Below are positions 1 through 64,000 of a stretch of DNA of 64,000 bases, piece after piece. A program made the translations under genes and the position numbers. Source of the DNA: an uncultured Rhodothermales bacterium (GTDB taxonomy: Bacteria; Bacteroidota; Rhodothermia; Rhodothermales; VXPQ01); assembly GCA_965651265.1 (NCBI GenBank), contig CBFGRV010000012.1, forward strand, positions 1,401 through 65,400, given 5' to 3'. The stretch's first letter is position 1. Each line of letters starts with the position of its first letter. The notes under the pieces are model-generated. The model saw only the letters and a program-made list of their open reading frames with translations. It made no database searches and was not told the DNA's origin.

Positions 1-346
1 AGGCGTGAACATCATGGAGTTCTGCAAGCAGTTCAATGCTGCGACGCAGGACCGCATGGGGCTCGTTCTTCCGGTAGTGATCACGGTGTACGCGGACAAG
101 TCTTTCAGCTTCATCGTCAAGAGTCCGCCGGCCGCCGTATTGCTGAAGAAGGCGGCCAAGATCGAGACCGGTGCCGCCGACCCATTGAGGCAACGCGTCG
201 GCACCGTCACGTGGGAAGATTGCCGGGCTATTGCCCAGCAGAAGATGGAGGATCTCAACGCTTACGATCTGGATAAAGCCGCATCTATGATTGCCGGTAC
301 GGCGCGTTCAATGGGTATCAAGGTAGAGGGCGGTCCGGCGGCGTAA
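1..346 (+). CDS. rplK: 50S ribosomal protein L11 (5'-truncated by window edge)
   Basis: Translation [15 protein letters not shown]...[13 protein letters not shown]...MGIKVEG is the conserved L11 C-terminal two-thirds. It is followed by rplA-rplJ-rplL-rpoBC in the canonical order. Confidence 0.95.
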
Positions 347-470
347 GCAGTCGAGCCGTGCGTCGAGTCACGGATGACCAGGCCTCCTCAGGCTCTGGCT
401 GAAAGGGGGCGGCGGTAAATAAACTCAGTGGGAGCCCGGCGGGCGTCTGCACCACGAAGAACTGATACTA

Positions 471-1181
471 ATGGCAAAGAGAGGAAAACGGTACAAAGAG
501 GCACTGGAGGCCGTCAAGAGCGCCGGCGGAGCCTTCACGCTCGAGGATGCTTCTGAGCTTGTAAAGACGACCGCCAAGGCGAAGTTTGATGAATCCATAG
601 ACATCGACCTGAGGCTTGGTGTGGACCCGCGCCATGCCGATCAGATGGTTCGTGGATCCGTCGCACTTCCGCACGGCACCGGAAAGGAGGTGCGCGTGCT
701 CGTGCTCGCCAACGAAGCCAAGCAGAGCGAGGCTGAGGCGGCCGGAGCCGACTTCGTTGGCCTCGACGACCTGATCGATCGCATCCAGAACGAAGGATGG
801 ACCGATTTCGATGTCGTAATTGCAACGCCGGACGTGATGAGTAAAGTCGGCCGGCTGGGCCGCGTTCTCGGCCCGCGTGGGCTCATGCCGAATCCGAAAA
901 GTGGAACGGTCACGATGGATGTCGCCGACGCCGTTCGCGAGGTCAAAGCCGGTAGGATCGAGTTTCGGGTCGACAAGAGCGGCAATCTGCATGCGGCTAT
1001 CGGAAAAGCTTCCTTCTCTTCCGACCAGATTCGCGAGAACGCTGAGGCTTTCCTTAAAGAAGTACTGCGCCTGCGGCCCGCATCGGCGAAAGGCACGTAC
1101 ATCCGCTCCGCCACGCTCTCAGCGACCATGGGCCCTCCGATCCCGTTGGACCGGACCGCCGTCGTTAGCAATCTGAGGTAA
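471..1181 (+). CDS. rplA: 50S ribosomal protein L1
   Basis: 236 aa: [11 protein letters not shown]...[24 protein letters not shown]...[29 protein letters not shown]. Typical L1 sequence in the expected synteny. Confidence 0.95.
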
Positions 1182-1218
1182 TCGCCAATCGATTCGACCC
1201 GTCATTTGGGACGCAACT

Positions 1219-1758
1219 ATGCCTAAGACCAGAACCGACAAGGAGGCCCTCGTTGACGAGATCGTGCAGACGCTCGAGTCGCGGCCCGTTGTCTACCTCA
1301 CCAATTATTCAGGCCTCTCCGTCGCTCAAGCCAGCGAGCTCAGGAATCGATTTCGCGAGAGCGGCGTCGAGTATCGGGTCTATAAGAATACGTTGATCCG
1401 TCTCGCGATGGAGCGGATCGGGGGCTACGATGAGCTGATCGATCAGCTCAACGGACCCACGGCCGTCGCCTTCGCCGAGGAGCCTGCGGCGCCTGCGAGG
1501 GTGATCAAAAAATTCGTCAGCGAGAAGTCCGTCGAGCGGCCGGAGCTGAAGGCTGCTTATGTGGATGGTGCTTTCTTCGCGGCCGACGCGTTGGATGCGC
1601 TGGCAGCGCTCAAGTCCAAGGATGAACTCCTGGGTGATATCCTCGGGCTCCTGATGTCACCGATGAACAACGTCGTCAGCGCTATCCAGGCACCGGCCAG
1701 TACGCTCGCGGGAGCCATCCGGGCCATCGCCGAAAAAGAAGAACAGGCCGAAGCTTGA
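1219..1758 (+). CDS. rplJ: 50S ribosomal protein L10
   Basis: 179 aa: Y(L)TNYSGLSVAQASELRNRFRESGVEYRVYKNTL motif. Lies between rplA and rplL. Confidence 0.93.
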   Translation: MPKTRTDKEALVDEIVQTLESRPVVYLTNYSGLSVAQASELRNRFRESGVEYRVYKNTLIRLAMERIGGYDELIDQLNGPTAVAFAEEPAAPARVIKKFVSEKSVERPELKAAYVDGAFFAADALDALAALKSKDELLGDILGLLMSPMNNVVSAIQAPASTLAGAIRAIAEKEEQAEA

Positions 1759-1918
1759 GCCTAATACGCTCAGAAGAGACAAGGCGATCAGACCTCCGAC
1801 CTTTGACTTCTGACCTGCGGCCACCAGATAACACACTTACAACCACACCAACCAATCCCTTAATGCGCAGCGCAGTCGCCAAATCGAGGCGACCGTGACC
1901 GCTGCAGGAGACAACGCA

Positions 1919-2302
1919 ATGGCAGATATCAAGAAACTCGCTGAGGAGCTCGTAAGCCTGACCATCAAGGAAGCGAGCGATCTCGCCAATCTTCTCGAAG
2001 AGGAGTATGGAATCAAGCCGGCGCAAGCTGCCGTCGCCGTGGCCGCAGGTGCGGTACCCGGCGGTGACGGCGCTGCCGCCGCTGAGGAGAAGACGGAGTT
2101 CGACGTCGTGCTGAAGTCGGTCGGCGGAAACAAGATCGCCGTCATCAAAGAGGTGCGAAGCCTCACGGGTCTGGGCCTCAAGGAGGCCAAGGAGCTTGTG
2201 GACGGCGCACCGAATACGATCAAAGAAGCAGTCGGCAAGGACGAAGCCCAGGAGATCAAGGCCAGGTTGGAAGAGGCAGGCGCTGAGGTCGAACTTTCGT
2301 AA
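1919..2302 (+). CDS. rplL: 50S ribosomal protein L7/L12
   Basis: [31 protein letters not shown]...[47 protein letters not shown] prefer the ATG at 1919, preceded by AGGAG at 1906-1910, over the track start at 1895. Confidence 0.93.
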
Positions 2303-2357
2303 CAACTTCGCTGTCGGCTGCAGTCTCCGGCCCGCAGTCGCAAATGGAATGTGTCGG

Positions 2358-2390
2358 AAGCCGACCCCGATCGACTCGGGGCCGGCTTTT
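2358..2390 (+). terminator. Putative intrinsic terminator/attenuator between rplL and rpoB
   Basis: 13-bp stem (2358-2370 pairs with 2376-2388, one A-C mismatch), 5-nt loop and a short T-run ending at 2390. The position matches the partial terminator known downstream of rplL in E. coli. Confidence 0.5.
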
Positions 2391-2770
2391 GGCGCTTGAA
2401 ACAGGAAGTCGAGGGAGGGATGTGTGAAACATGTTGCACGGTGCGCCGTAGACTAGCCGATGCACCTCTCTCAGCCACGCAGATTAGTGCGCGGTCGCGC
2501 CGCGCCCGGAATGAGAGTTCAAGAGCAAACTCGCCGGTTGTCTCAGGTCGCCAATCGACCGGCATCCAGGTGGCTGAACAGCACTCCCCCTTCCTCGGAG
2601 ACCTCCATACTCGAACGAGAACCCGGCCGAGGAAGAAGACACTGTATGGTCCCCGAAAAATCGCGAACGCCCACGGCGGAATGATCCTTCGTGCACTGCG
2701 GTATCGCGTCGACTTCTCTCGACGCCTCCCTACCACTCAGCGTTCGTAAACAACGCAAGCTACACAATCT

Positions 2771-5700
2771 ATGCTGCACACAAACGGTCAAGCAACGGAC
2801 GGAAAGCGCAAAAACTTCGCTCGTATTCACGCCGTTCATGACTATCCGGACTTTCTGGATATCCAGCTGAAATCGTTCCGGGAATTCGTCCAGGACGACG
2901 TGGCGCCGGAAGAACGAGAGGACATCGGTCTTCAGGCCGTCTTTAAGGAGCATTTCCCCATTCAGGATAGCCGCGAGCGCTATACCCTCGAGTTCATTCA
3001 CTATTCCCTCGATGCTCCCAAGCACTCCGTCGAAGAGTGCATCGCCCAGGGACTTACGTACTCGGTTCCACTGAAGGCAAAGCTCCGCCTCTCCAGCAAG
3101 GAAGATGAGGATGAGGACGAGGCAGAAGAGGCCATCGAGCAGGAGGTCTATCTCGGTAACCTCCCGTTCATGACGGAGCAAGGCACCTTCGTAATCAACG
3201 GCGCCGAACGCGTCGTTGTGTCACAGCTGCATCGGAGTCCAGGCGTCTTCTTCGGCTCCAGTATCCATCCGAACGGCACGCAGCTGTTCTCGGCCCGCGT
3301 CATTCCATTCCGGGGCTCATGGATAGAGTTCTCCACGGACGTGAGCAATGTGATGTGGGCCTATATCGATCGGAAGAAGAAGCTTCCGGTCACGACACTG
3401 CTAAGGGCACTCGGATACTCATCGAACGATGACCTCGTCGGCATCTTTGACCTGGCCGATGAGGTGAGCGTCAAGACCAAGAAGGCCTTCAAGAGCGTTG
3501 TGGGCCGTCGACTTGCCGTTTCTGTCACCGTCGATCAGATCCACGAAATCATCGATGAGGATACCGGTGAAGTCATCGAAGAGCGGAAGGAGCGCAAGGT
3601 GCTCTTTCCAGCCGATCACGAGCTGACTGAGGAGAACTACGACACGCTGAAGGAAGCCGGAATCGCCAAGGTCTACCTGGTGAAGGAGGATGAGGAAGAG
3701 GAGCTCGACAAGTCAACGCTCGTCGAGACGCTGCGAAAGGATCCCGCGCACTCGCAGGCGGAAGCGCTCGAGTACATGTACATGCAGCTGCGGGGTAGCG
3801 AGGCACCCGATCTCGATACGGCCCGGGGCGTCCTGGACAGGCTCTTCTTCAGCGAAAAGCGCTATGACCTGGGCGACGTCGGACGGTATCGCATCAATAA
3901 GCGGCTCAAGCTTGATGTGCCCAGCGACACGCTGACGCTCACTCCGGAGGATATCATCGCGATCGTACGCGAGCTGGTCAACCTCCAGAACGGCAAGAGT
4001 AACGTCGACGACATCGACCACCTCGGAAACCGTCGAGTGCGCACAGTAGGGGAGCAGCTCGCAAGCCAGTTCTCGCTCGGCCTGGCACGAATGGCCCGCA
4101 CGATTAAGGAGCGGATGAATCTGCGCGATGCGGAGAGCTTCACACCGCAGGATCTTGTCAATGCCCGGACCGTGTCGAGCGTCATCAATACGTTCTTCGG
4201 CACCAACCAGCTTAGCCAGTTCATGGATCAGACGAATCCGCTGGCCGAGCTTACTCACAAGCGGCGCATGTCGGCGCTTGGGCCGGGCGGCCTTACGCGG
4301 GAGCGAGCGGGCTTCGAGGTACGGGACGTGCACTACACGCATTACGGCCGGCTCTGCCCGATCGAGACGCCGGAAGGCCCGAACATCGGTCTGATTTCAT
4401 CACTGTGTGTGCATGCGAGAATCAACGACTTCGGCTTCATCGAGACGCCGTATCGCGTGGTCAAGAACGGCCGCGTCACCAATGAAATCGTTTGGCTGAC
4501 CGCCGAAGAGGAAGACAACGCCGTCATCGCACAGGCGAACGCTCCTCTGGACTCGAAGGGCAGGTTCGAGAATGATTACGTCAAGTGCCGATTCCGCGGC
4601 GACTTCCCGATTGTTCCGCCCGACGAGGTCGAGTACATGGACGTCGCACCGAATCAGATCGTATCGCCTGCGGCCAGCCTGATTCCTTTCCTCGAGCACG
4701 ATGACGCCAACCGCGCGCTTATGGGATCGAACATGCAGCGGCAGGCTGTTCCGCTGTTGCGATCCGAGGCGCCGACCGTGGGTACGGGCCTCGAAGGTCG
4801 AGTCGCCCGGGATTCGCGAGCGGTATTGGTGGCTGAAGGTGATGGTGTCGTCGAGTTCGTCGATGCCACGCGTATCGTCATCCGCTATGATCAGGATGAA
4901 GAAGATGCGGATCTCAACTTCGAGGACCCCGTGCGCGAGTACAAACTGATCAAGTTCCGTCGTACGAACCAGGATACCAGCGTCAACCAGAAGCCTATAG
5001 TCAAGAAAGGGCAGCGGGTGGAAAAGGGTACGGTGCTGACGGATGGCTTCTCGACGGACCAAGGTGAGCTGGCACTCGGTAAGAACGTGCTCGTGGCCTT
5101 CATGCCGTGGCGAGGCTACAACTTCGAGGATGCCATCGTACTCTCCGAGCGGCTCGTGACCGACGACGTCTACACGTCTGTTCACATCGAGGAGTTCGAG
5201 CTTCAGGTGCGCGATACGAAGCGTGGTGAGGAGGAGCTCACGCGCGAGATCCCGAACGTTTCGGAAGAGGCCACCAAAGACCTCGACGAGCGCGGCATCA
5301 TTCGTGTTGGTGCGGAGGTCAATGCCGGAGACATCATCGTCGGCAAGATTACGCCCAAGGGCGAAACCGATCCGACGCCCGAGGAGAAGCTTCTCCGCGC
5401 CATCTTCGGCGACAAGGCCGGGGACGTCAAGGATGCGTCGCTAAAGGCGCCTCCGGGTATGAAGGGCGTGGTTATCGATACCAAGCTATTTAGCCGGCGC
5501 AAGCTCGATCCGGCCTCGAAGAAGATCGAGCAGCAGCGGCTGGCCGACATCGATGACCGCTACTCGAGGGCGATGACGGAACTGACCAGTAGGTTCTGGG
5601 AGAAGTTCTTCAAGCTCACTGACGGGAAGACATCCGCAGGCATCGAGGATCGTGACGGGCGCGTCGTGGTTTCGGCCGGCGCCAAGCTGACCCCCGAGGC

Positions 5701-6604
5701 CTTTGCCGAGGTGCAGCCCAGTCAACTCAGCGTTCGTCAGGAGATGACGGACGACAAGAAGCTCAACGAGAAGCTCCGCAAACTCCTGCGCAACTACCAG
5801 CGGGTCCACAACCGCATCGAAGGGGAAATGAAGCGGGAGAAGCACCAGGTCCAGATGGGTGACGAGCTCCCACCGGGCATCGTGCAGCTTGCGAAGGTCT
5901 ATGTCGCGCGCAAGCGCAAAATCCAGGTGGGCGACAAGATGGCCGGCCGCCACGGAAACAAGGGTGTCGTTGCCAAGATCGTTCCTGTCGAGGACATGCC
6001 GTTCCTCGAAGATGGAACGCCCGTGGACATCCTGTTGAACCCGCTGGGTGTGCCTTCCCGAATGAACCTGGGGCAGATCTTCGAGACGCTTCTTGGCTGG
6101 GCAGGGAAGAAGCTCGGCACTACGTTCGCGTCGCCGATCTTCGATGGCGCTACCATGGATGACATCAATGAGCAGCTCGAGAAGGCAGGACTGCCGGTCG
6201 ACGGACGCGCGCAGCTCTATGACGGCCGCACCGGCGAACCCTTCGACGAGAAGACGACGGTTGGCTACATCTACATGTTGAAACTCAGCCACCTCGTCGA
6301 AGACAAAATCCACGCCCGCAGCATCGGCCCATACAGCCTCATCACCCAGCAACCACTCGGTGGTAAGGCGCAGTTCGGCGGGCAGCGACTCGGGGAGATG
6401 GAGGTTTGGGCACTCTATGCATACGGCGCTGCCCATACGCTCCAGGAGATGCTGACGTACAAGTCAGACGACGTTCAGGGCCGCTCAAAGGCCTACGAGG
6501 CCATCGTGAAAGGTGAGAACATGCCAGAGCCAGGCATTCCTGAAAGCTTTCAGGTGCTCGTTCGAGAGCTTCAGGGGCTGGGACTCGAAGTCAGACTGGA
6601 TTGA
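2771..6604 (+). CDS. rpoB: DNA-directed RNA polymerase subunit beta
   Basis: 1277 aa with hallmark motifs ([41 protein letters not shown]). Contains acidic lineage-specific inserts. Confidence 0.98.
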
Positions 6605-6696
6605 CGAGTACGACGGCAGGCAGGGGCGGCCCGAGCGGACGCCCCCAGCCGCCGCCGATCGTCCGACATTCGACAATCGATATTTGACAGAGCAAT

Positions 6697-11004
<4,308 letters not shown>

Positions 11005-11034
11005 AGCTGTCCGACGGCAACTCGTGATCTGATT

Positions 11035-11075
11035 AAGCCCCGATGGCATCACGCCGTCGGGGCTTCTTTGCTTTC
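11035..11075 (+). terminator. Rho-independent terminator after rpoC
   Basis: 12-bp GC-rich stem (11035-11046 pairs with 11054-11065, one G-U), 7-nt loop, followed by CTTTGCTTTCC. Confidence 0.7.
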
Positions 11076-11184
11076 CGGGATAACTCACCTGACGCCGGAT
11101 CCAAACGAGTCGATCAAAAACGAAACTCACATAGAACGGTCACGTATCGCCCGAATGTATCTCTTTCTTGAATTATGATAAGAA

Positions 11185-12084
11185 ATGGTCACTCGCGTAC
11201 ACAGTTTCGTCCTCCCGCTCTTGCTCCTGCTCATCGTGGGCCCAGCTCAGGCTGATGAGGTCGTGGACGTCAAGGATACGGTCAAACGATCCTTCAAGGT
11301 CGTCTCCGGCGGGACACTCTACATCGATATCGATCATGGCAACGTCGATGTGACCGCGCATAGGGGGAACGAGATATTCATCGAGGTCGAGCGCATTGCC
11401 AGGACGAACGACCGCAGTACGGCCGAGGACATCTTCAATCGGCACGACCTCACGCTCGAGGAGCAGGGTGGAGATGTGTACATCGAGTCGAGATACGATG
11501 ACAACGACAGCTTTTGGCGTCGCATGCGTTCCGGGGACCGATTGAAGGTCACGGTTCGCGTACAGATACCCCGGGAATACAATCTGGAATTTACCTCTGG
11601 CGCGGGGAACGTAGTGGTCGGAGACATTCAGGGCGACGTCATTGGTCGAACGGGGGCAGGCAACATTACCATTGGCGCGATCGATGGAATGGCGAACGTG
11701 TCCTCCGGGTCGGGCAATATCCACATCGCAGGGGCTCGAGGTCGTGTGGAGGCGAATACAGGGGCCGGGAATGTTCAGGTTCGTGAATTGTCCGGTGAGG
11801 TGAGCGTCAACACGGGTGCCGGCAACATCGAGGTCTACATCACACGGCAGCCCCAGAGCGACTCGAGACTGAACACAGGAGCCGGAAACGTTACCGCATA
11901 TCTGGACGAGGACGTGGGTGTGATGGTCGATGCTGAAGCCAGTATGGGTTCCGCCAAGACCGATTTCCCACTGGCCATTCAGGGAAAGTGGATGTCGAAG
12001 TCATTCGCAGGAAATGTCAACGGCGGTGGTCCGCGACTTCGAATGCGAGCCGGCGTGGGAAACGTTGAACTTCGAAAGCTGTAG
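11185..12084 (+). CDS. Secreted DUF4097-like beta-helix (putative adhesin) protein with GAGN repeats
   Basis: Signal peptide MVTRVHSFVLPLLLLLIVGPAQA/DE. Seven copies of the [ST]G[AS]GN[IV] motif (SGAGNV, TGAGNI, SGSGNI, TGAGNV, TGAGNI, TGAGNV, AGVGNV) with roughly 20-aa spacing in the central ones, as in DUF4097/LiaG-type domains. Confidence 0.6.
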   Translation: MVTRVHSFVLPLLLLLIVGPAQADEVVDVKDTVKRSFKVVSGGTLYIDIDHGNVDVTAHRGNEIFIEVERIARTNDRSTAEDIFNRHDLTLEEQGGDVYIESRYDDNDSFWRRMRSGDRLKVTVRVQIPREYNLEFTSGAGNVVVGDIQGDVIGRTGAGNITIGAIDGMANVSSGSGNIHIAGARGRVEANTGAGNVQVRELSGEVSVNTGAGNIEVYITRQPQSDSRLNTGAGNVTAYLDEDVGVMVDAEASMGSAKTDFPLAIQGKWMSKSFAGNVNGGGPRLRMRAGVGNVELRKL

Positions 12085-12159
12085 GTCCAGCCCGGGATAA
12101 CCTCGTGCTGGCTATGCGCCGTCGCAGGCGGTTCAGCCGCACATACCCAATTTTGTCAG

Positions 12160-12195
12160 GCCGGAGTGCTCAGAGTACTTCGGCTTTCTTCATTT
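12160..12195 (+). terminator. Rho-independent terminator after the DUF4097 gene
   Basis: 11-bp stem (12160-12170 pairs with 12174-12184, two G-U pairs), 3-nt loop, then TTTCTTCATTT. Confidence 0.6.
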
Positions 12196-12360
12196 CCCGG
12201 GGGATCCGAGTGTGAGGCGAAAGCGATTTGGTCTGTGAATTGCACCTCACTTAGCCCGACCCGGATCGCACGTCGTTACGGCAGTGTGGATATGGGTGAG
12301 CGGGTAATTCGGATCAGAACATCCGAAATCTTGTTCTTATAAAAAGCGCTTTCATCGTCC

Positions 12361-12374
12361 CGGTCTGCAGACCG
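12361..12374. promoter_or_regulatory. Perfect 14-bp palindrome CGGTCTGCAGACCG just upstream of the fadD start
   Basis: Read directly from the sequence. It ends 7 nt before the ATG at 12382. This is a candidate operator, and chance occurrence is possible. Confidence 0.25.
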
Positions 12375-12381
12375 TACGTGC

Positions 12382-14322
12382 ATGTCCGAGAGAATCTATA
12401 CCGCTCCGCCGGGTACTGGAACCGATGTCCGGGGCAAGCACCTTCCCCAGCTCCTGTACGAAGCGTGTGAGCGATACACGAACCTGAGGGCGCTAAACCA
12501 GCCGTTTGAGGGTGGCTGGAGACCCTTCTCACTCGATGACTATCGCCGGCATTCTGAAGAATTCGCCCTGGGGCTGCTGGAGCTAGGCCTCGAAAGCGGC
12601 GAAAAACTCGCCATCTACGCCGAAAGCGATGTGTATTTCTGCATCGCCGACATGGGATGCTTGATTGCCGGCGTCGTTGACGTCCCCATCTATCTATCGC
12701 ACGAGCCCCAACACGTCCGGTATGTGATCGACAACTCGGAGGCTCGTGCGGTTTTCGTGTCCACCGTCGGACATCTCGATAAAATCAGGGACATTCTAGC
12801 AGACTGCGACCGCGTCGAGACAGTCATTCTGGGCGAGGGACCAGCCGACAGGAAAATTGAGGACGTTGGGGGCCGGATTCGTGTGCTCTCACTGAATCAA
12901 TTGCGGGACTACGGTCGCCAGCATCTTAGACGAAATGAGTCCGCGCTGCGCACTCTGCTGGATCGACTCTCTCCAAACGATCTGGCAACGATCATCTATA
13001 CGAGTGGTACGACCGGGCTCCCGAAAGGCGTGATGCTCACCCACGAGAACATCTCCCACAATGCACTCACGGCCTTTTCAGGGTTACCAGATTATCTCCC
13101 GGGAGCCGACGGTGAAACGATCGTTTCCTTTTTACCGCTGACACACGTCTTTGCGCGAACGCTGTACTACGGCCACGTGTACCATGGCTCGTCCGTATAC
13201 TTCACTCTGCCCGATGATCTGGCCGAGGCGTTTTTAAAAGTTCGACCCACCATCTTCGCTACGGTCCCGCGGGTACTCGAAAGGATCTACGGAAGGATTC
13301 TCGAGCGGGTAACAACGCTGACCGGCGTCAAAAAGGCGCTGGCGAACTGGGCGATCCGCCTTGCTGAGGGTTATGAGATCGAGCATCCCCCGACAGGCAT
13401 CAATCGCGTACAGCTTGAACTGGCCGATCGCCTTGTGTTCAGTAAATGGCGCCAGGCCATGGGCGGTCGGGTGAAGTACGTGATCTCGGGCGGCGCCGCC
13501 TTGAGCCCGAAGCTCACAAATTTATTCGCCGCCGCCGGCGTCACCATTCTCGAGGGCTATGGACTTACTGAAACAAGCCCCGTGATTACGTTCAATCGTC
13601 CGGGTCGAAACCGGGCTGGAACGGTGGGCGAACCCATCCCGGGCGTCGAGGTGAAGATCGCTGAGGACGGCGAGATTTTGACGCGCGGACCGCACATCAT
13701 GCTGGGATACTATGGAGATGAGGAGCAGACGGCCCAGGTCATCGACGAGGAGGGCTGGTTCCATACCGGTGACATTGGCGTTTTCACGGAAGACGGGCAC
13801 CTGAAAATCACGGATCGCAAAAAGGACCTGTTCAAGCTCTCGACAGGCAAATACGTCATGCCCCAGCCACTCGAGAATCGGCTCACCACACATCCGCTCA
13901 TCGAGCAAGTGGTGATCGTTGGGAGCGGGTACAAGTTCTGTACGGCGCTCATCTTTCCGGATGAGGATAAGGTAAGGGCCCTTGCTCGGGCGAGGGGAGT
14001 GGACGCAAGCCGAAGTATCGAGGAGCTGCTGAGCCATCCGGTCATCGTTAACCGGTACCGCGAGCTCGTGGAGGAGGCGAACACCGGCATGGATCCCTGG
14101 TCTCGCATCAAACGCTTTCGCATCATACCGACGCAACTGACGCCCGAGAGCGGACTCCTTACGCCCACGATGAAAGTGCGCCGAAGCCGCATTCGAGAAG
14201 AGTTCGCCGACGAGATCGAGTCCATGTACGCCGATGATGTGGAAAAGGATGAACGTGTGATCATCGTGGAGCGCATATCGGACCGCGAACCGGCGAGTGA
14301 GGCGCAATCTAGCACGTATTGA
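12382..14322 (+). CDS. fadD: Long-chain fatty acid-CoA ligase (AMP-forming)
   Basis: 646 aa with the AMP-binding motif IIYTSGTTGLPKGVMLTHENI, plus GYGLTETSP and TGDIG...DGHLKITDRKKD. First gene of the beta-oxidation operon. Confidence 0.85.
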   Translation: MSERIYTAPPGTGTDVRGKHLPQLLYEACERYTNLRALNQPFEGGWRPFSLDDYRRHSEEFALGLLELGLESGEKLAIYAESDVYFCIADMGCLIAGVVDVPIYLSHEPQHVRYVIDNSEARAVFVSTVGHLDKIRDILADCDRVETVILGEGPADRKIEDVGGRIRVLSLNQLRDYGRQHLRRNESALRTLLDRLSPNDLATIIYTSGTTGLPKGVMLTHENISHNALTAFSGLPDYLPGADGETIVSFLPLTHVFARTLYYGHVYHGSSVYFTLPDDLAEAFLKVRPTIFATVPRVLERIYGRILERVTTLTGVKKALANWAIRLAEGYEIEHPPTGINRVQLELADRLVFSKWRQAMGGRVKYVISGGAALSPKLTNLFAAAGVTILEGYGLTETSPVITFNRPGRNRAGTVGEPIPGVEVKIAEDGEILTRGPHIMLGYYGDEEQTAQVIDEEGWFHTGDIGVFTEDGHLKITDRKKDLFKLSTGKYVMPQPLENRLTTHPLIEQVVIVGSGYKFCTALIFPDEDKVRALARARGVDASRSIEELLSHPVIVNRYRELVEEANTGMDPWSRIKRFRIIPTQLTPESGLLTPTMKVRRSRIREEFADEIESMYADDVEKDERVIIVERISDREPASEAQSSTY

Positions 14323-14339
14323 GTAGGAGGATAGATTTT

Positions 14340-16751
14340 ATGGAAGAGACGGTTCAGCAAGAGGCCCACGCCGTATCTGATTCAGCGTATGCTTTCGCGC
14401 CATTCAAACGCGCCGCCGTACTGGGTGCCGGGACGATGGGTGCGCAGATCGCCGCCCACCTGGCGAATGTGGGCCTGCACGTGGATTTGCTCGACATCCC
14501 CGGCAAGGACTCGGACGATCCGGACGAGATTGCCAGGGCGGGCTTGAGCCGGGCCAAGAAGATCAGGCCCAATCCCTTCTTCACCACTAGCGCGGCGGAT
14601 CGCATTTTCATCGGGAATTTTGAGCAGGACTTCGACAGGCTGCGTGATGCGGACTGGGTGTTGGAGGCGGTGGTCGAACGAATGGACATCAAACGCTCGC
14701 TCATGGAGCGTGTGGAGGCCGCAGTTGGCGAAAACACCATCGTCTCGACGAACACGAGCGGTCTCTCCATAGCCGAGATTGCATCAGGTAGATCTGAGGC
14801 GTTTCGGCGACGCTTTCTGGGCACGCACTTCTTCAATCCCCCCAGGTATCTGAAATTACTCGAGCTGGTGCCATCTGCGGATACGGATCCAGAGGTGGTC
14901 GCACGGATGGCGCACTTCGGACGCGTGCACCTTGGCAAGGGCATCGTAATCGCGCGGGATACGCCCTACTTCATTGGTAATCGGATCGGGGTGTATGCCA
15001 TGCTTCAGGCAATGCGCGAGTTCACCGATGGGGAGTTCTCCATCGAGGAGATCGATGCGCTGACGGGCACGCTAGTCGGACGGCCTCGATCAGCCACGTT
15101 TCGGACCGCCGATGTGGTGGGCCTCGACGTGATGCTCAACGTGGCGGATAATCTCTTCGAAGCCGTACCCGACGACGAGAGTAGGGAGGCCTTCGTGGCG
15201 CCGGATCTATTGCGACGTTTGGTGGAGCACGGCCGGCTCGGCCAGAAATCGGGCGCCGGATTCTATCGGAAAGAGGGCAAGGAGATCAAATCAGTGGATC
15301 CAGGCTCCCTCGAGTACCGCTCGCCGGAATCTCTTCGTCTGCCGGAGCTGGAGACTATCGACGAGTCGGCGGGTTTGCAAGACCGTCTAAGGAAGCTTTT
15401 CGATTTGGAGGGCCGAGCGGGAGATTTCTTCCGACGCACGACCCTGGACTTGTTGGCCTACAGTGCGAGACGCATTCCCGAAATCACGGATTCGCCGGCC
15501 GATATCGATCGTGCCATGCGCTGGGGATTCGGTTGGGAACTGGGGCCGTTCCAGATCTGGGATGCCCTCGGTTTCGAGCGCGTGAAGGATGCGATGGAAG
15601 AGCGAGGCATTGCCTTGCCGTCGTGGATCGACTCTATGTCACAGGGCGACAAAGCAGCCTTCTACAGCAAATCGCACGTCGGGTCCACCGTCTACGTCCC
15701 GGTGCACGGTCGCTACGAGGCAGACCCCGCCCCTGCGGATACCATCGATGTGGCCACGCTGAAGGCAGAGCCCGAAAGGGAGATCTGGTCGGCGGAGGAC
15801 TGCGCGCTCCTGGATATCGGCGATGGAGTGGCGCTATTCGAGTTTCGATCGAAGGCGAACACGCTGGGCCGAGCCGTCATCGAAGGGCTCATCGAGGCGA
15901 TAGATCGCATCGAGGCCGATCGTGCGTGGCGGGGGATGGTAATCGGCAACGATGGAAAGAACTTTTCCGTTGGGGCCAACCTGTTTGAGCTTGCCTCTGC
16001 CGTGCGGCAGGGCTCCATCGAGATCGTCGATGGCTATCTCCGAATGTTCCAGACGGCCATGCAGCGCGTTCGATATGCGGCCAAGCCGGTCGTCGTCGCG
16101 GCGCATCAACGCGTACTTGGTGGTGGCTGTGAACTGCTCATGGCCAGCACCCATCCGGTGGCCGCGGCGGAAAGCTACATCGGACTCGTGGAGCTGGGCG
16201 TGGGCCTGATCCCGGCAGCCTCTGGATCGACTCGACTGGCCGCGCTTGCAGCCAGGCGCACGCCCAATGGGCATCCCAGCGAGATTCAGCCCTGGCTGCG
16301 GAAGTTTTTCGAGACGGTGGCCATGTCGACGGTGTCGACGAGTGCCCGCGAGGCCCAGGAGCTTGGATTCCTCCCGCCCCACGCCCGCATCGTGATGAAC
16401 GACGACCGTCGCCTCTTCGTCGCGCGCGAACTGGTCAGGCAGTTGTCGAACGAGGGATACTATCCGCCACCTCGGCGAACTGTGAAGGTTCTGGGCGAGC
16501 CGACACAGGCGGCCCTTGCAGTCATGGTGCAGCAGTACGTGGAGGGCCGTTTCATCTCGGAATACGACGCCTTCCTGGCGAATCGACTGGCATTCGTGAT
16601 GACGGGTGGCGAGCTCACGGCCCCGCAGGAAGTGTCGGAGGAGTATCTCCTGGAACTCGAGCGACAGGTCTTTCTCGAGTTGGTTCAACAGCCGAAGACG
16701 CAAGCGCGTATCGAGCACATGCTGAAGACGAAGCAGCCTTTGAGGAATTGA
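14340..16751 (+). CDS. fadN: Bifunctional 3-hydroxyacyl-CoA dehydrogenase / enoyl-CoA hydratase (FadN-type domain order)
   Basis: N-terminal NAD fold AVLGAGTMGAQIAAHLANVGL and a C-terminal crotonase region (FRSKANTLG...GKNFSVGANL). I prefer the ATG at 14340, which has AGGAGG 9 nt upstream; the track start at 14319 is a TTG overlapping the fadD stop. Confidence 0.85.
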   Translation: MEETVQQEAHAVSDSAYAFAPFKRAAVLGAGTMGAQIAAHLANVGLHVDLLDIPGKDSDDPDEIARAGLSRAKKIRPNPFFTTSAADRIFIGNFEQDFDRLRDADWVLEAVVERMDIKRSLMERVEAAVGENTIVSTNTSGLSIAEIASGRSEAFRRRFLGTHFFNPPRYLKLLELVPSADTDPEVVARMAHFGRVHLGKGIVIARDTPYFIGNRIGVYAMLQAMREFTDGEFSIEEIDALTGTLVGRPRSATFRTADVVGLDVMLNVADNLFEAVPDDESREAFVAPDLLRRLVEHGRLGQKSGAGFYRKEGKEIKSVDPGSLEYRSPESLRLPELETIDESAGLQDRLRKLFDLEGRAGDFFRRTTLDLLAYSARRIPEITDSPADIDRAMRWGFGWELGPFQIWDALGFERVKDAMEERGIALPSWIDSMSQGDKAAFYSKSHVGSTVYVPVHGRYEADPAPADTIDVATLKAEPEREIWSAEDCALLDIGDGVALFEFRSKANTLGRAVIEGLIEAIDRIEADRAWRGMVIGNDGKNFSVGANLFELASAVRQGSIEIVDGYLRMFQTAMQRVRYAAKPVVVAAHQRVLGGGCELLMASTHPVAAAESYIGLVELGVGLIPAASGSTRLAALAARRTPNGHPSEIQPWLRKFFETVAMSTVSTSAREAQELGFLPPHARIVMNDDRRLFVARELVRQLSNEGYYPPPRRTVKVLGEPTQAALAVMVQQYVEGRFISEYDAFLANRLAFVMTGGELTAPQEVSEEYLLELERQVFLELVQQPKTQARIEHMLKTKQPLRN

Positions 16752-16754
16752 GGG

Positions 16755-17936
16755 ATGGAAGAAGCCTATATCATAAGTGCCGTACGTACCCCTGTTGGTA
16801 AGGCGGACCGCGGTGCGCTCCGGCATGTGCGGCCGGAGCAGCTAGGGGCGCGTGCCGTGAATGAGGCCATTGCCCGAGTTCCTGGCCTCGATCCCGAGCT
16901 CGTCGATGATGTACTCATCGGATGCGCCTTCCCCGAAGGCTCACAGGGTCAGAACGTCGGACGCATCATCGCGCAAAAAGCTGGGTTGCCCGATGACATT
17001 CCCGGCGCGACGATCAACCGTTTCTGCTCCTCCGGCCTGCAGACCATCGCCATGGCCACCCAGGCGATACGCACGGGATTCGCGGATGTGGTGGTCGCCG
17101 GCGGCACCGAGTCGATGAGCCTGGTCCCTATGACCGGATTTTTCTTTCAGCCTGACCCCCAGACGGTGAAGGACGATATCGACGTATTTGTGTCAATGGG
17201 TATCACGGCTGAGAACGTTGCCGAGAAGTACGGCGTGTCTCGCGAGGATCAGGATGCGTTCGCGTTGCGGTCGCATGAGAAAGCGATCGATGCATTGGAT
17301 AGCGGGCGATTCGATGATGAGACCGTGCCGATTGAGATCGAGGAGATCCTTTTCCAGAACGGTGCCCCGAAGACCGTACGCCGGACGTTCGCCAGCGATG
17401 AAGGGCCGCGAAGGGATACCAGCCTCGAAGCGCTGGCGGGATTGCAGCCTGTGTTCAGGCGCGGCGGCACGGTGACGGCCGGTAATTCGTCACAGCGCTC
17501 GGATGGTGCGGCCGCCGCCGTCGTGATGAGCGAGCGCCGTATGCGCGACCTAGGCGTCGAACCATTGGCTCGCCTTGTCGGCTTCGCGCTCGCGGGCGTC
17601 CCTCCGGAGCTCATGGGGATCGGACCCATACGTGCCGTACAAAAGGTGCTGGAGCAGACGGGGCTCACCCTCGACGATATCGGGCTCGTCGAATTGAATG
17701 AGGCTTTTGCCGCGCAGGCCATCGCCGTAATTCGTGAGCTGGGCCTCGACGAGGACATCGTCAATGTGAATGGCGGTGCCATCGCATTGGGACATCCGCT
17801 CGGCTGCACGGGCACCAAACTCACTGCCAGCCTCATTTACGAGATGCAGAGACGCGGCGTGCGCTATGGCATTTGCACGATGTGCGTTGGGGGAGGAATG
17901 GGGGCTGCGGGGATCATCGAGAATCTGCGGATCTAA
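16755..17936 (+). CDS. fadA: Acetyl-CoA C-acyltransferase (3-ketoacyl-CoA thiolase)
   Basis: 393 aa with the thiolase motifs INRFCSSGLQ (active Cys), NEAFAAQ, GGAIALGHPLGCTG and CVGGGMG. Starts 3 nt after the fadN stop. Confidence 0.92.
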   Translation: MEEAYIISAVRTPVGKADRGALRHVRPEQLGARAVNEAIARVPGLDPELVDDVLIGCAFPEGSQGQNVGRIIAQKAGLPDDIPGATINRFCSSGLQTIAMATQAIRTGFADVVVAGGTESMSLVPMTGFFFQPDPQTVKDDIDVFVSMGITAENVAEKYGVSREDQDAFALRSHEKAIDALDSGRFDDETVPIEIEEILFQNGAPKTVRRTFASDEGPRRDTSLEALAGLQPVFRRGGTVTAGNSSQRSDGAAAAVVMSERRMRDLGVEPLARLVGFALAGVPPELMGIGPIRAVQKVLEQTGLTLDDIGLVELNEAFAAQAIAVIRELGLDEDIVNVNGGAIALGHPLGCTGTKLTASLIYEMQRRGVRYGICTMCVGGGMGAAGIIENLRI

Positions 17937-17947
17937 CCGGGGCGAAA

Positions 17948-20434
17948 ATGCCATTCTACGATTTCTTGTCACCGATACGTGGAGGATGGATTGCGCTCGC
18001 GATCGTGTTAGTGATCCTGGCGCTTGGCTATGTAGCTGCGCCATTGTGGGTCTGGACGCTGGCGACCGCGATCGTCCTGTATGGCACCGGGGCGCCCGTC
18101 TGGCTCTGGGGGGTCTTCGGTGCACTTGCGCTGCTTCTGAACGTGCCCGCAATAAGGCGGGTGGTGCTCTCCGGGCCCTTGATGTGGATGCTCAAGGCCA
18201 GCGGCTTCATGCCCACCATATCCGAGACGGAACAAGCGGCCATCGATTCTGGAGACGTGTGGGTCGATGGAGAGCTCTTCTCCGGGCGACCCAATTTCGC
18301 GCGCCTGATGGACGAAGCGTATCCCTCCCTGAGCGGCGAGGAGCTGGCGTTTCTCGACGGCCCCGTCGAAGAGGTTTGTCGAATGGTCGACGACTGGGAT
18401 GTCTACCAGCGTGGCGATCTACCCGAAGAGGTGTGGGAGTACTTGAAGCGCGAACGCTTCTTTGGAATGATCATCCCAAAGGAGTACGGCGGGCTTGGTT
18501 TTTCTTCTCTGGCCAACAGCGCCGTTGTCAAGAAGCTCGCGACGCGATCGCTTCCGCTCTCCATCACCGTGATGGTGCCGAACTCGCTCGGCCCTGCCGA
18601 GCTGCTCATCGACCATGGGACGCCGGCACAGCGGGAGCGCTGGCTTGGCCGGCTGGCGAAAGGTGAGGAGATTCCGGCATTCGGTCTCACGGAGCAGAAC
18701 GCTGGATCAGATGCGGGGGGAATAGAGGCGGATGGCGTCGTTTTCCGTGGTGAGAATGGCGATCTCTTCATCCGGCTCAACTGGCGAAAGAGGTATATAA
18801 CCCTGGCGTCGGTTGCGACCGTCCTGGGCCTCGCCTTCAAACTTCGGGATCCGGACAACTTGCTGGGTAAAGGACCGCATCCGGGTATCACTTGTGCCCT
18901 CATACCGACGGACATCCCGGGCGTCGAGACGGGCTGGCGCCACGATCCCCTCGGCGTGCCGTTCATCAACTCCGCGACGGAAGGACATGATGTCGTTGTG
19001 CCGGTCGACGCCATCATAGGCGGCGTGGAAGGTGCAGGTCAGGGGTGGCGAATGTTGATGGAATCGCTCGCCGCGGGGCGAGGCATTTCATTGCCCGCAC
19101 AGAGCACGGGCGGCGCGCAGATGGCATTCCGAGTCGCCTCCGCCCATGCCTCCATCCGAAAGCAGTTCGGTCTGCAGATCGGTCGTTTCGAGGGAATTGA
19201 GGAGCCGTTGGCCCGGATCGGGGGGTACACGTACATCCTGGAGGCCGCCCGGCGCTACACATGCGGTGGAATCGACCGTGGCGCAAAACCGGCCGTGGTC
19301 ACGGCGATGGCGAAGTACAATTCGACCGAATTGCAGCGTAAGGTTGTTAACGACGCGATGGACATCCTCGGAGGCAACGGCATAGTTCGCGGCCCGCGAA
19401 ATCTGATGGCCCATGCCTACATGGGGACCCCCATCGGGATTACCGTGGAGGGAGCTAACATCCTCACGCGCACGCTCATGATCTTCGGTCAGGGAGCGAT
19501 TCGGTGCCATCCGTACGCTTTGAAGGAGATCAATGCGCTCGCGGCTGGAGACGTGGGCGCGTTCGACAAGTACTTCTGGAAGCACGTCGGACACGTCATT
19601 ACTACGGGTCTGCGAGGGGTCGTACTGAACCTGACGCGGGGCTATTTGTCCGGCGCGCCCGTGTCCGGACCGGCCCGTCGGTACGTCAAAAAGCTGAATT
19701 GGGCTGCGACGGAGTTTGCCTTCCTGGCCGACGTGGCCATGGGTTCGCTGGGCGGCCAGCTAAAACGAAAGGAGAAGATCACGGGGCGATTTGCCGATAT
19801 GTTCTCGTGGCTCTACCTCGGTACGGCGACGGTGCGCCGCTTCGAGGCAGAGGGGCGGCGGAAGGAGGATGTGCCGTTCCTACACTGGTCGATGGCAAAC
19901 GCTCTGGCAGAGATTCAGAAGGCGCGTGAGGGGCTCCTCGAGAATCTCGCGGTTCCCGGATTGGGGTGGTTTTTCCGTGGTCCGCTAGCTCTCTGGGCGC
20001 GCGTCAACAGGATGGGAATACCTCCATCCGACCGATTGGGGCATCTAGTGGCGCAACTCATGCAAACGCCTGGCGAACAACGGGACCGTTTTACGGACGG
20101 CATCTTCATCTCACGCGAGCCCGATGAGCCGATGGCTCGCATGGAAGAGGCCTTCGTGCTTGCCGTCGAAGCCGAAGATCTTCTGAGCCGGATTCGACAG
20201 GCTATGAGGGAGGGTCGTATTCAACGGTCGCGCCCGAGCGATGCTCTTCGTTACGCCCTCGAGGCAGGTATCGTCACTCCGGAGGAGGCGAGCCTCATCC
20301 AGCGTGCCGAGGCCGCACGAAACGACTACACGCGCGTGGACGCATTTACCCTGGAAGAGTACGACGTACTGCGGCTTGGCGCTCGGGGACGACCCGATGA
20401 GGCGCGATTTGAGGCCGCATCCGTGCACCGTTAG
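17948..20434 (+). CDS. fadE: FadE-type large acyl-CoA dehydrogenase with N-terminal membrane helices
   Basis: About 829 aa. N-terminal hydrophobic helices, an ACAD core (FGLTEQNAGSDAGG, EGANIL) and a long C-terminal domain as in E. coli FadE. The ATG at 17948 removes the overlap with the thiolase. Confidence 0.85.
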   Translation: MPFYDFLSPIRGGWIALAIVLVILALGYVAAPLWVWTLATAIVLYGTGAPVWLWGVFGALALLLNVPAIRRVVLSGPLMWMLKASGFMPTISETEQAAIDSGDVWVDGELFSGRPNFARLMDEAYPSLSGEELAFLDGPVEEVCRMVDDWDVYQRGDLPEEVWEYLKRERFFGMIIPKEYGGLGFSSLANSAVVKKLATRSLPLSITVMVPNSLGPAELLIDHGTPAQRERWLGRLAKGEEIPAFGLTEQNAGSDAGGIEADGVVFRGENGDLFIRLNWRKRYITLASVATVLGLAFKLRDPDNLLGKGPHPGITCALIPTDIPGVETGWRHDPLGVPFINSATEGHDVVVPVDAIIGGVEGAGQGWRMLMESLAAGRGISLPAQSTGGAQMAFRVASAHASIRKQFGLQIGRFEGIEEPLARIGGYTYILEAARRYTCGGIDRGAKPAVVTAMAKYNSTELQRKVVNDAMDILGGNGIVRGPRNLMAHAYMGTPIGITVEGANILTRTLMIFGQGAIRCHPYALKEINALAAGDVGAFDKYFWKHVGHVITTGLRGVVLNLTRGYLSGAPVSGPARRYVKKLNWAATEFAFLADVAMGSLGGQLKRKEKITGRFADMFSWLYLGTATVRRFEAEGRRKEDVPFLHWSMANALAEIQKAREGLLENLAVPGLGWFFRGPLALWARVNRMGIPPSDRLGHLVAQLMQTPGEQRDRFTDGIFISREPDEPMARMEEAFVLAVEAEDLLSRIRQAMREGRIQRSRPSDALRYALEAGIVTPEEASLIQRAEAARNDYTRVDAFTLEEYDVLRLGARGRPDEARFEAASVHR

Positions 20435-20579
20435 GCAGCGAGATGCCAAATAGATAACCTCGTTGTGAATATCCCTTGAAACCCTGGTCCGATCTTTGCA
20501 TTTCGAATTCCAGGATGGCGGTTCGGCACGCATGGCGCATCCGCCGTACTAACCTGGAACGAAAGAAGATCGGATTCTC

Positions 20580-21308
20580 ATGAGAGGCTGGGGTCTAGAG
20601 CTATTTACGAGCGCCCTCGACGACTTCGAACGAGCGCAATACCAGATTCTGAGCAATCTGCAGCATGTGCGGCATCAGTTTTCGCACAACCGCATCTATC
20701 CGTACCTGGGCGATCTGGTACGACTTTACGGCACGTTGCAGTCGATCGTGAGCTCCAGTGAGAATCTCCGGGGCGCCCTTCCTGCGAACATCAAGGACGT
20801 TGACCTGGAAGCACAGGAAATCATCTACGAGCAGCCGGAGCTTGAAAGCGATCAAATGCAGGCCATCGAAGATCTCATTCGATGGGCTCTGCCGCACATC
20901 CAAAGCGCCATAGACGAAGGGAAGACAATCTTCGAGTTTGTCGAAAATCATCTGCAAATGGAGGAGGTCGGGATCGTTCCTTCCTACGTGCAGGAGGGGT
21001 ATCTATTCGTTCCGGACCATGAGAAGGCGGAACTGCACGTCCTTCAGTACAATCTGTCCATTTTCATGGGCCCCAATGAAAGGTACCGGAGCCTTCGGAC
21101 CTCGCACGTAAAGAGCATTCCTCAGCGACTGATCAGGCATTCCCCGCAGCGCCTGAAGCTGTCGCTCATGGAGGAGCGTCGCGAGCTTCCCAACCCGGCC
21201 ACCTACAACTTCGATTTCGACCTCGATTTTCCCTACGAGAACACCGTTCTACCCGTCGCGAAGCGGAAGCTCATGCGCTATCTGTTCTCGGACGCCGGGA
21301 CGGCGTAG
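20580..21308 (+). CDS. Hypothetical protein (242 aa), no recognisable domain
   Basis: Clean ORF with a plausible composition and no convincing competing ORF. I recognised no motif. Confidence 0.5.
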   Translation: MRGWGLELFTSALDDFERAQYQILSNLQHVRHQFSHNRIYPYLGDLVRLYGTLQSIVSSSENLRGALPANIKDVDLEAQEIIYEQPELESDQMQAIEDLIRWALPHIQSAIDEGKTIFEFVENHLQMEEVGIVPSYVQEGYLFVPDHEKAELHVLQYNLSIFMGPNERYRSLRTSHVKSIPQRLIRHSPQRLKLSLMEERRELPNPATYNFDFDLDFPYENTVLPVAKRKLMRYLFSDAGTA

Positions 21309-21348
21309 CAGATAGCAAAAGCGCTGAAGCGGACGTCGGCTGTTTGGG

Positions 21349-22734
21349 TTACACAGCCGAGAAATCCGGCAGCGTCGTTCCGTTTTTGCCGCGCGCAAGG
21401 AACGTACTGCAACGGACGGCAGCGTCATGTCCCGATTGCGCGGTTTCGCCCACAGATATGCCGTTTCTGAAGTTGCCAGCGACGAACACGCCCGAATTTT
21501 CCTCTTCGAGCTGATCGGCGGCTCGCAATACACTTCCATAACCGATCGTGTATTGCGGGATGGCATGCTCCCAGAAGACGTGGTGTCGAAAAGTCGGACG
21601 GTCTGAAATTCCCAGCAGCCTCGAGAGGTCTGCGTGGACGACGTCGAAAAGCTGATCGGATGACTTTCCCGCTAGCTCGGGACGGCGTGCACCGCCGACG
21701 AAGCTCGTTAGCAGTACGTGGCCTTCCGGTGCCCGCCCAGGGAAAATAGAGCTCGTGAAGAGTGTGCCGAGAATCTGAAAAGAGCGTTCCACCTCGGGGA
21801 TCAACATTCCAAAGCCATCCAGAGGATGCCGGATGGCCGTTTTACGATATCCCAGGGCCACCACACTTAGCGGCGGGTATGAGACATCCCGAAAAGGGGA
21901 TAATTCGCTCACGAAATGTCCGATGAGTGTCGCCAGCCTATATAGAGGTACCGCGGCGATTATGGCATCGAAGTGATCGGATCGGTCGGTGAGGATCGTC
22001 CAGGAACCGTTTGACGGCCTGACTTCCTGAACGGGGCTATCGTAGCGGATGGCGTCTCCCAAGCTCGCGGCCATCGCAAGCGGAAGCTCCTGCAATCCGC
22101 CTCGAAACGAGAACATACGGTGGGTATCGGTTGCGGACGAGGCATCCCTTTGCCGATCGATTTGTCCCCTGATGATGGAGCCGGACTCTTGCTCCATCCT
22201 GAATAGAGACGGAAAAGCATATCGGATGGAGAGTCGCTCCGGATCTCCGGCGTAGACTCCGCCCACGAAGGGATTCATCCCGTAGTCCAGAAATTCTCCA
22301 CCCAGTCGCCTCCGGATGAAATCGGCCACGCTTTCCTCGATAGCCGGGTTACCCGGCGCTACGAACGGTTCGCGTAGAAGGCGCAATTTAGCGCGTGCGC
22401 CGAAGAGTTCGGAGCCGGCAAGCTGCAGAGGGGAGAGGGGCGCGGCCACGGGTCGGCCATCGCGCACGATAAAGCGATTGCGGGCGCCTTCACTTGCGCG
22501 AACGACGCGATCCTGGATCCCCAGCTGGTCGATGAGGTCGCTGATGAGGGGGCTGTGTGACTGGATAGAGTTAGGGCCTCGTTCGACCAGAAAGCCATCA
22601 ATCAACTCGGATGCGATCACTCCGCCCGCTCGTGATCCCGCTTCCAGGACGACGGGCTCGATCCCCATCTGGCGAAGCTGATGGGCCGCGGCAAGACCCG
22701 CTATACCCGCTCCAATGACGGCTACTTTCGGCAT
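21349..22734 (-). CDS. hemY: Protoporphyrinogen oxidase (HemY-type FAD amine-oxidase fold)
   Basis: MPKVAVIGAGIAGLAAAHQL dinucleotide-binding motif and C-terminal VFVAGNFRNGISVGETAQSG, about 461 aa. I prefer the ATG at 22734 over the longer track ORF. Confidence 0.75.
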   Translation of the reverse strand: MPKVAVIGAGIAGLAAAHQLRQMGIEPVVLEAGSRAGGVIASELIDGFLVERGPNSIQSHSPLISDLIDQLGIQDRVVRASEGARNRFIVRDGRPVAAPLSPLQLAGSELFGARAKLRLLREPFVAPGNPAIEESVADFIRRRLGGEFLDYGMNPFVGGVYAGDPERLSIRYAFPSLFRMEQESGSIIRGQIDRQRDASSATDTHRMFSFRGGLQELPLAMAASLGDAIRYDSPVQEVRPSNGSWTILTDRSDHFDAIIAAVPLYRLATLIGHFVSELSPFRDVSYPPLSVVALGYRKTAIRHPLDGFGMLIPEVERSFQILGTLFTSSIFPGRAPEGHVLLTSFVGGARRPELAGKSSDQLFDVVHADLSRLLGISDRPTFRHHVFWEHAIPQYTIGYGSVLRAADQLEEENSGVFVAGNFRNGISVGETAQSGHDAAVRCSTFLARGKNGTTLPDFSAV

Positions 22735-22888
22735 GGGTCGTTGGACTGCTTGTCGGCTGCTCTGTGCCCGCTTCTCGTGCGGATCATCCACGGAGCCGAC
22801 CTGGATGTAACAAAATCCGAAACATGCCGCCGCGCGATCCTGTAGAAAAATTATCGAGATTCTAAGCACAGACGTCTAAAAAGAGATC

Positions 22889-23083
22889 ATGGCTACCAAG
22901 AACATGAATGATAGCTGGCGACGCGTCAAGCGGCAGATCGAGATGATCTGGGAAGGGACCGAGTTTGACGAGAAGGAGCTGAAGCGCGCGCGTGGCGATC
23001 TACGGAAGATGATCAACCTCATTCATGAGAAAACGGGCGAGCCGCGTGGGGAAATCATGAACAAAATGAGTGCAATTCTTTAG
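22889..23083 (+). CDS. CsbD-like small stress protein (64 aa)
   Basis: The pattern W..VK.QI...W.G.....EL....G....L...I.EK.G resembles the CsbD/YjbJ family consensus. A strong terminator follows. Confidence 0.5.
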   Translation: MATKNMNDSWRRVKRQIEMIWEGTEFDEKELKRARGDLRKMINLIHEKTGEPRGEIMNKMSAIL

Positions 23084-23120
23084 TTGCCGATGCGTTGGCT
23101 GCATTGATCAATACACTTCT

Positions 23121-23149
23121 AGGCTCGGCTGGTGTGCCGGGCCTTTTTT
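23121..23149 (+). terminator. Rho-independent terminator after the CsbD-like gene
   Basis: 8-bp GC stem (23122-23129 pairs with 23136-23143, one G-U), 6-nt loop, then TTTTTT at 23144-23149. Confidence 0.65.
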
Positions 23150-23200
23150 GTAGGACCGCGTATGACACGAGTCATTTCGGCTGACGCCATCGGGTCGGCC

Positions 23201-24835
23201 ATGTCTGTCGATGCTTCGTTCGAAAAGCGTATGAGTGCCTTTCGATCGCTGCTCGAACGCATGGAGGAGCGCGCCACCCAGATACGACTGGGGGGCGGTG
23301 AGCGGCGCATTCAGCGCGAGCACGATCGCGGAAAGATGACCGCCCGCGAACGTATCGCGGCACTGGTGGACGATCCCTCGGAATTTCGAGAGCTCGGGTT
23401 GTTTGCGGGCTTTGACATGTATGAAGAGCAAGGTGGATGCCCCGCTGCGGGCACGGTCGTAGGGATTGGGAGAGTCAGCGGTAGGCTCTGCATCATCGTC
23501 GCCAACGACGCGACGGTCAAGGCGGGCGCGTGGTTTCCAATCACCGCCAAGAAGAACATCCGCGCGCAGGAAATCGCCCTGGAGAACCACATCCCCATCA
23601 TTTACCTCGTCGACTCTGCCGGTGTCTATCTGCCGATGCAGGACGAGATCTTTCCCGACAAGGACCACTTTGGCCGAATCTTCCGCAACAACGCCATCTT
23701 ATCAAGCCGCGGAATTCCGCAAATTGCGGCCATTATGGGGAGTTGTGTCGCAGGTGGGGCGTATTTGCCCATCATGAGCGACGAAGCGCTCATCGTGGAG
23801 GGAACCGGATCGGTGTTCCTGGCGGGGCCCTATCTCGTAAAGGCGGCCATCGGCGAGGAGGTGGACGCCGAAACCCTGGGTGGCGCGACGACACATTCGA
23901 GCATCTCGGGTGTCACCGACTACAAGCTGCCTGATGACGAGAGCTGCCTACGGAAAATACGCGAGCTGATGTCGCATATCGCCGAGCGACGCCGGTTCGG
24001 TTTTGATCGAGAAGAGGCACATCCGCCTGCCTTCACATCCGAAGAGTTGTTGGGCATCGTGCCCACCGAGAGCAATCAACCCTATGACATGCGAGATGTC
24101 ATCGCCCGGCTGATCGACGCAGGCTCGTGGACGGAGTACAAGGCGGAGTACGGCAAGACGATCCTCACCGGATTTGCACGGATCGATGGGTGGAGTGTGG
24201 GGATCGTCGCCAATCAGCGAGCGATCGTGCGCAACGGGCGCGGGGAGATGCAGGTCGGTGGCGTAATCTATTCCGATTCGGCCGACAAGGCAGCACGCTT
24301 CATCATGAACTGCAATCAGAAGCGCGTTCCGCTTCTTTTTCTGCAGGATGTGACCGGATTCATGGTCGGAAAGCGGGCTGAGCAGGGTGGCATCATCAAG
24401 GACGGAGCCAAGATGGTGAATGCCGTGGCGAACTCCGTCGTGCCGAAGTTCACCATCATCATCGGGAATTCCTACGGCGCTGGAAATTATGCGATGTGCG
24501 GTCGAGCCTACGACCCGCGGCTGATCTTTGCCTGGCCGACGGCTAAGATCGCCGTGATGGGTGGGCAGCAGGCAGCGATGACGCTCTTGCAGATACAGGT
24601 CGAAGCGCTGAAGAAGAGAGGAAAGGAGTTGTCCGAGTCGGAGCGAGACGCCCTACTCTCGTCGATCGAGGCGCGATACGAGCAGCAAACGACGCCATAC
24701 TATGCGGCGGCTCGCCTCTGGGTGGACGACATCATCGACCCGCTCCAGACCCGAGATTGGATCAGTCTGGGCATCGAGATGGCAGACCACAACCCGGAGA
24801 TTCAGCACTTCAATCCGGGCGTGATCCAAGTCTAA
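23201..24835 (+). CDS. Acyl-CoA carboxylase carboxyltransferase (beta) subunit, methylcrotonyl/propionyl-CoA carboxylase type
   Basis: Carboxyl-transferase family sequence (GGGERRIQREHDRGKMTARERI, ANDATVKAGAW, MGSCVAGGAY, LFLQDVTGFMVG). I moved the start to the ATG at 23201 because the track start at 23132 lies inside the upstream terminator hairpin. Confidence 0.85.
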   Translation: MSVDASFEKRMSAFRSLLERMEERATQIRLGGGERRIQREHDRGKMTARERIAALVDDPSEFRELGLFAGFDMYEEQGGCPAAGTVVGIGRVSGRLCIIVANDATVKAGAWFPITAKKNIRAQEIALENHIPIIYLVDSAGVYLPMQDEIFPDKDHFGRIFRNNAILSSRGIPQIAAIMGSCVAGGAYLPIMSDEALIVEGTGSVFLAGPYLVKAAIGEEVDAETLGGATTHSSISGVTDYKLPDDESCLRKIRELMSHIAERRRFGFDREEAHPPAFTSEELLGIVPTESNQPYDMRDVIARLIDAGSWTEYKAEYGKTILTGFARIDGWSVGIVANQRAIVRNGRGEMQVGGVIYSDSADKAARFIMNCNQKRVPLLFLQDVTGFMVGKRAEQGGIIKDGAKMVNAVANSVVPKFTIIIGNSYGAGNYAMCGRAYDPRLIFAWPTAKIAVMGGQQAAMTLLQIQVEALKKRGKELSESERDALLSSIEARYEQQTTPYYAAARLWVDDIIDPLQTRDWISLGIEMADHNPEIQHFNPGVIQV

Positions 24836-24859
24836 TGCCGGGTAGAGGCCGTCGGCGCG

Positions 24860-25348
24860 TTACTGGCCGGGAATACCTCGATTTTCCGGCTGCTCCAGCT
24901 CCTCAGCGGTCCAGGGATTTCGTCGATCCTCGACCAGCTGCCGCACTGCGGCAACTTCCTCAGCCGTCACGGCGGTGGCGTCATTGTCCCACGATGAACG
25001 AACGTAGGTGAGCAGAGATGCAGCCTCTTCATCCGTGAGAAACGTCTGCCACGGCGGCATCGCGCCACTATAGCGTTCGCCGTTCACCTCGAGTGGTCCC
25101 GTCATCCCGTTGAGAACGATTCGGATGAGTACTCCCTTGTCGTCATTAACCCACTCGGAGCCCGACAGGGACGGAAAGACGCCCGGCACACCGCGCCCGT
25201 TCATTTGATGACATGACATGCACCGCGTCATGTACAGCTCGGCACCGTCTTGGGCGACGGCCCCAGAGGCCGTCAACATTGCGGTTCCGCAGGTCAGAAG
25301 GAAAAGGGTCAGAACGGACCGATGCAGCGACCCCTTGAAATTCCACAT
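24860..25348 (-). CDS. Secreted class I c-type cytochrome
   Basis: Signal peptide, a single CMSCH haem motif and a distal Met candidate in GAMPPW. Starts 4 nt after the stop of the upstream dehydrogenase fusion. Confidence 0.85.
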   Translation of the reverse strand: MWNFKGSLHRSVLTLFLLTCGTAMLTASGAVAQDGAELYMTRCMSCHQMNGRGVPGVFPSLSGSEWVNDDKGVLIRIVLNGMTGPLEVNGERYSGAMPPWQTFLTDEEAASLLTYVRSSWDNDATAVTAEEVAAVRQLVEDRRNPWTAEELEQPENRGIPGQ

Positions 25349-25352
25349 GCCA

Positions 25353-28340
25353 CTACTCCGATGAACTGGTTGACTCGGAAGCAGGAATCCAACGGTATCG
25401 GCTCACGCGTGCATTGGGACCGGCGTCCCAGAAGCCGTCAAATTCCGCCACGTAGACGCTACCGTCCGGGCCCAGTTCCATCGAGATGGGGGCGGTAATG
25501 GTGAGTTGATCGAACGTCTTGATGTCGTGCAAGCGTTTTGCCGGGATGCGCAAGTTTAGCGGCGTGTTCTTGACACTGTTCTCTACATCGCTCTCGAAGA
25601 TGCCATCCTCGACGCTTGCCCACTTGATCCATCGCCGAGCCCAATCGAAGATGAACAGGCGATCCTGGAATACGTCCGGGAATGCACCTGAGCCATCATG
25701 GCGGTAGATGGGGCCCATGGTGGCCGAGCGCCCGCCAGACTCATACGTGTACTCCCACATGGGAGGCACGTAGTCCGGAATATGCTCGGGCCGGATCTCA
25801 TTGTAGAAAAGCCGTCCAATCGAGCGTGGCCAGCCGAAGTTCTCGCCACCGTTTTCGGAGATATTATACTCGTCATAATCATAGACGGCGTCGGGTCCGA
25901 CGACGGCGATGTAGAGGTTGCCGTTCTCCGGGTCGACCTTAAAACGGTATGGATTCCGGAGGCCGTAGGCGTAGATTTCCCACCGGACGCCGGGCTCCCC
26001 GAAGAACGGATTGTCTTTCGGGATCGAGCCGTCTTTGTTGATGCGCAGGATCTTTCCGCGCAGATCCTGAAGGTTTTGTGCCGACCGCTCGGAATCGACC
26101 AGGCGTGACCAGTGATAGTCTTTCAGGTCGTTCCGCTCGAGGAATGCCGAAATCTCCTCCTCTGTGAGCTCCCAGCCGGGTTGAGTTTCCGACATCCCCG
26201 TATCCCCCGTTGAGAGATAAAGCGTCCCATCCGGCCCCCACTCGAGGTCGCCTGCTTGATGACAGCATTGCGGTTCGGTGGGCACGCGAAGTAGGACCTG
26301 TTCGGAGGAGAGGTCGAGTTGCCCATTTCTGAATTCGAACCGGGACAGCGTGTTGATGAACGTGACCGGCTCGGCGTAATACAGGTAGACGTACGGCTCG
26401 CCGTCGTAGAAATTCGGGTCGACTTCGATGCCGTAGAGCCCGTGCTCGATCTTGAAGGGATCGGTCGTTTCTATGTGAGCAATCTGCCGGGTCTCGCCCG
26501 TCGAGGCATCGTATAGATGCACTTTTCCGCGGAGTTCGGCGATCCAGACATTTCCGCGCTCGTCGATAGCAATATCATCCGGCCAGACGTTCTCCGACAG
26601 GATCTCGTAGGATCTCGTGCGGATTTCCGGCATCTCGATCCGTCCAGCGGCCATCCGCATACCCTGCAGAAGATGAGTCATGAAGGATGGCGTCGTCCAC
26701 ACGTCATCGAAGTGGCCGAGCTTCGTATAGAATACCCGGCCGCCATCGTGCTCTCGTATCCAGGAAATCGGATAATCGTTCGCGGTGAAGTCCGCCGGCC
26801 CCTCATCGATGCCGACGCTGCTCATATCGAGGGAAGCAAGTACGTGAGAGTTCCACCGAGGATTGGCGTCGAGCACGTAAATTTCGTCACGAATCCAGAA
26901 GCTGTCGCCGAAATGGGCAACGGTTGGATCGTCCGGCTCCTCGACGAGAATCCGCACGCTCTGAGTCCACGGGTGTTCGCGGAACAGGCCGCCGCCAACC
27001 ATCTCGCGATACCAGTTCCACTGATAGAAGGCATCCAGGCCGGCATGGGCCCCCACGATGCCCTTTCCAGAGCGCAGGAAGTTCTGAACGGCCGTGCGCT
27101 GCGCCTCTGTGACGCCGCCGGCGGTGCCCTGCGTCGGGGCGGCGTTTGTCCGCTCCGCGACGACATCCGTGCTGCCCAGATCGGCGGTCCAGCGGCTCGT
27201 GAAGCGGCTATCGGTGAGTTGTCCCTCTACGCGGATCGTGCCGTAGCCCTCCGCTGGAAAGCTGAAACTCAGGGAAGGCTGGGAATAGACGATATTCTCC
27301 AGAGGGATAGCCGGCGCTCCCGATCCGAACTGCACACTGCCGCCTGGTGTTGCGTCCAGGCCTGTGAACGTCATTGTGCCCGAAACCGGACCGGAGGGAG
27401 TTTGCACCGTGAATTGGTAGGTGGGGTCTTGCGACTCCGTGGCACCGGCTTCCTCTACGTTGCCTTCTACGCGAAGTGTCGAGTTGGCGAAGAAGAGCAA
27501 GTCATATTTAGCCAGGTTCTCGTCGTTGAGCTGTGTGAGGTCTTCCGTGATATCAAATTCGAACTCCGTCGTCGCGCCGATCTCAGGCAAGATCTTGTGG
27601 ATGGTCTCGATGGACTGATGGCGATATCCGTGAGTAGTCGTGACCACGAGCACGTTGATCGGCTCGCGAGGTTCACTCACCGCGACGTATTCGGCCAGGC
27701 TGTTGTACGTGGTACCGGGTGCCGTGGGCAGGACGCGAATGTTGCGAAACCAGACTCGTGACGCATCATCATGGTTCTGGAGGCCTACGTAGCCCTCGAG
27801 TGACCGATCTCCGAAGAAGTCATTGACCTTTTCGCCATTCAGGAAAATCTGGTAGTGCTGACCGGCTACCTCGATTCGATACGTATTCCACTCTCCTGCG
27901 GGTTTGGAAGCGAGCCGAAACGGCGCCGAGAAGTCGTAAATGGCACCCGTTTGGTGTACCGGATCCTGGCCGTTGTCGATCTGAATCTCATAGCCGGTGT
28001 TGACGGCGTACCACGGATCGGGCGCATCAGGGAATCGAACGAACACGCCCGAGTTCGTGCTATCGGTCTCAACCTTCCATTCCAGCTCGAGGATGAAATC
28101 CTTGAACTGCCGATCGGCATAGTAAAACAGTCCCATGCCGCCATGGCTGAGCATGCTGCCGTCGGCCTCGAGGCTGAAACTGCCGGGACCAGACATCTGC
28201 CAGCCGTCGAAATTCGTTCCATCGAAAAGCGTGATCCACTGATCGCCGCCCACCGTTGTCGTTTCGCGAGGGCCGGAGCATCCGGCGAGCACGGAGCCAG
28301 TGAGAAACAGGCAAAATGTGGCGAGATAAACCCTTTTCAT
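25353..28340 (-). CDS. Lipoprotein fusion: DUF1080 (3-keto-disaccharide hydrolase-like) + ThuA-like + PQQ-type glucose/sorbosone dehydrogenase beta-propeller
   Basis: Lipobox MKRVYLATFCLFLTGSVLAGC, so the ATG at 28340 is preferred. DUF1080-like region: DGWQMSGPGSF...FILELEWKV...NSGVFVRF...YEIQIDN...GLQNH. ThuA-like region: INVLVVTTTHGYRHQSI...DLLFFANST ... GIVGAHAG...REHP...ISWIREHDGGRVFYTKLGH. Propeller region: IAIDERGNVWIAE...HGLYGIEVDP...GDLEWGPDGTLYLSTGD...GKILRI..DGSIP.DNPF...YAYGLRNPYRF. Confidence 0.8.
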   Translation of the reverse strand: MKRVYLATFCLFLTGSVLAGCSGPRETTTVGGDQWITLFDGTNFDGWQMSGPGSFSLEADGSMLSHGGMGLFYYADRQFKDFILELEWKVETDSTNSGVFVRFPDAPDPWYAVNTGYEIQIDNGQDPVHQTGAIYDFSAPFRLASKPAGEWNTYRIEVAGQHYQIFLNGEKVNDFFGDRSLEGYVGLQNHDDASRVWFRNIRVLPTAPGTTYNSLAEYVAVSEPREPINVLVVTTTHGYRHQSIETIHKILPEIGATTEFEFDITEDLTQLNDENLAKYDLLFFANSTLRVEGNVEEAGATESQDPTYQFTVQTPSGPVSGTMTFTGLDATPGGSVQFGSGAPAIPLENIVYSQPSLSFSFPAEGYGTIRVEGQLTDSRFTSRWTADLGSTDVVAERTNAAPTQGTAGGVTEAQRTAVQNFLRSGKGIVGAHAGLDAFYQWNWYREMVGGGLFREHPWTQSVRILVEEPDDPTVAHFGDSFWIRDEIYVLDANPRWNSHVLASLDMSSVGIDEGPADFTANDYPISWIREHDGGRVFYTKLGHFDDVWTTPSFMTHLLQGMRMAAGRIEMPEIRTRSYEILSENVWPDDIAIDERGNVWIAELRGKVHLYDASTGETRQIAHIETTDPFKIEHGLYGIEVDPNFYDGEPYVYLYYAEPVTFINTLSRFEFRNGQLDLSSEQVLLRVPTEPQCCHQAGDLEWGPDGTLYLSTGDTGMSETQPGWELTEEEISAFLERNDLKDYHWSRLVDSERSAQNLQDLRGKILRINKDGSIPKDNPFFGEPGVRWEIYAYGLRNPYRFKVDPENGNLYIAVVGPDAVYDYDEYNISENGGENFGWPRSIGRLFYNEIRPEHIPDYVPPMWEYTYESGGRSATMGPIYRHDGSGAFPDVFQDRLFIFDWARRWIKWASVEDGIFESDVENSVKNTPLNLRIPAKRLHDIKTFDQLTITAPISMELGPDGSVYVAEFDGFWDAGPNARVSRYRWIPASESTSSSE

Positions 28341-28393
28341 AACGCAACAATTCAGCTGCGGCGTTCGACGAACTTCCATGGGGCCGGCCCCGG

Positions 28394-29278
28394 TCACTCC
28401 TGGATGAAGCCGGCATATCCGGCATGCTGGAGGGCCGTTTCGAGGCCGCCCTCCATCTGGACCGGTTCGACGGAGCCGTTCCCATCGACATCGACGCCCT
28501 TCAGCGCCTTTTCGAGGAGGGCGGTCATCGCAGCCGCATGCTCTCGCGCCAGGTCGAGGTCCGTTCCATAGTCGGTCTTGAGGATATTGAGCGCCTGCGC
28601 GTAGGCCTCGAAGAGCCAGCCGGTGTCAGCTGTGGACATCCAGAACTCGATGGGCGCATCCCATTCACGGGTGAGGTCGACGCGGGGTTGCCGCTCGGCT
28701 TTGGTTACGCCATCGTCCATCTTCATCCAACCGATGACATTGTTGAGAGATGTGATGATGTGCTCGCCATGCGTACGAACGGACTCTGAAGCGGAGCCGT
28801 CCTCCAGGTGGTTCTCGATGAGGAGGCGGACGTGCCGCCCACGCCCAACGATCCCGAGTTGAGATGGATCTGTGACCTCGGGCGGTCCGGATTCATAACG
28901 GGCAGCGAACGCCGTGTCAAAGTCGGCGGGGGTGACCTGCCAGCGAGTTTTCCATCCGTGGACCTGTTCGGCTCCGCGCGCGCGCGGGTCGGCAAGACCT
29001 GAAGGCAGGCCCCACACAGTCCTGAAGACGGCATCCGCGTGCATCTTCAATTGCGGTAGATCGGGAGCCGTCTCAGCCTTTCGGCTGGCCTCGAGGGCCT
29101 GTTGGGCTAGTTCTCGAATTTCGTTCAGGTAGGTGCCGATCTCACTAGACTGAGCGAAGGAGAGAATCGGCGTGCCGCCAGCGAACAACATCAAGAACAT
29201 CGAGGCGACGACCAGGCGACGATCGACGGCTCTCGAGAACGAGCTACGGCGAGAGCGGCGGTGGAGTTCAGACATCAA
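28394..29278 (-). CDS. Secreted hypothetical protein (294 aa), first gene of the oxidoreductase operon
   Basis: N-terminal signal sequence (LVVASMFLMLFAGGTPILSFAQS). The rest looks mostly helical with no recognised domain. It sits 53 nt upstream of the lipoprotein fusion on the same strand. Confidence 0.55.
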   Translation of the reverse strand: MMSELHRRSRRSSFSRAVDRRLVVASMFLMLFAGGTPILSFAQSSEIGTYLNEIRELAQQALEASRKAETAPDLPQLKMHADAVFRTVWGLPSGLADPRARGAEQVHGWKTRWQVTPADFDTAFAARYESGPPEVTDPSQLGIVGRGRHVRLLIENHLEDGSASESVRTHGEHIITSLNNVIGWMKMDDGVTKAERQPRVDLTREWDAPIEFWMSTADTGWLFEAYAQALNILKTDYGTDLDLAREHAAAMTALLEKALKGVDVDGNGSVEPVQMEGGLETALQHAGYAGFIQE

Positions 29279-29393
29279 CGTCCAGTTGTTTTTTTGAACA
29301 AACGCTCAAGGTACTCAAAGGCGAATTACTTCGTCTACTCAATATTGCGACTCGAGCGAACACGCAGTAGCGCGAGGAGGGGGGTCATGCGAT

Positions 29394-30140
29394 TCAAAAT
29401 GCGTACTCTCCACTCTCGTCACCCCATTCCGTTATGGGGAATCGGTCGCGTGCCCTTTGGAGGTCTGTGCTCGAGAGATCTGGAGGAAGGTGTACAAGCA
29501 GGAGTCGGCCAACTCGGGCACGTTTGGCGATTTCGGCAGCCTGCTCGGCCGAGGAGTGTCCTGGTCCCTCGCCGGTGGCCTCATGCACCAGGATGTCGGC
29601 GTCCTTTGCGAGCGACTCGATCGGCGCGTACGGCTCCGTGTCGCACGAGTAGGCGACGGTACCGTTCGTCGACTTGGCCGTGACCCGCAGGCCTATTACC
29701 GGGACCGCATGCTTTCCCGGCGAAGCCACGATGTTCCAGGCCTCACTATCGAGTACAGTGGAATATTCCTCGTGATGGACCACTCGCCAGTCGATCTCAG
29801 GCAGCCCATCCCACCGCGAGGTATCGAAGGTTTCGAAGCATCTCCGGGCCTGGTCGAGCGCAGGCTCGATGCCATAGACGGATATCGGACGCCGGCGGCC
29901 GGCCAGCCAGATTTTTTCCATGAAGAGCGGGAAGCCGCTCACATGATCGGGATGCTCGTGGGTGATGATGAGAGCGGCGATCGAATCCAGCTCAATCCCC
30001 GCGTAGATGGCCCGTTGGATGACGTCGCCTCCGCAGTCCACCAGGATGGTCTCCGCATTTGAGGCGAACGCGAGCATGGTCGTGGTGCGATGGGGCTCGC
30101 TAAGAGCGGCCCCCGTACCGAGCAGATGGAGCGTCGGCAT
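29394..30140 (-). CDS. MBL-fold metallo-hydrolase
   Basis: 248 aa with the THEHPDH (HxHxDH) motif and a later ...VHEAT.. histidine. Starts 2 nt after the polyprenyl synthase stop. Confidence 0.8.
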   Translation of the reverse strand: MPTLHLLGTGAALSEPHRTTTMLAFASNAETILVDCGGDVIQRAIYAGIELDSIAALIITHEHPDHVSGFPLFMEKIWLAGRRRPISVYGIEPALDQARRCFETFDTSRWDGLPEIDWRVVHHEEYSTVLDSEAWNIVASPGKHAVPVIGLRVTAKSTNGTVAYSCDTEPYAPIESLAKDADILVHEATGEGPGHSSAEQAAEIAKRARVGRLLLVHLPPDLSSTDLQRARDRFPITEWGDESGEYAF

Positions 30141-30142
30141 CG

Positions 30143-31231
30143 CTATTTGCTGCGACTTACCGTGTAGGCAACGAGGTCGAGGAGCGCATCGCGTGGAGTC
30201 GTCGGCGGGAACGCTTCGAGGAGGCGCCGGGCTTCGTCGGCGTACTCGTGCATCTTGCTACGAGTGTAGGCGATGCCGCCGTGCTCCTCGACGAATCGTG
30301 CCACCTCGCGGACGTCGTCCCGGCTCTTCTTCTGCTTTCGAACGATGGCCAGGATCCGGCGGCGATCCTTGCCGGAGGCCTCGCGCAGTGCGTGGATGAG
30401 CGGCAAGGTCATCTTCTTTTCCTGAAGGTCAATGCCGATCGGCTTCCCGACGTCCTCTACGCCAAAATCAAAAAGGTCATCCCGAATCTGAAAGGCCAGG
30501 CCCAGCCGTTCGCCGATCTGGCCGAGACGATCGATGATCTCCTCATCGCTTGTTGCACTGACGGCGCCGCAAGCCGTGCACGCGGCGATCAGAGATGCAG
30601 TCTTGTCGGAGATGATCCGGAAGTACGTCGCCTCGTCGATATCCAGGTGTCGTGATTTCTCGATCTGCAGGAGCTCCCCTTCGCTCATCCGGCGCACGGC
30701 ATCCGAAAGCACGTGCAACAGCTTGTAATCGTGATACTCGAGAGACAGGAGCAGGCCCCTGCTAAGGAGGAAATCGCCGAAGAGTACGGCTACTTTGTTC
30801 TTCCACAGGGCGTTGATGGAGAAGACCCCGCGCCGCCGGTCGGCCATATCGACGACGTCGTCGTGAACGAGCGTGGCCGTGTGCATGAGCTCAACGAGCG
30901 CAGCCGCGCGGTACGTGGACTCCTGAATTCCGCCGCAGAGTTTCGCCGAAAGGAGGACGAGAGTCGGTCGGATTTCCTTGCCTTTTTGCCGGAGGACGTA
31001 CTGGGTAATCTTATCCAGCAGGCCGACATCCGAGCGTACCGACTCGCGGAAATAGCGGCGGAAGATCTTGAGTTCGTCGCTCACGACGTCGCGGATCTCT
31101 CGGAGGGAGGTGGGCCTTTCCTGCCAAGCAGTCTGCTGGTCCTGACCGTCTGCCGCGAGGGCCTCCGCGTCTGGCATGTGATACCGTGTCTGAGCGAATC
31201 GTGGGGTGCTTTGCGTATACGCCGCCTTCAT
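30143..31231 (-). CDS. ispB: Long-chain polyprenyl diphosphate synthase (IspB-like)
   Basis: First and second Asp-rich motifs LVHDDVVDMADRRRG and FQIRDDLFD. The ATG at 31231 overlaps the permease stop as TGATG. Confidence 0.85.
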   Translation of the reverse strand: MKAAYTQSTPRFAQTRYHMPDAEALAADGQDQQTAWQERPTSLREIRDVVSDELKIFRRYFRESVRSDVGLLDKITQYVLRQKGKEIRPTLVLLSAKLCGGIQESTYRAAALVELMHTATLVHDDVVDMADRRRGVFSINALWKNKVAVLFGDFLLSRGLLLSLEYHDYKLLHVLSDAVRRMSEGELLQIEKSRHLDIDEATYFRIISDKTASLIAACTACGAVSATSDEEIIDRLGQIGERLGLAFQIRDDLFDFGVEDVGKPIGIDLQEKKMTLPLIHALREASGKDRRRILAIVRKQKKSRDDVREVARFVEEHGGIAYTRSKMHEYADEARRLLEAFPPTTPRDALLDLVAYTVSRSK

Positions 31232-32277
31232 CAAGATGTTTGAAACCGATAATGACGCCGGCGGAGCAGAACCAGAAAGAAGGGTACTCCGCAAAGCGCG
31301 GTGATGGCGCCGACGGGGAGCTCCTGGGCCGGCAGTAGGCTGCGCGCTACGATGTCGGCCCAGATCATGAAGACGGCGCCCAGGAGGAGGCTACCCGGAA
31401 GCAGGCGTCGGTGGGTCACTCCGGTGAAAAAGCGTACGATATGGGGGATTATCAACCCCACAAACCCGATCGCCCCCGACGTTGCCACGAGAATGCCCGT
31501 GACCAGGGCCGCGAGGCCGATCAGGAGGCGCTTCAGGGCCTCGGTTGGAATGCCGAGACTGAACGCCGGCTCCTCGCCGAGTAGCATCGCGTCGAGAGAG
31601 CGGCTCATGGCGAGCAGTACGACGAACCCCAACCCGGCCACCAGCGCAGGCAACGGCACCATCGACCAACGCGCGCCGCTCAAGGAGCCCTGTAGCCAGA
31701 ATAACACGGCACGCAGCTTGTCAGGCTCGGGGGAGGCGAACGTCACCAGCGCGGTGATGGCGCCCATCAGGGCCGCCATGGCGACACCCGCCAGCAGCAG
31801 CCTTGCCACGGATACAGTGGAGCCGCTTCGAGCCACGAGATAGACGATAGAGATCGCGAGCAGGCCGCCGACAAATGCGGCCAGCGGCATTGAGATGGCG
31901 CGGGAGATCAGCGGAGGGAGGAATCCCAGGTAGAAGAGGGATGCACCGGCGGCGGCGCCGCCCGAGATGCCAAGGATGTACGGCTCGGCAAGCGGATTGC
32001 GAACAAGGGTTTGCATGGCCACACCGATAATGGCGAGACCCCCGCCGACGATGCCGGCAAGAAGAACGCGAGGTAATCGAAGGCGCCAGACGATGGCGTC
32101 GATCACGGCATCCGAGGAGCCGGTGCCGAATCCAAGCCGATGCGCGACGGCCGCAGCGACATCGCCCCAGGGGAGTCGCTCGCTCCCAATCAGCAGGCCC
32201 GCCGCCATGGAGAGCAAAAGCAGAAGCGCCAGAGCCAGGCCGATCCCGATATTGCTCCAACGAATCGAGAGCATCAC
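31231..32277 (-). CDS. FecCD/BtuC-family ABC transporter permease (iron-complex/cobalamin type)
   Basis: 348 aa, roughly 9-10 hydrophobic helices, family motifs (AEPYILGISGGAA, RRLLPGS...GA). 4-bp overlap with the upstream binding-protein gene. Confidence 0.88.
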   Translation of the reverse strand: MMLSIRWSNIGIGLALALLLLLSMAAGLLIGSERLPWGDVAAAVAHRLGFGTGSSDAVIDAIVWRLRLPRVLLAGIVGGGLAIIGVAMQTLVRNPLAEPYILGISGGAAAGASLFYLGFLPPLISRAISMPLAAFVGGLLAISIVYLVARSGSTVSVARLLLAGVAMAALMGAITALVTFASPEPDKLRAVLFWLQGSLSGARWSMVPLPALVAGLGFVVLLAMSRSLDAMLLGEEPAFSLGIPTEALKRLLIGLAALVTGILVATSGAIGFVGLIIPHIVRFFTGVTHRRLLPGSLLLGAVFMIWADIVARSLLPAQELPVGAITALCGVPFFLVLLRRRHYRFQTS

Positions 32278-33215
32278 GGTGTGGTTGCCCCAGTCGCAGC
32301 GATCTCACTTCGCTCGGGATGCAGCCACGCCGCGATGGCCTTGATCCCGGCGATCAATCGAGGGCCGGGGCGCACGAGTAAATCCGGATCGATGCCGTGG
32401 ACGCGCCCCGTGCTAATGGCCGGAAGAGTATGCCAATCCGGATGATCCTTCAGCAAATCGTCCACTGTCACATCCTCGGGCCATGTGCCGATGATTACAT
32501 CGGGCTGCTCGCGGAGCACGAACTCCTCGGACAGGACCGGTGCGCGCGCCGATAGCTTTCCCGTTATGCTGATGCCGCCGGCCGCGTCGATCATCTCGTG
32601 TACGTAGCTCTCGCTTCCGAACGAAAACAGCGTTTCTCGTCCAGCGAGGACCAGCACGTCCGGCCGGTCAGCGGCAGCGTTAGCGCGGTCTTTCAGCTGT
32701 TCGAGCTCGCGACGAAGCGAATCCACTGCCTCCTGAGCACGCGAGCGAGTTCCTAACAGTTCGCCGATTCTGAGCATTCCGTCAAATACCGCATCCACAC
32801 TTTCGAAGGACAGAAAGTAGGTGGGGATGCCGAGTGCCGCCAGGGTTTCGGCATCGCGCGGACTGTTTACCTGGTCCGTTGCGAAGGCGAGATCGGGTTT
32901 TAGGAGGGTGACCGCTTCGAAGTCGATAGGATAGATAGAAAATCGGGGCAGGTCGCGCACGGCGGGCGGATAATTGTCGGGCAACCCGACTCCGACCAGT
33001 TTTCCACCTCCACCGGCGCCGAACACCATCTCTGTCAGGCTGGGTGCGAAGGTGACCACGCGTTCGATGGGCGGATGCAGCGCTACTTGCCTGCCGAGGT
33101 CATCCTGCACGACGACGGAGCCAGCCGAGTTGCTGCGGCCGCATGATGCGATCATCCCTGTTAGAATGATCGACACCATGACGTATGTTAGGCGCGTTCG
33201 CATCGCGAAGGGCAC
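32274..33215 (-). CDS. ABC transporter periplasmic substrate-binding lipoprotein (BtuF/cluster A-2 type)
   Basis: Lipobox LTGMIASCG and a PBP pattern (VVTFAPSLTEMVFGAG...KPDLAF...). The start could be GTG at 33215 or ATG at 33203. Confidence 0.8.
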   Translation of the reverse strand: MPFAMRTRLTYVMVSIILTGMIASCGRSNSAGSVVVQDDLGRQVALHPPIERVVTFAPSLTEMVFGAGGGGKLVGVGLPDNYPPAVRDLPRFSIYPIDFEAVTLLKPDLAFATDQVNSPRDAETLAALGIPTYFLSFESVDAVFDGMLRIGELLGTRSRAQEAVDSLRRELEQLKDRANAAADRPDVLVLAGRETLFSFGSESYVHEMIDAAGGISITGKLSARAPVLSEEFVLREQPDVIIGTWPEDVTVDDLLKDHPDWHTLPAISTGRVHGIDPDLLVRPGPRLIAGIKAIAAWLHPERSEIAATGATTP

Positions 33216-33220
33216 ATCGA

Positions 33221-34150
33221 ATGGTCTATACCTTTATCGTCAATCCAAGAGCCGGAAGAGGTCTCTCCAGACGAAGCGCGAGTCAGTTCCTGCGTGCTCT
33301 CGAGCAATCGGACCTTACCTTCGACCTCGTACGAACCGAGTATCCTCGTCACGCCGCGGAGCTGGCGCGCGAAGCCGCTCGTCGGAGCGATGTCGTTGTG
33401 GCCGTGGGCGGAGACGGAACGGTCAACGAGGTTGTTTCCGGGATCGTCGCCTCTGGCGCTAAGCCACGGCTTGCCGTGGTCCCGATCGGCAGCGGCAATG
33501 ACTTCGTGAAGATGCTGGATGTGCCCAGCGATCCGGCCGATCTGCTGCGCGACTTACAGCACGAACATGCACGTCCGGCGGATTATGGTCGCGTTCGATG
33601 GGACGGACCTGATGGTCCGGGAGAGGGGGTATTCGTCAACGCGGCCGGCGCCGGGATCGACGCCAAGATTGCGGAGACGGCATCAAGGATAAAGCTTCTG
33701 GGCGGTACGTCTCGCTATGTCGCTGCCGTCCTGATCACGCTCCGCCGGTGGAGTGCTCCAGAATTGAGCATGACCTCGGAGATCGCCGGTCGCCAGGAGA
33801 CCTATCCGCCTGGGGAGTATCTCCTGGTGCTGGCCAGCAACGGACGATGTGCCGCGGGAGGCTTCTTTCTCACGCCTGAAGCTCGCATCGAGGACGGCTT
33901 AATCGATGCATGCGTCGTTCGCAACACTTCGCTGCGCCGCATTTTGCGATTGATTCCGGCGGTGCTTCGCGGAGGCAGGCACGTCGGCGCACCGGAAGTG
34001 AGCATCGTCAAGACGGAGAGGATTCATATCCATTCCGAGAGCCCGCTGGCCGTTCAGGCGGACGGCGAGGCCCTTGCCCGACGCGCTACCGACATCTCGT
34101 TCGAAGTCGTGCAAGGTGGGCTTTCCCTGGCCCAGAAAGTGAAGGCTTGA
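33221..34150 (+). CDS. Diacylglycerol kinase-family lipid kinase (YegS/BmrU-like)
   Basis: MVYTFIVNPRAGRG...VVVAVGGDGTVNEVVSG...VVPIGSGNDF motifs. I prefer the ATG at 33221. Confidence 0.8.
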   Translation: MVYTFIVNPRAGRGLSRRSASQFLRALEQSDLTFDLVRTEYPRHAAELAREAARRSDVVVAVGGDGTVNEVVSGIVASGAKPRLAVVPIGSGNDFVKMLDVPSDPADLLRDLQHEHARPADYGRVRWDGPDGPGEGVFVNAAGAGIDAKIAETASRIKLLGGTSRYVAAVLITLRRWSAPELSMTSEIAGRQETYPPGEYLLVLASNGRCAAGGFFLTPEARIEDGLIDACVVRNTSLRRILRLIPAVLRGGRHVGAPEVSIVKTERIHIHSESPLAVQADGEALARRATDISFEVVQGGLSLAQKVKA

Positions 34151-34248
34151 CCAAGTGGCGTGATTCGTAAGTAGGCGCTTTAATTCGCCCGCTCGACCGC
34201 CGATACAAGCGTTACGAAATTACACCATCCACCCAGAACGAAGAGCCA

Positions 34249-35631
34249 GTGAAGAAGCGCATCTACATCGTCGATGACGAGCCCAAGATCGGTGAGATGT
34301 TCGTGAAGGTCCTGACGCGCGAAGGATTCGAGGCCACCTCCTTCGTGAGTGGTGTGAAGATGCTGCAGGCGGCCGAAGAGCAAGAGCCGCCGGCACTGGT
34401 CGTCGCGGACCTGATGATGCCGGACATGAACGGCATCGAGCTGATGGAGGCACTGCGCAATCGCAAGCTCAACGTGCCGGTCATCATCATGACGGCGCAT
34501 TCGTCGGTGAAAACAGCCGTCGAGGCGATGAGTCTGGGAGCCTTCCACTATCTCCAGAAGCCCATCAATCTGGAGGAGATGAGGGTGCTGATCGCCAAGG
34601 CGCTGGATCTTTACGATGAAAAGCCCGAGGTGAAGGAGGTCCGGGTCACCCAGAATCAAACCTATCCGATCGATGGCATTCTGGGGGATAGCCCGGGCAT
34701 CGTGAAGGTTCGCGAGACCATCGAGACGCTGCGTGATGTTCCAAATACGATAGTCCTGATCACGGGAGAGACGGGTACGGGTAAGAACCTCGTCGCCAAA
34801 ACGATCCATTACAATTCGACCTACAATGCAGGTCGATTCCTCGAGATCAACTGCGCGGCTCTTCCCGACAATTTGCTGGAGGCCGAGCTTTTCGGGTACG
34901 AGAAGGGGGCCTTTACAGACGCGAGGGTGTCGAAGCCGGGCCTGCTGGAGCTTGCCGACGGTGGAACGGTCTTCCTGGATGAGATCGACTCGATGAGCCT
35001 CGTTCTGCAGGCCAAGCTTCTATCGTTTCTAGAGAGTCGAACGTTTCGGCGGCTCGGTGGAGTGGATGATCTGCGGGTGACGACGCGCATCATATGCGCC
35101 ACGAATGCCCACCTCGAGGACCGGCTCAAGGACAAGGAGTTCAGAAAGGACCTTTACTACCGCATCAACGTGGTCAACATGCATCTGCCGCCGCTGAGGC
35201 AGATGACCGGTGACCTGCTGAAGCTCGCGAACGCGATCGTAAAGGAGTTCAATCGCGAGCTCAAACGGTCCGTCCAGGGATTCACCAAAGAGGCAGAGGA
35301 GAAGCTGCTCTCCCACACCTGGTCCGGCAACGTTCGGGAATTGCGCAATGTCATCGAGCGCGCGATGATCTTCGCCGACGGCCCCTGGATCGATAGGGAG
35401 GACCTCATTCTGTCCAAGACGGATCCCGACGGCTCAATGGCCGCCACAGGCAGCTTCCGATTTCCGGTGGGCAGCTCCCTCGAGGAGCTCGAGCGCGCCT
35501 ACATTTTGCATACTCTGCAGGAATTCGACGTCTCCTATTCCGATATCGCCGAGCTTCTTGGTATCTCGAAGAAGACGCTCTGGGAAAAGCGTCGGCGCTA
35601 CGATCTCGATTCGATGGTGACCCGACACTGA
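34249..35631 (+). CDS. Sigma-54-dependent response regulator (NtrC family)
   Basis: Receiver domain (LVVADLMMPDMNG), an AAA+ sigma54-interaction domain (GETGTGKNLVA, ELFGYEKGAFTDA, R-finger region) and a C-terminal Fis-type HTH. Confidence 0.9.
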   Translation: MKKRIYIVDDEPKIGEMFVKVLTREGFEATSFVSGVKMLQAAEEQEPPALVVADLMMPDMNGIELMEALRNRKLNVPVIIMTAHSSVKTAVEAMSLGAFHYLQKPINLEEMRVLIAKALDLYDEKPEVKEVRVTQNQTYPIDGILGDSPGIVKVRETIETLRDVPNTIVLITGETGTGKNLVAKTIHYNSTYNAGRFLEINCAALPDNLLEAELFGYEKGAFTDARVSKPGLLELADGGTVFLDEIDSMSLVLQAKLLSFLESRTFRRLGGVDDLRVTTRIICATNAHLEDRLKDKEFRKDLYYRINVVNMHLPPLRQMTGDLLKLANAIVKEFNRELKRSVQGFTKEAEEKLLSHTWSGNVRELRNVIERAMIFADGPWIDREDLILSKTDPDGSMAATGSFRFPVGSSLEELERAYILHTLQEFDVSYSDIAELLGISKKTLWEKRRRYDLDSMVTRH

Positions 35632-35650
35632 GGTCGCTATCTTTGCTCCC

Positions 35651-36484
35651 ATGGAGGAGCAAATTCTGGAAAGGCTCATCAGGGAATTCTCGGCGCGCGG
35701 AAACGTTGCCGCGGGGCGTGCCGACGAGATTGCGCGTAGCCTGGGTACGAGCGCTTCCATCGTTGAACTGGACCGTGACGGCGCTCCGGCGCCTGACGCG
35801 GAAGGGCTCGCCGCGATGATCGATCACACGGCGCTGAAGCCCGAAACCACCCCGCAGGACGTGGAGCGGCTGTGCGAGGAGGCTGCCTACTACGGATTTG
35901 CGTCCGTTTGCGTGAATCCGTGTTACGTTCCACTCGCTGCTCGTCTGCTTGCCGGCACGTCCGTGGCCGTCTGCAGCGTGGTGGGCTTTCCACTGGGAGC
36001 CAGTCGATCGAGTATCAAGGCGCGCGAGTCGGAAGCGGCGGTCGCCGACGGAGCACATGAGATCGACATGGTCCTCAACGTAGGAATGCTCAAGAGCCGG
36101 CACTTCGATTACGTAGAGGCGGACATACTCTACGTCGTGGAGTCAGTGGGCGAGGGTATCATAACGAAAGTCATTCTTGAGACGGCGCTGCTCACCGATG
36201 AGGAAAAGGTGGCTGGATGCATGCTCGCTCGTCGCGCCGGAGCCTCCTTCGTGAAAACGTCCACAGGATTTTCGAAGGGCGGGGCCACGGTTGCCGACGT
36301 TGCACTGATGCGCCGAGTCGTTGGCGATTCGATGGGCGTCAAGGCCGCCGGAGGGATCCGAACCGCTGCTGATGCCAGGGCCATGATCGCCGCCGGCGCC
36401 AACCGAATCGGTGCCAGCTCCTCGGTGGCTATCGTGGGGGGAACCGCGCGCGAGACGGCCAGGGGCGGATCTTCAGAATATTGA
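35651..36484 (+). CDS. deoC: Deoxyribose-phosphate aldolase
   Basis: IDHTALKPETT, SVCVNPCYV, VVGFPLGA, EIDMVLNVG and the Schiff-base Lys in FVKTSTGF. Close to Thermotoga-type DeoC along its whole length. Confidence 0.88.
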   Translation: MEEQILERLIREFSARGNVAAGRADEIARSLGTSASIVELDRDGAPAPDAEGLAAMIDHTALKPETTPQDVERLCEEAAYYGFASVCVNPCYVPLAARLLAGTSVAVCSVVGFPLGASRSSIKARESEAAVADGAHEIDMVLNVGMLKSRHFDYVEADILYVVESVGEGIITKVILETALLTDEEKVAGCMLARRAGASFVKTSTGFSKGGATVADVALMRRVVGDSMGVKAAGGIRTAADARAMIAAGANRIGASSSVAIVGGTARETARGGSSEY

Positions 36485-36569
36485 CATCGTGCAATGCGCG
36501 TTGTCGTCTGGCAGTTTGCGAGGGTAACTCGCGAGCCGGTACTTCCAATGGAAAATTCGCCGCTTTGAT

Positions 36570-37130
36570 ATGGGTGCGATCCCGTCCGAACTTCGCCTGA
36601 AGCACCTCGTGCGCTCCAGCCCGTGGCTGATGCTGGGGCTTGCCCTGATCCTCTCGGCGTGCTCCGGACCGCGAGAAGTGGTGGATGACGACGAGCCGGA
36701 CGAGTTGCCAACTCCCGCTGTGCAGATGTCGGATTACGAGGACTTCGATCCCGCGCCCTACCGCGAAGCAGAGCGGACACCGGCCACTGAGATAGCCCAC
36801 GACGTTCCCGATGCACTCATGGAAGGGAGGGCCGATGAGGGGGTTACGACCACGGTCCGCGGCTACCGCGTGCAAGTCTTCTCAACGCTGGACCGGGACG
36901 AGGCCATCGCACAGGAAGAGGCGGCCAAATCGTGGTGGGAGTCCAACGCCGAGGCGGCACCTCCCGGAGTGGGGATGATGCCCGTCTACCGCGTGTACAT
37001 CCAGCCCTACTATCGGGTGAGGATGGGGAATTTCCGGTCGCGGGAAGCGGCCGAGCGGGCTCGGGAATTTCTTGCGCAGCGCTTTCCGGACGCCTTCATC
37101 GTCCCGGATACAGTGGAGATCACGCGCTGA
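36570..37130 (+). CDS. SPOR-domain lipoprotein
   Basis: Lipobox LALILSACSG and a C-terminal SPOR-like region: GYRVQVFSTLDRDEA...YYRVRMGNFRSREAAERAREFL. Confidence 0.7.
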   Translation: MGAIPSELRLKHLVRSSPWLMLGLALILSACSGPREVVDDDEPDELPTPAVQMSDYEDFDPAPYREAERTPATEIAHDVPDALMEGRADEGVTTTVRGYRVQVFSTLDRDEAIAQEEAAKSWWESNAEAAPPGVGMMPVYRVYIQPYYRVRMGNFRSREAAERAREFLAQRFPDAFIVPDTVEITR

Positions 37131-37173
37131 TTGGACCTGGCGCCCACAGCGAGGTCAAACGCGCAGAAGCAGG

Positions 37174-38022
37174 TCAGCGTAAGGCGTCCTCGAGCGTCGT
37201 GGATGCATCCGTCTGACTGTCGCGATATTTCACGATGACGGGGGCATAGAGCGAGATCCCATTTCCCTCGGCGAAGGCACCGCGTGCGCTCCGCGAGCCC
37301 GGCACCACGACGGCCCCGGCGGGCACCTCGAGGACTCCGTGCTCATTGCGTTCGATGATCCGCTCTTGAATGAGGTCGTAAATCCTCGTCGACCCGGTCA
37401 GTATGACGCCACTCGCCAGCACGACTCTCTCCCGAACGAGGCATCCTTCATAGATGCCGCACCCGCCGCCGACGAATACATCGTCTTCAATGATCACGGG
37501 CAGGGCACCCACCGGCTCGAGTACCCCGCCGACCTGTGCAGCGGCCGACAGGTGTACCCGCTTTCCGATTTGAGCGCAGCTGCCTACTAAGGCATGCGAA
37601 TCGATCATGCTGCCCTCATCAACGTAGGCGCCGACGTTGATGTACATCGGGGGCATGCAGACGACGCCACGCGCGACGTAGGCGCCTGTCCGAATGGAGG
37701 ATCCTCCCGGGACGAGTCGGACCTGATCCTCCAGCGAGATCGGCTTAAGGGGATAGGTATCCTTGTCGAAAAATGGAAACCTCTCGGTCGAGTAATCGAC
37801 CAGACCTCCGATCCGGAAGCCCAGCAAGATTCCTTTTTTCACCCACTCGTGAACCGTCCAGCGGCCGTCCGGCTCGCGAGAAGCGGCTCTCACCTGGCCT
37901 CGATTGAGCGATTCGACGAGTCGTTGGAAGGCCTCTCTCGCTGCGTCGGGAGAGATGTTTTGATCGGAGGCCCGGGTTGCCTCTTCAATCCGGTGCTTGA
38001 GGTCAGCGATGTGCATGCTCAT
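37174..38022 (-). CDS. dapD: 2,3,4,5-tetrahydropyridine-2,6-dicarboxylate N-succinyltransferase
   Basis: 282 aa. N-terminal DapD helical domain followed by left-handed hexapeptide repeats (VRLVPGGSSIRTGAYV...GAYVDEGSMIDSHALVGSCAQIG...). Confidence 0.85.
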   Translation of the reverse strand: MSMHIADLKHRIEEATRASDQNISPDAAREAFQRLVESLNRGQVRAASREPDGRWTVHEWVKKGILLGFRIGGLVDYSTERFPFFDKDTYPLKPISLEDQVRLVPGGSSIRTGAYVARGVVCMPPMYINVGAYVDEGSMIDSHALVGSCAQIGKRVHLSAAAQVGGVLEPVGALPVIIEDDVFVGGGCGIYEGCLVRERVVLASGVILTGSTRIYDLIQERIIERNEHGVLEVPAGAVVVPGSRSARGAFAEGNGISLYAPVIVKYRDSQTDASTTLEDALR

Positions 38023-38052
38023 GCCGAACCCATTTCGTGCATGGCCGGCGGG

Positions 38053-38580
38053 CTACAGACGGATGATTCCGCCCAGGGTTGGATGTTCGCTAAGCGCCTG
38101 CCGCTCCGCGTCTGTCGGTCGAATCGGTCGATCACGCTCGCAGGGGACCTGACAGACGAAACCGAGCGCCTCATCGTCCGCGGCTTGCAACTGGTGCCAG
38201 GTTCGCGATGGCACCTCGACGAGGTCAAAAGCCTGGACCTGATCCACGCTGTCACCGACTATGGCGCGTCCACGTCCCCGGAGTATGATGATGGCGTGCG
38301 TATGCACGTGCTTTTCGAAGGTCGAATGTCCTCCAGGCTCGATCTCGAAATAGCGCAGCTCGCAGGGCTGAAGCGATTCGTCGCTGAAGAGATTCTGTCG
38401 TGTGACCGACTTGAAATGGGTGCCCTCCTCCTTGTACTTCTTCAGGTCCACGCCTTCCCAGCGATACCGCGACCCTTCTTGCGAGAATCTCCGGACGTAC
38501 GAAGTGCCTGATGATGAATCCACCGTTTGATCTCGAGTGGCAAGGCCGGCGTTATTCGAATTCATTGAACTGGATGTCAC
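38053..38580 (-). CDS. Cupin-domain protein (175 aa)
   Basis: Cupin_2-like core: IEPGGHSTFEKHVHTHAIIILRGRGRAIVGD...LVEVPSRTWHQLQA. Lies 116 nt downstream of the RLP on the same strand. Confidence 0.7.
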   Translation of the reverse strand: MTSSSMNSNNAGLATRDQTVDSSSGTSYVRRFSQEGSRYRWEGVDLKKYKEEGTHFKSVTRQNLFSDESLQPCELRYFEIEPGGHSTFEKHVHTHAIIILRGRGRAIVGDSVDQVQAFDLVEVPSRTWHQLQAADDEALGFVCQVPCERDRPIRPTDAERQALSEHPTLGGIIRL

Positions 38581-38696
38581 TGTTACTGTCGACGATGCTG
38601 AGAAGCGAACAAGGTGGACGATGACGACGTCGGGTCAAGCGCCTGTGGGAGATCAACGTGGCGAGTCAATGATTGCGAAGGATACGAGTTTCCGCT

Positions 38697-39815
38697 TCAC
38701 CCGTTCTTTTGCAGCATCATCGCAGCTGCATGCACTTCTTCCACGAACCGCTTCGTCTTCTCGCGAAGGTGCTCGCCGGCCTCCAGCAGAGAGCCACCGA
38801 CAAGCAGAATGGAGTCCACGCCGAAGAAATGTACGAGTTCGGAGGCGCGGGCCGCATCCATCCCGCCTGCAGGGACAGGGAATGCCGGCTTGACGTGCAT
38901 CCAGTCGGCGCGAAGCCTGGTTGCGATCTCTGCGCACACGTCGGCCGCGTAGGAGAACCGGCCCCCATAGTTTGCGAAGATGACGGCATCGGCGCCGAAA
39001 AGCCGGAACAGCTTACCGAAGAGCGTGGAGGGCCGGATGTTGTTTGATCCGCTGAAGCTGGGATGGGCAATGACCGGTACGGTGAGCTCGGTGCGGCACA
39101 GCTCGTGAAGCGTCGGCAGACCGGTGAGCATCGGCGCGATCATGACCGCGCGAACGCCCAGGGCCTGAGCCGTTTCCGCCTGGCGACGGATCGTATCGGG
39201 AGAGCCTGATAGGTTAGGGACATACAAGACCCGATGTCCGGAATTCGCATAAACTTGCTCGGCAACCTCCAGGCACGCCCGCACGCGCTCCCCGAAGGGC
39301 GCAAACGACTGGTCGGCCAGATAGTGGTCATCCTTGATGATGTCGATGCCGGCGTAGGCCAGTTCGCGGAATAGATGGGCGATCTCCGATGTGGATAGGC
39401 CGATCGGTTTGAGTGCACTACAAGTCAGAGGGCGCCCGGTCACGCCAACCATGTCCCGGATCCCATTTATTCCAAAGGTGGGACCGGGGAGGAAGCCGGC
39501 CATCGCGCCCGGCAAGTCGAAGTCCTCGAGTGAGATATGCGAATGAAGCGACGAATTGCCGAACAGGACGTTCAGGAACTGGGCCGGGTCGCTCTCGACG
39601 CCGCGAACGGGAAGGGACAGGACCAACTCGTAGTGCCCATTAGAGATCGGCTCGAGTCGTTCTATCTGTCCCATCATATGATGGCGAACGAATGGATATC
39701 TAAGTCCGACCGATCGAGGCGTTTCGGTGGTCTGCTCGAGCAGAACAGCCTCGGCGACGGCTTCGACCTTCTCCTGAGGAGCTTCAAGGCAGTACGTTAC
39801 CCGAAAATAATCCAT
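38697..39815 (-). CDS. RuBisCO large-subunit-like protein (form IV RLP)
   Basis: 372 aa, collinear with RbcL: LFGNSSL, LEDFDLPGA..FLPGPTFGI.GIRD..GVTGRPLTCSALKPIGLS, IIKDDH, VIAHPSFSG, PVPAGG, LLVGGS. Several carboxylase residues are absent, and there is no small subunit or CBB gene nearby. Confidence 0.85.
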   Translation of the reverse strand: MDYFRVTYCLEAPQEKVEAVAEAVLLEQTTETPRSVGLRYPFVRHHMMGQIERLEPISNGHYELVLSLPVRGVESDPAQFLNVLFGNSSLHSHISLEDFDLPGAMAGFLPGPTFGINGIRDMVGVTGRPLTCSALKPIGLSTSEIAHLFRELAYAGIDIIKDDHYLADQSFAPFGERVRACLEVAEQVYANSGHRVLYVPNLSGSPDTIRRQAETAQALGVRAVMIAPMLTGLPTLHELCRTELTVPVIAHPSFSGSNNIRPSTLFGKLFRLFGADAVIFANYGGRFSYAADVCAEIATRLRADWMHVKPAFPVPAGGMDAARASELVHFFGVDSILLVGGSLLEAGEHLREKTKRFVEEVHAAAMMLQKNG

Positions 39816-39819
39816 CTTG

Positions 39820-39833
39820 TCACGTTTACGTGA
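39820..39833. promoter_or_regulatory. Inverted repeat TCACGT-TT-ACGTGA in the RLP/TerB-like divergent region
   Basis: Read directly from the sequence. 6-2-6 palindrome starting 5 nt upstream of the RLP start codon, within the 96-bp divergent intergenic region. Confidence 0.3.
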
Positions 39834-39911
39834 AAGGCCGGAGCAGGGGCTATCCGGTTGCGCCCTCTAGAGTATGATGCCCAGACCGCATTCCAGAAAT
39901 GATTCATCTCA

Positions 39912-40307
39912 ATGACTACGACCAACTCTGATTATCCCGACTGGACTGTCACGCACGACCTGGCCCTCATTTATCTCGCGCTCACGCATGGTGCCGACGA
40001 GGAGCTAGATTCCTCCGAGGTCGACGCCATGGCTCGCAAGCTGAGCGAATGGGGACAAGATGTCGAGATCGACCGCATAAAAACTATCATGCGCGAGGTG
40101 ATGCTCGTCTACATGGGCTCGACGGGTGAGCAGATGCTTGAGACGGCGATCGCCTCCGTACGTGAAACGACGCCCAAACCGACCCGGATCGCCATTCTCA
40201 ACGACCTGGCCGACATTGCGTCGGCCGACGGTACAATCGTCATGGGTGAGGTTGACTTCATTCAGCAGCTTGCGCGTGATTGGGGCGTCGATCAGGATGT
40301 TCGCTGA
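39912..40307 (+). CDS. TerB-like domain protein (131 aa)
   Basis: The C-terminal pattern AILNDLADIASADGTIVMGEVDFIQQLARDWGV fits the TerB/DjlA-N ..A.ADG.i...E...i..la..lg consensus. Confidence 0.45.
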   Translation: MTTTNSDYPDWTVTHDLALIYLALTHGADEELDSSEVDAMARKLSEWGQDVEIDRIKTIMREVMLVYMGSTGEQMLETAIASVRETTPKPTRIAILNDLADIASADGTIVMGEVDFIQQLARDWGVDQDVR

Positions 40308-40397
40308 GTGAGAGTTGCTCGCCGGAAGTCGTATGGCGAATGAACCTCCACTACGCCGCCCACACGCCGATCGATGAGCCCCCGACTTCCACGCCCG

Positions 40398-41180
40398 TCA
40401 CGGATGGACCGGATCGATGTGGATTGCTGCATTCACGGCTGCTCCAACGATCCCCGCGTCATTTTCCAGCCTGGCCGTCAGGATCTGTGCTTTCGTGCTG
40501 AGCAGATGTAGATACTTCTCCGACTTGTTCGGCTTGCTGACCCCGCCACCCAGAATGAATGTGTCAATGTCAAAGAGCCGCTCGAGGTGGGCAAGATAGG
40601 CCTGTACACGCTGTGCCCATTCCTGCCAGGTGAGCCGCTCGACTTTTCGCGCGCGATCCGACGCATAATGTTCGGCTACCATGTTGTTCAGAAATAGGTG
40701 ACCGAGCTCGGTGTTCGGCAACAACACGCGATCTACGAAAATGGCTGACCCGATTCCCGTTCCGAAGGTGAGCAGCATCACGACACCGCGCAGCTCGCGG
40801 CCGCTGCCGAACTCCATCTCCGCGACCGCGGCCGCGTCTGCATCGTTGAGTACTACGAATGGGCAGCCGGAACGGTCGCGAAAGAGCTCGGCGACGTTCT
40901 TCTCCAGCCACTCATCGGAGATATTCGCAGCCGTTAGTGCAACCCCTTGCTTGATCTGTGCGGGAAAACAGCATCCGACAGGCCCTGTCCACTCGAAATG
41001 CCGAACGAGCCGTGCGACGGTTTCGGCCACGGCGTCCGGCTCGGCATTGGGCGGAGTGCTCAGCCGATAGCGTTCAGCCGTCAACTGGCCAGTTTTCACG
41101 TCAACGGGTGCGCCCTTTATGCCCGAGCCGCCAACGTCGATTCCTAGTATTTCCACATCAGAGGTGTGATCTTGGAGCAC
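40398..41180 (-). CDS. ppgK: Polyphosphate glucokinase (ROK family)
   Basis: [31 protein letters not shown] is the typical PpgK N-terminus, followed by a ROK core. I prefer the GTG at 41180. The track start (GTG at 41270) would add a 30-aa Arg/Cys-rich extension that looks non-coding. Confidence 0.78.
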
Positions 41181-41319
41181 GCCGTGCTCCTGCAAGTTTA
41201 AACGTCGGCATTTCCGGACGCAAGGACACGCCGGCTGGCGTCGCCCACTCTCAGACGCCGGCGACCCCACTAGATGTCTCCATCCCGAAAGCGATTAACC
41301 CCTAACGATCGACTGTAAT

Positions 41320-41463
41320 ATGAAGCGACTAGCCGCCCTACTGTTACTCCTGAGTATCGGAGTGTTCAGCTCCTGTCAGTGTTCCGATAAGCCGGAGGTG
41401 CCTCCCATTGGGAACGCGGCCGCCGAATCGGCGGATGCGGGTGGCGACGTGTTTCCATCGTAA
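41320..41463 (+). CDS. Putative small lipoprotein (47 aa; below the ORF-track length cutoff)
   Basis: My own translation is MKRLAALLLLLSIGVFSSCQCSDKPEVPPIGNAAAESADAGGDVFPS*. It has a classic signal peptide plus the lipobox FSSC, and stops 15 nt before dnaG. Confidence 0.4.
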   Translation: MKRLAALLLLLSIGVFSSCQCSDKPEVPPIGNAAAESADAGGDVFPS

Positions 41464-41478
41464 GGTTAACCGGCGGCT

Positions 41479-43377
41479 ATGTACTTCTCAGACGAGACGA
41501 TCGAGTCCGTGCGATCCGCGTCGGATATCCTCGACGTGGTTGGAGAGTACGTCCGTCTGAAGCGCAAGGGGAGCAATTTCTTCGGGCTCTGTCCTTTCCA
41601 TCAGGAGAAGACACCATCCTTCAGTGTGAATCCGGAGCTATCCATCTACAAATGCTTCGGATGCGGCGAGCACGGCGACGTATTCAGCTTCGTGATGCGG
41701 CTTGAAGGGATGGAATTCCCGGAGGCCGTCAGGATGCTGGCGGAGAGGGCCGGGCTGGAGCTTCCCGAGGAAGGGGAAGGGGAGAGGGCACAGGCGGGGC
41801 ATCGCGAGGCGATGCTTCATGCCCTGCGATTTGCGGCCCGATTCTATCATCACATCCTCACGCGGACTCCGCAGGGGCGACCCGCGCTGGAGTATCTCCG
41901 AAGGCGTGGCTTCACCGATCAAGTGGTCACGAAGTTCGGGCTCGGATTCGCTCCCGATACGTGGGACGCGCTGATCCGGGCGGCATCCAAGCATCACATG
42001 GCCTCGGACGTTCTGGAGGAGACGGGCCTGGCCATCCGGCGGCGTGACGACAGCGGCTCATATGACCGGTTTCGCGGGCGCGTGATGTTTCCCATTCTCT
42101 CGCATGTTGGGAAGGTCGTTGGCTTCGGAGGGCGGGTGTTGTCCTCCGAGTCCGATCAGCCAAAGTACATCAACTCTCCCGAAACGCCGGTCTACAACAA
42201 GAGCCGTGTACTCTACGGGCTCTTTCAGGCGAAGAACAGTATCCGGGAGCGCGAAGAGGCCCTGGTCGTCGAGGGCTATACCGATGTGATCGCGCTCCAT
42301 CAGGCCGGGATCGCAAATTGCGTTGCATCCAGTGGGACCTCGCTCACTCGAGAGCAGGTGCAGCTTCTTGGGAGGTATGCGAAGCGCGTCGTTCTCGTCT
42401 TTGATGCCGATACCGCCGGCGCCGGGGCCGCCGCGCGCGGCATCCAGGTGGTGCTTTCCGAAGGCCTGACCGCGTATGTGGTTTCGCTTCCACCAGGTGA
42501 GGACCCTGATTCATTCTCTCGGAGGGGCGGTGCGGAACTCGAGAAGTATCTGGATGAGCATCGCAGGGACGTGTTGGCGTATCTGTACGAGCAGGCCGAA
42601 CGCGAAGGTCGGTTGGAGACGCCGGAAGGCGAGGCGGAGGTCATGCACGAGATCGTGGAGACCGTCGCCTCGATGCCCGATCCCCTGATGCAGGAAAGCT
42701 ACATCCGGAGGGCGGCTGAAGTGCTGCGAGTGCCTGACATCCGTCTTCACATGGTACTGGAGGATGTCCTCAAGTCGCGCCGACGGAGGACGGCGCCCGC
42801 CACGGCACCTGCCCCATTCAAAACACGTCCCGAATCCGCCCAGGGACCGCGGCCCCCCGTAAGCAGGAAGCTGAATACGGGGCGCATCCTCCCTGAGGAG
42901 AGAACGCTCCTTCGATTGATGTACCAGCATGGGTCGTCCCTTATCGAGTTCATACTGGGAAATACAAGCCTCGATGAGTTCACGGCAGGGCCGGCCCGCC
43001 AGGCTGCGAGTGCATTTCTGCAACAGTACGAAGCAGGGAGCGTCGATCGGTCTACTTTCCTGAACGGCGACTACGGCGACGACGTGCGACGCCTCATGGC
43101 CGATGTTGCCATGATGCAGTACGAGCCCTCGCAGAACTGGGAGCGAAAGCAGAACATTCCCGTTCCAAGACTCGATGACGATCCCTACGAAGCGGCCATC
43201 AGCGCGATGACGCTCTTGAAGCTCGATCGGGTAAATGATGCGATCGAGAAGCAGCGTCAGGAGATTTTCGAGGCCGAACGCGCCGGAGACGAAATTCAGC
43301 CGCTTCAGACCCAGATGATGGCCCTAAACGAGCTTCGCCGCCGGATCGAGCGTCGGGAATTCCTGGAGGATGAATAG
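41479..43377 (+). CDS. dnaG: DNA primase
   Basis: Zinc ribbon CPFHQEKTPSF...YKCFGCGEHGD and a TOPRIM domain (EGYTDVIAL...VLVFDADTAG). Confidence 0.93.
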   Translation: MYFSDETIESVRSASDILDVVGEYVRLKRKGSNFFGLCPFHQEKTPSFSVNPELSIYKCFGCGEHGDVFSFVMRLEGMEFPEAVRMLAERAGLELPEEGEGERAQAGHREAMLHALRFAARFYHHILTRTPQGRPALEYLRRRGFTDQVVTKFGLGFAPDTWDALIRAASKHHMASDVLEETGLAIRRRDDSGSYDRFRGRVMFPILSHVGKVVGFGGRVLSSESDQPKYINSPETPVYNKSRVLYGLFQAKNSIREREEALVVEGYTDVIALHQAGIANCVASSGTSLTREQVQLLGRYAKRVVLVFDADTAGAGAAARGIQVVLSEGLTAYVVSLPPGEDPDSFSRRGGAELEKYLDEHRRDVLAYLYEQAEREGRLETPEGEAEVMHEIVETVASMPDPLMQESYIRRAAEVLRVPDIRLHMVLEDVLKSRRRRTAPATAPAPFKTRPESAQGPRPPVSRKLNTGRILPEERTLLRLMYQHGSSLIEFILGNTSLDEFTAGPARQAASAFLQQYEAGSVDRSTFLNGDYGDDVRRLMADVAMMQYEPSQNWERKQNIPVPRLDDDPYEAAISAMTLLKLDRVNDAIEKQRQEIFEAERAGDEIQPLQTQMMALNELRRRIERREFLEDE

Positions 43378-43379
43378 GT

Positions 43380-45593
43380 ATGCGAGATAGGGCTGCGAGA
43401 CTGACGAAGGTGGGATTGATCGGGAACGGCACGTCCGTAGGCATGCCCGATTTCGCCGTGCCGAGTGCCACCTCGCCGCGTCCCGTTCCTCGGACGGCAG
43501 CCTTCGATCACCCGCATCTGTTCTTCAACAGGGAGCTGAGTTGGCTCGATTTCAACTGGCGCGTTCTGTATCAGGCCATCGACCCGAGAACGCCGCTACT
43601 CGAGCGGGTCCGATTCCTGTCGATCACCTCCAGCAACCTGGACGAGTTCTTTCGCAAGCGCGTTGGTGGACTGAAGCGGCAAGCTGCAGCCGGTGTCCGT
43701 GCACTGTCTCCCGATGGACGCTCACCTCAGGAGCAACTCCGGCTGATTCGCTCTGCCGTGCTCCCCATGCATGCGATGATGAATGAAGTCTGGGAGCAAC
43801 AGCTCAAGCCGGCTCTCGCTACGGAGGCCGGCATCTACGCACTATCCTATTCGGACCTCACCTCGGCCCAGATCGAACGGCTGCACAGGTTTTTTCAGGC
43901 CAATATCTTCCCCATTCTGACTCCGTTGGCCGTCGACCCAGGGCATCCCTTCCCGTTCATATCCAATCTGAGCCTGTCCCTGGCGGTCATTCTGCGCCAT
44001 CCAACCAGGGGGACAGAGCACTTCGCCCGCCTGAAGGTGCCCACGAGCCAGGGCCGATGGGTTCCATTAGACGAGCCTCACCACTACGTTCCACTCGAGC
44101 AGGTAATTGCCAACAACTTGCACGAGCTCTTCCGCGGGATGGAGATCGTACATGCGCACGCCTTTCAGATCACGCGCAATGCCGATGTCCGTCGCAATGA
44201 GGAGGAGGCCGATGATCTCATCGAGCTGATCTCCGACGAGCTGCGCGAGCGTCGTTTCGCCCCCGTCGTCCGGTTGGAGGTAGAGCATTCCATGCCCGAG
44301 AGAACGCGCCAGCTTCTGGCCCGCGAGCTGTCGTTGGGGGAGGACGACATTTACGAGAGCCAGGGGCTTATCGACCATTCCAGTTGCGAGTTCTTCGCTG
44401 ATCTGGATGTCCCCGAAGCGAAGTTCGAACCCTGGGAGCCGGTTATCCCCCCACGGCTCCTCTTCGAAGGAGAGTCCAAGGACGAGCCGGATATCTTTAC
44501 CATCATCCGAAACGGGGATTTGCTCGTTCACCATCCGTACGAGTCATTTCGGGCCAGCGTCCAGCGGTTCATCGAAGAGGCCGCCGAAGATCCCGCGGTC
44601 CTCGCGATCAAGCAGACCCTCTACCGCACATCGGAGGAATCACCCATCGTAGAAGCGCTGATCCGCGCGGCCGAACGGGGTAAGCAGGTATCCGTCCTGG
44701 TGGAAGTCAAGGCACGTTTCGACGAAGAAAACAACATCGAGTGGGGGCAGATGCTCGAAAAGTCGGGCGTTCACGTGACCTACGGACTCGTCGGCCTCAA
44801 GACCCATGCGAAGGTCACCCTTGTTATTCGCGAAGAAGCGGAGGGCCTGCGCGCCTATTGCCATATCGGAACGGGCAACTACAATCCGACCACAGCACGG
44901 CTCTACACGGACATTGGCGTGCTCACGTGCTCCCCGGAGATAGGATACGACGTCATCAACCTGTTCCACTACCTGACCGGATACGCGCCGGAGCAGCATT
45001 ACCAGAAGCTCATCGTCGCTCCGCGCGACATGCGTAAGGCGTTCATCGACATGATTCGCCGCGAAATCGATCATCAGCGTGCGGGAAGTCGAGGGCGGAT
45101 TATCGCCAAAATGAACGCGCTCGACGATGTGGAGATGATTGGCGAGATCTATCGGGCTTCACGGGAGGGCGTCAAGGTGGACCTGATCGTGAGAGGGCAC
45201 TGCCGGTTGCGGCCCGGATTGCGCCACTACAGTGAGAATGTTCGTGTGCTTAGTATCGTTGGTCGCTTCCTTGAACACAGCCGGGTCTACTACTTCCGAA
45301 ATAACGGGAATCCTTTCGTCGGACTCGGAAGTGCGGACTGGCAGCGTCGCAATCTGGACGACCGCGTCGAGGTGATTATCCCCATCGAAGATGCCATCTT
45401 GAAGAAGCAATTGGTGCGGACGCTACACATTTGTCTGACTGACAATCGCCTTGCCTGGGATCTGCACCCGGACGGACGTTACGTTCAACGGAGGCCGTCG
45501 AACGGGGAGGTGGATAACGGATGCCAGGCCATCATGCAGCGTAAGACCTGGGAAAGGACGAGTGAGCTGGATACCCCGTGGGATATCACGTGA
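43380..45593 (+). CDS. ppk: Polyphosphate kinase 1
   Basis: FFNRELSWLDFNWRVLYQA, the phospho-His region (TGNYN) and two PLD-like HKD-type regions. Starts 2 nt after the dnaG stop; the alternative ATG at 43443 is possible. Confidence 0.93.
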   Translation: MRDRAARLTKVGLIGNGTSVGMPDFAVPSATSPRPVPRTAAFDHPHLFFNRELSWLDFNWRVLYQAIDPRTPLLERVRFLSITSSNLDEFFRKRVGGLKRQAAAGVRALSPDGRSPQEQLRLIRSAVLPMHAMMNEVWEQQLKPALATEAGIYALSYSDLTSAQIERLHRFFQANIFPILTPLAVDPGHPFPFISNLSLSLAVILRHPTRGTEHFARLKVPTSQGRWVPLDEPHHYVPLEQVIANNLHELFRGMEIVHAHAFQITRNADVRRNEEEADDLIELISDELRERRFAPVVRLEVEHSMPERTRQLLARELSLGEDDIYESQGLIDHSSCEFFADLDVPEAKFEPWEPVIPPRLLFEGESKDEPDIFTIIRNGDLLVHHPYESFRASVQRFIEEAAEDPAVLAIKQTLYRTSEESPIVEALIRAAERGKQVSVLVEVKARFDEENNIEWGQMLEKSGVHVTYGLVGLKTHAKVTLVIREEAEGLRAYCHIGTGNYNPTTARLYTDIGVLTCSPEIGYDVINLFHYLTGYAPEQHYQKLIVAPRDMRKAFIDMIRREIDHQRAGSRGRIIAKMNALDDVEMIGEIYRASREGVKVDLIVRGHCRLRPGLRHYSENVRVLSIVGRFLEHSRVYYFRNNGNPFVGLGSADWQRRNLDDRVEVIIPIEDAILKKQLVRTLHICLTDNRLAWDLHPDGRYVQRRPSNGEVDNGCQAIMQRKTWERTSELDTPWDIT

Positions 45594-45670
45594 TCAAGTA
45601 CCACGATGCGGGAAGCACATGAAGTGTACTTCCAGGTAAGCCTTTCCAGGCCGGATGATTCGTCCGGATC

Positions 45671-46108
45671 TCAGTAGTACTTCTCGAAGCGCTTCGGCGA
45701 CGGGTCGTCGTACGTTTTCTCTTGCCAGTAGCTCGGGGTTTCGCGATCGATCCGCCGCTGAAGGGGATCTTTGCCCATCATGCGCAAGATCAATCCTATC
45801 GGTGTGACGGCCAAATAGAAGACGACCGTCAGGATCACGCGCGTCATCACGAAGCCCAAGACGAGTGCCAATCCCATCCACAGGCGATGGGGATGCCGGA
45901 GCAGACCAGGAGCCACCAGCCCGAGGAAGATGACGACTCCCCCGACGCCGGCGAGCGCATAGCTTGCCGGAGTCGGTGTCCAGCCGTTCCGCCACACCAG
46001 GAGGGCGGCGATCAGGGTGAAGGCCGTTCCGATGGTGACTCCAAAGGGGCGGAGGGCTCGACGACTTTGATCAAGTTGCCGGAGCTCGCTGCGAATGGCC
46101 GAGATCAT
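45671..46108 (-). CDS. Small membrane protein, possibly SxtJ-family
   Basis: 145 aa with 3 predicted TM helices. The C-terminal pattern TPIGLILRMMGKDPL...SYW is reminiscent of SxtJ-family membrane proteins; this is from memory and not verified. Confidence 0.45.
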   Translation of the reverse strand: MISAIRSELRQLDQSRRALRPFGVTIGTAFTLIAALLVWRNGWTPTPASYALAGVGGVVIFLGLVAPGLLRHPHRLWMGLALVLGFVMTRVILTVVFYLAVTPIGLILRMMGKDPLQRRIDRETPSYWQEKTYDDPSPKRFEKYY

Positions 46109-46146
46109 TGCAAGATTCTTCGGTCAGATATGGATTCATTGACCGT

Positions 46147-46767
46147 ATGACGCATTTTGCCAAGATACGAGACATCGTGAAAGTCAATTCGGGACAACGG
46201 ATGAACGAGGGAGCGAGCTTAGAACCTGGACTGGAAGAAGTCGCCATCGATCGCGAGCGGGTTGCGGAGCATCTTACGACGCTTCGTGAGCTCTCCTGGG
46301 GAAAAAGGGGACGCGTTGCGGCGCTAATAGAGACACCTCAACCGCATCGGCATGTGATGCGGACGACGGTGCAAGTGATCAAAGGAAAGGGATTCGCCGG
46401 CGATCATGAAAAGAAGTCTTTCTACCGGGGCGCCCTCGTTCCAGGCCGAGAGGTCACAGCCATCTCGGCAGAGGTGCTTCGAACGCTAGGAATCGCCCAT
46501 CATGTCGTCGGCGACAATTTGATCACAGAGGGGATTGACCTGGCCTTACTGGAGCCGGACGACTCACTGGAGGTCGGCGAAGTACTCCTGCGGAGAAGCG
46601 AGAGGCCGCATCGCCCGTGTCGAACATTTCGCGATCGAACGAGTCCGGAGGCCTTCGCCGTCGTGGCACGATACGGATATCGAGGGGCCCTCTTCGTCGT
46701 TGAGCGTGAAGGCACGATCACGGTTGGCGACCCCTTGACGATCGTTCCGGCTCAACCCTCGGTCTGA
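46147..46767 (+). CDS. MOSC domain-containing protein
   Basis: GDNLITEGIDL...GEVLLRRSERPHRPCRTF carries the conserved MOSC Cys. The start is uncertain: ATG at 46147 or 46201. The track start, a TTG at 46108, overlaps the divergent gene's ATG. Confidence 0.7.
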   Translation: MTHFAKIRDIVKVNSGQRMNEGASLEPGLEEVAIDRERVAEHLTTLRELSWGKRGRVAALIETPQPHRHVMRTTVQVIKGKGFAGDHEKKSFYRGALVPGREVTAISAEVLRTLGIAHHVVGDNLITEGIDLALLEPDDSLEVGEVLLRRSERPHRPCRTFRDRTSPEAFAVVARYGYRGALFVVEREGTITVGDPLTIVPAQPSV

Positions 46768-48662
46768 CCTAGAGGAAGCGGCGAGAGCGGCCGCGCCTCG
46801 AAACGCTGACTACCGCGAACAGCGCGGAGGACGTCTGCGAGCTTATCGAAAACATTCGATTTCCAGATTCGCTCATGCGTCTTGATGACTTCCAGCTGCA
46901 TGCGACGATACAGGGTCGGATTGGTCTTAGCCAGCTCCTCGAATTTGTCGACCAGATACGCTAACCGATCGCGATACTCTCGGGTGAAGCCGAAGTAAGC
47001 GATATCGTTCACTAGCTGCTGATACTGGCGGTCCCAGAGGGTTATTTCGGCTGGATCGGGCCGGCCGTAGGTATTCTCGTCATAACGGAAGGATCTGTCG
47101 TCATCCAACACGTTCATTCCAGCTGCTTTGAGCGCTTCGGGCGCCCCAGGTGGCAGGAAAAAGCGTACTGCGATGCCCTTCACGTCCGCCGTGAGGCGCA
47201 GGTCGGCATTTGGCTTTACGCTGGCATCTTCTGAGCCACCAGCCGGAAGCGCAAAGTGCTTATTCAGCTTTCTGAATTTGTTATATAGCGTCAGCCCTTC
47301 CGTATCCGGACCCCAATCGAATTCCTGGCCAGATGCCGCGAGCGTGCGGAGCAGATCGCTCAAGAACAGACGTTCTCCGGGCCGCAGTTGAACGCGGACC
47401 GTCCGCAGAGATTTAGACGGATCCACGGGAATTGACTCTGTCGCACGCAGTGCTCCATAGGCAGATGCGACGTAGCCTCTTGAGTAAGACTTAAAGCTGG
47501 AGTTGCGTGAAACGTGATCGTATCCCTCGGTGACGGCCCACATGTAGGCGTCCATGACGGTCGTTTCCGGTGTGAACCGGTTCGGCTCGGCCGTGAGAAA
47601 CATCCGGTAGACCGAATAGATGTTGCCCGGCCCCGTGTGATAGGCCGACAATCCAGGGATCTCGTGGCCCACGGCGTTGACGTACCCGGCAGCCGTAACG
47701 AAGGCCGGCTCCATCGTCAATAGAGGGTGCCACTCTTCGTAGACGTCGATGGCATTACCGGCAGCGGTAGGGAGCTTATAGTGATGGATGCCATTCTGTC
47801 GGAGCACGTATGGCATCATCTGGTAGCGACTTCGCGCCCCAACCGGCGATACGAGCCGGTCGTCATTGAACGTCTCGACGGTCCCGATTTCCGTCGTCAG
47901 AAGGCTTAGGCCCAGGAATCGGGCCAACTGCACTTCATATTCGATAAATTCAGCCTCGCGCTCACGGGCCTCGAGCACCTGATTTCGTCGACCCCATTTG
48001 ACGGTGACGGCCCCGCGGGGTATCCCGCGAGCCACATATTTCTGCACCAGGTTTCTCGTAGCGTCGCGACGCAGCCGATCGATTCGCCCCCAGTCCCAGC
48101 TCTCACCTTCCGAGCGGTTTTCATACGCAGACCGTTCGTCTTCAAACTCGTAGATCTCGAGAAGCTCGTTCGTTCGGTTGTCGACCACGCGGATGGTGAA
48201 GTTGTCGTCGGTACCCTGTCGCTCCGCGTAGAGATCTAGAAGGTTGCGAAACTGATGAATGACATTCTGCGATGCCGCTGACTCCTCGGACAGGATCGGA
48301 CCTGCCGTGTAGGGCCGGAAGAGCACGTCCGGGTGAAGATCGGAACCCTCGAACGTAAAGAGCCCGGCTCCGGAAGACGATGGCCGTTCAAGGACGGGCA
48401 GATCAGACTCCGTTACTCGTTCAGTCGGCCCAAAAATGCGAAACAAGTCACGAGCCAGAGATTCCAGGCCCCCGGAGATGGTGATCAGGATGAGCAGTGC
48501 GAAGATGGCCACGAGCGACGCCCACAATACCTTCCGCCGCGATGTTTTCGGCGGTAGGGAGTCTTCCATGGCTGCGGGCGAGCCAATATGCTCACTCCCG
48601 TTCTGGATTTCGAACCCGGAACGCTCAGTACTTCTTTCTTTCTCCGGCTGCATCTCCATCAT
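46752..48662 (-). CDS. Membrane-anchored protein with a lytic-transglycosylase (SLT/GH23)-like core
   Basis: N-terminal TM (VLWASLVAIFALLILITI). VETFNDDRLVSPVGARSRYQMMP resembles the SLT motif ES.FNP.AVSPAGA.GLMQLMP, and LSAYHTGPGNI resembles AYNAGPGNV. Confidence 0.6.
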   Translation of the reverse strand: MMEMQPEKERSTERSGFEIQNGSEHIGSPAAMEDSLPPKTSRRKVLWASLVAIFALLILITISGGLESLARDLFRIFGPTERVTESDLPVLERPSSSGAGLFTFEGSDLHPDVLFRPYTAGPILSEESAASQNVIHQFRNLLDLYAERQGTDDNFTIRVVDNRTNELLEIYEFEDERSAYENRSEGESWDWGRIDRLRRDATRNLVQKYVARGIPRGAVTVKWGRRNQVLEAREREAEFIEYEVQLARFLGLSLLTTEIGTVETFNDDRLVSPVGARSRYQMMPYVLRQNGIHHYKLPTAAGNAIDVYEEWHPLLTMEPAFVTAAGYVNAVGHEIPGLSAYHTGPGNIYSVYRMFLTAEPNRFTPETTVMDAYMWAVTEGYDHVSRNSSFKSYSRGYVASAYGALRATESIPVDPSKSLRTVRVQLRPGERLFLSDLLRTLAASGQEFDWGPDTEGLTLYNKFRKLNKHFALPAGGSEDASVKPNADLRLTADVKGIAVRFFLPPGAPEALKAAGMNVLDDDRSFRYDENTYGRPDPAEITLWDRQYQQLVNDIAYFGFTREYRDRLAYLVDKFEELAKTNPTLYRRMQLEVIKTHERIWKSNVFDKLADVLRAVRGSQRFEARPLSPLPLGQTEG

Positions 48663-48791
48663 TCAAAACTACACGGTGAAAGGTACTTCTTTGGCGGCGC
48701 CAAACTAGCGGTGCTCTAAGTACCGAGCTACCGGCCTCACGCTCCTGCGCTTTGGCCGAGGGTGACGGCTTCGTCATCATTTTTACACAAC

Positions 48792-49496
48792 TTACGTGCC
48801 GTAGGCGGAGTCCTCAGCAACTTTTCGAGCATTAGCTATCAAATGTTGGAACAATGGGAGCATCTCCTCACCCATTCGTTCGGGATGAAACTGCACTCCC
48901 AGGATCGTTCCGTCCTCGTTTTCAATGGCCTCAATTACGCCATCTGGCGCCCTTGCGGCGATTCGAAAAGGGGGGCCGACTTCCGCCACAGCCTGAATGT
49001 GCCGAGTGTTAACCTCGAGACTGCTATTCTTCAACAGTCGGCGAAGATAGGACGTTTCCTCGAGGAGAATGCTATGGGAATCCGCGCCTCTTTTCTCACT
49101 ATGAGACAACGTTCCGGGAATCTGCGCCTGCACGTCGGCATAGATGGTGCCTCCCACGGTCGCGTTGATTAGCTGCATACCGTAACAGATGCCCAGAATC
49201 GGTTTCCGCTTTCGCATGAACGCAGCGAGCACGGTGCGATCCGATTCGACCCGGACTGCGTCCGTTTCTTGAATGTCGTCCGGCAATTTCCCGATGAGCC
49301 CATCCGTGATTGCCGGTCCGCCTGTGATGACTAACCCATCCAGCAGGTGTACAAATTCATCGACATTCTTGGGATCCTCCAACATGGGAACGATTAGCGG
49401 TAACCCGCCCGCGCGCTCCACGGCTGTGACGTAGGCATGCGTGAGTCGTTGCTCGCCCTCGTTGTAGGAAGTAGTTATCCCGATTCGGATCGACAT
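48792..49496 (-). CDS. Class I glutamine amidotransferase / gamma-glutamyl-GABA hydrolase family (peptidase C26)
   Basis: ILGICYGMQLIN (nucleophile Cys) and GVQFHPE (His/Glu) motifs; 234 aa. Confidence 0.85.
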   Translation of the reverse strand: MSIRIGITTSYNEGEQRLTHAYVTAVERAGGLPLIVPMLEDPKNVDEFVHLLDGLVITGGPAITDGLIGKLPDDIQETDAVRVESDRTVLAAFMRKRKPILGICYGMQLINATVGGTIYADVQAQIPGTLSHSEKRGADSHSILLEETSYLRRLLKNSSLEVNTRHIQAVAEVGPPFRIAARAPDGVIEAIENEDGTILGVQFHPERMGEEMLPLFQHLIANARKVAEDSAYGT

Positions 49497-49556
49497 AAGG
49501 AACGGTGGAAGAAGATGCTGGGCAGAGTACTACGGAGAACTTAGCGGAATCGGCGG

Positions 49557-52500
49557 CTATTCGCTGCTGACGGCGATGTTCTCTCGGCCAAAGAGCCGCG
49601 TAATCCCTGTCATGAGCTCAGGCGTCGGCTCCACCACAAATCGCCGGCTGCGTACGCGCTGAGGTCCTGCCGGCAAGTCAGGCATCATGATATCGAAATA
49701 TAGCTTACAAGAGCCGCGATTCTCCTCACAGAGGCCTCGTAATTGTTCGATGGCTTCTTCCCGTACTCGTTGAGTGTCGACGTTCAATACGATGGACTTG
49801 ACCAGCTGCTCGCGCACCTTCCACATGGGCATGATTTCTCGCGCGATCACTTTTACTCCACCACGCCGTACCTCTACCTCGCCAGTCACCATCACGACCT
49901 CGTCAACGACCAGATAATTCTGGACGCGGTCGAATACGTTTGAGAAACAGACGACCTCACCTTGCCCGGTGAAGTCTTCGATAGTGGCGAATGCGATCGG
50001 CTTGCCGGACCTGGTCGATCGACGCTGCACGTCCATGATGATGCCGAAAAAGCAGTGTTGGGGGCCTCGTTGGTAGCCGTTCTGATCGCCGTTTCCGGTG
50101 GGCTCGCCATCTGGGAGGTTCTCGGCGATGCGTCCGAATTGGGCCGTTGCGAAGGCGCGAGCCTCCGCAGCGTACGCATCGAGCGGATGGCCGGATACGT
50201 AGAATCCCATCAGTTCGCGTTCCTCCTTGAGTAAGCGCGATCGCGGCCACCGATCAACGGTGGGGAGCGCAGGCGTCATGACGATTCCCGCTCCCTCCGA
50301 TCCAAAGAGGGAATTCTGTCCCGCCGCTTTGTCGGCCTGCACACGTTGCGCGAATTGAACCGCCAGATCGATAGCGGCGACCAATTGCGCACGATGTCCC
50401 TCGAGCTCATCCAGAGCGCCGGCTCTCGCCAGGCTTTCGAGCGTTTTCTTGTTCACTGCACGGAGGTCGAGATTTCGAACCAGATCAAACAGCGTCTGAA
50501 AAGGTCCGTGCTCCTTTCGCACAGCGACGATGGCTTCGATCGCAGCAGTACCGACACCCTTGATCGCCCCAAGCCCGAATCGAATTCGATCACCGTCGAC
50601 GGTAAAGTGTTTCTCACTGGCATTGATGGAGGGGCCAAGCACCTCGAGACCCATCTGTCGTGCTTCATCCAGCACGGTTGAGAGACGCTTGGTATCTCCC
50701 ATTTCGTTTGTCATTGCCGCGGCCATGAAAGCAGCCGGGAAATGAGCCTTGAGGTAAGCCGTCTGGTACGCGACAACGGAGTAGGCGGCGCTGTGGCTCT
50801 TGTTGAATCCGTAGCCCGCGAACTTGGCCATCATGTCGAAGACTTCGTTCGCCGTCTCCTCGCTGACGCCGCGTTCCTTTGCGCCCTCGACAAAAATGGT
50901 GCGCTGCCGGTCCATCTCGGACTGTTTCTTCTTTCCCATCGCTCGCCGAAGTAGATCGGCGCCGCCGAGAGAGTAGCCCCCCATTACCTGCGCAATCTGC
51001 ATCACCTGTTCCTGGTAGACAGGGATGCCGAACGTTGGCTTGAGAACGGGCTCCAGCATGGGATGCGGAAACTCCACTTTCTCGCGCCCGTGCTTGCGAT
51101 CGATGTACTTCGGGATGAGGTCCATCGGCCCCGGGCGATACAGGGCGTTCATTGCAATCAGGTCGTCCAGCGTCGTGGGCTGCAATTTTCGCAGCCACTC
51201 CCGCATTCCGCTGGACTCGAACTGAAAGATGGCGACGGTATCTCCGCGCTGAAACAGATCGAATGTCTTCTCGTCGTCGAGTGGAATTTGGTCGATGTCG
51301 ATCCGAATCCCGTAGTTCGCCTCGATCAGATCCAGGGTGTCGTCGAGGACCGTGAGGGTCTTCAGCCCCAGGAAGTCCATTTTCAATAGACCGAACGACT
51401 CGACCCAACTCCCATCGAACTGAGTGGTCACCACTTCGTCGCCCTTACTTCGGGCGACCGCAATGGGTACGTATTCACTTACATCACCAGGTGCGATGAT
51501 CACGCCGGCCGCATGTACGCCCGTATGCCGTGCCGAGCCCTCGAGGACTTGTCCGTAGTGGAGGAGCTTACGAATCTCTGGGTCGTCGCTCTTTTCGAGA
51601 TCGCGAAGTTCTTTGACCTCCGACAAGGCGGTCTGTAAGCTAACCTTCGGACCCTCGGGGATTAGTTTGGCGATGCGATCCGCTTCGCTGAGGGGAATGC
51701 CGAGCACACGTGCGACGTCGCGGATTACCGAGCGCGCACCCATGGTGCCGAAGGTCACGATCTGACAGACGTTCTGCCGGCCATATTTCTCGACGACATA
51801 GTCGATCACCATGGCTCGTCCACGGTCATCGAAATCGATGTCGATATCCGGCATCGAAACGCGCTCAGGATTAAGAAATCGTTCGAAAAGTAGGTCGTAC
51901 TGAAGGGGGTCGATGTTCGTAATTCCGAGGCAGTAGGCTACGGCGCTGCCCGCGGCCGAACCTCTGCCGGGTCCCACGCGAACACCCAGGCGCCGAGCGG
52001 CCGACGTAAAATCCTGGACTATAAGGAAATAGCCGGCGTATCCCATCTCGGAGATGATCGCCAACTCGTGGTTCAAGCGCTCCACGACGTCCTGCGGCAT
52101 CCCCGGATACCTCTCACCAGCCCGCTCGAACACGAGATGCCGGAGATACGCGTCCATGTCTCCGCCGAATTCCTCGGGGATGGGGTAGTGGGGCATGAGC
52201 AACCTCCCCATCGGCAACGTGAAATCGCATTTGTCCACAATTTCGCGTGTCGTATCGAGAGCGCCATCCCTGACTATGGGATCCAAACCGGAAAGCGCTG
52301 CGCGCATCTCATCGACCGTCTTGAAATAGAACTGGTCGTTCTCAAAACGCATCCTGTTGGGATCGTAGAGATCCTTGCCTGTCTGTAGGCAGAGGAGGAC
52401 GTCCTGAGCCGCAGAGTCATGCTGTTCGATGTAGTGAACGTCATTCGTCGCGATGACTTTCACCCCATACTCGCGGGCCCACCGAAGGAGGACCTCGTTG

Positions 52501-53045
52501 CAACGCTTCTGATCGGCTATGCCATGGTCCTGGATTTCGATGTAATAGTCCTCTCCGAAGATGGCGAGGTAGTCTTCGAAGACGCTCCTCGCCGTTTCTT
52601 CACCTCGAGTCAGGATAGTCTGAAGTACTTCTCCCTGGAGGCAACAGGTTGTAGCGATCAGTCCCTCGCTGTACCGCTCGAGCAGATCTTTGTCGATGCG
52701 CGGCTTGTAATAGTAGCCCTCAACGAAAGAAAGGGAGGAGAGCTTGATCAGGTTGCGGTAGCCGGTCTCATTCTTGGCGAGTAGTACCTGATGGTATCGA
52801 GTGCGATCGTCCCGATTGACCCTCCCTCTCGGCGCCAGATAGAACTCGGAGCCGATGATGGGTTTAATGCCTGCTTTTCGAGCTGCGGCATAGAATTCGG
52901 GAACGCCGTATAGATTCCCGTGATCGGTGATGGCGAGGCCGGACATGCCCTGCGCCGCCGCTTTGTCGACTAGGGTCTGGATTCGTGCGGCGCCGTCCAG
53001 CAGAGAATACTGAGTGTGGCAATGCAGGTGGCTGAAATCACACAT
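49557..53045 (-). CDS. dnaE: DNA polymerase III alpha subunit
   Basis: 1162 aa. PHP domain (FSHLHCHTQYSLLDGA), catalytic region (PDIDIDF), FNKSHSAAY, and an OB fold at the C-terminus. Confidence 0.97.
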   Translation of the reverse strand: MCDFSHLHCHTQYSLLDGAARIQTLVDKAAAQGMSGLAITDHGNLYGVPEFYAAARKAGIKPIIGSEFYLAPRGRVNRDDRTRYHQVLLAKNETGYRNLIKLSSLSFVEGYYYKPRIDKDLLERYSEGLIATTCCLQGEVLQTILTRGEETARSVFEDYLAIFGEDYYIEIQDHGIADQKRCNEVLLRWAREYGVKVIATNDVHYIEQHDSAAQDVLLCLQTGKDLYDPNRMRFENDQFYFKTVDEMRAALSGLDPIVRDGALDTTREIVDKCDFTLPMGRLLMPHYPIPEEFGGDMDAYLRHLVFERAGERYPGMPQDVVERLNHELAIISEMGYAGYFLIVQDFTSAARRLGVRVGPGRGSAAGSAVAYCLGITNIDPLQYDLLFERFLNPERVSMPDIDIDFDDRGRAMVIDYVVEKYGRQNVCQIVTFGTMGARSVIRDVARVLGIPLSEADRIAKLIPEGPKVSLQTALSEVKELRDLEKSDDPEIRKLLHYGQVLEGSARHTGVHAAGVIIAPGDVSEYVPIAVARSKGDEVVTTQFDGSWVESFGLLKMDFLGLKTLTVLDDTLDLIEANYGIRIDIDQIPLDDEKTFDLFQRGDTVAIFQFESSGMREWLRKLQPTTLDDLIAMNALYRPGPMDLIPKYIDRKHGREKVEFPHPMLEPVLKPTFGIPVYQEQVMQIAQVMGGYSLGGADLLRRAMGKKKQSEMDRQRTIFVEGAKERGVSEETANEVFDMMAKFAGYGFNKSHSAAYSVVAYQTAYLKAHFPAAFMAAAMTNEMGDTKRLSTVLDEARQMGLEVLGPSINASEKHFTVDGDRIRFGLGAIKGVGTAAIEAIVAVRKEHGPFQTLFDLVRNLDLRAVNKKTLESLARAGALDELEGHRAQLVAAIDLAVQFAQRVQADKAAGQNSLFGSEGAGIVMTPALPTVDRWPRSRLLKEERELMGFYVSGHPLDAYAAEARAFATAQFGRIAENLPDGEPTGNGDQNGYQRGPQHCFFGIIMDVQRRSTRSGKPIAFATIEDFTGQGEVVCFSNVFDRVQNYLVVDEVVMVTGEVEVRRGGVKVIAREIMPMWKVREQLVKSIVLNVDTQRVREEAIEQLRGLCEENRGSCKLYFDIMMPDLPAGPQRVRSRRFVVEPTPELMTGITRLFGRENIAVSSE

Positions 53046-53284
53046 GCGCGAACGTTCCTATACAGCTCACGGATCTCGCTCCGAATGAAACCACGGTATG
53101 TCCGGGCATCAATAACTGTGGAAAGCTTGTTATCAACGAGCCCGGATCGGTCAGAAGCTCCGCTCTCAAGGTGACAATCCTATGTCATGCTAACGACCCT
53201 TCTTTACAGATACTCGAATAGGCCCCACGTTGTCTGGTGAGCCGCTCTCCAGGCCTGCTCAAGACGGCAGACTGTCCGCGAGAC

Positions 53285-54025
53285 ATGCAGCGAAGCATCC
53301 GATACATAATTCACCTTGACGATCCACACGCGAGCGATCCACTCTTCCTCCAGAGCCTCGGTCGTGCGCTCGCACTGGCTGCGCTTCGACCTGCGCCGAT
53401 CATCGTACACGGCAGCGCGGAAGTAGCTGAACACTTGCTTGAAGCCGAAGGCATCTTCCACCAACGGGAAGGCGGTGTGATACCGATTCAGTCGCTGAGG
53501 GAGCACCAATTGGTGGAGCGAGCCGGACGCCATCTCAATCAACAAATTTCCGCGATCTTAAACGAGGCCGCACTGGCCAACGTGGCCGTCTTCGGCACAC
53601 AGCGACGCGCCCTCGTGGTGGAGGACGGGCGCGTACATGCCCGAGATGGTGCTTGGATTGCCGAGCTCTCCAAGCAGGGAGTGACACCGATCGTGGCCGC
53701 CTTCGCCCGAGACGCGGAGGGGGAGAGGTCCGGTGAGGTACCACTCGTAGACGCCGAGCTAGCCATCGCCCATCTGCTTCATCCGGAGCCGGTCGAGGTC
53801 GTGATATTCACCCGTACGAACTTGCCGGGTATCATGGAGGGCGGCCGCACGATCGAGCAGATCAATATCGGAGATCCGAAAATCGTTGCATCCGTCAGCG
53901 ATCGGATTGGAATGGAGATGATCGTGAACGCCGGGTACTCCGTGCTGCTGACGAATACTACCCGGCTCGCGGACCGAACCGGCCCGGTCGGCACGCACGT
54001 GCGTAAGGACCACATCGACCCTTGA
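53285..54025 (+). CDS. Amino-acid-kinase-fold protein (acetylglutamate-kinase-like, degenerate glycine loops)
   Basis: Collinear with the ArgB pattern as I recall it, but KIGG is replaced by HLDD and VHGGG by VHGSA. I prefer the ATG at 53285. The opposite-strand ORF 53204-53545 is judged a shadow. Confidence 0.5.
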   Translation: MQRSIRYIIHLDDPHASDPLFLQSLGRALALAALRPAPIIVHGSAEVAEHLLEAEGIFHQREGGVIPIQSLREHQLVERAGRHLNQQISAILNEAALANVAVFGTQRRALVVEDGRVHARDGAWIAELSKQGVTPIVAAFARDAEGERSGEVPLVDAELAIAHLLHPEPVEVVIFTRTNLPGIMEGGRTIEQINIGDPKIVASVSDRIGMEMIVNAGYSVLLTNTTRLADRTGPVGTHVRKDHIDP

Positions 54026-54151
54026 ATCACGATTCTCACTACGGGCGACGCCGCACGCCATCAACTTGACAGGGGCGAATTGGGAGTTTATGTTCGTACA
54101 TGGGCAATACCACTACGCACCCCCCACATCACAATCCACAGGAGGTCACTA

Positions 54152-54328
54152 ATGAGTCGTTTTACAGAACTGAAGGATTTCGTTGAATCGCTCGAGGAAG
54201 ACTTTACGAAATTCTATCAGAAAGGGAATAAGGCGGCGGGTACGCGCATACGCAAAGCGATGCAGGACCTAAAGCGCAAGGCTCAGGATATTCGTGTGGA
54301 GATTCAGGACAGGAAGAACGAGACGTAA
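54152..54328 (+). CDS. Histone H1-like (Hc1 N-terminal domain) small DNA-binding protein
   Basis: MSRFTELKDFVESLEEDFTKFYQKGNKAAGTRIRKAMQDLKRKAQDIR matches the Hc1/Bacteroidota 'histone H1' pattern (..F..KGNKAAG.R.RK....K..A...R). GGAGG lies 6 nt upstream of the ATG at 54152. Confidence 0.7.
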   Translation: MSRFTELKDFVESLEEDFTKFYQKGNKAAGTRIRKAMQDLKRKAQDIRVEIQDRKNET

Positions 54329-54354
54329 GCCTTTGGATCATTATCGGCACCGTC

Positions 54355-54389
54355 ACGAAGGCTATGCTGATTCCGGCGTAGCCTTTCGT
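54355..54389 (+). terminator. Hairpin downstream of the Hc1-like gene (possible attenuator)
   Basis: 10-bp stem with one bulged T (54355-54364 pairs with 54379-54389) and a 14-nt loop. There is no clear T-tract, so confidence is low. Confidence 0.3.
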
Positions 54390-54431
54390 ATGTGTACTGA
54401 ATTGGTGCCGTCGGTTGTAGTAAGCGGTCCC

Positions 54432-55319
54432 ATGTATCGCGTAGTATCAGTTGTCTTTCTGGCCCTGGCGGTTTTTCAGATTCCCATGGAATCGGCCAGG
54501 GCGCAGGACGCGGACACCGTTAATTATCCCATCTGGGAGTCCCATCTAACGGCCAAGCTCAATGCTGCACAGGCCGGCTACAGCAAGTGGACGGAGGGCG
54601 GGCTAAACTCGCTGTCCGCCACGACGAGCCTGGACGGCAAATTCGAGCGCACGTCGCCGAACTGGCGGCAGACCCACGAAAGTCGGCTTGCCTTCGGTGT
54701 CCTGAAGCAGGATACCTTGAATGTCCGCAAAGCAGACGACATCATCCGGCTTGCGAGCCAGGTGAGCTACCGGGGCAACGGCCTCTTCAAGAAGTTCAAT
54801 CCGACGGCAGCGGCGACGATTCGAACGCAGTTTGCCCCTGGTTTCGCCTACGACCAGAACCCCTTCGGAGATGGACGCAGGCCCCCGGTCAAGGTATCGG
54901 ACATCGGGTCGCCCGCTACCTTCACACAGTCCCTCGGATTCTCGTATGCGGCTAGCTGGGGGTTCAAGCAGCGGTTGGGAATCGCATCGAAGGAAACACT
55001 CGTGGCGATCGAGTACTTGCGCCCCATCTACGGCTTACGTCCTTCTCAGGGCGTTCGATTTCAAATGGGTATCGAATCCCAGACCTCGGTGGACAAAGAG
55101 ATCTTCCGCAACGTTCGGTACAAGTCCACGCTGGGCCTTTTCGCCGCGTTCAATCAGGAAGAACTGCCCGACATGCTATGGGAGAATCTCGTGGCGATGA
55201 AGGTAAACTCCTGGTTGAGTGCCGATTTCGAGTTCGTGACGCTGTACGATCGCGATATCCGTGATGACATTCAGATCAAGGAAATCTTCTCGATCGGCAT
55301 ATCCTTTCTGATAATCTGA
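54432..55319 (+). CDS. DUF3078-like outer-membrane beta-barrel protein
   Basis: Signal peptide MYRVVSVVFLALAVFQIPMESARAQ. W..HLTAKLNAAQAGYSKWTEGGLNS resembles the DUF3078 N-terminal signature, and the remainder alternates in a beta-rich pattern. Confidence 0.55.
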   Translation: MYRVVSVVFLALAVFQIPMESARAQDADTVNYPIWESHLTAKLNAAQAGYSKWTEGGLNSLSATTSLDGKFERTSPNWRQTHESRLAFGVLKQDTLNVRKADDIIRLASQVSYRGNGLFKKFNPTAAATIRTQFAPGFAYDQNPFGDGRRPPVKVSDIGSPATFTQSLGFSYAASWGFKQRLGIASKETLVAIEYLRPIYGLRPSQGVRFQMGIESQTSVDKEIFRNVRYKSTLGLFAAFNQEELPDMLWENLVAMKVNSWLSADFEFVTLYDRDIRDDIQIKEIFSIGISFLII

Positions 55320-55414
55320 CAGCGAATTGACGCGCGATTGAGCTGAATTCGGACGTTACCGGGCGTCTACCGCGGGCTTATCTTCGCCTGCTGCTTCTCT
55401 ATACGGCCGTTGGC

Positions 55415-57592
55415 GTGCTCCTCTGGCCGGTCCCGTTGCTGGGCATTCTCCACGCGGAGTCATCGGCTCTCGTCGCGACCGTCGCGTTTTTTGGGGCAGG
55501 ATCCACGTCTCGGTCGATGCTCAGATCAGGCATCACACTTCCCCAAGTAATAGTCCTCCAGGAATCGGCGCTACTTATCCCCTGGCTTCTCCTTACGATG
55601 AGCGCGATTTGGCGGCCGAACTGTGGATACATGCAGGGGCTCATGCTCTACATATTGTTTGCGGGGATATCCGTCTTGCTGGCCGTCGCCCTCATGAGTT
55701 TTCTCTTGGAGGCGCATGAGCGCAGTTCACACAGAGTCTTCTGGGTAGTTGGGATTTTAATCGGCGTGCTTCCGCCACTCTACGACATCGGATTTCATCC
55801 TCAATTTTATACCTACAATCATGTTTTCGGCGGGGTGCTGGGTCCCATCTATGATGAACAGCTTGCCATTCGGCCGGGACTCTTTGTCTTTCGACTCTTG
55901 ACCCTGCTTTGGGTGGGATTTCTGCTTCTTTTGAGGCGCTTATTGCGTGACAATCGAGGGACGGTCCTCATCGGGTTCGTCGCGCTTCTGATCGGGGCTG
56001 CCTATGCGCAGCCTGCAGAACTCGGATTTGTGACGACCCGGGATAAGCTCAGGAGAGCCCTTCCCGGCACCCGCTTGACGGATCATTTCGAGATCCGGTA
56101 CGATCCACGTGTGATCTCGGATACTGAGATATCGCAGATAGCGGGAGACCACGAATTCCGTTACGAACAGATGAGTCGCCGCCTGCAGGAGACCGTCTCG
56201 GGCAGAATCGAGACGTACATCTACCCAGACCCGGAGGTGAAAGCGCGACTCACGGGGGCGCGATACACGAACATTGCACCCATCTGGCTGGATGAGCCGC
56301 AGATCCACATACTATACGCTTCTTACGACGACGTATTCGCCCACGAGCTCGCCCACGTATTCTCACGAGAATTCGGACTGCCGTGGCTTCGCGCGTCCAT
56401 TGCCGTAGGCCTGATCGAGGGGCTCGCCGTTGCCCTCGAGCCTCCCGACGGCCGACCTACCCCGAGCGAGCAGATGTCGGCGGATCTTCTGGCATCCTCT
56501 GACGAAAGAGACGCCCTCAAACAGGTTCGCGAGCGGGCCAGCGCCGTTGCCAGGCGCCTGGATCCAGTCCGCTTCTGGACAGGTCGCGGTGCCGTTTCGT
56601 ACACCTCGATGGGGTCGTTCGTCGAATACCTGCTGGCTGCGTATGGACCGGAGCGTTTGAAGAAGGCTTATGCGTGTGCCGATTTTCGGGGCGTTTATGG
56701 TAAGTCGGCGGGTGAGCTCGCACAGGAATGGAGTCAACATGTATTGAGCCTTCCGTGGGTGAGTGCATCGGCGCGGGATCACGTGAGGAGACGATTTGTG
56801 ATTCCGTCGTTGTTCGAGAAGCGATGTCCTCATTTCGTTTCGGCGCACGAGCGCCTTTATGAGCGCGCTGCGATCGCTCTCCTCCGGCGCGACTCGCTGG
56901 CTGCGGAGACACACGCCGAGGAAGCGCTGCACCTCAGGCCCGACCATGTGCCGTCGCTCGAGCTCTGGACCGGCCTCCAGCTTGAGCGGGGGAGTGCTCA
57001 TGAGGTGCTTGAACGCATAGCCCTCGCCGATCTGGATTCAATCTCCGCTACGCTCTATCTAAGGCTGGGAGATGCATATGCCAGATTGGGCGACGCTTCT
57101 CGTGCACAAACCAACTACCGTTCTGCCCTGGCGAGACTTCCCAGCCACGCCATTGAGTCGCGAAGCCGGATCCTGCTTCGGTATCTGGCCACGGATTCCG
57201 TCGCAGGCGTGTACGCTAATCAAGGTCTCGAGGCGTTGCGAGCCTGGAGAAAGGAACGTTACGAACAGGCCTTTGCGCTCATGCGTACTATTCCTCCAGA
57301 TGCATTCGAGCCCGAGACTATTGCGGCACACGGCTTCTCGGGGGACAGTCCAGCGGCCATTGGCGCGGAGATATCTCGCCGCCGATGGGTCTGGCTCGCG
57401 AGACTTGCATACTACAACGGGCACTACGACGACGCCGCCGCCTTTGCGGATAGCGCCAGGGCTGCATATGTGCAGATCGGCGCCTTCAACGAAGCCGCCG
57501 TGCAGCGGGATTGGCGGGACCGTGCGCAGTGGTCCGCCGTTCGCGGGATGGGACAGCTGGCCGCCATGGGTATCATGCGAGAAGACACCTGA
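55415..57592 (+). CDS. Polytopic membrane protein with a peptidase-MA-like HExxH domain and C-terminal TPR-like repeats
   Basis: Roughly 6 N-terminal hydrophobic segments. FAHELAHVF...GLIEGLAV fits the Peptidase_MA_2 pattern (HExxH ... EGlA). The C-terminal helical repeats look TPR-like. GTG start. Confidence 0.6.
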   Translation: MLLWPVPLLGILHAESSALVATVAFFGAGSTSRSMLRSGITLPQVIVLQESALLIPWLLLTMSAIWRPNCGYMQGLMLYILFAGISVLLAVALMSFLLEAHERSSHRVFWVVGILIGVLPPLYDIGFHPQFYTYNHVFGGVLGPIYDEQLAIRPGLFVFRLLTLLWVGFLLLLRRLLRDNRGTVLIGFVALLIGAAYAQPAELGFVTTRDKLRRALPGTRLTDHFEIRYDPRVISDTEISQIAGDHEFRYEQMSRRLQETVSGRIETYIYPDPEVKARLTGARYTNIAPIWLDEPQIHILYASYDDVFAHELAHVFSREFGLPWLRASIAVGLIEGLAVALEPPDGRPTPSEQMSADLLASSDERDALKQVRERASAVARRLDPVRFWTGRGAVSYTSMGSFVEYLLAAYGPERLKKAYACADFRGVYGKSAGELAQEWSQHVLSLPWVSASARDHVRRRFVIPSLFEKRCPHFVSAHERLYERAAIALLRRDSLAAETHAEEALHLRPDHVPSLELWTGLQLERGSAHEVLERIALADLDSISATLYLRLGDAYARLGDASRAQTNYRSALARLPSHAIESRSRILLRYLATDSVAGVYANQGLEALRAWRKERYEQAFALMRTIPPDAFEPETIAAHGFSGDSPAAIGAEISRRRWVWLARLAYYNGHYDDAAAFADSARAAYVQIGAFNEAAVQRDWRDRAQWSAVRGMGQLAAMGIMREDT

Positions 57593-58887
57593 TGAAAGGA
57601 TTTAGGCAGTGGATCGTCGCGATCGTCGCTTTGGTGGTCGTTTCCGGATGCGCCACCTCGGAGGAAACTGAGGGTGGACGAAGTGCCGGTCCACGTGCCG
57701 CACTCAACAGGACGGGTTACGTCGAATTAGACCTCGCTGCCGCCGAAAACACCGTCCGATCCATCCAGCTATACCGGGGTGAGGAGCACCAGCTCCCGAT
57801 TTTGTCCCTGCGCACGAACGATCGGCTCACGCTCGAGTTCGATATCCTTGTTGAGGATGGTCGTCCGCTCTCCGCTTACTTTTATCATGCAGATCGCATT
57901 TGGCGGCGTGATCTGACACCGAGTCAGTACCTCGAATCCTATCAACACGACAACATCCTCGATTATCAGATCTCAACGGGGACGCAAGTGCCGTATGTGC
58001 ACTACACGTACCGATTTCCGAACGAAAACATCGAGTTCCTGATCAGCGGCAACTACATCATTCGGGTCACCGAGCAGGGCGATGAGGAGGCCATTCTATT
58101 TGAACGTGCGTTCTTTGTGACGGAGCAGGCGACGGCGCTGGATTTAGTCACGGATCGTGTACTTGTAGGAGGCTATGGATTCCCCTTCATCCAGCCCATC
58201 GCTGAATTCGTGCCTGCCCCAGGGACGGAAGGCGGCGTATTCGATTACAATGTCTGCTTCGCCCGAAACGGCCGATTCGATCTGGCACGCTGCTCCGATC
58301 GCCCCTCCATGATGAATGCACCACTCATGCAGTTCTATCTGGAGCCGGAGACATCATTTGAGCCCGAGGCCGCACCGTACTTTCTCGATCTGGCCAATCT
58401 GAGAGCATCCAATCAGATTGTCTCGGCAGACTTTACGACGAGTCCGTTCCGTGTAGAGCTCGAGCCGGACTACGCGGCATTTGGCGGTTCTGGCCTTGCC
58501 CAGCCCCTCGACGGGCAGCCGATCATATCGTCCGTGCTTCCGATCGGCGACGGCGATGTGCGGGGTGAATACGTGCAAACCCGCTTCGTCTTCGTGCCGC
58601 CGAATGAGCGGCGGCTGGCGGGCGACGTACTTGTCACCGGGAGCTTCAACGGATGGCGCTACGATCCGGCGAATCGCCTCGAGTGGGTGCCCGACAATAG
58701 GCGCTATGAGGGAGAGATACTGCTCAAGCAGGGGCACTACGAGTACCGCTACGTCTCGCGGGATCGGCGTGCGCTGCAGCAAGCGATGCCGCAGGCGAGT
58801 AGTCAGCTGCTTGCCTTCGTTTACTATGACGATCCGAGCCTGCAGACGGACCGACTTCTCGCCGTGAAGCAAACCATCGCACAGTAG
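57592..58887 (+). CDS. DUF5103 (type IX secretion plug-like) lipoprotein with a C-terminal CBM48/AMPK-beta-like module
   Basis: Lipobox MKGFRQWIVAIVALVVVSGC. IRSIQLYRGE..LPILSL...LTLEFD..YFYH(A)DRIWRRDL...SGNYIIRV is the typical DUF5103 pattern. The C-terminal module reads VTGSFNGW...GHYEYRYV. The ATG overlaps the upstream stop as TGATG. Confidence 0.7.
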   Translation: MKGFRQWIVAIVALVVVSGCATSEETEGGRSAGPRAALNRTGYVELDLAAAENTVRSIQLYRGEEHQLPILSLRTNDRLTLEFDILVEDGRPLSAYFYHADRIWRRDLTPSQYLESYQHDNILDYQISTGTQVPYVHYTYRFPNENIEFLISGNYIIRVTEQGDEEAILFERAFFVTEQATALDLVTDRVLVGGYGFPFIQPIAEFVPAPGTEGGVFDYNVCFARNGRFDLARCSDRPSMMNAPLMQFYLEPETSFEPEAAPYFLDLANLRASNQIVSADFTTSPFRVELEPDYAAFGGSGLAQPLDGQPIISSVLPIGDGDVRGEYVQTRFVFVPPNERRLAGDVLVTGSFNGWRYDPANRLEWVPDNRRYEGEILLKQGHYEYRYVSRDRRALQQAMPQASSQLLAFVYYDDPSLQTDRLLAVKQTIAQ

Positions 58888-59055
58888 AGAGGGTGGAATG
58901 TATCGGACGTGCCGAGAAGGATCCATCGTCCCTCTCAGGCCCTCCCAGGACTCGCCGTCTGCCGAGCAATTTTCACCGCAACGTAATGAGGCACTTCTCC
59001 GCATGGTCGTACCTTGAACCGCGTAGAATACCAGGGAGAAATTTGAGGTATCCAG

Positions 59056-59355
59056 ATGATCGAGAAGAAGGTGAGTCCGAAAGGCAAATCGGTCCGAGTG
59101 ACGTTCGCGCTACCCGCCGAGGCGGCGCATGAGAAGGTGGCGATCGTGGGGGATTTCAATGATTGGAATCCCAAGAAGGACTCCATGAAGCTCGACAAGA
59201 AGAAAGGCATCTGGAAGACGTCCATCTCCCTCAAGCCGGGACGTGAGTACCAGTTTCGGTATTTCGTCGATGATCACGAATGGCGAAACGACGAGGAGGC
59301 CGATGCATATGTAGGCAATCCCTACTTCGGGGAGAACAGCGTCCTCCATTTATAG
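59056..59355 (+). CDS. Stand-alone CBM48 / isoamylase-N early-set (glycogen-binding-like) domain protein
   Basis: 99 aa. VAIVGDFNDWNP...GIWKTSISLKPGREYQFRYFVDDHEWRND matches the AMPK1_CBM/CBM48 pattern. Confidence 0.75.
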   Translation: MIEKKVSPKGKSVRVTFALPAEAAHEKVAIVGDFNDWNPKKDSMKLDKKKGIWKTSISLKPGREYQFRYFVDDHEWRNDEEADAYVGNPYFGENSVLHL

Positions 59356-59421
59356 GCTTTCTCGACCGCTAAAGCCTTACGCCGTCGACCATTGCCTTTC
59401 CCCACGGATCAGGTCTCGCCT

Positions 59422-59973
59422 TCACGCCACGAAGCCATACAGGAGCTGCACGAGATACGCCGCCATTAGCATTGCAAATATGTCCGCCGTGAGCCCCGCG
59501 GGGACGGCATGGCGAGTCTTCTTGACATTCACCGCCCCGAAATACACGGCGATCACATAGAAGGTCGTTTCGGTTGATCCGAACATCGTGCCGGCGATCT
59601 TCACCAGGATGGAGTCCTCGCCAAACTCATTGATCATATCGGCCACGATGGCGGCGGACCCGGATCCTGTCAGCGGGCGAATGATGGCCATCGGAAGCAC
59701 CTCCGGCGGAAAGCCGATCGCGCCGAGGAGGGGCCGCAGCAGATCTACGAGGAAATCCATGGCTCCAGATGCCCGAAACATCCCGATGGCAAAGAGAATC
59801 GCGACCAGGTAGGGGATGATCATCACGGCGACCTTGAAGCCCTCTTTCGCACCCTCCACAAACTCCTCGTAGACCTTTACGCCCCGGATCAAACCATAGA
59901 GCGGGAGGCCGACGATCATCGCAGGGAGGATGAAGATGGCGAAGTAGTCTATGAAGGTCCGGAAGTATTCCAT
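59422..59973 (-). CDS. spmB: Nucleoside-recognition-domain membrane protein (SpmB-like)
   Basis: 183 aa polytopic protein with a sequence pattern like spore maturation protein B. Paired with the SpmA-like gene upstream. Confidence 0.7.
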   Translation of the reverse strand: MEYFRTFIDYFAIFILPAMIVGLPLYGLIRGVKVYEEFVEGAKEGFKVAVMIIPYLVAILFAIGMFRASGAMDFLVDLLRPLLGAIGFPPEVLPMAIIRPLTGSGSAAIVADMINEFGEDSILVKIAGTMFGSTETTFYVIAVYFGAVNVKKTRHAVPAGLTADIFAMLMAAYLVQLLYGFVA

Positions 59974-60021
59974 GCTGATCCTTTATCTGCGTGCAGGCGA
60001 ACAGGCTGTTTAAGGGGGCGC

Positions 60022-61068
60022 TCAGGCGTCCGGGGATACGGGTTCGGCATCATCCGGGGGAGGGGCATTTCCGCGCATCAGGGCTTGAGCCGCCTCAGGA
60101 TGGGTCACATTCGGGTCGGATGAGCGGAATACCGGCAGTCGCTGCAAGAGCCGAGCCGCCGAAATCGCAACGACCAATGAGAGTAAAGTGACGAGGATGA
60201 TGGGCAGGATGAGCTCGTTGACTTGAAGGCCCATGACGGCCACCAGGAGTGCCGGTGGCACGAGCTGTACGCTCGCCGTGTTCATCGCGAGGAGCATGAC
60301 CATGGAATTCGTCGCCGTATCCTTGGTCGGATTCAGCTCCTGCAGCTCCTCCATCGCCTTGATTCCCAATGGCGTCGCCGCGTTTCCAAGTCCGAGGACA
60401 TTCGCTGTGAGATTGAGCACGATCATCCCCATGGCCGGATGGCCGTCCGGAATCTCGGGAAAGAGGGGGCGAAAAATAGGTTGGGTGACCCGGACGAGCT
60501 GGTGAATAAGCCCGCCCGCCTCCGCAATCTTGAGCAGGCCTAGAAAGAGGGCGAGCACCCCAATGAGTCCCAGGGCGAGCTGGGCAGCCGTGTCTGCGAA
60601 GTCGAACGCGGCCTGGGTGATGTCTTTCAGGCGTGGAAACCGTACAGGGCTAAACTGCACGGTCGCGGTAGTCTGCGAAGAGTCTGCCGAATGCTGCTGC
60701 ACAGTCACGGTGCCTTGCAGCTCATCGTCCGCCGAGGCCGAGAAATCGCGGATTCTGTTCAGCGGCGCGGGCAGACTTGCCTCTGCATCGAACCGAACCT
60801 GAATGCCGCGCTGCGTTCGAATCACGTATCCGCCGTACGAAGAGTCGGGTGCCTCCTCAACTCCGTAAAAAGCGCGATACTCGTCCGGATCGATGCGGAT
60901 CTCGACGGGCACCCGGCGTGCGTCCGGCTGATACCCATCCGGGTACTCGAGCGTGATGGGGAGGGGCTGCTCGTTTCGGTACGTATCCCGGCTGACGTCT
61001 CTGAAATCGGAGACGAGGGCGAAGACGAGTGCGAGGATGATGAGCCCGGCCCAGATGTAATTCAGCAT
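60022..61068 (-). CDS. spmA: Nucleoside-recognition-domain membrane protein (SpmA-like) with a large loop insertion
   Basis: MLNYIWAGLIILALVF start and ...LGLLKIAEAGGLI..L....P.FRPLFPEIP core typical of SpmA. About 125 extra soluble residues follow TM1. Confidence 0.68.
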   Translation of the reverse strand: MLNYIWAGLIILALVFALVSDFRDVSRDTYRNEQPLPITLEYPDGYQPDARRVPVEIRIDPDEYRAFYGVEEAPDSSYGGYVIRTQRGIQVRFDAEASLPAPLNRIRDFSASADDELQGTVTVQQHSADSSQTTATVQFSPVRFPRLKDITQAAFDFADTAAQLALGLIGVLALFLGLLKIAEAGGLIHQLVRVTQPIFRPLFPEIPDGHPAMGMIVLNLTANVLGLGNAATPLGIKAMEELQELNPTKDTATNSMVMLLAMNTASVQLVPPALLVAVMGLQVNELILPIILVTLLSLVVAISAARLLQRLPVFRSSDPNVTHPEAAQALMRGNAPPPDDAEPVSPDA

Positions 61069-61169
61069 AGTGTAAAGGCTCGGTGCACGATTGGTTGGAG
61101 GCGGAATCTAACGAGCACCTCCCCGAAAAGCACCTGAAAGCAGGAAGCCGTATGCCTGAAGTAGCGGCC

Positions 61170-63041
61170 TTACGCGGTATCGGCCGTCTCCTGTTCGGCC
61201 GGCGCGACGCCCGCGAAGTACCGTGCCACGCGGCGCGCAAGCACGGGCCCGATGACGTCCCGCAGCTCCTCCTCGGATGCGGCTCGCACGCGCTTCACGG
61301 ACCCGAACTGCTTGATGAGTTTCCGGGCCGTCTTCTCGCCGATGCCCTCGATCTCGCGAAGCTCGGTATGAAGCGTGCGCCGCGTTCGCTGTTTCCGCTG
61401 CAGCGAAATGGCGAACCTGTGCGCCTCGTTTCGTGCACGCTGCAGCAGCTGGAGCGACGCGCTCGCTTTGGGGATGTAGACAGGATCCGTGTCACCGGGG
61501 AAGTAGACCTCCTCTAGCCGCTTCGCAAGGCCGATGACGGGGAATTTGCCGTAGGCACCAAGGTCGCGCAGGGCCTCCACGGCGGCCGAGAGTTGCCCTT
61601 TGCCGCCATCGATCACGACGAGGTCGGGCCAGGGCCCATCTTCCGCGAGGATCTTCCGATACCGGCGCGTGACAACCTCCCGCATGGACAGGAAATCATC
61701 CGGTTTGCCATCCGGAGTCTGGCGGATCTTGTAGTGCCGGTACGCGCTCTTCTGTGGCCGGCCGTCGACGAACACTACGCACGAGGCCACCGTGCCTGTG
61801 CCTCCGAGGTGCGAGATGTCGAAGCACTCGATATGCCGCGGCAGGTGCTCGAGTCGCAGATCCTGCTGGAGCTGCTTGACGGCGAATGAAATACGCTCTT
61901 CGCCTCGCTTCTTTTTCTGGACCCTCCACTCTTCCAGCAGCATTTCGGCATTCGTGCCGACCATCCGCATCAGGGCGGCCTTCGGTCCACGTCGCGGCAC
62001 CTTCAGTCGCACCTTCTTGCCGCGCTCGCGGGCGAGCAAGTCGAGCAGCGCCGAAGGCTCCTCGGGCTCTCGATCCAGAAGGATCTCATCCGGAAAGAAC
62101 GTGGCATTCGCGTAGTGATCCTCGAGAAGCCTCTGCATCAGCTCCTCATCCGACATGCCGTCTATCGGTCGCAGATACTTGTACTGGCGCCCGATCATCT
62201 TCCCTTCGCGCACCTTGAAAGTGACACCGACCGCCACGTTGTCCTCTCGATCGGCTCGCAAGGCGAATAGGTCCCGATCGACCTCATCGCTGCTGACGAC
62301 CTTCTGCTTCCGTGAGTACTTCTCCAGAGCCCGGATGCGGTCTCGCAGGTCGGCGGCCTCCTCGAATCGCATCTCGGCGGAGAGTCTCTGCATTTCATCC
62401 CGAAGAAGCTCGATCAGCTCCTTCGTGTGCCCGTTGAGCAATTTCTCTACCTGCTCGATGGTGCGGTTGTAATCCTCCTCCGTCTGGTACCCCACGCACG
62501 GTGCCGCGCACTTCTTAATGTGATACTCGAGGCAAGGCTCGTACTTGCCTGCGGCGATGGCATCTGGCGAGAGATTCAGATTGCAGGTTCGCAGCTTGAA
62601 GATAGATCGGATCGTGTGAAGCATAAGCTTCATGTTCTTCACGTCCGAATACGGCCCGATGTAGGTCGACCCATCCTTCCTCAGATTGCGCGTCGGGAAG
62701 ACTCGCGGGAAGCGTTCGTTCTTGATGCAGATGTACGGGTAGCTCTTGTCGTCGCGCAGATTGACGTTGTAGCGCGGCTGGAGCTTCTTGATGAGATTAT
62801 TCTCGAGGATCAGCGCCTCCGCCTCGGTGTCGGTCACGATGACCTCGACATCCGCGATCTTGTTGATCATCACGGCGAGGCGGCCATCGCGCGGCCGGCT
62901 CTCGTGGAAATAGGAGCGCACCCGGCTGCGAAGGTTCTTGGCCTTGCCGACGTAGATCACCTTGCCGTCGGCGTCCAGATGCTGGTACACGCCCGCCTTG
63001 CGGGGCAGGGTGCTGAGCTTTTTTTCGAGCGCCGGATTCAT
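61170..63041 (-). CDS. uvrC: Excinuclease ABC subunit C
   Basis: GIY-YIG domain (GVYQHLDADGKVIYVGKAKNLRSRV), UVR domain, Endo V-like domain and C-terminal HhH2 (IEGIGEKTARKLI). Confidence 0.96.
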   Translation of the reverse strand: MNPALEKKLSTLPRKAGVYQHLDADGKVIYVGKAKNLRSRVRSYFHESRPRDGRLAVMINKIADVEVIVTDTEAEALILENNLIKKLQPRYNVNLRDDKSYPYICIKNERFPRVFPTRNLRKDGSTYIGPYSDVKNMKLMLHTIRSIFKLRTCNLNLSPDAIAAGKYEPCLEYHIKKCAAPCVGYQTEEDYNRTIEQVEKLLNGHTKELIELLRDEMQRLSAEMRFEEAADLRDRIRALEKYSRKQKVVSSDEVDRDLFALRADREDNVAVGVTFKVREGKMIGRQYKYLRPIDGMSDEELMQRLLEDHYANATFFPDEILLDREPEEPSALLDLLARERGKKVRLKVPRRGPKAALMRMVGTNAEMLLEEWRVQKKKRGEERISFAVKQLQQDLRLEHLPRHIECFDISHLGGTGTVASCVVFVDGRPQKSAYRHYKIRQTPDGKPDDFLSMREVVTRRYRKILAEDGPWPDLVVIDGGKGQLSAAVEALRDLGAYGKFPVIGLAKRLEEVYFPGDTDPVYIPKASASLQLLQRARNEAHRFAISLQRKQRTRRTLHTELREIEGIGEKTARKLIKQFGSVKRVRAASEEELRDVIGPVLARRVARYFAGVAPAEQETADTA

Positions 63042-63198
63042 ACTACTAGGGATGGGATGACGCCGGAAGTGAACGTCTTTCTCGAGGCGATTGTTCGGTC
63101 TACGATCGCAAGCTTATTACCAAACAGTGCGGCCTCGACACGTTTATTGGAGGGGCAAATGGGTTGGATGGCCGATGGATCTGAGGCTGGCCGCTACA

Positions 63199-64000
63199 AT
63201 GAACGCATTCTTGACACATTATCGACGCGTGATTCTCTTCGCAGCCCTCGCTGTGACGGCATGGGCGGCGTCAAGCTGCCGCACGGGGGAGATGGTTGCT
63301 CCGACCGCTCCAGAGGCGCAGCCGGTCGGTGTCGGAGCAGCGGATGGGCAGTTTCTGGTAACCGGCTACCATCCGTGGTGGTTGCAGGGCGCGTGGAGGA
63401 GTTACGACCGCGCCGTGTACGACGAAATCTACTTCTTCTCCGTGGAAATCGATTCGACCGGTGAGATCTCGCGTCGGAATGGGTGGCCTGATCGCTGGAT
63501 TGACATGCAGCGCGAGCTGGTTGCGGCCGGCATCAAGGTTTCACCAGTGGTGACCCTTTTCGATCAGCGCTCCTTCGAGCGGCTCTTCCAGACGCCGCAA
63601 GCTTCCGAGCCCCTGATGGATTCTCTGCTGGGCCTCCTGCGCGACAGCCCTGCCGTCGGCGGGCTTCAGATCGATTTCGAGGTGTATCAACCGGTGCCTG
63701 CCGAGGTTCGATCCAACTTCTCCGATTTCATCCGAAGATTGAGGGAGGCAATGCACGGCATCCGGCCGGGCCTCCTGCTCTCCGCCTATCTGCTCGCGTT
63801 CGATGAGGGAGACGTATTCGATGAAGCCGAGATCGCCCGGCATACCGATTATGTGGTCGTGCAGGGCTACGACCTCCATGGCCGCTCTGAGGATCATACG
63901 GGCCCCGTGGCGGCGCTCCAGGGGTGGGGAAACAGGAGCTGGACCGCCATTCTCGAGCGGTTTCGCAGCCTCGGTGTGCCCGTTTCGAAGATCGTAATGG
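63199..64000 (+). CDS. GH18-like (YaaH/YdhD-type) lipoprotein, 3'-truncated by window edge
   Basis: Not in the ORF track because it has no stop inside the window. My translation gives MNAFLTHYRRVILFAALAVTAWAASSC (lipobox) ... GYHPWW ... GGLQIDFE, comparable to the GH18 D.xDxDxE catalytic strand (YaaH: DGVSIDFE). Open frame from 63199 to the window end. Confidence 0.55.
   Translation, partial: MNAFLTHYRRVILFAALAVTAWAASSCRTGEMVAPTAPEAQPVGVGAADGQFLVTGYHPWWLQGAWRSYDRAVYDEIYFFSVEIDSTGEISRRNGWPDRWIDMQRELVAAGIKVSPVVTLFDQRSFERLFQTPQASEPLMDSLLGLLRDSPAVGGLQIDFEVYQPVPAEVRSNFSDFIRRLREAMHGIRPGLLLSAYLLAFDEGDVFDEAEIARHTDYVVVQGYDLHGRSEDHTGPVAALQGWGNRSWTAILERFRSLGVPVSKIVM

Follow-up and report, generated by a model that had tools for sequence, protein, structure and literature searches.

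What is the role of a membrane-anchored protein that joins a DUF1080 domain, a ThuA domain and a dehydrogenase-like propeller in one chain, and that is encoded between a secreted helical protein and a cytochrome c? The question is raised by three co-directional open reading frames in the window, the whole 64-kb stretch of DNA analysed here, which all lie on the minus strand, as do the features described below. Gene 1 encodes the secreted protein up294, of 293-294 aa (28394..29275 from an ATG, up to 29278 from a TTG; open reading frame and translation). Gene 2 encodes a lipoprotein of 995 aa (25353..28340, start MKRVY), in which DUF1080, a ThuA domain with an inserted beta domain and a six-bladed propeller of the glucose/sorbosone dehydrogenase (GSDH) type follow one another, and gene 3 a periplasmic class-I mono-haem cytochrome c of 162 aa (24860..25348). 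A spacer of 53 nt separates genes 1 and 2, and 4 nt separate the stop of gene 2 from the start of gene 3; these coordinates and spacers, which had been given in a sequence-only reading of the locus, match exactly when the sequence is re-read. Genes of 293, 995 and 162 aa were also called independently in three other metagenome assemblies. The extracytoplasmic location claimed for the products holds, with a lipobox on the fusion and two signal peptides. Scans for consensus promoters and terminators gave counts equal to the shuffled expectation. The neighbours in the window are housekeeping genes, from which nothing can be learned about the substrate; a search of the 64 kb for pqq or sugar-utilisation genes found none.

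The three-gene unit is real, widely conserved and uncharacterised. How often the triple fusion and the gene order occur had been left to a survey, which shows that both are common and not rare. Homologues of the fusion number more than 1,500, and all three domains are present in 113 of the best 120. DUF1080, claimed earlier as a part of the module, is missing in 7 of these 120, so that it is optional and lies outside the invariant core, which is formed by up294, the ThuA-propeller fusion and the cytochrome. The proposed order up294-fusion-cytochrome is conserved in about 95% of the usable loci, which belong to Rhodothermales, Gemmatimonadota, Verrucomicrobiota and Gammaproteobacteria MAGs. Carriers of the module include the closed Rhodothermales chromosomes OZ246975.1, OZ220686.1 and OX638318.1. 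The three domain identities proposed for the fusion were also confirmed, by Pfam matches and by agreement of the AF2 model (pLDDT 79.7 for the 995-aa chain) with PDB structures, and nothing that the sequence-only reading had named as speaking against it was found.

The propeller occupies residues 574-986 (25383..26621) and matches Pfam GSDH (PF07995) with an E value of 2.4e-36 and 126.1 bits against a cut-off of 25. Foldseek comparison of the AF2 model with the PDB gives 1QBI (2.1e-17), 2ISM (TM 0.82) and 3A9G (TM 0.83) as related folds. Of the soluble PQQ sugar dehydrogenases, 1C9U/1QBI is the sGDH of A. calcoaceticus, 2G8S is YliI/Asd of E. coli, and 2ISM and 3A9G come from T. thermophilus and P. 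aerophilum, respectively. The predicted Ca ligands are present, and the PQQ ligands probably in part. In HMMER alignments the catalytic H144 of sGDH corresponds to H694, R228/N229 to R795/N796, and G247/P248 of the Ca site to G815/P816, all of them invariant in 32 homologues. In a MAFFT alignment, K377 and R406 correspond to K906 and R936, which are both invariant; these two equivalences are probable, and weaker than the others because HMM alignments fail to reach the C-terminal blades. R408, Q231 and Q246 are not conserved, and the position of R408 is variable (H, N or T). The catalytic His belongs to an invariant Cys692-Cys693-His694 (26259..26267), with His694 equivalent to His144 of sGDH. 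Only ThuA-GSDH fusions have this vicinal Cys pair, and Cys-Cys-His is absent from sGDH, YliI, 2ISM and 3A9G. Tethered to the membrane, the propeller would act as a quinoprotein-type dehydrogenase, with PQQ as putative cofactor together with Ca or another metal, and would oxidise a sugar hydroxyl.

Family models place the propeller less narrowly. It scores 86.9 bits against a cut-off of 434.55 in TIGR03606 (NCBIfam, glucose/sorbosone family PQQ-dependent dehydrogenase), far under the threshold, and the fusion is therefore not filed in that narrower subfamily. The PVC-type haem-binding CxxCH families are likewise not reached (TIGR02604, 28.3 against 122.2 bits; TIGR02603, 21.6 against 68.15). 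These scores bear on another explanation, in which the propeller has no quinoprotein chemistry and is a non-catalytic or otherwise cofactored scaffold, as in HHIP or the PVC-type CxxCH proteins, while the cytochrome serves another reaction, for example at the His, Asp and Glu residues of ThuA, many of which are invariant in the homologue alignment. The low TIGR03606 score, the weak TIGR02604 match, the non-conserved R408, Q231 and Q246 and the lack of visible pqq genes in the window would all fit a scaffold, but the invariance across phyla of the catalytic His, the Arg-Asn pair and the Gly-Pro Ca site argues against it, and we consider it improbable. PQQ auxotrophs with functional apo-enzymes are also known: E. 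coli does not synthesise PQQ, and its YliI is annotated as an aldose sugar dehydrogenase.

The cytochrome matches PF00034 (2.4e-13) and PF13442 (1.8e-11) and has the features of class I, which are a single CxxCH, a GAMPPW distal Met motif and an N-terminal hydrophobic leader; its haem-binding motif is CMSCH at residues 43-47 (25208..25222), read from sequence. That it is dedicated to the fusion, as had been claimed, is well supported. In 21 of 22 usable loci its gene follows that of the fusion directly, the two genes are translationally coupled or overlapping (they overlap in L006 and L028), and a cytochrome c is fused at the C-terminus in nine of the best 120 homologues. The free cytochrome of the window has 49% identity with the fused domain of one of these, P0047 (E 3e-33), and the nine variants are a Rosetta-stone link between propeller and cytochrome. 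The co-translated mono-haem cytochrome c would take up the electrons of the propeller and hand them on, by a presumed route, to a terminal oxidase. The unit probably feeds electrons from an extracytoplasmic sugar or glycoside oxidation into respiration.

ThuA (PF06283; E 3.4e-48, 165.1 bits against a cut-off of 33.4) is matched in two stretches. The N-terminal part comprises residues 226-292 (27465..27665; split Pfam match and AF2 secondary structure) and the C-terminal part residues 410-564 (26649..27113), the best Pfam stretch being 386-562, which covers profile positions 46-207. Foldseek relates the domain to 4JQS (6.3e-9) and 4E5V (6.2e-8). Between the two parts lies an eight-stranded beta domain of about 96 aa (residues 304-399, 27144..27431; AF2 strands 307-397), modelled with a pLDDT of about 80-87 and flanked on either side by low-confidence linkers. 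The interruption of ThuA by this domain is a detail absent from the sequence-only reading. A Pfam search with the inserted domain gave no match even at E 10; the homologues P0066 and P0074 lack the domain, and in P0016 and P0043 it has roughly double the length. When it is excised, ThuA aligns in one piece, over 91-100% of the length and with 27-39% identity, to the best stand-alone ThuA proteins.

ThuA is known from the ThuAB system, in which it is paired with a dehydrogenase (PMC8121099), and similar pairings are seen elsewhere: ThuA is followed by a Gfo/Idh/MocA gene on a Chondrinema plasmid, and it adjoins a Zn-ADH in L025. Orthology to the ThuA of the thuEFGKAB operon is not supported, as the best plasmid ThuA matches have less than 40% identity, and no thuB-like or ABC transporter gene was found near the module within the window. 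By comparison with ThuA/ThuB of rhizobia, the fused ThuA would be the dehydrogenase's permanent companion, required for forming or handling a keto-sugar, which is its putative role here.

The fusion has an N-terminal signal peptide with the lipobox LAGC (MKRVYLATFCLFLTGSVLAGC, 28278..28340, read from the sequence), and G-C-[AS]-G recurs in most homologues. The DUF1080 or 3keto-disac_hyd jelly-roll (residues 34-203, 27732..28241) matches PF06439 with an E value of 4.5e-44 and 151.2 bits against a cut-off of 26.8, over profile positions 1-186 of 187. Its Foldseek matches include BT2157 3OSD (6.6e-12), 8TDA (2.1e-11) and 8RR2 (1.9e-11), and identity to BT2157 is 28% over the fold. Q188-x-H190 aligns with the Q-x-H of 8RR2, taken to be the sugar ligands Gln273/His275 of BT2157; the domain is shorter than BT2157, and the loop expected to hold the Lys245 ligand is absent. 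BT2157 acts on 3-keto-glycosides (PMC8121099; 10.1101/2024.03.25.586180), and the DUF1080 domain would cleave and hydrate a 3-keto-glycoside in the same way.

Taken together, the three genes would form one extracytoplasmic redox unit for sugar oxidation, with a membrane-tethered propeller and a cytochrome, whose substrate is most likely a glycoside oxidised at C3, in which ThuA helps to form or handle the keto-sugar and DUF1080, where present, cleaves it; we hold this reading to be evenly balanced between right and wrong. The earlier claim of a 3-keto-glycoside oxidation and cleavage machine is plausible, but a 3-keto product of the propeller is putative, as are its substrate and its regiochemistry. 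To our knowledge, the characterised bacterial GSDH-family enzymes all oxidise C1 of aldoses, not C3. The propeller could be an aldose (C1) dehydrogenase like sGDH and YliI, with identical catalytic residues, which turns free or released reducing sugars into lactones and gives the electrons to cytochrome c. DUF1080 and ThuA would in that case be modules for binding or pre-processing, or would act on keto-sugars made by another enzyme; the DUF1080 fold also serves as a carbohydrate-binding module, and CBM66 is among the Foldseek matches.

Gene neighbourhoods keep C1 oxidation alive. A gluconolactonase-like SGL gene lies closely 3' of the cytochrome gene in eight related loci (L012, L013, L014, L018, L023, L028, L029 and L030), directly after it except in L028, where it is one gene further, and the SGL clusters hold other candidate 3-dehydrogenases, namely an 8-bladed PQQ quinohaemoprotein and a Gfo/Idh/MocA enzyme. 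The SGL gene lies, however, between the cytochrome and a second PQQ dehydrogenase, for which it could work instead, and no lactonase gene was found in the window or in its closest relatives L001, L002 and L004. Oxidation at C1 also leaves the invariable ThuA fusion unexplained, and the Q-x-H sugar-ligand motif of the lyase/hydratase DUF1080 is kept. We regard C1 oxidation as rather unlikely.

Further neighbours in related loci are sugar transporters, Gfo/Idh/MocA, a xylose-isomerase-like TIM barrel, stand-alone DUF1080 genes, sulfatases and a PQQ quinohaemoprotein paired with DUF1080, and one variant of the fusion, P0074, bears a CBM6. The contexts with CBM6, sulfatases and sugar transporters suggest glycans of exogenous origin. 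They speak against a biosynthetic or remodelling role, in which the periplasmic substrate of the unit would be an endogenous envelope metabolite, cyclitol-like or prenylated, or some other polyol not taken from the diet, and not a nutrient glycoside. That role is suggested by L026 and L027, in which a complete eboA-F cluster lies immediately beside the module, with a second ThuA-GSDH-PKD-CBM6 paralogue after it that has Cys-Cys-His as ECCHTGG, since ebo has been connected with periplasmic export of precursors (PMC6282210). A weak match of the propeller C-terminus to the ScyE family (E 1.4e-4) and a ThuA protein suggested, though not from a direct biochemical test, to take part in the breakdown of the iminosugar 1-deoxynojirimycin (PMC11494336) are in line with it, as is a polyprenyl synthase gene two genes upstream in the window, whose conserved synteny is nevertheless confined to the closest Rhodothermales relatives. 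The ebo adjacency was rejected as a general context, being found in one lineage only, in one of about 30 contexts, and an envelope metabolite is very improbable as the substrate.

No account of the fusion came up in the literature, which was searched for ThuA together with PQQ and cytochrome c and for ThuA-like proteins in general. The statement that no such system had been described stands for experimental work, of which none was found, but the architecture is common in databases, under names such as ThuA domain-containing protein, and a six-bladed PQQ propeller with an adjacent mono-haem cytochrome c has been described in silico in a bioRxiv preprint of 2026 (10.64898/2026.07.10.737718). In that work, six-bladed PQQ propellers of Bacteroidetes and adjacent mono-haem cytochromes c551 are modelled as electron-transfer pairs that lead to a terminal oxidase. 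A six-bladed PQQ-type propeller beside a periplasmic mono-haem cytochrome c is common to both, but those propellers are AA12-like and single-domain, and neither a ThuA/DUF1080 fusion nor a conserved upstream helical protein is mentioned.

Soluble PQQ sugar dehydrogenases (sGDH 1C9U/1QBI, YliI/Asd 2G8S, 2ISM and 3A9G) share the fold, the periplasmic location and the His, Arg-Asn and Gly-Pro Ca site. While sGDH reduces cytochrome b562 or quinone, the propeller described here, which is the C-terminal third of a lipoprotein and is fused to ThuA and DUF1080, has a dedicated c-type cytochrome as electron partner; it differs further by Cys-Cys before the catalytic His, by the missing R408, Q231 and Q246 and by its place under the TIGR03606 cut-off. 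In fungal AA12 pyranose dehydrogenase CcPDH (AA8 cytochrome b-AA12 propeller-CBM1; PMC4332668), too, a six-bladed PQQ propeller is joined in one molecule with a cytochrome and, as in some variants, with a carbohydrate-binding module. CcPDH is eukaryotic, its cytochrome is b-type and N-terminal, it has no ThuA or DUF1080 and its propeller is of another subfamily.

Other systems resemble the unit in their logic. LacABC, a periplasmic FAD dehydrogenase with a small subunit and a cytochrome c that works with DUF1080 (PMC9007349), is likewise three-component and cytochrome-c-linked and follows the same order of oxidation and cleavage. Its dehydrogenase is a GMC flavoprotein and not a PQQ-type propeller, its DUF1080 is separate and not fused, and its LacB is unrelated to the third component found here. 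The BT2156-BT2160 or AL1-AL4 pathway of gut Bacteroidota has a homologous DUF1080 (BT2157) with the Q-x-H motif and a periplasmic or lipoprotein location, and its oxidation is made by Gfo/Idh/MocA enzymes with tightly bound NAD, which need a keto-sugar as re-oxidant (PMC8121099; 10.1101/2024.03.25.586180). In the unit, by contrast, a respiratory cytochrome would take the electrons, and a TIM-barrel lyase is absent from the window. In Sinorhizobium and Agrobacterium, ThuA/ThuB form 3-keto-trehalose, and ThuA is there also obligatorily coupled to a sugar dehydrogenase, which is a separate Gfo/Idh/MocA protein instead of a fused propeller; the ThuA described here additionally carries the inserted beta domain.

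Only recently has the cleavage of glycosides by oxidation, elimination and hydration via 3-keto sugars been recognised as a route beside that of the classical glycosidases. The known Gfo/Idh/MocA oxidases of this route stall because their bound NAD(H) needs re-oxidation, and a periplasmic enzyme that gives electrons to cytochrome c would lift this bottleneck and yield energy, while a lyase/hydratase in the same chain would provide channelling of the reactive keto-sugar. As it occurs broadly in Rhodothermales and in further environmental phyla, the unit may have a part in the carbon turnover of soils, sediments and saline habitats. Its functional significance is drawn from genomes, and the unit is a well-supported candidate for experiment and not a demonstrated mechanism. 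The fusion family also offers a handle on the function of ThuA and on the secreted up294 family, which has about 300 clusters and no detectable relatives.

In a wider and doubtful reading, ThuA-propeller fusions with Cys-Cys-His, along with their obligatory helical partner and cytochrome c, would be respiratory glycoside (C3) dehydrogenases of a class so far unrecognised, with a vicinal disulfide near the cofactor. If this were true, the vicinal disulfide, also present in 8-bladed methanol/alcohol dehydrogenases, would have arisen convergently as a means of electron transfer to cytochrome c. In ThuA one would have the long-sought partner, catalytic or coupling, that sugar 3-oxidation needs; up294 would be either a subunit with a new fold or a chaperone for a metal or cofactor, and would act through its EF-hand-like loop; and non-Koshland glycoside cleavage would be coupled directly to the respiratory chain.

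The protein up294 was described in the sequence-only reading as secreted and without recognisable domain, in agreement with its N-terminal signal peptide and with Pfam and NCBIfam searches, which gave no match even at E 10. It is mainly helical and has near its C-terminus a conserved EF-hand-like loop, D-x-N-x-N-G...MEGG. A sequence search of the PDB gave no match, and neither did comparison of its AF2 model (pLDDT 83.5) with PDB folds, where the best E value is 0.6. A possible Tat motif in the copy of the window (RRSSF, DRRLVV) was rejected, as it is not conserved among homologues. The 300 homologues, counted as clusters, are all unnamed or "hypothetical"; the family alignment has 44 invariant columns, and the gene lies upstream of the fusion gene in 19 of 20 usable loci. 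This always-present protein may be a third subunit or a maturation factor, possibly involving its Ca-type metal loop. From 1.84 billion representatives, a family profile retrieved no more than 87 proteins, of which the remoter ones match in the C-terminal helix-loop-helix only, in unrelated architectures without annotation. Among the profile matches are an apparent fusion of a sulfatase with up294 and another of a xylose-isomerase-like TIM barrel with the C-terminal half of up294, each of which may be a gene-calling artefact.

The three genes form a real, conserved and functionally coherent unit, a variation on known kinds of system and not a new category. In the window they lie co-directionally on the minus strand, exactly at the coordinates of the sequence-only reading. 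Gene 1 (28394..29275 from its ATG) is an ORF for a helical protein of 293 aa, gene 2 (25353..28340) encodes the 995-aa fusion lipoprotein, which starts with MKRVY and has an L-A-G-C lipobox, and gene 3 (24860..25348) encodes a cytochrome c of 162 aa with one CMSCH. Spacers of 53 nt (gene 1/gene 2) and 4 nt (gene 2/gene 3) separate them, and the carboxyltransferase gene downstream of the cytochrome gene is convergent, so the unit stops at the cytochrome. The 118-nt gap 5' of gene 1 (29276-29393) could hold a promoter of its own; a sigma-70 consensus scan of this gap gave no match. The neighbouring genes in the window have housekeeping roles (rpoBC, beta-oxidation, a polyprenyl synthase and a DNA polymerase), and the closest Rhodothermales relatives (loci L001, L002, L004 and L020) share the synteny polyprenyl synthase, MBL-fold hydrolase, unit and convergent carboxyltransferase. 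The same 293/995/162 aa trio is also called in three independent metagenome assemblies.

The DUF1080, ThuA and GSDH domains proposed for the fusion are all supported by Pfam and by Foldseek comparison of an AF2 model with the PDB. The Pfam matches are 3keto-disac_hyd (DUF1080) at residues 34-203 (E 4.5e-44), ThuA in two separate stretches (E 3.4e-48) and GSDH (E 2.4e-36); for the cytochrome they are PF00034 and PF13442. The model, built with 32 homologues as input (pLDDT 79.7, pTM 0.74), places the propeller near sGDH (1QBI, 2e-17), 2ISM and 3A9G (TM 0.82-0.83), the DUF1080 domain near BT2157 (3OSD, 6.6e-12; 8TDA, 2.1e-11; 28% identity) and ThuA near the ThuA-like 4JQS (6e-9). It also reveals an eight-stranded beta domain inserted in ThuA (residues 304-399), which the sequence-only reading had missed and which has no match in Pfam. 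When this insertion is excised, the ThuA halves align contiguously with the closest-matching stand-alone ThuA proteins (27-39% identity).

Homologues of the fusion number 1,509 at E < 1e-10 and are labelled by NCBI as "ThuA domain-containing protein" or "family 16 glycoside hydrolase". Among the best 120, DUF1080, ThuA and GSDH are all present in 113 and DUF1080 is absent from seven; nine carry a fused C-terminal cytochrome c, about a quarter have extra PKD domains and two an extra CBM6. The ThuA insertion varies by lineage, being absent, ~100 aa or ~200 aa long. Gene order was compared in 23 loci on one-genome-per-species contigs, mostly from Rhodothermales MAGs, with Gemmatimonadetes, Limisphaerales and Gammaproteobacteria. 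The helical-protein gene is upstream of the fusion in 19 of 20 usable loci and the cytochrome gene accompanies the fusion in 21 of 22, the locus L016 being a true exception without cytochrome. Since the variants without DUF1080 also retain both partners, the invariant core is the helical protein, the ThuA-propeller and the cytochrome c. The free cytochrome of the window resembles the fused cytochrome domain of the homologue P0047 (49% identity, E 3e-33), a Rosetta-stone argument for its being the redox partner of the enzyme. At L020, a Rhodothermales MAG, the fusion gene (6001-8154) has a frame change and lacks residues ~609-883, including the catalytic His; the helical-protein gene is missing and the cytochrome gene is kept. 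Either this copy is decaying or the assembly is faulty here.

The cofactor site of the propeller was compared with a provisional sGDH reference sequence, checked at the key numbered positions and over part of the chain. In the HMMER alignment His144 (the catalytic base), Arg228-Asn229 and Gly247-Pro248 (Ca ligands) correspond to H694, R795-N796 and G815-P816, respectively, all invariant in the family. The HMM alignments end near residue 850, so the C-terminal equivalences, taken from MAFFT, are less certain: the invariant K906 and R936 fall at Lys377 and Arg406; Arg408, Gln231 and Gln246 have no conserved counterpart, and His stands in place of Gln76. The fusion scores far under the NCBIfam PQQ-subfamily cut-off, which places it in the broad GSDH family, outside that subfamily. 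Immediately N-terminal to His694 are Cys692-Cys693 (window 26259-26267, minus strand), which every one of the 32 aligned homologues has and which sGDH, YliI, 2ISM and 3A9G lack. In 8-bladed methanol and alcohol dehydrogenases, a vicinal disulfide beside PQQ is important for passing electrons to cytochrome c, and Cys692-Cys693 may be a suggestive parallel to it.

To our knowledge, characterised DUF1080 members act on 3-keto sugars only. BT2157 breaks down 3-keto-trehalose (PMC8121099) and is assigned as a 3-keto-alpha-glucoside 1,2-lyase as well as a 3-keto-2-hydroxy-glucal hydratase, which contacts the sugar through Gln273, His275, Lys245 and a metal (10.1101/2024.03.25.586180). Q188-x-H190 of the window's domain aligns with the Q-x-H of 8RR2, which is taken, by matching spacing and not by numbering, as the putative Gln273/His275 pair. 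The window's domain is shorter than BT2157 and is without the loop where Lys245 should sit.

Eight loci (L012, L013, L014, L018, L023, L028, L029 and L030) have an extended cluster, with not all genes in each. The unit is preceded by a creatininase-family protein and, before that, by an unknown protein of 156 aa; after the cytochrome come an SGL/gluconolactonase-like protein, then an 8-bladed PQQ quinohaemoprotein and finally a stand-alone DUF1080. L028 has in addition a Gfo/Idh/MocA protein, a TIM barrel of xylose-isomerase-like type, three sulfatases and a further ThuA-GSDH-PKD-cytochrome protein, and sugar transporters occur at L030. Such surroundings speak for carbohydrate oxidation, and in them periplasmic dehydrogenases are repeatedly paired with DUF1080. 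The unit is probably periplasmic and sugar-oxidising, reducing its own cytochrome c. The more specific reading first proposed, oxidation and cleavage by way of 3-keto-glycosides, is a serious possibility which falls a little short of being probable. Its main rival, oxidation of aldoses at C1 by the propeller, stays live because of the lactonase-like gene in the extended clusters.

Related arrangements are known. LacABC, a periplasmic cytochrome-linked dehydrogenase with DUF1080, is established genetically (PMC9007349), and in fungal CcPDH a cytochrome and a CBM are linked to a six-bladed PQQ propeller (PMC4332668). Six-bladed PQQ propellers and neighbouring mono-haem cytochromes c have been modelled as electron-transfer pairs in a 2026 preprint without mention of ThuA or DUF1080 (10.64898/2026.07.10.737718). 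ThuA is known together with a dehydrogenase in ThuAB (PMC8121099), a pairing that recurs on a Chondrinema litorale plasmid (L033, 4645-9643), where a ThuA-domain protein adjoins two Gfo/Idh/MocA-type oxidoreductases; at L025 (3784-5536) another adjoins a Zn-ADH gene. The ThuA proteins of these two loci are stand-alone or larger forms. This suggests that ThuA in general partners sugar or alcohol dehydrogenases. Literature searches returned nothing published on either the ThuA-propeller fusion or the helical protein. The attraction of the unit lies in the latter as an obligatory partner, in the Cys-Cys-His motif and in the prospect of finding what ThuA does.

The helical protein has 300 homologues, every one unnamed or "hypothetical", and no match in Pfam or NCBIfam. 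In its alignment 44 columns are invariant, many of them Trp, Gly, His or Asp. The family carries ordinary Sec signal peptides; Tat export was rejected, the Tat-like motif of the window's copy not being conserved. The AF2 model is confident and mostly helical (pLDDT 83.5), with no significant PDB neighbour (best Foldseek E 0.6). Only 87 proteins among 1.84 billion representatives match its profile, the remoter ones covering just a helix-loop-helix at the C-terminus, with D-x-N-x-N-G as the loop; that this EF-hand-like loop handles metal is speculation. Its strict linkage to the unit suggests a subunit or maturation factor, and it shares its position, not its sequence, with small third subunits found in other periplasmic dehydrogenases. 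Two of the profile matches are apparent fusions, either real or merged gene calls: P0244 (755 aa) joins a sulfatase to the full helical protein, and P0250 (515 aa) joins its C-terminal half to a xylose-isomerase-like TIM barrel, of the family of the BT1/AL1 3-keto-beta-glucoside lyases.

In L026 (13935-23024) and L027, which carries the homologue P0044, a full eboA-F cluster (EboA, TatD, UbiA, DHQ-synthase-like, a 404-aa protein and a phosphodiesterase) is directly 3' of the unit; after it comes a second paralogue, ThuA-GSDH-PKD-CBM6, in which Cys-Cys-His (ECCHTGG) is likewise present. This association was absent from the window and the other loci examined, and belongs to one lineage. Elsewhere in the window, ORFs of 242 aa (20580-21308, plus), 636 aa (46752-48662, minus) and 725 aa (55415-57592, plus) have no Pfam match; a type-9-secretion plug-domain protein (57511-58887) is encoded just downstream of the last. 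A 372-aa RuBisCO-large-chain-like protein (38697-39815, minus) matches Pfam weakly and is probably a RuBisCO-like protein. Close to it are an aldolase of DeoC/LacD type and a ROK-family protein (other coordinates 35651-36484, plus, and 40398-41270, minus), and these genes may form a small pathway for sugars or methylthio-sugars that has no relation to the unit.
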